DNA of 64,000 nt, from NCBI GenBank assembly GCA_964016885.1, contig OZ024741.1:292206001-292270000 (forward strand), written 5' to 3'. Source of the DNA: Eledone cirrhosa. Its lineage: Eukaryota. Positions 1 through 64,000 of the stretch are shown here, in pieces. A model generated the notes under the pieces. The model did not search any database and had not been told where the DNA came from. It was given only the letters and a program-made list of their open reading frames with translations. The first letter of the stretch is position 1; each line of letters opens with the position of its first letter. Position numbers and translations under genes: made by a program.

Positions 1-144
1 TATGTCAACAAGGAGAGCAACAACAATATCATCAGGGACATATATTATATTTACACAGGGAACATGGCAATATTATATTCAATATTCATCTTTACATTGA
101 TATCTTTGATTTATTATATTGTCTAGGATATACGTGCATACCGG

Positions 145-186
145 TGTGTGTACATAGAAAACATATTTCACATCTATGTATACGTA

Positions 187-245
<59 letters not shown>

Positions 246-282
246 CCATAGAAAGCATATATTTCACATCTATGTATACGTA

Positions 283-369
<87 letters not shown>

Positions 370-426
370 ACATAGAAAACATATATTTCACATCTATGTA
401 TACGTATGTGTGTGTGTATATATATA
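145..426. repeat. Compound tandem repeat, 3 copies of a ~35-bp unique unit plus (TG)n(TA)n(TG)n
   Basis: CATAGAAAACATATTTCACATCTATGTATACGTATG recurs near 153, 247 and 371, separated by variable-length microsatellite. Confidence 0.9.
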
Positions 427-635
427 ATACTATAAAGAGAGACGAACACATATATACATATATGCGTTCAAATCACAAGGGACAAAAAACGCATTTGAAT
501 GAATAAGTGTATATATCGTGTTCGTCTATCGTTATGGTATTATTAGGCTCGAAACATTTTTTCCTTGAGCTACATGGATTATAAGGGACTAATTTGAGTT
601 TTTAAGTCAATATATACTTTTCATATATATATATA

Positions 636-937
636 GTTTTTGCGAGGTTTTTTATATGAAATCGTGTGTCGAAACAAATATTGTTATACTTGGGGAGGAA
701 ACAATAGCACCACTGACGATGTTGCAGATGTGCAACGAAAGAACTTTGATAGACTATATATATGTGTTTGTGTCTATATTGTATCTGTATTTTTGACCGT
801 TGGTCAGTCAATGGCAACATTGAGGAACGAATAGATTAAATTAACCGATATAAAAGATACAGAAGCGAAAACCAACCAAACTGTTATTAATTCTGGCAAT
901 ATTTCACAAATATGACCCTCCCCAAGTATAACAATAT
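636..937 (+). mobile_element. Penelope-like pseudo-LTR cassette ('MTLPKYNNI' family) with terminal inversion and decayed hammerhead
   Basis: Inverted repeat 678-698 / 917-937; CTGACGA-stem(GTTGCA/TGCAAC)-GAAA at 713-740; reverse-complement copy at 39248-39500; flanked by (TA)n. Confidence 0.65.
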
Positions 938-1086
938 ATATATATATATATATTGCCCATGGAGTACGCTGAGATACAACCGGTCCTGGCATTGATAAAT
1001 ATGGTGGGTCCATCAATTCCTTATTATATTTATCTATATATTTGTTTCCTCGGTCCGATTTGACGAAAGTCGATCGTTCCTATATA

Positions 1087-1133
<47 letters not shown>

Positions 1134-1209
1134 ATATGTATATATACATACACATATATGTATATGTGTATATATATGTATATGTGTATATATACACCTG
1201 TATATGTAT

Positions 1210-1810
1210 GTCAGGTCACCAGTTGGTGCTACTGGTAACATGTATCCCAGTATAACCTGTCTCATGGTCGGGTCGTTGGCGACTAAACTGGCAACCCCAC
1301 CAAGGTTTCTTGGTGAGGAGGGTGACTTTGGACATCCTGCAGGACTAAAAACAAAACCTGTCAAAGGGCAAAGGAGCTCTTGAGAGTCAATGTCCATCCC
1401 AAATCACCGGGAGAGATGACCCCTTAGCCTTTGTCAAGGCAGAATTCTAGGAGAAGGAAAACTCTGATATAACACCTGCAACCCTGATGGTATCCAATGA
1501 TGTTAACTTGTTCTTCTTTTTGGTAAATATCATCTTGGTTAAGAGAGTGGGACTGGCTTTGTGCAGTGCCTTTGCTCACTATAAAAGCTTCACGGCACAG
1601 GCATTGCTTTATATCTGGAGATCTCTCTGCACTTGTCATCACATGGGCCCAGCACTATGTGTCAATAATTGTCACAAGTGTAGTGTTTGTACCAGAGTTT
1701 TCAAGTCGCTGGCTGGACTAAAAAGTCACACTCGTTCAGCGCATCGGTAGGAGTTCTCCTACATGGATATAAAGTAGTGGCTGTACTCGAAAACGAGTTG
1801 GCAGCCACCA
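1210..1810 (+). mobile_element. Internally deleted non-autonomous RTE (BovB-like) retroelement
   Basis: RTE-type 5'UTR motif GGAGAAGGAAAACTCTGA (~1450); terminal C2H2 finger CSVCTRVFKSLAGLKSHTRSAHR* (ends 1750); 3' stem-loop GTGGCTG..CTCG-AAAA-CGAG..CAGCCAC. Confidence 0.6.
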
Positions 1811-1824
1811 TATGTATGCATATA

Positions 1825-2253
1825 TGTGATGGCTGCAAACTCTGCTAAGAGCATTACAATCGCTTGTCAAATTATAGAATTTGGTGCCCTTTTAGGCTAC
1901 CGCTAGCCACACGATCCTGTAACATGTCCTGAACAAGCAATGCCTGTGCTTTGAAGGGTTTTTTAAGTGGGGAAAGGATTTGCACTCGACCAATCCCACT
2001 CTCTGAGCATCGAAAACATTACCCGAAAAGGAGAAGATGATCAGATGCCTCCAAAGACGCAGGTTTCCCTCTCCTAGAAAGGTGCTGTGCAGCAACTGGG
2101 GGCCTTTCACTCCCAAGTGAAAAAAAAAAGAACTACTATTTGCATGGCAGTTGACTCTGCTGAGTTCCTCCGCCCTTTGTTGGGTCTTGTATTTCATCCC
2201 TCGCCAAGCTTGTGTTACATGTTACCAGTAGCACTCGAGAGCGACCTGACATA
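1825..2253 (-). mobile_element. Second RTE-derived non-autonomous element, tail-to-tail with the 1210-1810 copy
   Basis: The minus-strand 5' end TGTCAGGTCGCTCTCGAGTGCTACTGGTAACATGT matches 1210-1243; also has CTAGGAGAGGGAAAC and a GCAGCCA 3' end. Confidence 0.55.
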
Positions 2254-2293
2254 ATGCATATATATATACATGTATATGTACATGTATATATAT

Positions 2294-2346
<53 letters not shown>

Positions 2347-2361
2347 ATTGTATATATGTAA

Positions 2362-2417
<56 letters not shown>

Positions 2418-3272
2418 CGAAGGAAGTGTGGTACGGAACCAGGTGGACCATAGCACTCGAGAGCGACCTGACATAATGCATATTATATACATGCATATGT
2501 ACATGTATATATATATATATTTCTATATATATATTGTTATACTTTGGGAGGGTCATGTTATATATATATATAGTAATAATAATAAATTTGAAGACTGAAA
2601 TCCAAAGAGGGCTCGATAAGGATAAATATGTATCAAATATATAAGAACCGTAGAGCAAATATTTATTAAAATAACAGATTAAAGTTTAAGCAAAGAATCG
2701 CTGCTTTCACCCTTAACGGGATCTTGTGAAACTAACAAAGTCAATCTGTAAACGCAGGACTGGATATTTCAAAAAACGTTGCAACCGGAGGAAGACAAGG
2801 AGACGATACTTTGGTTCGTGGAAACGTTCCCTGGCAAAGAACGGGAAAAAACGAATATAATACGTAATTAATAGGAGCGGTGAAAAAAAATTACGCGCAA
2901 AGACAGAACCACGTTTATGGTATAAAAGAGGTCGTAGGCTAATGTTCTCTTAGGTGGTTCATAGAGACGTTCTCTGACAATGAACGAAGAAAAAACTAAG
3001 CTAATACGTCATATGTGGAGCGTGGAGAACAATAGCACGCAAAGACAAAACCACGTAAATGGTATAGCAGAAGTCGTAGACTAAAATTTTAACTAGGAGA
3101 CCGAATGAATCTCCGCTACAGAGTTAAGAACAAAGTAAATAAATACAATACAGAAGTAATATAAATAAATAAATACATACACGCAAACAAATACGTACAT
3201 ACACAAGCATACGCAAAAACTACCATAGGTATACAAAACCACGCACATATAAATATGTGTGTGTGTATATGT

Positions 3273-3337
<65 letters not shown>

Positions 3338-3822
3338 AACCAGTAAGACCCCGACAGCTGAGCTCAAGCCGTTTCGACGGCTATATGTAAGTTCATTAAA
3401 TAAATAAATCTCGCTACCTCAACCTTTAATTCTCTAATAACTTATTTGCAATTTAATATTTTTAATTTAATTTCATCCTATAACTCGCAACATAAGTTTA
3501 ACGTTCCAATCTTCGGTTCAGACATTAGACCATACAGACACCCATTATAGATTCTTTAGAGTAGCATTTTTTCGCGGCATTTTCTACCACGAATGTAGTG
3601 TGACCCTTACACTAACTTCTTTTTCCCTTTCTTTCTTCCCCTTTTTCTTTGACGGAGAGGTGGTAGTGCATTATAAGCCTTCGCCCCCTCACCAGATATT
3701 CATTAGTAGCTTCAGTTGCCGACACTTTGAGGGAGACTGGCCGAGCAGCTAGTTGGTCAGTCGTCCTCTCTGTCTCTGTCTCTGATTTTTCGGACCCATG
3801 GTTTTTTACATATTCCTTTCCA

Positions 3823-3880
3823 ATACCTGATGATATCACCGGATTCATATGGAACCCGGTCATTGAAATGATCATAGTAT
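3823..3880 (+). ncRNA. Type I hammerhead ribozyme (minimal, palindromic stem III)
   Basis: ATAC-CTGATGA-(ACCGG..CCGGT stem II)-GAAA-TGATCA-TA-GTAT; same family as 48291 and 48494. Confidence 0.75.
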
Positions 3881-3929
3881 AATAAACCTTTCACGGATTT
3901 ACACCAGTCCAGCCTCCTTTTATTTTATT

Positions 3930-3980
<51 letters not shown>

Positions 3981-3983
<3 letters not shown>

Positions 3984-4182
3984 CGAAGGAAGTGTGGTAA
4001 GGAACCAGGTGGACCATAACGCACCAGAGTACTCAATATAAGGGTAGTAGAGTGGGTAATAGGAAATTGTTCAAGACCCCGATGGCAGAGCTCCAGCCGC
4101 TTCGACGGCTATTTCTGGACGTCTAGAAATGGCCGTCGAAACGGCTTGAACTCTGCTGCCGGGGTCTTGAACAATTTCCTAT
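3981..4182 (-). mobile_element. Short (TA)n-embedded element with terminal ~120-bp palindrome (putative PLE pLTR remnant)
   Basis: Palindrome ~4060-4181; homologous copies at 19823-20020 and 9525-9722, partial copies at 2414-2450 and 3334-3382. Confidence 0.65.
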
Positions 4183-4676
4183 ATATATATACTAGAACTG
4201 TTTCATTCGGGAGAAATCATCATAATCATATATATATTTTATTTTATTATTAAACTAATAATACGATGCAGCATAACTGCTAGAGATTAGTCACGATTTC
4301 GATTTATCAGGGTCAATCATCGTTCTGAAACGATCGTAAAACAATGAAATTATAAAGAACTAATCTTCGACTTTTGTTTTCAGTTTTCAACCTTTATATA
4401 TATATGATTCTGTAGCACCTCTGGATGCTCAACGAAATCTAATATGATAATATCCTACTGCAAAAACAGACATTCTTCTCACCTGCTGTAGTTGGAATTT
4501 GTACCTCCGTACATGGAGTTCTATCAGCGTTATTGGCCCTACCATAGACAGGTCGATGAGAGTGTGCGTGTATACATGTATATATATATATATATATAGA
4601 GAGAGAGACATACATCCATATATACATATATTTGTATATATATATATATATATATATGTGTGTCTATCTATCTATC

Positions 4677-5850
4677 TTCGGACCCGTGTTCAGGGGCTGG
4701 ATTGCTGCAATGCACAACAGCAACATCTGCTCAAGGGTCAAGGTGAACGGCTACCTCTCGGAGCCGTTCCATATTACGCGATCCATTCGACAGGGATGCC
4801 CTCTCTCCTCCCTTCTGTACGTACTGACTCTCGAGCCACTACTGCGGAAGTTGGAGCTATTGCAGGGCATCCCTCTGGAACCGGGACTGCGGAAAGCGGC
4901 GTCGGCCTACGCCGACGACGTGACAGTAATGGTGTCGAGCGCCTCGCAAATCGAGGAAGTCGGCACCTTACTGTAGGAATACGAAAGGTTCACAGGAGCG
5001 AAGCTGAACCGGGACAAGTCCATCGGTTTGCAACTCGGATCGTGGAGAGGCAAACCGATGCCTTCCGATGGCGTCGTCGGACGCTGGACGGAAGGACCGG
5101 TAAAGCTGCTCGGGGTCTGGTTTGGTCCGGACCTCCAGGTGGAGAAGAACTGGAACGAAGTGGGCCGAGTGCAAACTATCAAAAAAGATCTGTCCGAGGT
5201 GCGTGCGAGACGAAGAAACCGTCGCGCACGCATTCATACTCTGCCCGGGCGTCACTGACCTGTGGGGCTATGTAGAACGACTATTGTCGCGGGTGGGACC
5301 AATCCGGTTGACCACCGAGTCCATTGTCATGATCAAACCGCCACCCTCCTTCAAAAACGAAGGAGAGGGGGCGGTTTTCCTCTGTGTGATAGCTATGGCG
5401 AAACAGGTTGTATGGTGGACAAGGTTGAAAGGGCTGAGGTCAGACACCTTTCTCTCCGGCCAACAACTAATTCTTTTTTTCAAATACCACTCTGGAAGAA
5501 GAATCAGGATGGAGAGAGAGGTGCTGTACCCCAGCAAGTTTTATGAAAGGTGGGTGAAAGTGGCGAGAATGGCCCGAGTGAATGGGCCTTCTCTCTATAT
5601 CAGCCTGTAGGTTGAGGAAAAGGAGGAGGAGAGGAAAGGAGTACAAACTCTTCGTACTCCTGGAGATGAGGATTGCACATTTTTTCGGGGGTATGTGTTA
5701 CCCATATAAACTGTCTCCCCCTATTGGGGAAAATCGACTAACTTTTTAAATTGCATTTGTGATAACATTTTACACGTTTTTATTGTATGTAAACATCCCC
5801 CTTTGTATTTGTCCCCTTCATTTGTGCCCCTGTGGCTAATAAAAAACATA
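4677..5850 (+). mobile_element. Tx1-clade non-LTR retrotransposon, 5'-truncated and internally deleted
   Basis: RT motifs RSIRQGCPLS and AYADDV; C-terminal CPRC..ETVAHAFILC; stop codons; deletion junction near 5163; 3' end CCCTGTGGCTAATAAA. Confidence 0.9.
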
Positions 5851-5873
5851 TCTATCAATCTCTCTCTCATTCC

Positions 5874-5979
<106 letters not shown>

Positions 5980-6347
5980 TATTCAAAATATTAACAAATG
6001 AAAAATATTCTCATAATCAAAATATAAACTTTATTATATATATTTCAAAGGTACTGTGTTGTTTTTTCAGTACGTCCTCATCAGATAAAATATATGATTT
6101 GATATATGACATACCGCTACGGTCTTGATTATTCAATTCCAGTATTGGCAGTCATATATATATATATATATATATGTGTGTATGAATGAAGTAATTCCGT
6201 CGTAAAGGTCCAGGAAAAAAGAGTGCTCTATGTAGTTACAGAGCTTATTTGTTATGTAATAAGCAACATAAGATAAATATTTCATTTACCAGTGGTTTCT
6301 TGAAAGCAACCAAATTTGCTTTCAGTCATCAGAATGAAAAAATCCTG

Positions 6348-6408
<61 letters not shown>

Positions 6409-6789
6409 GTGGGCGGCTCAAGCTCAGAAAATAACTGCAATTACAATCATAAAATGGCCCATAAACATTGGGCAATGACACCTACAAACGAGAAAAAGGT
6501 GTTGCCAGTGGCTTCTACGAGGAATCGAGCTCCGTATTTCTCAGGTACTGGCTGAGTGCTCTCACCATTGATATTTGTTTCCTGTGTAACCAGATATCCG
6601 GCAGCTCAGTGGTGAGACAAGCAAACATTTGTACCTTACTTTAGGTGCTTAACACGAAAGGTATTCTAACATGTAATTCAACCTCAAAAGGTTTTGTTCA
6701 ACCAATTCCAGCATTGGAACAGATAATGTGTGGAGGGGGGGGGGGGGGGGGGGGGGGGGGTGAGTGTAAAAGGTAAACAGAAATAACAC

Positions 6790-8700
6790 AATCGGTACAG
6801 TATATGGAAGGGATATATTAGGTTAACGCTTGATATAGCAGGAAAAGTGTCTTAACGTTTCGGACGCTAGTCCTTCATCAGAAGAAAGAATGAGAAATAA
6901 GATAGATTGAGGGGACAGGCGGGTTGGAACTGGAAAAAATGTCTTTAGATAAAAATAACAGGTCCATTCGTGTTGACATCTCTTGCAAAACTGTTGGTGC
7001 TGGCGTTTTGTGTATGATTTATTTTTTTAGAAAAGTGGATGATGGAGCGCGTCTACCTGAAATGGAAAAAAAATACCGTTTTGTAAAAAGAGCTATACTT
7101 GTGCACGTGCGTAAGCATGTGAGTGTGTGTGTGTGGGGGGGGGGGTTATTATACGTCCATACGAAGCTAAGAAGAAATGTGTGTGTTTATGTGAGTAAAA
7201 GAGTGTGTGTACATGTAAGTATGAAGTTATGAGCATAAGTATGTTAATACAAGGGTGTGTATGTGTGTATACAGAGCCGTGCAGGGAAAAGTGGAGTGAG
7301 CATATATAGTCGGTCTGTATTAGTTGTAAGAGAAGATGTTAATGATCAAGATAGAGTGATAGGATTCTTGGGGTGAATGTACAAGCGCGTATGATAATGG
7401 GCGGGGTATTAGACAAATTGGGGAGGTGGGTTGAGTCCAAGCGGGGAATGACCCAAGGCGGTGAATCAGACTTTGTTCAGTCCTAGTGCGCGAGGCCTGT
7501 GATCCATGATGTAAAAGGACACTCAGGACTGAAACATGTAGGGAAGAATGACCAGGAGAACATAAATGACGGGAGACAGGAGTATCTAAACCGGGTCGTT
7601 TGTCCCTCAAATGCTCATCAAAACTGTCCGCCATACGGCGTCCCGTTTGTCCGATGTATAAAGAACCGCAAAGGGAACACCGGAGGGCATAGACAATGTG
7701 GGTAGCTGTGCAGATGAAAGAGTGGTGGATACGGAAAGACCCGTTAGGGCCTGTAAGAGTGGTGTAGGGTGGAAATGAAGGGACAAGTGTTGCAGCAGGA
7801 ACGGGAACAAGGATGAGAGCCAGGTGGAGTTGTGGGAGAGGACGAGAAGGAACTGCGAACCAGGAGGTCGCGGAGGTTGCGGGCGCGCTTAAAAGCAGTA
7901 ATGGGTGGGTTTGGAAAAAAAGCAAGAAGTGACGGAGTCAGAAGAGAGGATACGGAAGGAACGGAGGATATGTAACCGGAGTGGTAGGGTGATGGAGTGG
8001 TAGGTTAGAGGGAAAGGAACGCGTGTGTTGGGAGGGCTGTGGTGCGGTCCGTTTCACGGGCGCGTGTGAGAGCGACTTGGATAAGGGTGGGGGATATCCA
8101 CGCTGGATGAAGCAGGAAGCCATGCAAAGGGAATGGGTTTCGAAATCGTAGTCCTGGCCGCAGAGCCGACGAAGACGGAAGAATTGGGAATAGGGTATGG
8201 AGTGTTTGGTGTGGGTTGGATGGGAGGAGATGAAGTCGAGGTAAGATTGGGAGTCTGTTTAATGAAGATGGAATTAGAGAGGGTGCGGTGAGAGTGACTA
8301 ATAGATACAGAGATATCTAGAAAAACGACAGAAGAATCGGAGACGGAGGCGGTGAAAGTGAGAGCAGGGTGGAAAGATTGGACAAAAGAAAGAAAACAGT
8401 AGAGCTGCTCTCGTGATAGATAGGTGGCGCCGATAAGGTCGTCCATATAACGACCGTATAGCTCAGGAGTCGGTCCAGCGTACTGGGAGAAGATCTGGGC
8501 TTCGACGTAGCCAACAAACAGGTTGGTATAGTTGGACCCATTCTGGTTCCCATCGCTACCCCCCAGAGACCTGCTGATAGAATTCACCCGAAAAAGAAAA
8601 TCCATTAAGGGTGAGAACAAGCTCAGCCAGACGGAGAAGAGTGGTACTGCTGGGATAGGGCGTAAGTCTAAAAAATATTGGAGAGCACGAAAGCCGTCGT
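6790..8700 (-). mobile_element. Penelope-like retroelement (RT + GIY-YIG), 5'-truncated and frameshifted
   Basis: RT motifs MGTRMGP / NLFVGYVE / RYMDDL / FLDISV (8054-8758); GIY-YIG VYALRCSLCGSLYIGQTGRR..EHLR (7320-7925); downstream hammerhead at 6850-6885. Confidence 0.92.
6850..6885 (-). ncRNA. Minimal hammerhead ribozyme in the 3' pLTR of the Penelope-like element
   Basis: Minus strand: TCTT-CTGATGA-AGGAC-TAGC-GTCC-GAAAC-GTT-AAGA; palindromic ACGT stem III. Confidence 0.8.
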
Positions 8701-8958
8701 GTGTCTGTGTGTGTGTGTGTGTGTAGGGTATACGTAGATTAAAAGCCAAGGAAAACAATGCTCAATCTAGTACAAGAGAGCTTATTTAGTTCATATTAAA
8801 ATTTCATACACTTATATTTGTCCTTGCGCCTGATGTGCGAGGCCAGTTTTAGAACGATTCTTCCACTATACAATGGCGGCTATAATTGGGTTCCGAAACC
8901 TAAGGTCCCTCTTACATATTGAATGTATGAAATTTAATATAAACTATATATATATGTG

Positions 8959-9041
<83 letters not shown>

Positions 9042-9441
9042 TATATATATATATATAAAATTATATATGTATATATATATATATATATATATGTATGTTT
9101 TTGTGTGTTGTGCATATGTCTAAGTGTAGGCCTGCATGCATGTGTGCAGGCATACCGCTGCTTATAAAAACCTAATTAAAAAGAGAACCTATACACACAC
9201 AGCCCAGCACACCACAACATACATCCTCAATTTCTTTAACCTCTGTGGGCCTCACCCCTAATTATTTTTTCCATTCTTCATCTTAGAATTGCTCCAGTAC
9301 ATACTGCCAAAGACAACTTATTGGCACTGTTGAGTTGTTTAATCTTAACAGCTCAACAATGCCAACCTTGGACATAAGCTGCCAAATTTTAAACATTCAA
9401 AAATTAATGTCTGAAGTAGAGTATTGTATGTGTGTGTGTGC

Positions 9442-9524
<83 letters not shown>

Positions 9525-9527
<3 letters not shown>

Positions 9528-9722
9528 GAAAAGAGTCAGGCCCATGACGGGTGAGCTCCGGCCGTTGCGACAGCTAGATCCGATTCGGATATAGCTGTCC
9601 AATTGACCGGAGCTCAGCCGTCGGGCTCCCGACTCTTTTTTCCTATTACCCACTCTACTACCCTAAGTATTGAATACTCTGGAGCGTTAGGATGCACCTA
9701 GTATCTTACCACACCCTCATTG
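9525..9722 (+). mobile_element. Diverged copy of the 3981-4182 palindromic family
   Basis: Palindrome ~9525-9645 followed by CCTATTACCCACTCTACTACCCTAAGTATTGAATAC, then long (TA)n. Confidence 0.65.
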
Positions 9723-9978
<256 letters not shown>

Positions 9979-10143
9979 ATGTGTGTGTGTGTGTATGCGT
10001 GCGTGTGTGTGTGTGTGTGTGTGAGTCTTGTTTGATAGAGAATAAATTAAAAATATCGGTAGGACTAAAGACCTTTGAAGGGATAAAATATTTGGGCTCA
10101 AAACTATTAGAACGGAGGAAGCATAAATCTTTCCAGGTGTCTA

Positions 10144-10162
10144 CCAGCACCACTACTACTGT

Positions 10163-10206
<44 letters not shown>

Positions 10207-10370
10207 ACAACACCACTACTACTCCTATTACCACTATCACTACTACTACTTCTACTATCACTAATACTACTTCTACTTCCACCACCAGTACTACTACTTT
10301 TACTATGATCATCACTATTACTACTTCTATTTTTACTGTCACCAATACTACTAGTTCTACTAGCACCACC

Positions 10371-10411
<41 letters not shown>

Positions 10412-10445
10412 AACTACTAATACACAAACAACAACAACAAACAAT
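10144..10445. repeat. Degenerate (ACT)n/(ACC)n/(AAC)n trinucleotide tract
   Basis: Direct observation; gives spurious poly-T/V/S ORFs. Confidence 0.95.
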
Positions 10446-10449
10446 AAAT

Positions 10450-11135
10450 ATTTCTAATTTAGGTAATATTGGAGGGAGAAGAAAGGATTAAATCGATTTC
10501 AATACTTATGTTGCACTTTATTTTATCGACCCTGGAATGATGAAAGGTAAAATTGATTTTGGTGGGATTTGAACATAGAATGTGAGAAAGCCTGAAGAAA
10601 TGTCGATTGACATTTTGTCACATTCTAAAGACTCTGACAATCTACCACAACAATAACAATAATCATAATAATAATCGTTTCTACTTTAGGCAAAAGGCCA
10701 GAAATTTGAAGAGGGGGAGGGGGAGGGAAATTCGATTAAATCCACCCCATTGCATTACTGGTGCTTTATTTTATCGACCTCGTAAGAATGAAAAGCAAAG
10801 CTAAGCTCGGCGGATTTGAAATCAGAACATAAAGGGCCATAACTCTATGCCGCGAAGCATGGTGTCCGGTGCTCTATCGATACTGCCAACCCACCGCCCT
10901 AACAATAATAATAATAATTGTTTTTACTATAGGCACAAGGTCAGAAATTTGAAGGGGGAGGGAAAATTCGATTAAATCGACACCAGTGGATTACTGGTAC
11001 TTTATTTTATCGACCTCGTAAAGATGAAAGGCAAAGCGAACCTCAGCGGGATCTGAACTCGGAACGTAAAGGGACGTAACTATATGCTTCTCGTCCGACC
11101 GACACTCTAACGATTCTGCCAATCCACCAATAATA
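10450..11135 (-). mobile_element. Cluster of three tandem tRNA-derived SINEs (octopus OK-like, Deu/Nin-type core)
   Basis: Each has B-box GTTCAAATCC-like sequence, core GCCTTTCATC..GGTCGATAAAATAAAG and tail GGCCTTGTGCCTAAAGTAGAAAC, separated by (AAT)n. Confidence 0.85.
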
Positions 11136-12918
11136 ATAATAATAATAATTTCTTAGTTATTTTAGTTAATGATGTTGATGATACTACAAAGATGAGATAT
11201 TTGGGAAAATAATTGTTTCTACTTTTTGGCACAAGAAAATAATAAACAATAGACAATAACGACAGTGATAAATACCATCATCATCATCATCATCACCTTC
11301 ATCGTTGCCACAACATGTTTTATGTCCAGTTATCCGCACTGGTGTATTTTAGATACAATTCTTCTCAGGCAGAATTCTATCACCAGATGCTCTTCCTGGT
11401 ACCAGCTTTTACATTTTTTACTAAAGAAGTACAAGTCTACACTTCTACCTGTTGAGCAGTATAATCTTTGTTTATGTGAACAAATCACCACCTGTGATGT
11501 CAAGCATGGTGAGAAAGGACAAGGCAATCAAACATGCAGACACATTCACACATGTATAGATACATATATGACAGGCATCTTTACAGTTTCTATTTGTCAA
11601 ATTTACTCACAAAGCTGACCTGAAGTTGTAGTAGAAAACATTTTCTCATGGTCCAATGCATGGCTACATAGATATAAAGTGAATCACAAGCTATAGCCCA
11701 TGCCTAAAGCAATAACTATATAGAACAACAATATAACAACAAGAAAGGAAATAAAAAATATGAGACAACCATATCTTAAGACGGCTGCAAACTATGAAAA
11801 CATGCATAAATACGAGGCCCGATCTTATCAGCTACTGTCCTCATTTGCTGAAATACATCCTACATAATTGGAAGAAGCCTGGATAATATCTAGATAGCCA
11901 CAAACTTTGCACTCTGAGCTTGCTTGTACCACTCATTTTAAAACTTTCTTCTATAATATCTTTCTAACTCACAAGAAAAAAAAACAAGCCCTCTCTTGTA
12001 TGAAGCTCTAACCTTTATAATATTTATCTAGGACATAAGAAAACATTTAGGTAAGAACTTGCTATACATTTCCAGCCCTTATAATAGATTCCCCAACCCT
12101 AAGAATGAACAAATTTCTATTTTGCACAGGTTTAAGCAAGAATTATCTTCCCTTATTTAACTGACAACCAAGACGAACTCTGTTTTCTCTCCTTCCATAG
12201 GACCTCACTTGTAGAACTTTAATCTTAACAACAACCATACTAAGCATGTTAGACTGACGAGCTGCAGAAATAATAAATTCAACAGATGAAAATGTAAATT
12301 TAGCCACATTTTGTGTAATACAACTCATCATGCAGACTGAGTATGTATGTGTGTTTGTGAATCAAAAAACATTGACCAAGCAAAAAAGACTGTCGTATAA
12401 AATACACAGTAATATATGGATGAATCAACAAATATAGGAAATCTCATTTTATTGCGTATTAGCTATGTTACTCCTCAGGGTTAATCACTTGACTATGGTC
12501 GCACAACTGATTATGAAAACAGCAAAGTGTAGAGAAAGAATATAGAGAGTTAATCGAGGATTATGACTAGAGAACATTACTTCCCTCTCTAGACTCATCC
12601 ACTTCTTTAGGTGATACTTGAAGATGTTGATGAGGGCATTGCCTGAGGGAAGACCTTTCAATAACAAACTGCATCCACCACAAAACTTTCCTTCACCATA
12701 CCCACCAAGTAGAAAACTCTTTTAATTCTGTATGTGTGTTTGTGCAGAAATATATGCTCAAGCATGCCACACACTTACACCATATCACATACATAGACAT
12801 GTGTATGTATACATAAATACACACACACACATATATGTGTGTGTGTATTTATGTATGTGTATGTATATATATATATATATATATAGCGAGAGCAAGAGAT
12901 ACACATATATACACACAT

Positions 12919-12957
<39 letters not shown>

Positions 12958-12980
12958 CATATAATACACACACATATATA

Positions 12981-13032
<52 letters not shown>

Positions 13033-13304
13033 CAGACACATACAGACACACACACTACACACATATATATATACGTATATATTTTTACATACACCCACAC
13101 AATCTCTCTCTCTCTCTCTCACACACACATGTAATTAAACCATTTTAGTAGACAAGGTGAAAGGATGATTGAATTCTGTGCATCATATGTGATTGGTGCA
13201 TGGTGTTCAGTAATTTTACTCTCCTTAACAGCAAGTCATGGATGGCTGAAGCCATTCCTTTCTACTCTTATACATGTAATGAGGCATGTAGGTAATATTG
13301 AGAG

Positions 13305-13695
13305 AGAGGTGGGGAGAGTGACGGGGAGAGTGAAATAGAGAGAGAGGTTGGAGTGAGAGAGAGAGTGTGAGCTAGAGAGAGAGGTCGGAGTGAGAGAGAG
13401 TGTGTGAAATAGAGAGAGAGGTGGCAGTGGGAGAGAAAGTGTGAGATAGACAGAGAGGTGGCAGTGATAGAGAGTGTGTGAGATAGAGAGAGAGGTGGCA
13501 GTAAGAGAGAGAGAGTGTGAGATAGAGATAGAGGTGGCAGTGAGAGAGAGAGAGAGTGTGAGATAGAGAGAGAAAGGTGGCAGTGAGAGAGAGAGAGTGT
13601 GAGATAGAGAGAGAAAGGTGGCAGTGAGAGAGAGTGTGTGAGATAGAGAGAGAGGTGGAAGTGAATGAGAAAGTGTGAGATAGAGAGAGAGGTGG

Positions 13696-13752
<57 letters not shown>

Positions 13753-13760
13753 GGCAGTGA
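13305..13760. repeat. GA-rich minisatellite, ~38-40-bp unit GAGAGGTGGCAGTGAGAGAGAGAGTGTGAGATAGAGAG
   Basis: About 10 visible copies, grading into (GA)n. Confidence 0.9.
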
Positions 13761-14488
13761 GGGAGAAGGAGAAAGAGGAAATGAGATGAGGTGTATCTGA
13801 AAGAGAGTTGGAGCGATGGAGTGAAGGAGAGAGAGATAGAGAGAGAGAGATGGGGAGTGAGTGAAAGAAAGGTGGAGTTGGGGAGATGGAGAGAAACAGA
13901 GAGAGAGAGACTGATGGGAGCGAGTGTGAAAGAGTGATGAAGACAGAAGGGTGAAGATGGAGAGAGTGACTGAGAGAGAAGTAACTAGGAGCTGACTAGA
14001 GAAAGATAGAATTGAAGTGTGAGAAGAGGAATGGATTAAAAGGAGAAGGGGAGAGAGGGTGAGGGATAAAGATATGTAGAAACTGTCTAAGGTGGGGGAG
14101 GGGAGATGACGAAAGCTGAGTGAGAGACGGGGATATAGAAGACTAAAGAGAAAGAGAGAGAGAGAGAGAGGAGGAGAAAGAATGACATAACTAGGGAGCA
14201 TGAGGTGAAGGTGTGATGAAGAGAGGCCATATAAAGGTTGGTGCGTTGGAACATGAAACAAAACAAAACATGTGTTCTAAAGATATTCCATCTTCCTTTT
14301 CTTTCTAGAGAAGCAAATTATTTAATATACTTAGTAATCTTCCATTATGTCTCCTAATATTTATTATACATGAATTGGTTATATATATATAATATATACA
14401 TACATATATCTACATAAATATATATACACATATATATATATACATATAATACATATATTTACATAAATATATATACACATATATATAT

Positions 14489-14567
<79 letters not shown>

Positions 14568-14742
14568 CTGAACAAAAAAGATAAACGAACACAGACATTT
14601 ACATATATGTGTTCAAATCGTAATGGACCAGAATCGCTAAGGTGAAAAAAAATACTAACTACAGACAATAGGGTTTACCAGGCTCAATTTAAGAATAAAT
14701 CAAGAAAAATAAATATAAACCATCATTGTATTAACAACTGAA

Positions 14743-14824
14743 CACCCGGACAGTTTTGATAAAAACTGTTTCGCAATATTATTTGTGAAAAAGATTACCA
14801 ATCTCCTAAGCTCATCAGCGGGTG
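14743..14824 (-). ncRNA. Type I hammerhead ribozyme (GUC site)
   Basis: Minus strand: CACCCG-CTGATGA-GC..GC-GAAA-CAGTTTT-TATC-AAAACTG-TC-CGGGTG; 6-bp stem I and 8-bp stem III perfectly paired. Confidence 0.9.
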
Positions 14825-15061
14825 AAGAAATTAGTAACCTTATCACTTCTAAATCTAATTAGAAACTGGATAATGTGTGTATATGTGACACACATGGTTC
14901 CCGAACTTAGCGTGTCTTGCACACTCTGGCCACTAAAAATAGCAGCCTAGTTTACTCGACAATTGAATTAGCTCGACGAATTAACGGAGCCGAATATATT
15001 AAGACTCGGGAAATCTTTTTTCTTAGAGCTAATTTACTGCCTTGATATATATATATATATA

Positions 15062-15590
15062 TAGGTAAGTTATTCCGGGTTGAATCGGAGGTAACCACAG
15101 TAAGTAAGGTACTCAATACATAGCAGAGTATAAAAGTTTTAATATAGATGAGATTCTACAGGACTAGAACTGTTTCATTCTTTAGAAATCATCAGGAATC
15201 TGGTTTTCAAAAAATAAATGTTGTGGTATTTATATATTTTCAGGTGGTAGGAGAGGGTGGGGAGTGGGATGGGTGGAGGTCATTGGTTGAAAGAAAAGGG
15301 AATTCATTAAAAGATAATTCTTTAAGGCTATAATTTATATTTAGAGTGACAAAGGCAGAAAGAATTCTATAAACAAGTTCAGAATGAGGTGCCACTCCTT
15401 ATTTTTAAGTTTTTCTTAAGCTAACAATACCTATATTTCAGGTGTCTATAAGATGGTTGGGGGTCGGTCATGGTTGATGGATTTAAAGAAAAGGGAAATT
15501 CTTTAAAAGCTAATTCTTTAAAGCTCTACTTAGAGTGACAAAGGCCAAGAGAATTCTATCAACCAGTTCAAAATATTGGGTGCCTATCAT
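15062..15590 (-). mobile_element. PLE-like pLTR cassette, left arm of a 3.9-kb inverted-repeat pair
   Basis: ~15135-15475 is the reverse complement of ~18610-18945; internal duplication 15295-15392 / 15490-15585; ends in (TA)n. Confidence 0.7.
15151..15201 (-). ncRNA. Type I hammerhead ribozyme (GUA site)
   Basis: Minus strand: AGATTC-CTGATGA-TTTC-TAAA-GAAT-GAAA-CAG..CTG-TA-GAATCT. Confidence 0.85.
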
Positions 15591-15647
15591 ATCATTATTG
15601 TCATGTTTCTCTTAAGCTATATTCCAGGTGTCAACAGACACATTCGC

Positions 15648-16245
<598 letters not shown>

Positions 16246-17860
16246 TATTAATAAATGGAAACTATATTTATAAAACCATATTTATTTTATTATATATATG
16301 TCAAGGGCAACCAAGGCAAATCATGGTGCGCTTCCATCAGATAAAATACAGATTTGTTTTAGAAAAAAATATTGACATACCCGAAAAAAGACAACCTTAA
16401 CGGTTGGAGCTTCCTGGATAGTGGAGATAATATTTTATTCAGGGTAATACAAAGTTATGAGTGAGTATGCAAATGAGTGTCCGAAAAGTTGAAAAGATAA
16501 CGGTTTATTTAAATTAAACTGTTGGAAGAGGATGATATGTAAGGGAGAGAGAAATAAAAGAAAAGGAAGAAGAAGGGGAGAAGAAGAAAGAAAGAACGAT
16601 TATACATAGTGATATTGAAGAAAGTCAGAATGAATGAAGAAATAAGTTTTAATGGAAAAATATACATAGCGTAAATATATCTAAGTGAAAGAAGAAGTGA
16701 AAGAAGAAATAGATTAACGTGGAAGAATAATATTTAAAATGTAGGGTTCATTACGTTGTGATTATAATATTTATAATGGTAGGTTGAAAAATTATATTAA
16801 AATTAAAAATTAGAAATCAAAATTAAAGATTAAAATTTGCCTTAATATTAAAGATTTAATTTAATAATTTAATATTAATATTAAAAATTAAAAAATTAAA
16901 AATTAAAAATTAAAATTAAAGCAGAAGTGTTTATATTATATTAAGATGTAATAGTAATAATATATTGGTTTAGATGTGTATGTTAAGGATTATAAATGAT
17001 TTAAATAAATATATAGTATATACATTAGAGAAAATCTAGTATAGTTTATTTTATTAAAGTAAGTTTGGCAAAATTATATTTATTAATAGTTGTAAGTCAA
17101 AATTTAAACATCCGAATAATTCTAAATTTATGAAAATTTACGAGAGTTTACAAAGGAATAACTCCTTAATTATAAAAAACAGTAACGAAGTATAAAGAAA
17201 GTTAGAAGTGATTTTTTAAGATCTCAAATGATTCCAAGGATTAAATGTTATAAAGTTAAACATTTTATCTTAAGAATATAATTAAAACATAAAATATATG
17301 TTATTTTATAAGAAGTCATAAATTTATCTTAATAATATAATTAAAACAATAACCATAGGTTATTTTATAAGAAGTCATACTTGCTATAAAGTTTTTTAAA
17401 ATGTATCATAAGAATATAGTTAAAACATAAACCATAAGTTATTCCACATATATATAAAAACCTATATATAAAAATATAGGAAGATATGAAAATAATGGTT
17501 TTTTCATATCTTTCAAAGGAACTATCAAAGAATTTTCTAAAACCTTCCGAAAATTTTCCTTAAAAGAATTTCAAGTAGTCATATAAAAAAGGTTATAATC
17601 TATTGATAAGTATAATAATATATTTATGAGGTAGAGATAATAGAAAGTAATTTAATTATATATGAATCATATATAGATATAATCTGAAGGATGATGTTGT
17701 AGGTGGTTGGATATAGAAAACATTATGTAAAGGAGATTAACCATATAGTACATTTTATATTTATATTTAAAAGTTGAGTTTAAACGATGTTTACAAGAAC
17801 TAAATCAATTTTTTCGCAAATTCTTAAGCTTGTTGAATCCCAGCAAATTAAATGTAACTT

Positions 17861-17909
<49 letters not shown>

Positions 17910-17999
17910 CATATAAATATACACATATCTATGAACATATACAAACACATCTACAGAAATACACATATATACACATATACAAGATACATATGCACATAC

Positions 18000-18066
<67 letters not shown>

Positions 18067-18093
18067 TATACATATATATACATATATATATAC

Positions 18094-18177
<84 letters not shown>

Positions 18178-18217
18178 ACATATACATATATATACATATA
18201 TATATATACACATATAT

Positions 18218-18283
<66 letters not shown>

Positions 18284-18609
18284 ACACACATACACATACA
18301 TACATATACATATATACACATATACACATACATATATATATACATATATCTATATATACATACATATATATATACATATATACATAAATATATATATATG
18401 TGTGTGTGTATATATACACAAACATGCCCATATGCATGTATATACACAGCGATATGCATACAAACGAACGGCCACTCATACAAATACATACAAACATGTA
18501 CTCATAAATATACGCATATACACAGGCAGATAAAAATAGCTCTACAAGCAGAAAATGCAGATAGGTAAGGGGTACTTACATAACTATAGTATTTGAACGC
18601 ATTTGTATA

Positions 18610-18945
18610 CCATGACCGACCCCAACGATCTTATAGACACTTGAAATATCGGCATTGTTAGCTTAAGAGAAACTTAAAAATAAGGAGTGGCACCCCATTC
18701 TGAACTTGTTTATAGAATTCTTTCTGCCTTTGTCACTCTAAATATAAATAAATCCTTAAAAATTATCTTTTAATGAATTCCCTTTTCTTTCAACCAATGA
18801 CCTCCACTCATCCCACTCCCCACCCTCTCCTACCACATGAAAAGATATAAATACCACAACATTTATATTTGGAAAGCCAGATTCCTGATGATTTCTAAAG
18901 AATGAAACAGTTTTAGTCCTGTAGAATCTTATCTATATTAAAACT
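18610..18945 (+). mobile_element. PLE-like pLTR cassette, right arm
   Basis: Inverted copy of 15135-15475; ends in (TA)n. Confidence 0.7.
18879..18929 (+). ncRNA. Type I hammerhead ribozyme (GUA site)
   Basis: AGATTC-CTGATGA-TTTCTAAAGAAT-GAAA-CAG-TTTTAGTC-CTG-TA-GAATCT. Confidence 0.85.
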
Positions 18946-18956
18946 ATATATATATG

Positions 18957-19048
<92 letters not shown>

Positions 19049-19454
19049 TTAACACAAATCAATATATTTGATAAACACAAATATCCTCATATTTATGTTT
19101 GTATTGTAAATGATCAAGTTAGCTAGATAGAAATATACTAATAATAATATTACAGTTTGCCTATCGTGACTTAAGATAATACATCATAAATCAACAAAAA
19201 TAAATTGTATTGGCAATGGCCGTAGTACTTGGACAAATTTAAATTTCAAAATCAAACCTGTTCCGTAGACAGGTTTAAACCTTAAAATCCAAATATGTTT
19301 CGAATTTTCTATTCCATTTATCGTTATATGTTTCTATTCCATTTATCGTTTTCGGTGCGCCCGGCCGACTGAACTCACTCGATATGCAAATTAGGCTGCT
19401 CAGCCGTTAATATGCATAAGGAAAGTATATACTTTCAGACGTTCAACCATCTGG

Positions 19455-19513
19455 CAGGAAGGTATACGATGCTGACGATAGCTAATAAGCTTGAAACTAG
19501 TACATCGTTCCTG
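19455..19513 (+). ncRNA. Type I hammerhead ribozyme with bulged, extended stem I
   Basis: CAGGA..ACGATG-CTGACGA-TAGCT-AATA-AGCTT-GAAA-CTAG-TA-CATCGT-TCCTG; palindromic ACTAGT stem III. Confidence 0.9.
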
Positions 19514-19772
19514 TGTCAGTGTTGAACAAAAAGGTGACGTGGTTGCCTAAACACTGTACGGCGTAATTCGGGCTGTTTGTTTGTTTGTTTACAAACAAAC
19601 AAAGCGAGCATTATAATAAATGTTCGGTAAACCGATACGTGCATATATATATATGTGTGCATGTATGTATATATATACATACTACTGTACGCCTGTATAC
19701 ATATATGTATCTACGTATACATACATACATACTTACATTTAAGTAAGTGCCGTACTATTCTCTCATTCTTTC

Positions 19773-20123
<351 letters not shown>

Positions 20124-21549
20124 GGAGGGGGGTTATATATATACACACACTAGCATCATAAAAATTGATGAGTTTATAAATTATAGGGAAACATTTTTCT
20201 GAATTTTTTTTCTATAATGCAAATTATACTATTATACTGTGTGTGATGAGAATACTGTATATGTAAGGATATATATATATATATAGATATAGATAGATAC
20301 ACACACACACACATACATATATGCGTTTATGTGCATGAAATTGAATATCAAATTATTTTCTTCTTTTGAAACTTCTTTTCAAATATCTGTATATTGTGTC
20401 ATCTGCAGTTTCCATTTAATCACGTGATCTCCCCCACTTTTACCTGCTTCAAATCTCTTACCGAAGCTCACACTTTTATTACCATTCTTAAACTGCCCCC
20501 CCCCCCCCCCCCTCTCTCTCTCTCCTTATCTCTGACATTTGATTATTTGCCAGTCTTCTATTTGTGTGACAGCAAATAAAAGCACATGGCAAATTATTTT
20601 TATTTGTTGATTTTTCAAACTCCTGCAAAAACGTATTTTTCACTCAGATTACAAAAATAAAATAATTTTTGGTTTGAATATTTCAATATCCCTCTTTTTA
20701 GACAGGAGTGTGAAACATTTGATTTAATAATGTAAATATTTTTAAATTGTTGTATTGTTATTCTTTCTTCAAAATGGCCTCTGGAGTAGCAGTAAGAAGG
20801 GCTTACAACAATGGTGGTAATGGTATCCCCACTGAGAAATATGCCCTCCCTGACTTCAATTATATTCACAAAAGAAAAAGGATAGAACTCAGAGTTGCAC
20901 AGTACAAATGCCAACAACAACATTTCATCTTGGTTTTATTGCATTGTCACAAAGAATAACAACCCATCTGGCCCAGGATGTTGAAATAAGCATTTAAAAG
21001 TGTTGATGATAAATACCCATCTAGCACATCCCCAGTTCACCTGTTCTGTCCAACCCATGTATACATGGAAAGCCAGACACGGTCCTCACCATACTGCTAA
21101 GTGCAACTCATTCTTTTCATTTCACCTGTATGATATGTCGATTGCTCTCCCACTGTGGAATGATCATAGTAAATAACATGTAGTCTGATGTTTGTTCTCT
21201 CTTCTCACACAATAAAACACACCAGTCACCCTGTAAGAGGGTCATCTTAGTGCCATGACAAAATACACCCAGTCCACCCAGTAAGGTGGTCATTCTGGTG
21301 CCATGACTAAAGCACCCTGTCCACCCAGTAAGGCAGTCGTTCTGGTGGCATAATCTAAGCACCCAGTCAACTATGTAAGGAGTTTGTACAGGTGCCACAA
21401 CAAAGAGCATCCTGTCCAGCCTGTAAGGTGGTTAATGTTAGGAAAGGCATACAGCCACAGAAAACCAAGACAAACATGGAGAAGATGAGAAAGAAGTGGT
21501 CACTTGACCTGTTTATTCTCATAATTTGACTGCATATGTGTTTGTGTAT

Positions 21550-21602
<53 letters not shown>

Positions 21603-21603
<1 letters not shown>

Positions 21604-21960
21604 CATCATCATCATTTAACGTCTATCTTCCACGCTATCATGGGTTAAAAGGGTTTGTCGAATTTGAGGCAAATTTGGTCAGGGGACCATATCTCGCTTG
21701 TATAGGACTGTTTCTGGCTGGTTTTCTATAGCTGGATGCCCTTCCTAACGCCAACCACATTTACAGTGTGTGCTGGGTGCTTTTTGCTGTGTCTCCTACA
21801 GGAGCACTTTACAGTGTGGGCTGGGTGCTTTTTGTCGTGATACCTACACGGCCACTTTTCAGTGTGGACTGGAGGTTTTACAGAATGAGGGTGGTGTGAG
21901 CGGAAGTTGGAAGGGGGTGTAGGGTGTATATTGGATTAACAGGTGCCTACAAGCCTGGTC
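21603..21960 (-). mobile_element. RTE-tailed non-autonomous element/SINE
   Basis: (CAT)n tail with TTTAACGTC..TTCCACGCT..CATGGGTT and GCTGGATGCCCTTCCTAACGCCAACC; related copies at 38878-39090, 47880-48132, 50868-51450 and 57623-57882. Confidence 0.75.
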
Positions 21961-22856
21961 TTCTATATATAATCACATACACACACAAAATCATATGCAA
22001 TCACACATATTTATGTTTATATATGTTTAACTATTCATATCTCATAACCCTATCCTCCCCTTTCTCTTTCATTCTTTCTCTTTCCCCTCTCTCTCTGTGA
22101 ATATCTAACCCCACTCCTCCTTATATTTCGACTCTACTGCCAATAACACCCACAGCAATAATATCAGTACCAGCCAGGGAAATAGTAACAACCAAAATAA
22201 CTGCACCAACAATGATAAATATAATAAACTAAATGAAAGTACGAATACAAGATACACTAACAACAACAAAAAACCTGAATCAAATTATTTAAACAAGGTA
22301 CAACAGTACTAATAGCAATAAAAGTTACAAACTAAATGAAGTTATGGAAACAAGGTACGAAATACAACAATACATTATATGAAATTATAGGAAAAAAGAC
22401 ACAATGATAACAACAACTACTACTACTACATTATGTACAACAAAAACTATACACCGATAACATGAGGCACCGAACTTTAATAGAATTTAGCCAAATGCCT
22501 GCAAACAATCTTAAACTCTGGACTAATGCCATGAACGTTTTGGTTTATTGGCTTTCATCTTTTATCAATAAGCAAAATAGTTTCTGGGGTAACAACAACC
22601 AGCCATCATCATTATGTCAACAACCACATTACAATAACTATAAGCTTAGGATCTCAAATCTGAGACAGTCTCTATGGGAATGCCATGGCAATACCATGAC
22701 AGCCATCATAAATTTCTATGGCAACACCATAGCAACCATCAATATTATCTTCACTACTTCCTCACAAGTAGGAGAGATATTGTACTCTGGGTCAGTTTCT
22801 ATGGCAATACCATAGTAACCCTCAATAAATGCTTTAAGTATCATGTTATCCCAACT

Positions 22857-23005
22857 GGTGGCGAAATGGAGTCATTGGAACGTCAAATAGAATGCTTTGC
22901 AGTGTTTGTTCTGGCTCTCTGCTCTCTGAATTCATATCCTATTGAGGTCAGCTTTGCCTTTCATCCATTCCAGGTCGATAAAAAAGTACCAGTCAAGGAC
23001 TGATA
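22857..23005 (+). mobile_element. Old OK-like SINE copy
   Basis: CTTTGCCTTTCATCCATTCCAGGTCGATAAAAAAGTACCAG core. Confidence 0.7.
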
Positions 23006-23645
23006 TCGATTCTTCTTCTATATATCTTTCTCACTTCTATTCTCTCACTCTCTGTTCTCTCTGGAAGAAATCTGCTGTATTCAGGCCTGGAGATTAGATG
23101 GGCTCTGTCAGGTTTTAAAATGCCTTAGAAACACTGTAGGTCAATACAATGCCACTACAACTATCTCAGGTGTTACGGAACCATACATACATCATCTCAA
23201 CTACTACAAGCCTCAGCTCTCTAAACCTGAGTAAGTTTCTGTGTGTAGGTGGATATTTGACTAGTTTAATGTAGATCTCTTTGCTGTCAGTCAGCAATAA
23301 TTGGAAGTTTTGAGAAGTAGTTAAAGTAATAAGTGTCTCTTTGTGTATACACTTGAACAACTCAATGTAGACCAAATTTCTTCTCAATACTTTGCTATTT
23401 TCTTAATCATTATCATCATCATCCTTACTATCAATATCATCATTATCACCATCATTATGGTGACCAAGATCATCATCATCATCATTGTTATCATTAACAT
23501 CATCATCATTGTCATATTTATGTCTCCTTTTCTATGCTGCTATGGGTTGGATAGGACTTTCTGAGGCAGCATTTTTCATCTAGATATCTTTCTACTCTCT
23601 TATGATTTTGTGCATCCACAGCCCTAACAACAACAACATCAACGA

Positions 23646-23680
<35 letters not shown>

Positions 23681-23690
23681 TAATAATAAT

Positions 23691-26600
23691 GAGTTCTTTA
23701 TTGTCCACAAGGGCTGACATCAAGAAAAACATTAAAGACGGCACAGGACGGTACAGGACGGTACGATGTGGGTTTTGTGCGTGTAAATATTTTTATTATT
23801 TATATAAGAAAAGAAAAAAAAAGGACATAGAAACATATATATAAACAATAAAAATGAAAATTGAAACAATGAAAAATTCCCCAATAGCGGGGAAACCTCC
23901 GAGGGTTACTCGTGGCGAAAACCACACAAAAGTCCACGCCCACCCTGACCACCAGGGCAAGCGCCCTCTCTCAATTTTTCCATCTCTCAAACTACAGACG
24001 TATATTCAGAGCGGTCCCGTTCACTCGGACATTTCTCGCTACATTCACACACCTTTCAACAAACTTGCTAGAAGGCAGCACTTGCCTCTCCACTCTGATC
24101 TTCCACTTCAAGTGAAACTTGAAAAAGTTAATTAGGGATTCGCCGAAGAGGAAAGTGTCTGTCTTTAACCCTTTTAACCTTGTCCACCACACAATCTCTT
24201 TCGCCATGACCACCAGGCAGATGAAAACCGCCTGCCCTTCCTCTTCAAAGGAAGACGGCGAGACTATCTGCACAATGGACTCAGTCGACAACAGGATCAG
24301 TCCTACACGCGACAGCAACTGTTCGACATAGCTCCACAAGTCAGCAATGCTCGGGCACTGAACGTGTGCACGACGGTTTCGTCGCTCTGCGCGTTTCTCG
24401 GACAGGCTCGGCTGACGGCACTTCCGTGCCTGTAGAGCTTATCTCGAACCGGCAGCGCTCCCTGGTAGCACTGCCAGGCCAGGGATTTTGGGAAGTTATC
24501 CATAGGCTCCGGGCTGAAAGTTCTCCGGAAGAGAGCAAACAGCTGATCTTCTTCGACGCCCAGGATTTCTCCGAGAATGTCGTCGCACTTCCCCTCCACT
24601 AGTCCTCTATAGAACGCCGAGGTGGATGTTCGACCGATACTGGTGCCCAGCTGGCAGAGGGCAGTGAGCGCCTTGAGACATTCCAGTTTCCAAGCGCTAT
24701 CCCTCGGTCTTTTTCTGACCCAGGACTGCAGCTCCGTCAAGGAGAGGAGCTGTGGGAAAACGTGCCTGGCGAACGGCGACCACACCTGTTCACCGTCAAG
24801 GAAGCACCAGAGATGTCGCAGCCTCAGCGCATGTTTGCGCATCATCAGCCATGGCATGCCCAGTCCTCCACGCAACGAGTGTTGACAGCAGATGGATCGT
24901 CTAACCATGGGAGCGTGTCCCTTCCACAAAAAGCAGAAGAGGAGGCGCTCCATTTTGGTGAGAGTTGGGCTGGAACAAGGGACGACGGTGAGGCGGGAGC
25001 AGATGACGGATGCGATGTACGCATTCGCCACCTCCGCCCAGCCTTTCAGGGACAGCTTCCTCTCGGCCCATTTCTGGGTGAGGGAGGCCACCCTGCTCGT
25101 CACCTCGTTCTAGTTTTTCTCCATCTGGAGGTCCGGTCCGAACCAGACCCAGAGCAATTTAACCGATCTGTCCGTCCAACGCCCCACGACGCTGTCGGAC
25201 GGCATGGACTTGCCTCTCCAGGTGCCGAGCTGCAAGCCGACCGAATTTTCCTGGTTTATCTTTGCTCCTGTCACCGCTTCGTATTCCTTGAGAGCGGTGC
25301 CGAGCATTTGGACGTGTCTGGTACTCGACACCACCACGGTGACGTCGTCAGCGTAAGCCGACTCGGATTTCCCACATCCTAGTTCGCGTTGGACGCCCCT
25401 CATCGCCCCCAGTTTGTGCAGTAACGGCTCGACAGCCAATACGTACAAGAGGGTCGAGAGGGGACAACCCTGGCGGACTGAGCGCATGATGCTGAACGGC
25501 TGCGACAGGTGACCGTTCACCCTCACAACTGAGCAGATGTCGCTGTACATTGCTGCGATCCAACCCCTGAAAACGGGCCCGAAACCGGCTGCCTCGAGGA
25601 CCGCCGCCAAGTACCGATGGTCGACCCTATCGAATGCTTTGGATTAATCCAAGTTGATCAGGGCCCCACCCGTGCCAGGTTCCTTAACCACCATCTCTAT
25701 GATGTATCGCATGAGGTGGAGTTTGCCGTGTATGGATCTGTCCGGAATGGCGCATGTCTGCGCCTCTCCCACCAGACACTTGACGACAAGCGCCAACCTC
25801 GTTGCTAACACCTTGGCCAACATCTTGGACTCTGCGTTTAGCAGGGTTATGGGCCTGAAATTATCGATAACATCACCCTTGTTCGGGTCTTTTCTCAGCA
25901 GCGACACTGCTCCCCGGCTCACAAAACTGGGAATGCTCCCGTTCTGCTGCCAGTTGCAGCAGACGTCTGCCAAGAGGTCACCGAACAAGTCTGGCATAAA
26001 TGCATAAAGTTCGTAGGGCAGACCATCCAAACCTGGCGATTTACCCCTTGTGCAGTTAGCCATCGCTTCCCGTATTTCACCGGCTGTTATTGGCTTTTCG
26101 TAACACTGTGCTGCGGTCGTCGAGAGCCGAGGCAATCCGGCGAGGTAGGCACTTAAGTCCATGCCCCGATCCGGGCCGCCGCCGCTCCCGAACAGTTCAG
26201 CAAAGTGCCGCTGAAAAGCTTCACACATCCGCTCGGGTTCGAGCATCAAGCACCCGTTTTGGTCAGACAAAGACCGAATTGTAGCTACGCCGCGCCTCTG
26301 CCACCCGGGCCCAATTGACGGCTTTTGTCCCCCTCGTGTTTCAGAGCATACGCTCTAGCTCTGACAACGCACCCTTCGTGTTTTGCGTTGAAGAATTGGT
26401 CGAGTGCCAATCTCGCCGCAAGCACGTCGGTTGCGATGCCTGTCCTAAACGCCACTTCTAGCTTTCTGACTAGCTCACCTTCTACTCTATTTTCCTCTAT
26501 CACTACTCCTTTGCTAAACCTAATCGACTCTACTTTAATTGCCCTTTTCAGGGCGAACCACCATCAACGCCCGCTTAACTAATACGATAATCCGGTCTCT

Positions 26601-27327
26601 GTAGGCCTTGCGCGCCGGGAAAGACGCGTTCAGCTTCCAGTAACCAGGCCCTTGTCTATGAAGTCTGTCTATGTCGATCTCACAGATCACAAATTTGTGG
26701 TCTGTGTAGTCGACTATTTTAAATTGTGGACAACTTATACTAGCCTTATCTTGTTCTCTGCAGAATACCCGATCGAGATCCGATCTGGATGACCCGGTGC
26801 GGTTTGTTCATGTCAACATTTGCACATTCGGGTGATCCAGTCGATACCTGTCAGACAGTTCAAAACGTCTGAGCAGGTTGGTGAGGCTGTTGCACCCTCC
26901 TCCCCTATCCACTAGCCCCACACGATCCCAGCGTGCATCCAAGATACCGTTCCAGTCGCCCACTAACACTAAAGAGCGGGACGTTCCAAGAAAGGTCTCT
27001 AGACGTCTGAAGAAATCTGGCCGTCCTACCCCTGTTGGGGCGTAGACGGCTACTAGCCTGAAAGCATTGCCTTCGCTGCCGGTCACGGCCAGCACCACTG
27101 ACTTACCTTCTGGGTCTAGGAAGATGGCCCGTATCGCGAGATCCAAGCCTCTCCGAAAAAGGACGGCAACCCCTCCCCCGATCCTGGACGGCTAGGAGAT
27201 GCGTATACATCGTAGCCGCCGAAGATCGGTGCGAAGGCTTGTGCTTCGGAGATTCTGGTTTCACTGATGGCCACCACATCTATGTTTAGTGACCTGAGGT
27301 CATTGAGCAGGTGACCCTGCTTCCAAG
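23691..27327 (-). mobile_element. Tx1-clade LINE, ORF2 region (APE + RT + C-terminus) with 3'UTR, decayed
   Basis: APE motifs DVVAISET, AVYAP, LVGDWN; RT motifs KSPGLDGLP, NFRPITLLN, RSVRQGCPLS, AYADDV; 3' end abuts (AAT)n at 23646-23690. Confidence 0.93.
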
Positions 27328-27328
27328 A

Positions 27329-28979
27329 ATAATGATTTCATTTATTAACCACAAGGGCCGACAGTAGGGGACAATACAAAGACAGGGACAGTGGGGGTTT
27401 ACAATAAGGTCGAGTAAAAGTGCACAATAGCAAGACTAATTTAACAATGAAGATATAAAAAATATAAAATAAACTAAGCATAAATATAACAAAATAAATT
27501 TCCCGATAGGGGTGAACGACCCTGGGGTGACTCGGGTACCCCACCAATCCTGAACCACCCTGCGTTTCTAGGGCACCCAGGGTAGCACCCCTCTCCTCAA
27601 GTCAGCTAGCCTATATGCGCAAGGTCAGAGTAGCCCCATTCAAACGGGCCATTCTTGCCCCATTCATCCACCTTTTAGCAAATGTACTGGGGGGCAGCAC
27701 TGCTCTCTCCACCCTCACCTTCCTTTCCAGGTGAAACTTGAAGAAGTTGATGAGGGATTGGCCGAAGAGAAAAGTGTCTGTCTTCACTCCTTTTAATCTG
27801 GTCCACCATATAACCTCTTTCGCAACTGCCACCAGACAGAGGAACATTTCCTGCTCTTCCAGACCTAAGGAAGGCGGCGGGTCGATCTTCACTATGGACT
27901 CGGCCGATAGCCGGATTCGTTTCACACGCGACAGTAGCTGTTCGACATAACTCCACAAGTCAGTAATGCACGGACTTTGGGCAAGTGCGTGCAGAACGGT
28001 TTCGTCGTTCTGTGCGCATCTTGGGTATGTCCGTCTGACAGCACTTCCGTGCCTGTAGAGTTTATCCCGAACCGGCAGTGACCCCCGGTAGCACTGCCAA
28101 GTAAGGGATTTCTGGAAATTGTCCATCGTCCCCGGCTCGAAAGTCCTCCGGTACAGACTGGTCAGTTCGACTTCGTCGAGGCCCAAAGCTTCTCCGAGTG
28201 CGTCATCGCACTTGCCCACCACTAATCCTATATAGAACTCGAGAGTGGAAGTTCCACTGATCGCATTGCCCGCTTGGTAGAGGGCAGTGAGTGCCTGGCA
28301 ACATTCCAGGTGCCAGTCACCCAGTCTCGGTCTCTTCTTGACCCAGGACTGCAGATCAGTCAAAGGAACGAGCTGCGGAAAGGCCCGTCTGATAAACGGA
28401 AACCACACCTGTTCACCGTTTAGGCAGAATATCTGGAGATGCCGCAGCCTCAACGCATGTCTGCGCATCATTAGTCACGGCACGCCCAGCCCTCCGCGTA
28501 GATGGTGCTGGCAGCAGATAGACCGCCTCACCAACGAAACTTGTCCCCTCCACAATAATTTGAAGAGGAGCTGTTCCAACTTGACGAGGCGCGGACCGGG
28601 GGCAAGGCACGACGGTCAGGCGGTAGTAGATGACGGACGCGAAGTACGCATTCGCCACCTCCGCGCGACCTTTCAGTCATAGCTTCCTCCCAGCCCATTA
28701 TTGGGTGAGACTGGCTACTCTGCTCGTTACCTCGTGCCAATTCTTTTCCACCTGGAGATCTGGTCCGAACCAAACCCCAAGCAACTTTACCGGTCCGTCC
28801 GTCCAGTGCCCCACGACAATGTTAGACGGCATGGGCTTGCCTCTCCAGGTTCCGAGCTGCAAGCCCACCGACTTTTCCGGGTTAAGTTTGGCTCCTGTCA
28901 ACCTTTCATATTCCTTCAATAAGGTGCCGACCACCTCGATTTCTGAGGTGTTCGACACCGTCACGATGATGTCGTCTGC

Positions 28980-28981
<2 letters not shown>
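27329..28981 (-). mobile_element. Second Tx1 subfamily copy, 5'-truncated at ADD, in tandem with the previous copy
   Basis: ORFs 27611-28964 are homologous to the Tx1 ORF2 C-terminal half; 3' end GGCCCTTGTGGTTAATAAA; 5' flank is (TAA)n at 28981-29030. Confidence 0.92.
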
Positions 28982-29029
<48 letters not shown>

Positions 29030-29032
<3 letters not shown>

Positions 29033-29214
29033 TGTTTCTACTTTTGGCACAAGGCCAGCAATTATCCAGTACATTACTGGTACTTTATTTTATCGACCCC
29101 GTAAGGATGAAAGGCAAAGTTAACCTTGGCGGGATTTGAACTCAGACCGTAAAGGGATGTAACTATACTAGAAAGCATGGCTTCCAACCCTCTATTGATA
29201 CTGCCAACCCACCG
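29030..29214 (-). mobile_element. OK-like SINE
   Basis: Full head, core and tail motifs. Confidence 0.85.
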
Positions 29215-29239
29215 AATAATAATAATAATAATAATAATA

Positions 29240-29855
29240 GAGAGAGAGGATACTGTGGCTCACATTGTATCCGAGTGTAAACACCTAGCCCAGACTCACT
29301 ATAAAGGCTGGAGACATGATGTGATAGGCAGGGTGATCCACAATTTACCACATTCTGAGAAGTGGTATGAGCATAAGCCAGAGTCGGTGATAGAAAACGA
29401 TCAACAGAAGGTGCTGTGGGATTTTAGGATACAGACGGACAAGAAACTGGAACACAATAGACCTGACCTGGTGGTTTTGGACAAGGAAAAAAAAATCGTG
29501 CCTGATTGTAGATGTAGCCTGCCCATTTGACACGAGAATGCAAGAGAAGGAGAGAGAGAAAATTAAACGATACCAGGACTTAAAGTGGGACTTAAAAAGG
29601 ATTTGGAACTGCCATGAAGTCAAAGTGGTCCCGATTGTCATAGATGCACTAGGTACTATCTCAAAGAGTTTCCAAGGATGGTTAAAGAAGGTTAGTCCAG
29701 CCCCGCTTTTTGGAACACTTCAAAAGGCATGCTTGCTGGGAACAGCAATAACCCTCCGATACGTCCTGAATATCTGAGGCTGCAGGTAGCGGCTTGATAT
29801 TCATTTCAACAAACTTTCCAGTTAAATAACATCAATGACTGAGACTCAAAGAGCA
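29240..29855 (+). mobile_element. R4/Dong-clade non-LTR retrotransposon 3' fragment (restriction-like endonuclease)
   Basis: HIVSEC..RHD, LWDFRIQTD..HNRPDLVV, EKIKRYQDL, VVPIVIDALG; flanked on both sides by (AAT)n. Confidence 0.88.
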
Positions 29856-29884
29856 ATAATAATAATAATATAATGATAATAAAT

Positions 29885-30432
29885 AATTGTTTCTGGTTTA
29901 GACACAAGACCAACAATTTCAGGGGAGAGAAAGTCAATAAATAGATTCCAATGCATTACTGGTACTTTATTCTATTGGCCCTGTAAATATGAAAGGAAAA
30001 GCTAACCTCGGAAGGATTTGAACTCAGAACGTAAAGACCCATAACTCTTTGCCGCTAAGCATGTTGTCCAATGCTCTACCGATTCTGCCAATCCGCCGCC
30101 CTGATGATAATGATAAAAAATAATTGTTTCTACTTTAGGCACAAGGCCAGCAATTAACCAGTGCATTACTGGTACTTTATTTTATCGACCCCGTAAGGAT
30201 GAAAGGCAAAGTTAACCTCGGCAGGATTTACTGGTTTAGACACAATTTGAGGGGAGAGAAAGTCGATTAAATCAACCTTAGTGCATGACTAATACTTTAT
30301 TTTATCGACCACGCAAAGATGAAAGGCAAAGCTAACCTCGGCGGGATTTGAAATCAATGTAAAGGGATGTAACTATATGCTGCAAAATATGTTGTTTGTT
30401 GCTCTATCAATACTCCCAATCCACCACCCTTA
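29885..30432 (-). mobile_element. Cluster of OK-like SINEs (2 full, 1 truncated)
   Basis: Repeated core/tail motifs at ~29885-30100, 30120-30230 and 30232-30430. Confidence 0.85.
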
Positions 30433-30795
30433 ATAATACAACTTATAATAATAATACAAAAAATAATAATCTTTTATTATTATTTATATATTTTCATTTT
30501 ATTTGTATTTTGAAGAAGTAATATGAAAATTATCTGAGAAAACATGCAAACATGAGATTTTGTCAAATTTAGGCATGTTGTTATTGCTATGATACATTTT
30601 ATTATTGCTATTATTATATATGGTACTACTTTTTAGTTGGTTCATGGTGGGGGGTTTTTTTATATTATATTTTTGCTATTAGTGCTGCAATAGCTATATC
30701 GGTCAGACGAAACACTAATGGATTATAAAAGACTGCATCAGGATATTCAGTACATGCTAACACATACACATACAGATACTGAGATAGAGACATAC

Positions 30796-30872
<77 letters not shown>

Positions 30873-31210
30873 CACTCATTACACAAACATAGATGCACAG
30901 AGATCTTCATTCAATCATGTACTTACTCTCCTTGCATACATGTGCACATATATACATGTACATACATCTATATGAATATAACAATAGCTTTATTAGCTTT
31001 ATTATATAGAAACAACATAATATGACAGCTGCAGCTTGATAATGTCTGTCTTCCACATTTGTGGCTGTTGTAGTCCATGTCTGATTTGCCGAGTTTGGGA
31101 AGTTGTGTGATCTGCATTCGGTTTGCCGAATGTGAAGGATGGGTTGTGGATCAATTTAGCAGGAGTCATGAGTGAAAGTTACCATTATGTCTGTATGTGA
31201 ACAATCTCTT

Positions 31211-31261
<51 letters not shown>

Positions 31262-31307
31262 GGGGAGGGAGGCAGAGATTTTTCACATACAGACATAATG
31301 CTAACTT

Positions 31308-31350
<43 letters not shown>

Positions 31351-31869
31351 AAACAATAAATGCATCCACTACGAGCTGTAAAGTGGTTGGTGATAGGAGG
31401 TGCATCCAGCCATAGAAAGCTTGCTAAACGAAGGGTTGAGAGGACCCTCAGTGGTGTCAAAGACATGACAAACTCTCTTATGCATTCAGTAGGCTATGAA
31501 ACAGTACATAAGCAAGATCAGATCCCTGGCATGTGCAAAAGATCATCAGCCCCACTTCAGTACTATCTTGGTCTATGTAGACCCGTCCAACCCTTGCTAG
31601 CAGGGAATGCGAACGTTAAAACAATGATGATGATGTATTTCTATATATAAAGGGATGCTGGCCTTATTCTCACCATGTTAGAGAATAGACAGTTGATTTT
31701 TAATGCAAAGTCTGTCTCTGATGAAAAGATGTCCCATCCAACATAAGCTGGAGTTTAGTGACTTTTGAGTAAGAGGCTGAACTACATACAGGCATGAGAC
31801 AATATAGAAAAAGGTAGATGTAGAAGTTGCAAGAGCCCTAAATAGGTTGTTGAATCAGCTATGTTTTCA

Positions 31870-32086
31870 CCCTTTAGCATTTAAACTAGCTGTATCCGGC
31901 CAGAATTCTCTCACCTCTTTCTGTTCAAATCGCATGTAACTGGCTGCTCATAATTATGTTAAGGTATTGTTCTCAAAATAAATAATATCAAAATATCATA
32001 GATTCGATATTATGTTAGATAATTATGTAAGGTAAAGCTTTTACCATGAAAATACAATAGTAAATATAAAGTAATATAAATGTTAA
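31870..32086. mobile_element. piggyBac-type MITE (decayed copy)
   Basis: Starts CCCTTTAGCATTTAAAC; reverse-complement homolog of 33862-34085. Confidence 0.7.
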
Positions 32087-32104
32087 TTGATGCATATGAC
32101 ATGA

Positions 32105-32215
32105 GGTGTGGAGGCATGTGGCCTAGTTGCAAGGGTGTTGGACTTACAGTCATAATGTTGTAGATTCGATTCCTGGACTGCCTTGTTTGTTGTGTTCTTG
32201 AGCAAAGTTTTAAAT
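32105..32215 (+). mobile_element. tRNA-derived SINE head (OR-like)
   Basis: A-box GTGGCCTAGTTG, B-box ATTCGATTCC, TGTTCTTGAGCAA. Confidence 0.65.
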
Positions 32216-32526
32216 GTACAGGAGTAGTTATGTATTAAGACCATATACAACATAAATTCCTTCATAGGCCCACTTTAGGAGCGAGTCCCACAAGGTGGGG
32301 TGGCTGTTGCAGAGTGTCTCTCTGGCCATTCTCCATGGTATTTGCCATTTTGTCTGTGAGGTGCAGCTGAAACACAGCTTAGACTGGGTTGTGGTGTCTG
32401 TCCCCCTCTCCCTTTCTGTCATTGCTTGATTCTGATTTTTTTTCTTCTTTTCATTTCCTTTATTTTCTGTTCCTTTTGATAATTTTTGTATTTGTAAATA
32501 AATACAAGGTGTTATACATTTAAATG

Positions 32527-32765
32527 TGAAGGTGCGTAGCTGAGTGGTTAGAGAATTGGATTCGCAATCGCGAGGTTGTGGGTTCGATTCCCGAACCAGG
32601 CGATGTGTTCTGTCCTTGGGCAAGACACTTTATTCCACGTTGTTCCTTCTATCTGGAGTTGTGACCGATAGAAAGTATTAGCAATTGGAAAGACCAATGG
32701 AAACATTGTTTCCTCGGTCCGATTTGACGAAAGTCGATCGACTGTCGATACATTAAAAAAAAAAA
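32527..32765 (+). mobile_element. tRNA-derived SINE (OR-like head) with structured 3' module
   Basis: TAGCTGAGTGGTTAGA..GGTTCGATTCCC..TGTCCTTGGGCAAGACACTT; 3' hairpin module; A-tail. Confidence 0.8.
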
Positions 32766-33861
32766 GAACGAAGTAATTGATAATAGTTAATGTAATGATA
32801 CCATTTCAAGAGGTTAAGGTATAAAGTGGGGGAGATTTAGTCATTATTTCTAACAATTCGTGCAACCATGTACAGGCTTCTTCATTGAATGCAGTGCTGG
32901 ATGTGATGGTGGTAATAAGCATGAAGTGTGTGTGGGCGTTGGGGGGGGGGGGGTCTGTCAGATGTTTAGACAGAAATAATGTCATGTGGCAGTGTGAAGT
33001 GATGTGTGAAGATATTCAGGGTATTTCATGGATGGAGAATGTGGAGGAGGTAGGAACTGGAATGGTGTAGGGGGAGTAAAAGCTTCCCAGCAGCAGCAAC
33101 ATCAGTAGCAGCATTGGTGATAATCTTGGCAGATTTGTATCAGTGCATCTTTCTAGTTTATGGACCAGTGACCACAGCATCTGTGAATGAGTGAATGTGA
33201 TGTGTATGTGTGTGTGATTAAGATAGGGCGGAGGAGATGTGCAATTGTCTGAGAAATAGGAGAAAATGAAAAGAAATGAATGGACTAAGAATGAGAGAGG
33301 GAGTGAGAGAGAGAGCGGGAGAGAGAGAGAGAGCGGGAGAGAGACCCCCCCACACACACACACACAAATAAAGAGAGAGGGAGTGAGATTTAGAACAGAA
33401 AAAGAAACAATGAAGAGAGACAAGAATAGATGAAAAGAAAAAGAAAGATTTACAGGTGGCGAGAGAGAGAAGCAGACCCCCATGAAAATACAGAGAGAGA
33501 GAGAGAGAGAGGGAGAGACAAGCAGACCCCCATGAAAATACAGAGAGAGAGAGAGAGGGAGGGAGAGAGAGACAAGCAGACCCCCATGAAAATACAGAGA
33601 GAGAGAGAGGAAGAGAAAGTGGTTGATAATATTTTCAGCCATGATCAGGTAGGCCTATGATGAAAGTCATTTCAGCCATCCCCATCCTTATCTTTTTTCT
33701 GGTATACAGGGAACCTCCAGAACCACATAACCTAAGGCAGAGGCCCCCAAACACCGGGCTGCAGCCTGGTACCAGTCAATGGATCATTTGCTATCGGGCT
33801 GCAGAGAAATAATTAACTTCTTTAATATTATATAATAGATAAATTGAATATAGGACTTTAA

Positions 33862-34085
33862 CCCTTTAGCATTTACATTACTTTATATATACTATTGTAT
33901 TTTTGTGGTAAAGGTTTTATCTTACATAATTATCTCACATGATATCGAATCTACAAGATTTGATGTTATTTATTTTGAGAACAATACCTTAACGCCAGTA
34001 TGAGTGGCCAGTTAGAGCCGGTTTGAACAGATAAGGGGGGGGGGGGGAATTCTAGCCGGGTACGGCCAGTTTAAATGCTAAAGAG
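33862..34085. mobile_element. piggyBac-type MITE with TTAA target duplication
   Basis: TTAA-CCCTTTAGCATTT ... AAATGCTAAAGAG-TTAA (TTAA at 33858-33861 and 34086-34089). Confidence 0.85.
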
Positions 34086-34207
34086 TTAATTTTAAAATAT
34101 TTACATGAGAGTCAAAAGGTGATACAGCTTTTCTTCCCTTTAATAAATTGCTCTTGTTATTATTGCTCGCTTTATCGAAATGCACTTAAATAACAAAGGT
34201 GCAACTA

Positions 34208-35812
34208 CTGCCACCTGTCTCTTCCCCCACCATGTGAACCTTCCACCACCACCACTGCCACCTGTCTCTTCCCCCACCATGTGACCCTTCCACCACCACC
34301 ACTGCCACCTGTCTCTTCCCCCACCATGTGAACCTTCCACCACCACCACTGCCACCTGTCTCTTCCCCCACCATGTGACCCTTCCACCACCACCACTGCC
34401 ACCTGTCTCTTCCCCCACCATGTGAACCTTCCACCACCACCACTGCCACCTGTCTCTTCCCCCACCATGTGAACCTTCCACCACCACCACTGCCACCTGT
34501 CTCTTCCCCCACCATGTGAACCTTCCACCACCACCACTGCCACCTGTCTCTTCCCCCACCATGTGAACCTTCCACCACCACCACTGCCACCTGTCTCTTC
34601 CCCCACCATGTGACCCTTCCACCACCACCACTGCCACCTGTCTCTTCCCCCACCATGTGAACCTTCCACCACCACCACTGCCACCTGTCTCTTCCCCCAC
34701 CATGTGAACCTTCCACCACCACCACTGCCACCTGTCTCTTCCCCCACCATGTGAACCTTCCACCACCACCACTGCCACCTGTCTCTTCCCCCACCATGTG
34801 AACCTTCCACCACCACCACTGCCACCTGTCTCTTCCCCCACCATGTGAACCTTCCACCACCACCACTGCCACCTGTCTCTTCCCCCACCATGTGAACCTT
34901 CCACCACCACCACTGCCACCTGTCTCTTCCCCCACCATGTGAACCTTCCACCACCACCACTGCCACCTGTCTCTTCCCCCACCATGTGAACCTTCCACCA
35001 CCACCACTGCCACCTGTCTCTTCCCCCACCATGTGAACCTTCCACCACCACCACTGCCACCTGTCTCATCCCCCACCATGTGACCCTTCCACCACCACCA
35101 CTGCCACCTGTCTCATCCCCCACCATGTGAACCTTCCACCACCACCACTGCCACCTGTCTCTTCCCCCACCATGTGAACCTTCCACCACCACCACTGCCA
35201 CCTGTCTCTTCCCCCACCATGTGAACCTTCCACCACCACCACTGCCACCTGTCTCTTCCCCCACCATGTGAACCTTCCACCACCACCACTGCCACCTGTC
35301 TCTTCCCCCACCATGTGAACCTTCCACCACCACCACTGCCACCTGTCTCTTCCACCATGTGAACCTTCCACCACCACCACTGCCACCTGTCTCTTCCCCC
35401 ACCATGTGAACCTTCCACCACCACCACTGCCACCTGTCTCTTCCCCCACCATGTGAACCTTCCACCACCACCACTGCCACCTGTCTCTTCCCCCACCATG
35501 TGAACCTTCCACCACCACCACTGCCACCTGTCTCTTCCCCCACCATGTGAACCTTCCACCACCACCACTGCCACCTGTCTCTTCCCCCACCATGTGACCC
35601 TTCCACCACCACCACTGCCACCTGTCTCTTCCCCCACCATGTGAACCTTCCACCACCACCACTGCCACCTGTCTCTTCCCCCACCATGTGAACCTTCCAC
35701 CACCACCACTGCCACCTGTCTCTTCCCCCACCATGTGACCCTTCCACCACCACCACTGCCACCTGTCTCATCCCCCACCATGTGAACCTTCCACCACCAC
35801 CACCACCACCAC
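34208..35812. repeat. 47-bp minisatellite, ~34 near-identical copies
   Basis: Unit CTGCCACCTGTCTCTTCCCCCACCATGTGAACCTTCCACCACCACCA; period confirmed from 34208 to 34255. Confidence 0.98.
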
Positions 35813-35883
35813 CACAGGACCTCCAACTACCACCATGCTGTTTTTTAGGTATATTTCATCACATTGCTTTTAAAACACACATA

Positions 35884-36008
35884 GGTCAACTTTGCCATTT
35901 CATCCTTATGGGGTCAATAAAATAAAGTACCAGTAATGCACTGGGGTCAATTTAATCGACTTTCTCCTCCCTCCCCAAATTGTTGGCCTTGTGCCTAAAT
36001 CAGAAACC
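35884..36008 (+). mobile_element. 5'-truncated OK-like SINE
   Basis: Core and tail motifs. Confidence 0.8.
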
Positions 36009-36359
36009 CTAACTCTATCCAATATCACGTGCACACAAGGCTCGATAGAATATTTCAGTTGTAAGCACACGGTAAACAACGAAGGCTATGCGTTGTCCCT
36101 TCTCCGATGCAACTCTTCCTCCTCAGAAAATCCCCCTGTTGATGGATGTAAAATCTGAAAAATAGGGAATAATAAATTGCCTCCAAAGTAACTCTATCTC
36201 TTGTCTTTTTATGCCTTACTTACATTCTTTTATGCTCTCTATGTCTATTTCTACACTCCTTCCTACTTCTCCCCTCATCTCCCTACCACCTGATTTTGTT
36301 ACCCGGAGATTTACCCATTTACATTGTTGAGGTTTCCCAAAACGACTATTTTATATATA

Positions 36360-37170
36360 TACTAGCAGCAGTACCCAGCGTTGCCTGGGTAGGTAAAATA
36401 ATATCTGCTTTGATGAAAAGGTGTTGATCTTAGCGACTGCTTCTCAATGACTCATCTATGGCCACACACAGGCCATGCGGGGGAGGGTGGTGATGACCTC
36501 TATCACTGAGAAACGCGGGTGACTGACGAAGGGGCATACTGGGGGAGGGAGGTAATGACCTCTAACACTAAGCCAAATTTCCTCACGCTACTTGATTGGA
36601 AACCGATGAATTCTCAAATACACAACTAAAAGCTCAGACGACGTCAGTGGCCATTGTTTTGCTTTTGACCATCTATAAGATGGGCAATGATAGCTTCTAT
36701 CGTAGTATAAAAGTTGAACCAAATAAATTAATTTATGTGTGAGGTGGAGCCGAAGTTTCGAATTTGAACGAAATCAATTGAAAAATGTGGGAGCTGAGCC
36801 GAAAAGGCGGAAATTTGAGCGAAAATGTGGTATTTTCGAATATTTACGCGGCTGCCACGCCGTTCCTGAACAACAAATGCAATATATAAAGCCATTACAG
36901 GATGTGCAATGATAAATTCTATTTTTCTTTAAAATTTGAAGGAAATCGGTGGCAAAATGCTAGAGCCAAAAATCTTATTTTAGATACCTAAAAAAAGGTG
37001 ACCCGCCTATCGATTTTTATCTGCAGAATGACCTGGGAATAAAAAAAACACGATACGCTGATATATAGAAAACACTATGACTAATCTATGAGCCTGTAAA
37101 GTTTCATGAAAATCGGTCGTAAGATGTAGGCCCTATAGGTAATAGGCAGACACACACATACTTAATTTTA
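36360..37170 (-). mobile_element. Non-autonomous Helitron/Helentron-like element
   Basis: Minus-strand 3' end CTAGT preceded by hairpin TACCCAG-GCAACG-CTGGGTA; AAATTTGAAGGAAATCGG / AAGTTTCATGAAAATCGG motifs; (CA) tract near the other end; inserted in (TA)n. Confidence 0.7.
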
Positions 37171-37175
37171 TATAT

Positions 37176-37235
<60 letters not shown>

Positions 37236-37450
37236 CGTTTCTGAATTTGTTTAGCAAGATTCTTTATCTGAAATCGTGTGTTGAAACCGATATTGTTATA
37301 CTTTGGGAGGGTCATGTTGCCAATAAGAAACACACGCACCAGTTGCTTTCACTTCAATTTAATTTAATATATATTTATAAATTTACAAATTTATAAATTT
37401 CTGGTTGGTTGGTTGGTTCCACAACCAGATAGTTGTTTATATATATATAT

Positions 37451-37495
37451 AGTCATAGTTCTTTCGTCACACACTCTGTGACCTCTTCAGTGACT
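37451..37495 (-). ncRNA. Minimal hammerhead ribozyme (left arm)
   Basis: Mirror image of 37604-37648. Confidence 0.75.
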
Positions 37496-37603
37496 GGGGA
37501 TTTCTTTCTTCGTTTCTGTGCCTTTCCTTTCTTCTATCCTACGCCAGAAAAATGGCGTAGGATAGAAGAAAGGAAAGGCACAGAAACGAAGAAAGAAATC
37601 CCC

Positions 37604-37648
37604 AGTCACTGAAGAGGTCACAGAGTGTGTGACGAAAGAACTATGACT
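37604..37648 (+). ncRNA. Minimal hammerhead ribozyme (right arm)
   Basis: AGTCA-CTGAAGA-GGTCAC-AGAGTGT-GTGAC-GAAA-GAAC-TA-TGACT. Confidence 0.75.
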
Positions 37649-37801
37649 ATATATATATATAAACAACTATCTGGTTGTGGAACCAACCAACCAACCAGAA
37701 ATTTATAAATTTGTAAATTTATAAATATATATTAAATTAAATTGAAGTGAAAGCAACTGGTGCGTGTGTTTCTTATTGGCAACATGACCCTCCCAAAGTA
37801 T

Positions 37802-37849
<48 letters not shown>

Positions 37850-38760
37850 ATATCATGTTTCTCACATTTAATCAATGTTACATACATCATTAATATATGT
37901 TCTGTTCTTCTTATAGGTAAGTCATCAAATGTCTTTGTTTCATCCATTTACCAATTCCAAGGAATTTTGTGACAGATAGAAGACTACAAGAATACAATAT
38001 GGAGATGAATGAAGGAAATTTAGCAGCAGGATTTTGTATTGGACGGACATCTGGGTGGGCTTTAATTGATTGGAACCAACTACTACAGGTGAATAATTCA
38101 GTGTAGTTTATGTGTGTGCATTGTGCCTGTGAGTGCGTATGTTGTGTATGTATGCACATAATGTATATATATGCATGATAAATTATACATGCCTTGGAAT
38201 GTACCAGATTATACCTACACACGCACAAACTAATATATATATATATATATATTAGTTTGTTGTACGTGACTGGGTATCATCTGTGGGTATAATTGTGTGG
38301 GTATAATTGACAATTGAAAATATTCTAATAATAGGGCATTTAAGCCCCGATAACAGAAAAAAATGAGCATTAGCATATGTAGGAATAAAAAATATGAGGT
38401 GTGGGTTCGATTCCCGCACATGCTAATTGCTACTTTCTTTTCCAGTATGTATTCAATATATGCTGAAAGCTTCTAAATCTATGTTCAAAATGTTCAATTG
38501 CCATTGTATAGTCACACATGCTCTCCAAAGTAGCTGACAGAATAGACACGTGTATCTTTTTCTCATTTTTTTTTTCTGTTCTTTCCTCTTCTCACAGTTT
38601 ATCTTTCTATTTCATCTTTTATTTCTAATTCTAATGAAGGAATATTGTCTGAAACATTAAGACTCTTTTCTTGTTATTTCAAGTGTTAAATATATTTTTT
38701 CAATGTACTGTATCATTTGCTTTATGTCTGTTTACTTTTTACACACATACACACACACAA

Positions 38761-38869
<109 letters not shown>

Positions 38870-38877
38870 CATGTATG

Positions 38878-39240
38878 TCATCATCACCGTTTACATCCGT
38901 TCTTCCACGCTAGCATGGGTTAGGCGGGTTGTCCTGTTGTGGGCAGTGTCTGGTTGGCTGACCTTGTCTTTCTCATACAGTAATGATTCTGGCTTGATTT
39001 CTACAGCTGGATGCCCTTCCTAACACCAACCTCATTTACAGTGAGTGGTGGGTGCTTTTTTTGCCGTGGCACCTCCACGACCACCTTTGCAGTGGAATGA
39101 TATGGACCCCAGTCCCTATCATCTCATTTCTACAGCTGAGTAAACTGGAGCAATGTGAAATAAAGTGTCTTGCTCAAGGAAACAACACATCACCCGGTCC
39201 GAGAATTGAACTCACAACCTTTCGATTGCAAGCCCAATGC
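38878..39240 (-). mobile_element. RTE-tailed element plus OR-like SINE head
   Basis: Tail motif 38878-39090; minus-strand B-box GAGTTCAATTCTC and CCTTGAGCAAGACACTTTATTTCAC at 39150-39215. Confidence 0.7.
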
Positions 39241-39247
39241 ATATATA

Positions 39248-39500
39248 TATTGTTATACTTGGGGAGGGTCATATTGTTGTAATAACATTGCCAGAATTAA
39301 TAACAGAATACACTCACTGTTTGGTTGGTTTTCGCTTCTGTATCTTTTATATCAGTTAATTCATTCGGTCCTCAATGTTTACCATTGACTGACCAACGGT
39401 CAAAAATACAGATATAATATAGATATAAACACATATATATAGTCTAACAAAGTTCTTTCGTTGCACATCTGCAACTTCGTCAGTGGTGCTATTATGTTCC
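39248..39500 (-). mobile_element. PLE-like pLTR, reverse copy of 698-937, decayed hammerhead at 39446-39489
   Basis: Colinear similarity; core CTGACGA-AGTTGCAGATGTGCAAC-GAAA, but stem I is weak. Confidence 0.7.
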
Positions 39501-39526
39501 TACTGTTGTATTGTATAACTACGCCT

Positions 39527-39620
<94 letters not shown>

Positions 39621-40064
39621 CATTTATTAATATTATTGATATATATATGTATATATATATCAATAATATTAATAAATGGAAACTATTTTATTATATATAT
39701 TTCAAGGGTACCAACATTTTGGTACGCACTCGTCAGATAATATACAAACTTTGTTTTATAAATAGTGACATATCCATAAAAAAAAGAACTTATCTTTTAC
39801 TGTAGAATGCTTCGAATCTGTTATAAATAATTTTGTTGAATAACCAACAAATTAAATAACTCTTTGCTTATATATATATATAGTTTATTGGTGTGTAAGA
39901 TTAAGTTGCTATTGGTTCACCTGTTTGGGTACTTAATGCCTAAGTGGGTCCATATGACAATGTGGTATTGCCTATGTGGTGTTACACCATAGTTGGTAAC
40001 CTTAATAAGCAGACAGAGTTTTAATAATGAAGAGTAGAAACGAAGTATCAATATAGCATCATTC

Positions 40065-40202
40065 TGTTTATTCACATGTGACACACATTCTGTGATTGAT
40101 TAACTCAAAGTACAGTCAGTATTGATCATGCCCAACTCTGAAATCAATAGATTATACCTTGAGCTGATCAATCAGGAAACATGTGTCACACGTGAATAAA
40201 CA
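40065..40202. mobile_element. Small MITE-like foldback
   Basis: ~45-bp imperfect TIRs TGTTTATTCACATGTGACAC.. / ..GTGTCACACGTGAATAAACA. Confidence 0.6.
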
Positions 40203-40219
40203 TGCGTTGTTCCTGGTAA

Positions 40220-40906
40220 AGGGACGCCATGCTTTGACGCGTTACGGTCCTTTTCGTTCTGAGTTCAAATCCCGCCGAGGCTAACTTTGCCTTTCATCCT
40301 TATGGGGTCGATAAAATAAAGTACCAGTAATGCACTGGTTATTGCTGGATTGTGCCAAAAGTAGAACCAATTATTATTATTAATACATAATTGTTTCTAC
40401 TTTTGGCACAAGGCCAGCAATTATTCCAGTGCATTACTGGTACTTTATTTTATCGACCCCGTAAGGATGAAAGGCAAAGTTAACCTCGGCGGGATTTGAA
40501 CTCAGATCATAAAGGGAGGTAACTCTATGCTTCAAAGCATGGCGTCCGACCCTTACCGATACTGCCAATACATAATGGGCGGTAGATTGGCAGTATCGGT
40601 AGAGGGTCGGACGCCATGCTCTGCAGCATTGAGTTACAGACCTTTATGATCTGATTTCAAATCCCGCCGATGTTAACTTTGCCTTTCATCCTTACGAGGT
40701 CGATAAAATAAAGTACCAGTCACGCACTGGGGTAATAGCTGGCCTTCTGCCAAAAGTAGAAACAATTATTATTATTAATACATGTATATATATTAAATCA
40801 CGCCGAGGTTGACTTTGCCTTTCATCCTTACGGGGTCGATAAAATAAAGTACCAGTAATGCACTGGATAATTGCTGGCCTTGTGCCTAAAGTAGAAACAA
40901 TTATTA

Positions 40907-40908
<2 letters not shown>
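40220..40908. mobile_element. Cluster of four OK-like SINEs in alternating orientation
   Basis: + ~40220-40380, - 40388-40570, + 40577-40775, + 40795-40905. Confidence 0.88.
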
Positions 40909-40937
<29 letters not shown>

Positions 40938-40982
40938 GTGACGAAACATAAGTCAATTGCATGAATTCATAATCCTTTATTT

Positions 40983-41056
40983 ACTGCTATATATATTTTG
41001 ATGATAGCCATAGTGGCTATGACCTCATCATAGTGGCTATGACCTCATCAGGCAGT
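40983..41056 (-). pseudogene. Decayed hammerhead ribozyme (GAAA to AAAA, internal 21-bp duplication)
   Basis: Minus strand: ACTGC-CTGATGA-..ATAGCCA-CTA-TGGCTAT..C-AAAA-TATATA-TA-GCAGT. Confidence 0.65.
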
Positions 41057-43156
41057 TAGTCAGTTCTTAGATATGCCAGCTCTGTGTTTATAGTGTTGAT
41101 GGTATCAGAGCCTTGGGACATATGAGCTTGTTAGGAATAATTTAATGTTGTCAGCAGGAATAATCTTAATTCTCATTGGTCAGTTTGTAGATGCTAGTAG
41201 GGTTGGTATTTGACCTCAAAGAGGCAGGTGGTGTTGTAAAGTTCAAACCATCAGGCAAGATGACAATAGTTCCATTTGACTGATTTTCACAAAAAGCATT
41301 CCTGGTCAGATATATATTCAATTGGGGTTTATAGTATGAAATTCGATCTTAAATTGAGGAATTTATGTAGGGTGGTACTACTGAAAATTATGGTTAGAGT
41401 AGAATACTAGAAAATTTACACATAAAAAGACATATGTCGGTTGACTTGCACATACATTCACACCCACACCACAGACACACACATCCACACATAAAAATTG
41501 AGGAATTTATGTGGGGTGATAATCCTGAAAATGAGAGTTTAGAAATAAAAAGACCTATGTTGGTTGACTTGTACATACACTCACACCTACACCCTCAGAC
41601 ACACACACACACACATCTACACACACAAATCCATACAGGTGTGTATATATATATATGTACGCACAAGTGCATATATATATATATACGACAGAGGCCCCCA
41701 AATCCAAGTATAAGGCAAACATAAAACTAGGTGGGTGTTATTTTTAAAGAAAAGTAAAGTGGGTGTTTGGAAAAGTTATATGTATGAATAAACATTGTTG
41801 TCTCTTATCGAGAAAATTCATCACTAGATCAGCTGTTAAAACAGCCAAACATTGTCAAACACAGCATTGGACAAAATGCCTCAGAGGACAGCAAAGAGAC
41901 AATCGACGAGGTGGGTGACAGGCAGATGAAATCTAGAAAATATTGAGAAAGAAAGAGGACAAGGGGAATTCTGTTAGTACATAGAAGTGGCTGGAAGAAG
42001 GAAATAACGAAAGATGATGTATAAGACAGGTTCTCACACATTTTCACCCTCATCAGCTCTCAAACCAGCAAAAAGGTTTCACATGTTAATTGGGAGAACT
42101 ATTTTAAAACGCTGGATTGGGCAGCAAAAAATACATTTTCTGCTGGATAAAATGACTGGCAGTATTTGCTCTGGCTCTCTGTATTCCAAGTTCAAATCAT
42201 GTTGAAGGCAGCTCCTTTTTTCATTCTTTCAAGGTCCATAAAATAAAACACCATTCTAGGAAAGTGGATTGGGGGGAATTATTATAACGTTGGATGTGAT
42301 ATCTTGCAGTATTTTTTTCTGGTTCTTTGCGTCTTGGAGTTAAATCTCACTGTAGCCTTGCTTGGGTGGTAAACATAATCAGTTGCATAGTTTAACACCT
42401 GCAAATAGCTTCTGGGTGCCTTTAGCAGAATCCAATCTTTTGTAAGATTTTGAACCAGGTTTAAAATCAAAGGGTAATTTTCTTCCTGCCCATAAATCTC
42501 AGGGGCCCTGAAAATGAGCACCAACCTTCCCTCTTTCACTAAACAGTAAAAAAAAAAAGACATACTCCCACCTATTTTATGGCCTTGTGCTAATGTTAGA
42601 CAACCATTATATTGAAAAACATAGTTGTATGAAAGATAGTTCACAAGGAAACTTCTTTATGAGAACAATGTTCAGAATCAAGCAGGAATTTGAATATAAA
42701 TTAATCCTAGAATGTGAGAATGACAACTGCATTATCTCTTTGTTCTTTTTTCATTCTTTGTCCTTATATCATTTTTGTTTCTTTCCTTCTTTCTTTAGAT
42801 GGATTAAATCACTAAGAGAAGTAGGGAAACAATATATTAGGATTATTTCTATGGAATAATCTCTTAGGAAACAAGCTTTGACTATGTGAAAATACCAGAA
42901 AAGCTTGGAGGAGGAAAACAGAAATTACATAGAAACTCACTATAAATATTTTCTTATATATTGAGTTGACGAGATAGGAGTCTTTATGTCATTTTCATCA
43001 TCATTGCCATCATCATCATCATCATAGACATTGTTATTGTCATTGGCATTCTCACCATCATCATCATCATAGACATTGTTATTGTCATTGGCATTCTCAC
43101 CATCATCATCACTCTTTTCATAATTATCATTCTGATCATAATTATTATTGTCATCT

Positions 43157-43352
43157 TGGGCGGTGGATTGGCAGTATCGGTAGAGAGTCGGACACCATGC
43201 TTTGAAGCATAGAGTTGCGTCCCTTTATGATCTGAGTTCAAATCCCGCCGAGGTTAACTTTGCCTTTCATCCTTACGGGGTCAATAAAATAAAGTACCAG
43301 TAATGTACTGGATAATTGCTGGCCTTGTGCCTAAAATAGAAACAATTATTAT
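43157..43352 (+). mobile_element. Full-length OK-like SINE
   Basis: GGGCGGTGGATTGGCAG..GAGTTCAAATCC..GCCTTTCATCC..GGCCTTGTGCC. Confidence 0.9.
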
Positions 43353-43394
43353 TGTCATCTTTGCTATCATCATCATTGTTACTATCATTGTCAT

Positions 43395-44010
43395 TTTCAT
43401 CATCATCATCCTCATTTGTGCATATTTCCATTCTTGCATGGGTTGGACAGGCCTTCTCCAGTACAGGATCTCACCACTTGCTTTTTATCATTGCTTTAAT
43501 AATGTTCAGCATTATGAAATCAGTATTTACAACTTCTTCACATGTCTTCCTCTTTTCAGCATGTTCCTTTAATTTGGATTGCTTGGCACTTCTTTACCCA
43601 ACTGCCATCATCTGTACACGTCAAATGTCCACGCTAGCTAAGTTTTACCCCTTACATATTACATCTAGTTATTGTTATATGTAGTTTATCTCTCAGCTTC
43701 TTTCTGCTCTGTCCTTATTGCATACTATTAGTATGTATTTAGATCTAGCAGAGCATGCTCACTTCATTTCTTTCCAGTCTTCGCATATCCTACACATGTT
43801 TCACAGCTAATCTACATTGCAGTTCATGCACAAGTATCAGGCAATCTCTCCTTTACTTGAAGAGAAAGAATCCCTTTTTCACCAAAAGAAGTTAAATTTC
43901 CCTGAACTTGTTTGCATCCTTCTTATTCTGACTACAATGATTATGGAATACCCAGCTCAACAGCTGATTAAGTCACCTAGCTTATGGAGGCTGTCAACTA
44001 TTTTACGCAG
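43395..44010 (-). mobile_element. Old RTE LINE 3' fragment
   Basis: (CAT)n tail with GCATGGGTTGGAC; decayed similarity to the RTE 3' coding region at 61700-62200. Confidence 0.55.
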
Positions 44011-46797
44011 TCTTTCAAGAATTTGAAAGAATTCATTTCATAGTTGACCTTATACAGTGAACTGGCAGGCATTGGGCATAGGACAAGATACTATAAGCTA
44101 TTGTTTCCAGTTCTCCGCACATTAATTTTAAATCCTGGAAAGGTCAGATATGTTATTTAGCCTTTCAGTCTCAATAAAATAAATACCAGTATAGAATAGT
44201 GGTTTCATGGAATTGTTAAGAGTCCACTCTGGTGTAAGCATACAGGACCAGTCCTAAGTTTGGGGATATTATCCTTCTTTCTTGCCAGTTTTAAAAACTC
44301 TGAAAATATAAAGGGTCATAGACACTGCTCTTCCTCCGCCCTCTGACTAATTAATAAAATAAAAAACAAAGAAAAATACCAGCTACACTATATAACCTTT
44401 AAGCCCTAGACACAACCCACTTTCATCTCAAAAATAAATAAATTAATAATGAATAAAGATGAAAGTAATCTTCATTAATATTCAGTAAAAATATTTCATC
44501 ACACCAGGAATTTATCAGAATACTATTTTCCCATCCAAACATTCATTTCCATCTAACTTTTCTTCCGCCAACGTTTTCATTGCATCGGCACACACGTGGA
44601 ACTAAAACCTGCAGTCTTGAAATGGAATTGTGCAGACAAATTCTTTACACTCACTCTTCGCCTCCATTAACCTGTCAAAATTCTTTCATTGTTTCTTTGA
44701 CTGTTGCAGGTTAATAGCTTTTACATACATCCCACTCAGCTTTTACATACATACAACTACTGCCATCCCTGCCTTTCTTTTGCCTATATCCTATACCGCC
44801 GCCTGACATATTTTTGATCTCATAATTACCTTTGTACAGCAGGACTTTCAAACAACTCAACTATTACATACATGCATTTTTCTTGCATGCATGTTTTCTT
44901 GTCTTTCTTTTTCCTTTTCTTGCCCTCCTCTTCCTCCTTCTCCATCTCTTTTTTCATTCTTGATCTGATAGAAATTGCAACTAAATCTCTTTCAAATTAT
45001 ATCCTACTGTCTTTTAAAACATTCTATAATGCATTCCTATATTATGTTTGAAAACAGAAAAATAAGATAGCCATGGCTGGAATACCTTAAAACAGAGGTC
45101 TGCTCAATCTTAGCTGACCTGACAACAAAATGACATATATATCATATCACAGCTCATAACCCTGAAGTGAATTAAATGTTGCTTATCTTAGGTCAACCGT
45201 GATTGAAAAGATATAAAATTAAAAAAATATTCCAGCTTTGAACATCCTATCTTTGTGAGTGTATACAGGACTATAATATCTAAAAGACTCTTTCCCCTAT
45301 TTATGACAGTCCTCCTCCTCCTCATCATCATCATCCAACATGCTCCTTGTGTGCATAACTTTGCTCATGCCAACCCATTTATTTAGCTCTTGCAACACCC
45401 AGGAATACAGTGAGTCTGTTCTAAAAAAAACGGTACCCAACAGATAATATCAGCAATGGAAAACACAATGGAAAAGTTGTTTCCTTGGTCCATTCTGATG
45501 AGCAGCTCTTTCCTTTTTCTTCTAAAGAGATAGATTTAGGTGCTATTTCTGTATGTCCAATGAGTATGTAGAACCTTGTTTATGGATGCTTGAATTAAAT
45601 GTATTGTATACATATTATGGATATATATATATATATAGTGTGGGTAGTACGATGAAATGTTGGTGTTGGTACCAAATCAAACACTCTATGAACTGGCAAA
45701 GTGTATATAACAGTAAAAACGAGAAAGTTTCGTTTACATAGGAAAAATATTTATTGTGATACTGGAGTCGGGTCCATAACCCCTATGGATCACCTTGAGC
45801 CAATCCTCTGCGAAATGTGTGAAACAGGTCGATACACAAAATATTTTTTACATATGTAAACAAAACTTATTTGTTTTGTTTACATATGAAAACAAAATGT
45901 CTTTGTTTTTATATATTATATATATATATGAGCGAGACACGGTCACACGACCAATCTTGCCTCAAGTGGGACAATTCCCATCTAAACCCATGCTAGCATG
46001 GAAGATTGAGGTTAAACGATGATGATGATGACGATGACGATGATGATGTAAATCAAAATGGATGCAGTAAAAACCTGCTCAGACCATTACTCACCACAAT
46101 ACTCAATACTTGCAGTAGAAGAGTATGGTAATATGAAAGAGTTGAGACCCCGACGACTGAACTTTTGCCATTTCAACAGCTAGTCCATGAAAATGCATAT
46201 CTGACTTGCATATGCATTGGAAAACTCATGATTCAGCTTCGTGGAGTCCAAGAAACTGATAAAAGATTTTCATCGATTGCTATTGATTCTTATCTCCTTG
46301 AGATGGTCCAAGTTAGTCTTTGGCCAGTTTGTATTTATCATTGTTGTGGTATAAGTATGGCCACATGCATTTGGTCACTTTTGTTGGCATCACACTTTCT
46401 TAACTTTGTGTTGACTCTGGATGAATGTTGAGTGTTTTGTTACTACCTCAAACAATTTGATTGGTAACTACTATATTGTAGGGTTAAAACTTCAATATAT
46501 AACTATTATATATATATATATGTCAATATATGAGGTTATAGTGTGCTAGTTTCCTGTTTTCATTGGTAACTGTGATTTTTCAGGGTTTTTCTCCACTTAT
46601 TATTGGTGAATAATTCTGGTTGAATTGAAGTGTCCGTAAATGTATAAATAAACAACAATAATATTAATCCTGAGTCTTAAGAAATTCTGAATTATATATA
46701 TATATACATATATAGATACATATATATATATATATATATATACATATATATACATATATAGATACATATATATATACATATATATATATATGTATAG

Positions 46798-46898
<101 letters not shown>

Positions 46899-47190
46899 GA
46901 TATGTATATATATATATATAGATATATATCTATATATATAGATATATATATAGATATATATATATAGATATATAGATATAGATATATAGATATATAGATA
47001 GATAGATAGATATATATATATATAAAAGAAAACTTCGCTCTATATGGCTGAACACAATAAATGTAATCTGAGTTTGTCGAATATTAATAATAACATTCAA
47101 TTCCTTTGCAATTATGTAAACAAGCCTCAATTTTATAGCCATGTCAGTAGAATGAACACTTCATTCCTGCTCTTATGTTGGCATCCAACA

Positions 47191-47240
47191 GAACTGCAGA
47201 CACTAATGTTTCTGGGTATCACCCTTCATCAGTACAGCTC
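47191..47240 (-). ncRNA. Type I hammerhead ribozyme (GUC site)
   Basis: Minus strand: GAGCTGTA-CTGATGA-AGGGT-GAT-ACCCA-GAAA-CA-TTAG-TG-TC-TGCAGTTC; 8-bp stem I including GU pairs. Confidence 0.88.
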
Positions 47241-47299
47241 ACTGTTCACCTGCCAAACTGTCAGAGCTAGTGAAAATATATGCTATTTTCAAAAATACA

Positions 47300-47410
47300 C
47301 AGTGACTGATCGACCTAATTTGCATATTAGCAGACTGGCTGATTAGTCAGATCTGCATATTAGCAGATCCACTGATCAGCCAGATTTGCATATCAGCAGA
47401 CTGGCCAGTC
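47300..47410. repeat. Three ~33-bp tandem units carrying the octamer ATTTGCAT
   Basis: CTGAT..ATTTGCATATTAGCAGA repeated; one copy has ATCTGCAT. Confidence 0.75.
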
Positions 47411-47807
47411 AATTTACTGTATACGAGCGATAATTGTATATATATATTCATATATATGTGTGTGTGTATGTACCTCTGTATGTGAGAAGGTAACCATATG
47501 TTATAAGATGTAGTTCAGTGGCTATATATACAGTATTATCACTAGTTTATCTAGAGACAATGTTTAGTTTAGAAATTGATATCACAGTTATTTCATTGCT
47601 GAGATAAATGAAATAACAATAACACAATTAACATTTCCGCAGAATATAAATTGATATTTCTTGCTATCTCTCTTTCTCAGCCACACACACACACACACTC
47701 ACACACACACACATATACAAATGTAAATAGAGAGAGATTGAGAAAAAAAGAAAGACAGAGGGCTTGTTTAAAAGAGCTGAGAGGCATGGTCACATACATA
47801 GAATATA

Positions 47808-47838
<31 letters not shown>

Positions 47839-47879
47839 ATCTCGGCACAATAAATGATGATGCTGATGAGGATGATGTA

Positions 47880-48132
47880 GGCACCACGAAAAAAAGCACT
47901 CAGCCCACACTGTAAATTGGACGTGTAGGCACCACGGAAAAAAATCACCCAGCACTCACTGTAAATGAGGTTGGTGTTAGGAAGGGCATACAGCTGTAGA
48001 AATCAAGCCAGAATCAGTTCCCGTATGAGCAAGACAAGGTCAGCTGACCAGACACTGCCCACAACAGGACAACCCGTTTAACCCATGCTAGCGTGGAAGA
48101 ACGGACATAAAACGGTGGTGATGATGATGATG
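47880..48132 (+). mobile_element. RTE-tailed non-autonomous element
   Basis: GTTGGTGTTAGGAAGGGC..AACCCATGCTAGCGTGGAAGAACGGAC..(TGA)n; closely matches 57623-57882 and 38878-39085. Confidence 0.8.
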
Positions 48133-48148
48133 ATATATATATTTATAC

Positions 48149-48179
<31 letters not shown>

Positions 48180-48183
48180 CATA

Positions 48184-48234
<51 letters not shown>

Positions 48235-48290
48235 ATATTATAATGAAATGACAGGAGGCTGGATTTGTGTAAATCCTTGAAAGGTTTATT

Positions 48291-48348
48291 ATACTATGAT
48301 CATTTCAATGACCGGGTTCCGTATGAATCCGGTGATATCATCAGGTAT
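48291..48348 (-). ncRNA. Hammerhead ribozyme (left arm)
   Basis: Minus strand: ATAC-CTGATGA-stem II-GAAA-TGATCA-TA-GTAT. Confidence 0.75.
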
Positions 48349-48493
48349 TCGAGATATAATACGTGAATGTAATAGATAAAATCCATGGGGCTGAAACCCG
48401 AGGGCGACCGCTATTCTGTTCCTTCAACCTCAGCCGGTCCTCGATTTTCAGCCCCATGGATTTTATCTATTACATTCACGTATTATATTTCGA

Positions 48494-48551
48494 ATACCTG
48501 ATGATATCACCGGATTCATACGGAACCCGGTCATAGAAATGATCATAGTAT
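48494..48551 (+). ncRNA. Hammerhead ribozyme (right arm)
   Basis: ATAC-CTGATGA-TATCACCGG..CCGGTCATA-GAAA-TGATCA-TA-GTAT. Confidence 0.75.
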
Positions 48552-48754
48552 AATAAACCTTTCAAGGATTTACACAAATCCAGCCTCCTGTCATTTCATT
48601 ATAATATTTAACTCCGTAATAGCACCACCAACTACAAAAACAAAGACGGTTGAACTGCTTTACGTTGAGTACTCTCTATATTATTGCATTACGATTGACC
48701 ATACGGAATAGACCAGCTCTATACAGTGGTGAACCTCAAACCAGAATAAATATG

Positions 48755-48824
<70 letters not shown>

Positions 48825-48995
48825 ATTAATACATCTACCAACATATGCGTACAGATGTACACTAATACTAGTAAATATATAACTTATGTCAAAGTACCTA
48901 GGTGGTTCAATGCAGGGGATGCAGAACAATTATATGAAAGACGTAAAATAAGAAAATTTTAAAAATTAAAAATCAACTTACTTACTAAAATTTTC

Positions 48996-49077
48996 ATTCC
49001 AACTAATTAGTTTCTGTAATGGGATAAATATAGTTACACAATGTAACTATCGAGAATTCATTACGTCATCAGGGAGT
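48996..49077 (-). ncRNA. Hammerhead ribozyme, tandem copy 1
   Basis: Minus strand: ACTCC-CTGATGA-CGTAATG..CATTACA-GAAA-CTAATTAG-TT-GGAAT. Confidence 0.8.
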
Positions 49078-49526
49078 CTATTCTCAGCTAAGTTCCCAGG
49101 CAATGCGCGGACACTAGGAACCCATATAAAAATAATAATTCAGTGGATGTAATAAGCTAGCGGGGACTAAATTCCATAGCACTGAAAAAGTTCTCTGCCT
49201 CTGGTCAGTGGTGGATTCTAAAGAATCAATCACGTGACACTGAGGTTAGTCAGTTAGGAGTGGGGTGGTATTATGACAAGAGCGTACTACTACTACTATG
49301 AATTAGCAGTAGATTTGGCAAGTTTGCTCAACAAATAATTTGGAGATAAATATAGAGAATTAATACATCTACCAACATATGCGTACAGATGTACACTAAT
49401 ACTAGTAAATATATAAGTTATGTCAAAGTACCTAGGTGGTTCAATGCAGGGGGATGCAGAACAATTATATGAAAGACGTAAAATAAGAAACTTTTAAAAA
49501 TTAAAAGTCAACTTACTAAAATTTTC

Positions 49527-49608
49527 ACTCCAACTAATTAGTTTCTGTAATGGGATGAATATAGTTACACAATGTATCTATCGAGAATTCATTACGTCAT
49601 CAGGGAGT
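49527..49608 (-). ncRNA. Hammerhead ribozyme, tandem copy 2
   Basis: As copy 1, with perfect stem I ACTCC/GGAGT. Confidence 0.85.
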
Positions 49609-49707
49609 CTATTCTCAGCTAAGTTCCCAGGCAATGCGCGGACACTAGGAACCCATATAAAAATAATAATTCAGTGGATGTGTTAAGCTAGTGTGTGTGT
49701 ATGTATG

Positions 49708-49740
<33 letters not shown>

Positions 49741-49825
49741 CCTTGCAAGCAGGGCAGAGCAGACGTAAAATGATGATATATATATATGTATATATATATA
49801 TAAATATGTGTGTGTGTATGTATAT

Positions 49826-49858
<33 letters not shown>

Positions 49859-49899
49859 CCCTTGCAAGCAGGGAAGAGCAGACGTAAAATGATGATATA

Positions 49900-49968
<69 letters not shown>

Positions 49969-50308
49969 ATTTATGTATATATATATGAGTTTCTGAAAAA
50001 CTGATCAAAGAAAAAGAGCCAAAGTATATTATTTAAATATGTTCTCAACAGGTAGCATGCATTTGTGTTGAGAACATATTTATATAATATATATATTATA
50101 AATATACCTCCTCATAAGCATGATACTAATAAGAATATTTGCTTTTGCATCTGTGTTTGTTTTATCATTTCTTGAACTACATAATATGATATGCATATAC
50201 AGTACATACATATATATATATATACACATATGTATATATATATACATATATATACATACATATATATATATATATATGCACATATATATATATATATATA
50301 TCTATATA

Positions 50309-50493
<185 letters not shown>

Positions 50494-50558
50494 CTGATGG
50501 TAGCTAAGATGCTTCCATAGGCGGTATGCCGGTTGAGCACTCTATGCTCTCACAGAGC

Positions 50559-50621
<63 letters not shown>

Positions 50622-50634
50622 GTAATATATATAT

Positions 50635-50842
50635 GCCGGCGGACAGCTCAAGACGTGGTCATTGAGTGGATCTGTCTGATTCTGGACCCGCAATGCTCCG
50701 AAATCATTAGATGTGTCCGTCGAACCTGCGGGTCCAGAATCAGACAGATCCACTCAATGATCACGTCTCAAGCTGTCCGCCGGCGAAACAATTGTAACAC
50801 ACAATAAATTGAGTTCAGATGCATCACTGATTTTTCATTTTC
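50635..50842 (+). mobile_element. PLE-like pLTR with 58-bp inversion and variant hammerhead
   Basis: Inverted repeat 50635-50692 / 50727-50784; TGTGT-CCGTCGA-...-GAAA-CAATTG-TA-ACACA at 50712-50801. Confidence 0.6.
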
Positions 50843-50985
50843 TATTATATATATACATATATATATATCATCATCATCACCGTTTAACGTCCATCTTCCA
50901 CACTAGCATGGGTTCGTCAGTTTTATCCCACTTGAAGCGAGATTGGTCGGGAGACCGTATCCCGCTCATACAGAACTGTTTCTGG

Positions 50986-51350
50986 CAGGATGCCCTTCCT
51001 AAGACCAGGCACATTTACAGTGTCAACTGGGAGCCTTTTTACCGTGTCTGCTACATGGCCACTTCACAGTGTGACAGGATGCCCTTCCTAAGACCAAGCA
51101 CATTTACAGTGTCAACTGGGAGCCTTTTTACCGTGTCTGCTACACGACCACTTCACAGTGTGACAGGATGCCCTTCCTAAGACCAAGCACATTTACAGTG
51201 TCAACTGGGAGCCTTTTTACCGTGTCTGCTACACGACCACTTCACAGTGTGACAGAATGCCCTTCCTAAGACCAAGCACATTGACAGTGTCAACTGGGAG
51301 CCTTTTTACCGTGTCTGCTACACGACCACTTCACAGTATGACAGGATGCT
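50986..51350. repeat. 89-bp tandem repeat (4 copies) amplified inside an RTE-tailed element
   Basis: CAGGATGCCCTTCCTAAGACC at 50986, 51075, 51164 and 51253. Confidence 0.92.
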
Positions 51351-51431
51351 TTTTGTCGTGTCACTTACACAACTACTTTACAGTGGACGGAAATGGGAGG
51401 ATAGCGCATGGGGTGTGGGATGTATATTTGG

Positions 51432-51630
51432 TTAAGAGGTGCCTACTGACTGTAGGTTTAAGTTTGTATGCATGGGAAGGTAGCGCCAAAGATCTTGATC
51501 CAGTGACATTGTCTTGGAGAGGTGTAAGTGATCAAGTTCAGTTTTTATCACCTCATCCCAAATTTTTCTTGGTTTAGCCACTCCGTAGCTTCCACCAATT
51601 TTGATCGCTCTGCACTTTTTTTTATACAGC
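51432..51630 (-). mobile_element. RTE ORF 3' fragment
   Basis: KKCRAIKIGG..KPRKIWDEVIKTELD..DQDLWR resembles the RTE C-terminus at 62040-62180. Confidence 0.6.
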
Positions 51631-52543
51631 TTTCGATAAATATATATATATATATATACACACATACATATTTATATTATATATTATAGATGAAGCTATA
51701 AACCCAACCATGACACCAAACAATTTTAGCTTGTGTTCAGCCAGCTTTTCAGTGTGGACTGGGTGTTTATTGTCATGACAATAAAAAGCACCCAGTGCAC
51801 CTACTGGGCGCTTTTTGTTGTCTCATCAACACAACCAGCTCAGAAGGCAGACTGGGTACCTTCTTTCATGCCACCAACACACCCTCTTTACAGGGTGGGC
51901 TGGGTGCCTCCAATCATGACCATCTTACATGGTGGACTGGGTGCTTATTTGTCATAACAGCATCGTGACCACCTTGCCTAGAGTAATAGGTGCTCTTTTG
52001 TCATGTTACCTTCTATGTGTGTATATATATGTATATTGATGCTTGCGTCTGTATACATATATATGAGGGTGTGAATATATGGAAGCATAGATGTGTGTGA
52101 ATGTTTGTGTGTGTATAGGTATGTGAGTTGTATGCATTTGTGTGAATGTTTTTCTAGTGTGTGTGAATGTGTACATGATTTTGTAGTGTATTGGTGTATG
52201 CATGTCTGCATGGGTAAGCATATCTATACATGTGTATGTGTATACATGTGTATATATATATATATATATATTTGCATGTGGGTTTGTGTGGCATGTGTGC
52301 CTGACTGTATATGAGAAAATACTGTTATTTCCAAAGAAAGAGGGAGAGGTAGTGACCACTGTGAAAGAGAAGAAGGAAGAAGAGGAAAACACTGCTATAG
52401 ATTTTAATTGTCTGTTATCCTTGTCTCTTTCTTTCTGTGTCTCTATCTCTCATTGAATCTTATTCTCTCCCTCTCTTGAATCATCTAGTTCTATCTCTAC
52501 TCCTCTCAGTGTGTTTGTTTAACCCTCTAACTATTTCCAAGAT

Positions 52544-52616
<73 letters not shown>

Positions 52617-52633
52617 CTCTCTCTATCTATCTA

Positions 52634-52666
<33 letters not shown>

Positions 52667-53379
52667 CTACCTGTCTGTCTGTCTGTCTCAAACTTCCGAT
52701 GAAACGTCTTTCATAGGAAACTGACTGGCAGCAAAAACAACATCGACAATAGCAACAACAACAACAGCTAGAGCAACAGTGAACAACATCAGCTGCAATA
52801 ACAGCTCACAGTACTCACTAGTAATACAACTGGAAGAAAAATGAAATATATATATATATATATATATCGTATATATAACTCACACACACACACACATACA
52901 TATATATCTATAAATTTGTGTCAATGTACATATATTTATGTATAGTCCATATGTGTGTGTTCTTGTAAATATATATATATATACATATATATATACGCAC
53001 ACACATATATATATATATAAATACATATATATATATACATGTACATGAATGTAATATGACTATAAATTACTTTAGATTGCTTTAAGTGATTCTTCGTTGG
53101 TGAATCCATAGAACTATTCTATCAGTTTGTGCTAGAGAATCGTGCTGCTTCAAGGCAATTTGCAGAAGAACATTTCATAGGGGGAAATTTGTATAAACTA
53201 GGATTCCTTCTTGTCAAAAATTGATAAAAGATTTACAAAATGTTGAGTTCTCCTCAGAGAAATAATTGGTCATAATGATGGCACCATACAAGCCTCTTTT
53301 GAACTTTGATTCATTTTTAGCATTCATTCAGTGTGAGTGAAAGTTTTGAAAGTTTCATTCCATTACATTTTCGGTGTTA

Positions 53380-53433
<54 letters not shown>

Positions 53434-54431
53434 TATTGTTGTTGTTGTTGGTGTTTTACTTTTCTAAGGTCTCCTTTGGGAGGATTTTGTTTCAGAGCTG
53501 TAATATCACAGGAAATGACACAATAAAAAAATAGCAATAAAGAATTAAAATAAAAATACGGAAAAAATACAAATATATAAAATTATGAAAAAAAAAGAGA
53601 AAAATAAATGAAAATGAAAAATTGAATAAAATTATAAACTATCAAAAAACAAAAAATGAAGTACGAATATAAAAAGTAAAACAATTTAAATAAAGAATAA
53701 AATTATGAAAATAAATAGATAACTAGAAAACTAAAAAACAACAACAAATTTAAAAATCTACTTAGAGAAATTAATTCTCAATTTGCATTCACCTCGATGA
53801 TTTTTTAAAATATTTTATATCATCTTGACATTTTCCCACACTTTTGCTATTTTAATTTTTTCTCTCTTGTCTTTGTATATTTTCCATCTCTCCCGTTCCA
53901 CCATTTCTTTTTTGTAGATTTTTTTCTCCCAACAACTAATCAACATTTGTCTGTTGTGTGCTAGTGGGTAATTTTCATATATTTTCATCAGTCGCTTATA
54001 GTTGAACCTACATTACCTAAGGTTATAAACAAAAGTTTGAACCCAACTTCTGACACAGCATTTGATTTCAATCAATCTTCTCGCCAAATAATCTTCGAGG
54101 TATTGAATCATTGCTTTACAATAAATTGGCAGTCAAATGTCAGATGAGATGGTTGGTATTTCTTTAAGATCTGCACGTTGTGATCAAATCCTGCCAAGAT
54201 CAACTTTGCGTTTCATCCTTTTGGGCTCTTTATTAACATAAAGTACCAGACAGAGGTGTTGGATTGGCAGAATTGTTGCAGGTGGGAGGTTTGTGGTATC
54301 TGATCCAACTTTGTGCATTCTATGTTCAAATCTTGCCTCCTGCTAGGCGTTGTGACTGGCAGATAGTATCAGCAATGGGAAGACCAATAGAAACATAGTT
54401 TCCTTGGTCCAATCAGGCAATCAGCACCGTT

Positions 54432-54612
54432 CCTTTTTCTTGTACTTTTGGCTAAGATCAAAGTGTACCATCTGTTCTATTCAGCTGAAAATCTGATATT
54501 GTTCTGAAATGGGATCATCAATATAAATATTAATCTGATTTTTAGAACTAGACCAAAATTCAGGAGCTTACTCTGCCTTTGCCAAATATGGCAGTACTTC
54601 CAGGATTAAGTC
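54432..54612 (+). pseudogene. U2: U2 snRNA pseudogene
   Basis: CTTTTGGCTAAGATCAAAGTGTA..ATCTGTTCT..CAG..ATCTGATA, Sm site GATTTTTAG, AGGAGCTT, GCAGTACTTCCAGGA colinear with U2; branch-pairing GTAGTA mutated to GTACCA. Confidence 0.88.
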
Positions 54613-54867
54613 ATTTAGACTGCAACAACAATAGCCATAATATAAACATCACACTCCTTCTAATCAGCTTCTCGGTCATGTTTTCTTTAAAAGAACAGAG
54701 TCTGCATAGAGTAGAGAGATATCTTTAGCCATGAAGTTGATGAGACATCTTGTGTAGAGTAAGTGCTATGATAAAATAAACTCAGTACATTCTCTAAAAT
54801 GGTTGATGATAGAACAGAGACAATGTACCCTACAGGCAACTCTTTATTTATGTCAATATGTAAGCGA

Positions 54868-55460
54868 CCAATTGAGCTGGGCTTAACATCCTTTTGTTCA
54901 TATCTCCCCATGTAGTGACCACTTTATTCTGATTTAATATCTTGAATGTTTTACTACATTAAAACACTGATCAGTTGATCCAGGCTTAACTTCCTTGGGT
55001 TCATATCTCACCATGTAAATGAACACTTGATCCTGGCTCAATATACTTGAGTTCATGTCTCATCATGTAAGTAAGCATTTGATCTTGGCTCAGTATTCCT
55101 GAATTCTCACCTTATGTCACTGACCAGTTGCTCTTGGCTCAGTATTCCTGAGTTCTCACCTCACCATGTGACTGAACAGTTTATCTTGGCTCAGTATTCC
55201 TGAACTTTCACCTCACCATGTCACTGACCAGTTTATTTTGGCTCAGTATTCCTGAATTCTCACCTTACCATGTCACTGGCCATTTGATCTTGGCTTAGTA
55301 TTCCTGAATTCTCACTTCACCATGTCACTGACCATTTGGTCATAGGTTGGTATTCCTGAATTCTCACCTCACCATGTCACTGACCAGTTTATCTTGGCTC
55401 AGTATTCCTTAGTTTTCACCTGACTCTCTCTGACCAGTTGATCCAGGCTCAACTCCCTTG
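54868..55460. repeat. ~52-bp minisatellite, ~11 diverged copies
   Basis: CTTGGCTCAGTATTCCTGAATTCTCACCTCACCATGTCACTGACCAGTTTAT. Confidence 0.9.
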
Positions 55461-55682
55461 TGTTTGCAACAAACCAAGATTCACTCTCTCTCTATATCAC
55501 TATTTGAAGCACACCTTCCCACCTCACCAAGCCCCATGACCAATGTTTGCAATTCCAAATAATATCAAGCCCTTCCTGTGCAGCAGAACAATCTCTACTT
55601 CTTGGATTCTAAATTAGGTTACCTGGAAAAATCCAATAGTTGGTCACATGTAAGCACATGCACACACATACGTGCGCGCGCG

Positions 55683-55716
<34 letters not shown>

Positions 55717-56117
55717 GACAATTTCACCAAGAACTGATTACTTTTATCAGTTTATAAATGCTGAGATAGTGCTGAGATAATAAAACAAAGGAATCTTTTC
55801 TGAGATTCTAAATCTGCTTGAAAAAGTTCTGAGGCATCGCATGTATTTTTTTCCCTATTCTTCCTTCTGGCTCTCTTTTTCATTGTCTTTTGTTGAGAAA
55901 TGGTTTGGTGTGTGCAAGTGTGGCGATGGAGAATGACAGAAATCTATTTCAGTGTGGCTGTTTGTTGTATCTATGTGTATATTAGTGTGTATGTGTTTCA
56001 GTGTTTGAAAAGACTGTGTGTGTAAATATATATGCAGAGATTGTATATATATAACATCCTCCTTCTCCTCATCACTGTTTAATGTCCATGTTTGCACACT
56101 TGCACAGGATATATATA

Positions 56118-56524
56118 CGAAGGTAATCCTAAAAGTAATATCTCCAAAGCGATGGGGACGCAGAGAAACTGTTCGTACGGCTGTTGGCAACACTGTTGTG
56201 ATTGGTGCTTCCTTCACTCCCAAACAAGCATGCGCGCGTTTCGCTGGGATGCTCAATCTTCGCTTGGCAGCCGTTGAGAAGTGAGCTCCTGTTGAACACT
56301 ACCGCCAAGTGCGAATTTCGCGCAGTTATTATATAGAGGGCAATCCCAAAAGTAAGGTCTCCTTCCAAGGAAAACATGCGTAAAGATCGAGGTATCACTC
56401 TGGAGGCTCTCTACATTTTGGTTCCTGAGTTTTCCCGAAGCACCATCCACAGGATTTTAACGGAAAAGTTACAATGTTGGAAGTTGCAATATCGGAAGGA
56501 GACCTTACTTTTGGGATTGCCCTC

Positions 56525-56525
<1 letters not shown>
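56118..56525 (+). mobile_element. Mariner-derived MITE / deleted mariner in (TA)n
   Basis: TIRs TA-CGAAGGTAATCCTAAAAGTAA / TTACTTTTGGGATTGCCCTCG-TA; transposase remnants KCEFRAVI and DRGITLEAL..SRSTIHRILTEKL; extra internal TIR at 56335. Confidence 0.85.
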
Positions 56526-56565
<40 letters not shown>

Positions 56566-56852
56566 AAAGTATGTCCATAGAATCATTTGATAAGATATAT
56601 ACACCATCTCCTCTCCCAATCAACATAATCAACCACACAAAAAAACAATTAAACCAGGCTATGAGATTAAAAGGCACCTATGAAGAAATAATTAATAAAT
56701 AAACGACAGCCATCTATTCGCGATCAACAGCTATAGAATATTTACCCAACATTTCAATAGCACGTGGAAATCGATTAAATATATCGTCAACCATACACAA
56801 TTAGGTATAAAATTAAAGTTGGAAGAAAAAATGTATATAAACATACCAGGAT

Positions 56853-56940
56853 TACGTTTCTACCCCATGGGGTTTCAGTCGCTTTTGGAAATATCCGATC
56901 AAGGATAAATTCACGAGCTTCGAAATCATCAGGAAACATA
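56853..56940 (-). ncRNA. Type I hammerhead ribozyme (GUA site)
   Basis: Minus strand: TATGTTTC-CTGATGA-long stem II region-GAAA-CCCC-AT-GGGG-TA-GAAACGTA. Confidence 0.85.
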
Positions 56941-57205
56941 CTGACTTGGACGAAGATTTTTTTTAAATGATACCCGCCAGAAACGAATTTAAAATGGCTA
57001 AGAACTGTGACGTGGCAGTGGTCAAGTCAGAAAGAATGTGATTGGTGCCTTACGGCGAGTGGGCTGGTTGCTAGAAAGCGCTAAATAAGATAACAAGGAC
57101 GATTGGTTACTCCTTCATTACGTTTATTGGTTGGTGACGCGCGGTTCGCTACTGAACATCGAGTGCTCACCCGTGTGAACCTACAGTAACTCTAAGTTAC
57201 ACTCC

Positions 57206-57274
<69 letters not shown>

Positions 57275-57378
57275 TATATATATATGTATTTCTATATTAA
57301 ATATCTATATTCTGCTATGTATTGAGTACCTTACTTACTATGGCTACCCCCAATTGAACTCAAGATACACACACACAA

Positions 57379-57412
<34 letters not shown>

Positions 57413-57622
57413 GTGTGTGTATGTATATATGTATGTAAAGTGAGTGTGGGTTTAAGGCAAGTGCGTGTGTGTAAGGAGAGAGAGAGAGAGTGTGTGTGTG
57501 TGTCTGTAGGGAGAAGGAGAGTGTGTATGTATCTCTAGTTATGATGGTACCTCTGTGGATTTCAATGATAAATATTCAGCTGTTCAGTAATTTAATGTCC
57601 AACAAGTGAATTAACAAGTATT

Positions 57623-57882
57623 ATCATCATCATCATCGTTTTATGTCCGTTCTTCCACGCTAGCATGGGTTAGACTGATTGTCCTGTTGTGGGCAGTGTC
57701 CGGTCGACTGACCTTGTCTTGCTCATACGCGAACTGATTCTGGCTTGTTTTCTACAGCTGGTTGCCCTTCCTAACACCAACCTTATTTACAGTGAGTGCT
57801 GGGGGATTTTTCCATGGCGCCTACATGTCCACTTTACAGTGTGGGCTGGGTGCTTTTTTGCCGTGGCAGCTCCACGACCACA
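57623..57882 (-). mobile_element. RTE-tailed non-autonomous element
   Basis: Reverse complement of 47880-48132. Confidence 0.8.
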
Positions 57883-58041
57883 AGTATGTGGTTAAATATT
57901 TCACAGATGTGAATAATCTTACATATTGTATCAAATTATCTTGACTCAATATGTGACATGGCTAAGCCATGGAATTATATGCAATCCCTCCTACAGGCTT
58001 CAATACAGTTTCTGTCTACCTAACTTCACTAAAAAAACATC

Positions 58042-58185
58042 TGCCTGTCTAAGACTATAGTAGAAGACACTTTCACAAGATGTCATATAGTGCCTGTCTA
58101 AGGCTATAGTAGCAGACACTTGTACCAGATGTCATATAGTGCCTGTCTAAGGCTATAGTAGCAGACACTTGCACAAGATATATAG
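58042..58185. repeat. 49-bp tandem repeat, 3 copies
   Basis: TGCCTGTCTAAGGCTATAGTAGCAGACACTT at 58042, 58091 and 58140. Confidence 0.9.
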
Positions 58186-59039
58186 TGTCTGAGCTAATGT
58201 TTGTGTGTGTGCGTATTTGTTTTATATTTCCAAAGGCTTACAAACCTTTGAAAGAATTAAACAAAGAAAATAGAAAACAATTTACACCTTCATTTATATA
58301 TTTATGTGTGCATGTTTGTGTATGTGTGCATATGTGCATGTATGCATATATAGAAACACACATATACCAGTATGTTGATTCAGTGTATATTTCCATGTAT
58401 AAAACTTGTAATTAAAATTTAACTCACACACACACACTAGTATGTTGACTATGTGTGTAGACTGCCACAAGTAAAAGTTGTAATTATATTGTAACACATG
58501 CACATGCACACCCACTAACACACACACATATATATATATATAATATATATATATATATACAACAACGACAACGACAACAACAACAGCCATCACCATCACT
58601 GACAACATCCACCACCACTACCATCACCATCACTGACACCATCCACCACCACCATCACCAGCGATCAGGCCTTAAGAAGAAGAAAACAACTATAATACTA
58701 AATAACTATTCTGTTCTTGGCACTGGGCAGCGATTGTCCCAGCACATTGCTGGTGCCTTGTTTTGGGCCCGGAGCGTGGAGGGCCATTGCTCTATGCTGT
58801 AAAGCAAACAATTATTATTATTATATAAAAACTGAACTGTAAAAGTCAACAGTTGACATGATCTTGTATCAGTACTGACGGTAATATATGTATGTGTGTG
58901 TGTTTGTATGCATGAGTGTTGGTGTGTGAGTGGCGTGTGTGTTTGTATGCATGAGTATTGGTGTATGAGTGAGTGTGTATGTGTGCCGTGAGTGTTAATA
59001 AGTGGTGTTTTTTTAAATTTTTTTTTTTTGTTATGACCA

Positions 59040-62000
59040 TGCTGTAAAATGGAAGGGTGGAGGGGGCCCGTGAGTCCAGTAAGACATCCCCTCTAGAGCT
59101 GGTGGCACGAATAAAAGCACCTAGTCCATGCTGTAAAGTGGCACTGGTGTTAGGAAGGGCATCCAACCAGTGTATCAATGCCAAAACAATTATGAGCACA
59201 GCAACAAATATCTAGGAACGACAAAAATATGAAGACGTCACATCTCGGGTGCAATACTTAATGTTGGCACTCTCACAAGTAGATCTGGTGAAATTGTGGA
59301 GATGCTGGAGAGAAGGCATTTGGGTGTGTGCTGCGTGCAAGAGGTGAGATGGAGAGGTGCCTCTGTGAGACTAGTCGCAGGCAAACATCTTAGCTATAAG
59401 CTTTTCTGGGTAGGTAAGGATGATGGGTTAGGGGAGTAGGCATTTTCCTGGCTGAGAGATGGATCAATAAGACAATAGAGGTAGTTCGAGTTAATAATCG
59501 AATAATTAAGCTTAGATTAGTTGTAGGCAGGAGACTACTGACAATCATCTCTGTCTATGCTCCCCAAGCAGGCCTAGGCAAAGAAGAGAAAGACTGCTTT
59601 TACGAGCAACTTTTACAAACAGCCGCAATGACATCGTTATGCTAACAGGGGATTTCAATGGTCATGTTGGACAGCTCCAGGATGTTTACACTGGGGTAAA
59701 TGGTAGGCACGGTTACGGCTCAAGAAATGAAGAAGGAGTGAGACTTCTTGAATTTTGTGATGCAAGTACACTGACTATTTGCAACACTAACTTCCAGAAA
59801 CCTGCCAACCACCTAATAACCTAGAAATCAGGCGAGCACATAAGCCTAATTGATTTCTTACTAGTTAGGCAGCGGGACAGGCAGATGGTGTTAAATACAA
59901 AGGCATACCCTGGGGAAGAATGTACCCGACAGCATAGGTTAGTCGTTAGTGATATCTCAGTAAGCAAGAGATGGAATGAGACATACAGAAAGGTGTAGAG
60001 AAGAAAGGTCTGGAAGCTAAAAAACCTTTCACTAAAATATAAATTTAGGAAAGCCCTTCAAGATGTGTATGACGAAAAAGAAGACGATTTAAAGTTGTAT
60101 GACAGATAATAACTGGAATTTCTTACGTGACAACTTACTGCAGGCTACTGATGAAGCTTGTGGCTGGAGCAGAGCTCCAAACAGACAGAGAGTGACCTGG
60201 TGGTGGAACAGCACGGTAGATAGGGCCATTAGAGACAAAAGACTAGCATGGAAGGCGTGGAAAAAGAGTGGGAGTAGAGAATGATATACAGCCGCTAAGA
60301 GAGAAGCTAGACCTCAGGTGTACTTAGCACGCAGGGAGGCTGGGAGTAGGAGGTTTGTAAATGTTCTGCGACGGGAAGATCAGAGGCGTGCGGTGTTCCA
60401 TACTGCAAGGCAGTGTGTCAATGCAAATCAGGATGTTGTTGGAGATAAATGTGTCCGGAATGATGCCGGTGTACTTAGTGTCACGAATGATCAGAAAAAG
60501 GAGGCCTGGAAATGTCATTATGAGAGACTGATGAATGTGGAGAACGAATGGGAGAGAGAGAATAAACCCTCAGTAGATCCGACAGAGGGACCAGCTATTG
60601 AGATTGACGAATATAGGGTCCAAGAGGCGATTAAGGAAATGAAAAATGGTAAGGCTGCTGGACCGTCGGGGATAGTTGCTGAGATGCTGAAGGCATCAGG
60701 GGACATAGGTACTAAACTGGTTGCACGCATCATCAATCAGGCTATATATGGTGGTGTCATACCAAAGACTGGTGCATCAGTATTCTCATAAATTGCTACA
60801 AAGGTAAAGGAGATGCTCTGGAGAAGAGCAATTATAGGAGTATAAAACTGATGGATCAGGTTATGAAAGTGGCAGAAAGGATATTAGCACAACTAATTAG
60901 AGAAAGGGTCAAACTAGATGAGCTGCAGTTTGGTTTTGTTCCTGGGAAAAGTACAGACAATTACAAGAGAGGTTCTTAGAGAAGAATAAGCCACTATACT
61001 TAGCCTTTGTTGACCTAGAGAAGGCCTTTGATAGGGTACCCCGATCTGTCATCTGGTCCCTAAGGAAACAAGGTGTAGAAGAATGGCTTGTGAGGACAGT
61101 GCAAACTTTGTACAGAAGTACTGTCAGTAAAGTCAGGGTAGGAATGGAGTTTAGTGAGGAATTCCAGATACAAGTAGGAGTACAAAAGGGTTCGGTCCTC
61201 AGCCCACTCTTGTTCATTATAGACCTCCAAGCCATAACAGAGGAGTTTAAGACTGGCTGCCCATGGGAAATTCTCTGTGCTGATGATCTGGTTCATATAG
61301 CAGAATCAGTAGAGGAGCTAGAAAATAAATTCTGGCTATGGAAACAGCAGTTGGAATCAAGAGGACTGAGAGTGAACCTAGCTAAGACAAAAGTGTGGAT
61401 AAGTAGAAAAGAGGACAAAACTCTGATTCCATCAGGGAAATTGCCATGTTCGATATGCAGAAAAGGAACTGGCATAAATTCTATAAAATTCACACTATGC
61501 AGATCTTGGGTACACAAGAGATGTAGTGGGATAGCAGGCAAAATAACAGATAGGGAGAAATACGTATGCAGTAGATGTACAGGGAAATTAGACAGTAGAA
61601 GTCACATTGATAGACACATTTTTCAAATGCAGACGGGTGCTATAGAAGTGGTGGTTAGCTTCCGGTACCTAGGAGATCAGTTAGTATGTGAGGGGAGTGT
61701 TCCGAGGCCATAGTATCTAGAATAAAGATGGGTTGGAAGAAGTTTAGGGAGCTGCTTCCTCTGCTGACGAAGAAGGGTTTCTCCCTGCGTACGAAATGCC
61801 AGTTATATGATGCCTGTGTGAGGAGTGCGATGCTGCATGGTAGTGAGACATGGGCAGCAACTGCAGAGGATATGTGACGGCTGGAGAGAAATGGGGCAAT
61901 CATGCTCCGTTGGATGTGCAATGTTAATGTGCATGAACGACTCAGCATGGATGTGTTGAGAGAGAAACTGTGTCTGAGAGGGATAGAATGTAGTGTGCAA

Positions 62001-62250
62001 GAGGTGGTATGGACATGCGCATGGAGGATGACCGATGGGTGAAGAAGTGCCAGGAAATGCCCGTTGAAGGAAGACGTGGTAGAGGTAGACCACGAAAAAC
62101 AGGGGCAGAGGTGGTGAGAACAGACCTCAGATCGCTGAAGTTCACGGGGAGATGACGAAGGACCGTGACAAGTGGAGAGGTCATGTGCTGAATAAGCCGC
62201 GTCCCACCCTTGCGAGCAGGGAAAAGTGGACGTAAAATGATGATGATGAT
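59040..62250 (+). mobile_element. Near full-length RTE-clade LINE, decayed
   Basis: APE motifs LNVGTL..CCVQEVRW, SVYAPQ, LTGDFNGHVG; RT motifs GKAAGPSG, AFVDLEKAFDRVP, GVQKGSVLSPLLF, CADDLV; Cys-rich PHD-like insert; (TGA)n tail; many stops and frameshifts. Confidence 0.94.
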
Positions 62251-62569
62251 ATATACATTTATTTATATAACTGCACACACTTATTATACTAGTATATTGA
62301 CAGTGTTTATTACCAAGAGTAAAAAGGTTGTAACTAAATCAGTGTAGCTCAATAGCTGGTATTATTCTTTGTGTAATTTCATTAACCATGATAGAGGTGA
62401 AATTATAAATCTATTAAAACTAGCAGGTGCTTTCATGAAATTCTTGTTGAACAGATAATTGTGTGAAAAATCTCTGTTCCATTCATTGTTTCTCAATACA
62501 ACAATTTCAAAGTTAAACATGTGTTAGTTTTCCTTTAATTATTCAGAATGTATGTAGGTGACAACGAAT

Positions 62570-62710
62570 TAGCAGAGCCTTGAAGGGCGTAGGATAGAAT
62601 GATTTGCAGTATTCATTCTGGATCTCTGAGATCAAACCACACTAAGGTCAAATTTTCCTTTCATTCTTTCGGGGCTTGATAAATGAAGTATCAGTCAAGA
62701 ACTGGTTAAT
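62570..62710 (+). mobile_element. Old OK-like SINE
   Basis: CCTTTCATTCTTTCGGGGCTTGATAAATGAAGTATCAG core. Confidence 0.6.
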
Positions 62711-62742
<32 letters not shown>

Positions 62743-63183
62743 AGAAGCAGCTAAGTGAAGAAAAGAGCATTCACATTGAAACCCCTCGATCATTCCACCA
62801 CCACGAATTGTGGAGACACAAAAAGAAAAACTGTGCATATTATGTGGTGCTTGTCATTTTAATTTCCTTATGAAGATTCTTAATTTCTCTTTTATGGTTG
62901 AAATGATTTCTCCATCATTAATCACAGCAGCTTTCTCATGTACACATTACTTGTTCTGTTCAACCTTCTCATGTACATATTCTCTGCTCTGATCAGCTTT
63001 CTTGTGAATATATTCTTGGCTGTGCTTGGGATTCTCATGTGTATATTCTCTTCTGTTATTGTTTAACAGGCATTGAGAGAAATGGGTTTTAAGGAAGTAG
63101 AGGTACAAACAGGGGTCCATAAGGCTGAGATATGAAATGTGGAATAGGACTAGATGCTATATATATAAGGCCACTTTACCTGT

Positions 63184-63674
63184 CAGGTATGGCAGCCTGC
63201 CCTCAATGAAGTCATAAATCATGGTTGGACGCTGCAGGCTTCCCTTCCCAGCTCAAGCCGGTGGGGCTTGACCGAGGGGATGGCAAAAGGCCAGATGGCA
63301 TGACCATCTTCCCGTTCCATGGTGGCAAACACTTCGTCTGGGATGCCACTTGCACCGACACTTTCTGCAGCCACAACCTGGTGCAGTCTGTGACTAACCC
63401 AGGTCCTGCTGCACGTCGAGCTGAGGAGACCAAACTCTTCAAATACCGGTTGCTCTCCAACAGGTTTACGGTTGTACCCTTTGCAGTGGAAACTTCTAGT
63501 GTCCTCAGCCCTAGGGCTACCTCCCTACCCACCACCATAGGCGCTGAGCTAGCCAGCTGCAGGTGTGGGCCCTGCAAGTTGGAGTGGCTTTTCCAGCACG
63601 TTTCCCTTGCTGTCCTCCAGGGAAACGCCTTCTCTATTCTGTCTGCCGGGGCTGTGGGGAAGCCACCAATATGA
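63184..63674 (+). mobile_element. CRE-clade non-LTR retrotransposon 3' fragment (restriction-like endonuclease)
   Basis: GDGKRPDGMTIFPF..GK..VWDATCTDTF..K..KY..FAVETSS..LFQHVSLAVLQGNA. Confidence 0.85.
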
Positions 63675-64000
63675 TTGACTGACTTGTCATTTTATCAGTC
63701 AGCCATCCACTATATATATATATATATATTAGATACATGGTTCACTAGCTCTCTCTATATATATCTGATAATAGATACGTCTCCTAGTCTGACATGACTT
63801 ACTAGTTCTAGCCACTCCTTCATTTCCTAGAAACTGGAATTTACGAAAAAGCTGTCTCCTAGCATACACTTCCACCATTTCCGTCACTGTAAATGGGTAC
63901 AAATTATGTGAATTCATCTTCTGATTAGTATGTCGAACTTACATTGTGAAATTTCCCATTCAGGTTGTTTAGAGCTGTTTTTTACTGTATAATCAGGCCT

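What the first reader, a model, noticed from the sequence alone, without database searches (positions are those of the whole stretch)
37290..37809. 520-bp perfect-looking palindrome carrying two divergent hammerheads
Seen: 257-bp arms with a 6-nt loop and no mismatch noticed by eye; each arm reads outward as HHR, then ATGACCCTCCCAAAG. Inference: a very recent head-to-head PLE-type insertion (inverted 5' ends are a known PLE trait). Either transcript would form a long hairpin that masks its own ribozyme and would be an ADAR or Dicer substrate; the DNA could extrude as a cruciform.
Basis: partly seen in the sequence, partly recalled or inferred. Interest (0 to 1): 0.75.

Follow-up and report, generated by a model that had tools for sequence, protein, structure and literature searches.

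The report
Head-to-head Penelope retrotransposon end pair
This perfect hairpin is two short end pieces of a very abundant Penelope-like jumping gene joined head to head in a TA repeat, a known kind of insertion; its hundreds of sister copies suggest it was likely made by two reverse transcriptions, one from each side of the DNA cut, that both ran to the predicted capped start of the element's RNA.

Summary
The palindrome is real: 257-bp arms, 100% complementary, 6-nt loop, one minimal type-I hammerhead per arm. It is an ordinary insertion of an endonuclease-bearing Penelope-like element (RT + GIY-YIG, Neptune-type linker) with about 25,000 exact end copies in this genome. The insert is about 576 bp: the left arm carries a further 56-nt 'tail', and both ends abut (TA)n. 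All 49 of 49 fully scored sister hairpins have one tailed and one tail-less arm; older ones have diverged arms, so a fold-back artefact is unlikely. 456 loci turn at this same spot (controls 0 and 2); 242 arms begin at the A-run there (controls 7 and 7), with G in front in 73 of 100 listed. Here the loop belongs to the tail-less arm, which simple cDNA snap-back cannot give. Best reading: twin target-primed reverse transcription of a capped, sense RNA starting at a YY1-like motif (inferred; no RNA data). Hairpin masking of the ribozyme applies only to read-through RNA. The architecture is published; the scan reached the same mechanism earlier on other DNA, in this genome too.

The parts
37169..37233 (.). 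(TA)n microsatellite, left part of the target site
   Evidence: all scored sister insertions abut (TA)n or AT-rich DNA
37234..37289 (-). 'Tail': 56 nt that continue the element past the mirrored part to the family's outer 3' end; codes for the next residues of the ORF N-terminus
   Evidence: continues into the ORF in tandem copies L046 and L119
37290..37546 (-). Left arm (tailed), pLTR copy that begins 4 nt after the inferred RNA start and lacks the A-run of the YY1-like motif
37451..37495 (-). Left minimal type-I hammerhead motif
   Evidence: mirror of the right motif
37547..37552 (+). Loop: G and one A not in the family sequence, then the four templated A that open the right arm; G read as a likely copy of the RNA cap
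   Evidence: loose ends of ordinary copies begin at 37549
37549..37557 (+). YY1-like motif at the inferred transcription start (position -317 from the tail end); motif name recalled, not from a call
   Evidence: against controls 29, 30, 65, 66
37553..37809 (+). Right arm (tail-less), ends at the family's inner 3' end, 60 nt before the tail end
37604..37648 (+). Right minimal type-I hammerhead: 5-bp stem I, full core with one extra base before stem II, 6-bp stem II, 2-bp stem III, predicted cut after A37643
   Evidence: architecture as in PMC4209133
37784..37809 (+). Start of the element's ORF (MTLPKYNN), cut off at the (TA)n; the left copy starts at 37315 and runs 28 codons through the tail
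37806..37846 (.). (TA)n microsatellite, right part of the target site

Best explanation
The hairpin is a single young insertion of a Penelope-like retrotransposon, two pLTR copies head to head in a (TA)n repeat, likely made when both cut strands of the target each primed reverse transcription of the element's sense RNA and both copies ran to its predicted capped 5' end. Shown: family identity, two fixed 3' ends (tail end and 60 nt inside it, both ending in AATAT), one of each per insertion, the (TA)n target, the pile-up of 5' ends at the A-run and the G before it. Inferred: the GIY-YIG domain cuts both strands in (TA)n; each 3' OH pairs with one AUAU site just inside the ORF start and primes a cDNA; RNA starts at the A-run of a YY1-like internal promoter; the RT copies the cap as an extra C (G on the sense strand); the two cDNA ends are joined by a 2-nt microhomology (CA/TG here) and filled in. 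The hammerheads are passengers of the pLTR, would need a dimer or protein help to cut, and are predicted to be paired away in read-through RNA only.
For: Family: 8,904 exact copies of the hammerhead core and 24,983 of the end 27-mer; upstream ORF with YVDD RT, CX4CxxC linker and GIY-YIG/CCHH (Pfam RVT_1 only at E 0.001, below cut-off). One tail per hairpin: 49 of 49 loci with both ends scored, of 58 examined; in loci drawn by the 3' end, 29 of 30 head-to-head pairs by eye (exception L162). Turning-point hotspot: 456 loci against 0 and 2 about 45 nt either side. One-sided starts: 242 against 7 and 7; 9 of 91 arms drawn by the 3' end start within -312..-331, against 0 and 1 in the neighbouring 20-nt windows (by eye). 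G directly before the A-run in 73 of the 100 listed, T in 7, C in 20 (by eye); in 30 inspected arms 23 G, of which 7 can be read as the partner's templated letter, against 5 T. A family variant that would template the G exists once. L181, L190/191, L194 and L176/177 carry G+A-run on both arms. Of 10 exact copies of this junction the loop belongs to the tailed arm in 6 and to the tail-less arm in 4, this locus included; a snap-back of a tail-less cDNA cannot write a tail. 12 private substitutions are shared by both arms in 10 of 44 loci. In vitro the anole PLE cuts and extends both strands and starts at two sites that bound the tail (PMC11167929); D. virilis Penelope starts transcription in its pLTR (PMC8557442, PMC2377424, passages); a 5' G is read as a copied cap in SVA/L1 (PMC2912911, passage).
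Against: No transcript, cap or start site was observed. The extra fifth A is unexplained. The G count is by eye, on 100 of 242 matches, and the pattern barred C next to a four-A run. The controls are single sites whose 10- or 19-mers may be less conserved. A second cluster of 5' ends lies at -258..-267 (6 of 91 arms), which control 30 just missed, and symmetric junctions also occur at short AT palindromes (-111, -135, -172), so sequence effects matter too. L162 has two tails. In PMC11167929 the start site is not homologous to the cut DNA, whereas here AUAU pairing is inferred. Shared private variants could also come from gene conversion or a common source locus; in only 6 of 44 loci are the arms closer to each other than to any other locus.
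Confidence: 0.65

Rival explanations
1. Snap-back: one cDNA folds on itself (or an antisense RNA self-primes, as proposed in PMC3846280) and the RT copies it back to make the second arm.
For: Gives identical arms and shared private variants; 2-nt microhomology at the turn; 6 of 10 exact junction copies have the loop on the tailed arm, as snap-back predicts.
Against: In this locus, L081, L082 and L084 the loop is on the tail-less arm while the other arm has the tail; tail-less arms are often the longer ones; some loci have G+A-run on both arms; the G stands on the sense strand.
Confidence: 0.13
2. Twin priming is right, but the hotspot is an RT stall or a favoured joining site rather than the RNA's capped start.
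For: Other clusters of 5' ends exist (-258..-267; AT palindromes); 7 of 23 G can be the partner's letter; RTs add untemplated bases.
Against: About 35-fold excess over two control sites; G rather than random letters; true breaks at the hammerhead cut site have T, not G, in front in most cases; a related family's copy at 39243-39530 starts at the homologous place.
Confidence: 0.14
3. The palindrome is itself a non-autonomous family that is copied as a unit from a hairpin master.
For: The exact 32-nt junction occurs 10 times.
Against: 27 different loops among the 50 loci listed (by eye); the 10 exact copies have the tail on either side and differ in their arms.
Confidence: 0.05
4. Fold-back read or assembly artefact.
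For: Arms are 100% identical; no record spanning the whole locus was seen (central 191 bases only).
Against: The mirror stops exactly at the family's inner 3' end, the tail and both flanks are not mirrored; the same layout at older loci has arms 5-22 substitutions apart; a 54-nt contig of run X1 at depth 59 holds the sister junction with a four-A loop, though with under 31 letters per side.
Confidence: 0.03

Closest known systems
Insertion units of endonuclease-bearing Penelope-like elements with inverted pLTR and one-sided tail (Adineta Pen2a, D. virilis Penelope, Naiad; PMC3846280, PMC8557442, PMC2377424, passages)
   Same: pLTR with hammerhead and the first ORF codons, inverted 5' copy next to it, tail at one end only, heavy 5' truncation, partial tandems (L119, unit 4,084 nt).
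   Different: Tail is 56-60 nt rather than 30-40; here the insert has no body at all, only two pLTRs; junction statistics point to a sense, capped template, not the antisense self-priming proposed in PMC3846280.
Neptune (or Nematis) clade of PLEs
   Same: C-terminal GIY-YIG with CCHH, CX4CxxC linker, microsatellite targeting.
   Different: No tree against named references was built, so the clade label rests on motifs.
PAc (Poseidon of Anolis) in vitro system (PMC11167929, parts 1-2 of 4 read)
   Same: Both strands cut and extended, two RT start sites bounding the tail, AT-rich target.
   Different: There the hammerhead overlaps the ORF start and priming is reported without homology; here the hammerhead lies about 140 nt before the ATG and both 3' ends finish in AATAT, which can pair with (TA)n.
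L1 twin priming and cap-derived 5' G (PMC2912911, passages)
   Same: Both DNA ends prime on the RNA, cDNAs joined by microhomology; extra G at full-length 5' ends.
   Different: L1 twin priming uses the poly(A) end and a random inner site and gives non-overlapping pieces; here two fixed sites 60 nt apart give overlapping copies and so a palindrome.
Minimal type-I hammerheads of metazoan PLEs (PMC4209133, parts 1-2 of 4 read)
   Same: Short stem I, long stem II, extra base between 9 and 10.1, G10.1-C11.1, tiny stem III; dual motifs 100-700 bp apart on opposite strands already reported in Schistosoma.
   Different: Loop 3 region is not strictly palindromic; activity untested.

Membership tests
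EN+ Penelope-like element | Single ORF with RT and C-terminal GIY-YIG endonuclease in the parent element | tested here: met
   863-aa open frame in L148 with YVDD and VVY..YIG motifs read by eye; Pfam RVT_1 weak, below cut-off; 121 relatives at E<=1e-10, best named one from Octopus vulgaris, 69%
EN+ Penelope-like element | CCHH motif with two Cys inside the GIY-YIG core | tested here: met
   read by eye in the L148 protein; definition from PMC8557442
EN+ Penelope-like element | pLTR holding a hammerhead and the ORF start; tandem and inverted copies; optional tail | tested here: met
Neptune/Nematis clade | CX2-5CxxC linker between RT and EN | tested here: met
   CIDKKCITC in L148
Neptune/Nematis clade | Placement in the RT phylogeny | not tested
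   no named reference sequences were in hand
Hydra or Naiad clade | No CCHH and CxCX5C linker (Hydra); N-terminal EN and no hammerhead (Naiad) | tested here: not met
Minimal type-I hammerhead | Full catalytic core, stems I-III, NUH triplet | tested here: met
   core and stems; triplet CUA here and CUU in the older subfamily; no Rfam hit
Minimal type-I hammerhead | Self-cleavage | not testable with these tools
   genomic trace weak: 12 of 20 inspected of 26 matches are true breaks at the cut site, against 7 and 7 at control sites
Non-LTR retrozyme | Head-to-tail tandem of hammerhead units | tested here: not met
   two units head to head; definition in 10.64898/2026.07.22.740005, part 1 of 5
MITE / fold-back DNA transposon | Copied as a unit with constant inner structure and symmetric termini | tested here: not met
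   27 loops in 50 loci, asymmetric ends

The most novel reading that the evidence does not exclude
The genome holds a fossil record of the PLE integration reaction: a dimeric RT-endonuclease primes from both cut strands at two fixed AUAU sites near the 5' end of a capped, sense RNA started at a YY1-type initiator, copies the cap, and has the two cDNAs joined head to head. This one rule would explain the inverted pLTR, the one-sided tail and the fixed pLTR boundary, and would leave hundreds of promoter-bearing 257-bp hairpins that can seed new copies and outward transcripts.
Probability: 0.5. Interest if true: 0.65.

Novelty: new member of a known kind. Interest (0 to 1): 0.42.

Why it matters
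The locus itself is routine. Its value is as a clean case of a structure whose origin the PLE literature calls unresolved (PMC8557442, passage). The family offers thousands of independent events with two fixed priming sites, a sharp run-off site and a cap-like G, which give exact predictions for a CAGE experiment and for the existing in vitro system. Perfect hairpins at this frequency are also likely a large source of double-stranded RNA wherever genes read through them, and a trap for assemblers.

Tried and rejected
BLAST-type search of the own genome with the arm returned nothing, not even the locus itself: uninformative, common words are skipped. Rfam: only hairpin-driven miRNA matches below their thresholds. 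No RNA holder listed. Read laying covered the central 191 bases only, was swamped by family copies and cannot confirm this locus. A family variant templating the loop's G was sought and found once. The hammerhead cut site as main source of 5' ends: only a weak excess. ESM Atlas gave no answer. Host gene: the candidate exon has no hit in PDB sequences, Pfam or among longer proteins; a Pfam scan of 95 of 289 candidate frames of the window found only retroelement domains and weak zinc-finger, PHD and FAM27 hits. Literature: 'Penelope-like' + 'twin priming' + 'inverted' + 'target-primed' listed one general review (listing only); Penelope + YY1 + promoter + pLTR listed no paper holding all four; the cap-G search listed none. 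The library lacks most subscription journals and I opened no supplements, so prior description is not excluded. In one search three apparent duplicate loci and two with grossly deleted arms were dropped (44 of 49 kept).

Full report
Observation. The arms 37290-37546 and 37553-37809 are exact reverse complements, 257 nt, with a 6-nt loop. Each holds a hammerhead core read outward. By hand the right one has a 5-bp stem I, the full core with one extra base before stem II, a 6-bp stem II, a 2-bp stem III and a CUA triplet; stems I and II form in one arm alone (pair probabilities about 0.55 and 1.0) and vanish in the whole insert, which folds at -467 kcal/mol. Rfam does not call it. This matches the minimal type-I motifs described for metazoan PLEs, which cut poorly and probably as dimers (PMC4209133, parts 1-2 of 4).

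Family. The hammerhead core occurs 8,904 times and the end 27-mer 24,983 times exactly in the 3.0-Gb genome. [quoted passage not shown] By the features in PMC8557442 (passages) this is a Neptune- or Nematis-type PLE; no tree was built. The best named relative is from Octopus vulgaris (69%), so the host is likely an octopod.

Anatomy. The element does not end at 37290: on the minus strand it continues 56 nt to the family's outer 3' end at about 37234, then (TA)n. The right arm ends at the inner 3' end, 60 nt earlier, and also meets (TA)n. Mapped on the natural unit, nearly all arm ends fall at these two places, and both end in AATAT. Of 58 hairpin loci examined, 49 had both ends scored and all 49 have one tailed and one tail-less arm. 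Among loci drawn by the 3' end, 29 of 30 head-to-head pairs do, by eye; L162 has two tails. Inverted pLTRs with a one-sided tail are published (PMC3846280, PMC8557442, passages).

Real and young. A fold-back artefact would mirror the tail and the flank; here the mirror stops at the family's inner end. Older loci with the same layout have arms 5-22 substitutions apart, and the arm here is identical to arms at L072 and L083, so perfect symmetry reflects youth. Reads could be laid only on the central 191 bases; they show the family in two RAD-seq runs of the same species label and one short contig with a sister junction, but nothing spanning this locus.

The turning point is a hotspot. 456 loci invert within 12 nt before the same 10-mer, against 0 and 2 at sites about 45 nt up- and downstream. 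The 50 listed show 27 different loops (by eye), so these are mostly separate events. One-sided patterns that demand three non-family letters in front gave 242 arms starting at the A-run, 7 and 7 at control sites and 26 at the hammerhead cut site, of which 12 of 20 inspected are true breaks. In loci drawn by the 3' end, 9 of 91 arms start within -312..-331, 0 and 1 in the neighbouring windows, and 6 in a second cluster at -258..-267 (by eye). The letter before the A-run is G in 73 of the 100 listed, T in 7 and C in 20 (by eye); of 30 inspected arms 23 have G, 7 of them explicable by the partner arm, and 5 have T. The family has C there, and the variant that would template G plus five A exists once. 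A 5' G is read as a copied cap in SVA and L1 (PMC2912911, passage). The site is a YY1-like motif (consensus recalled; YY1 motifs around ubiquitous promoters in amphioxus are mentioned in PMC6292497, passages), and Penelope's start lies in its pLTR. I infer a capped Pol II start at -317. The fifth A is unexplained.

Two cDNAs rather than one. In snap-back the loop and the longer 3' end must belong to the first cDNA. The exact junction of this locus occurs 10 times; the loop belongs to the tailed arm in 6 and to the tail-less arm in 4, this one included. A tail-less cDNA cannot template a tail. Four loci carry G plus A-run on both arms. Private substitutions shared by both arms (12, in 10 of 44 loci) suggest one source per event, but conversion or a shared source locus is not excluded. 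The anole PLE protein cuts and extends both strands, starts at two sites that bound the tail and is predicted to be a dimer (PMC11167929, parts 1-2 of 4), which fits; its reported lack of primer homology does not.

Consequences. Only RNA reading through from outside would form the 257-bp duplex. The right arm keeps the whole inferred start and would send a single-arm RNA rightwards; the left arm has lost the A-run. A single-copy 56-codon frame with splice-like ends lies about 110 nt right of the arm but has no homologue in three searches, so an intronic setting is possible, not shown. Editing, dicing and cruciform formation are untested.

Earlier notes. My reading was written down before the look-ups. 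Unreviewed notes of this scan reach the same mechanism for other families in this genome and in others; none matched this sequence. They are not independent evidence. One literature search for twin priming with PLEs listed only a general review.

Verdict. Observation confirmed; a new member of a known kind; the mechanism is a likely, testable inference (0.65). Interest 0.42.

Noticed in passing
window 37922-38088 (+): Single-copy 56-codon open frame with a pyrimidine tract and AG before it and GT after it, about 110 nt right of the palindrome; possible host exon, no homologue found.
   Followed up: partly
window 39243-39530 (-): pLTR of a related PLE family (same ORF start, different hammerhead stem II) whose 5' end meets (TA)n at the place homologous to the hotspot.
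   Followed up: partly
whole window: 21 hammerhead-core-like matches against 2.9 expected, from several families, some as divergent pairs such as 48303/48498.
   Followed up: no
window 40387-40769: Second inverted repeat, 167-nt arms at 91%, made of a SINE-like dispersed repeat.
   Followed up: no
window 34207-35810: 34 copies of a 47-nt C-rich unit at 98% identity with strong GC skew.
   Followed up: no
window 54432-54623 (+): Degenerate U2 snRNA copy, likely a pseudogene.
   Followed up: no
window 36360-37168: AT-rich-flanked repeat left of the target, resembling a Helitron-type non-autonomous element (recalled resemblance).
   Followed up: no
L148:850-1150; family unit about -3440..-3150: The parent ORF's N-terminal part holds an (AAC)n, Asn/Thr/His-rich stretch, like the N-rich inserts of Adineta Penelope elements.
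   Followed up: no
family positions -258..-267: Second cluster of 5' breakpoints (6 of 91 arms) at the 5' strand of hammerhead stem I; cause unknown.
   Followed up: partly
L162:279-840: Exception with two tailed arms, followed by a tiny second inverted piece.
   Followed up: partly
L199, L200, L204-L207, L214, L216: Recurrent 2-nt deletion that removes the hammerhead's cleavage triplet letters in 8 of 20 inspected copies; a possible ribozyme-dead sub-lineage or a scar at the cut site.
   Followed up: no
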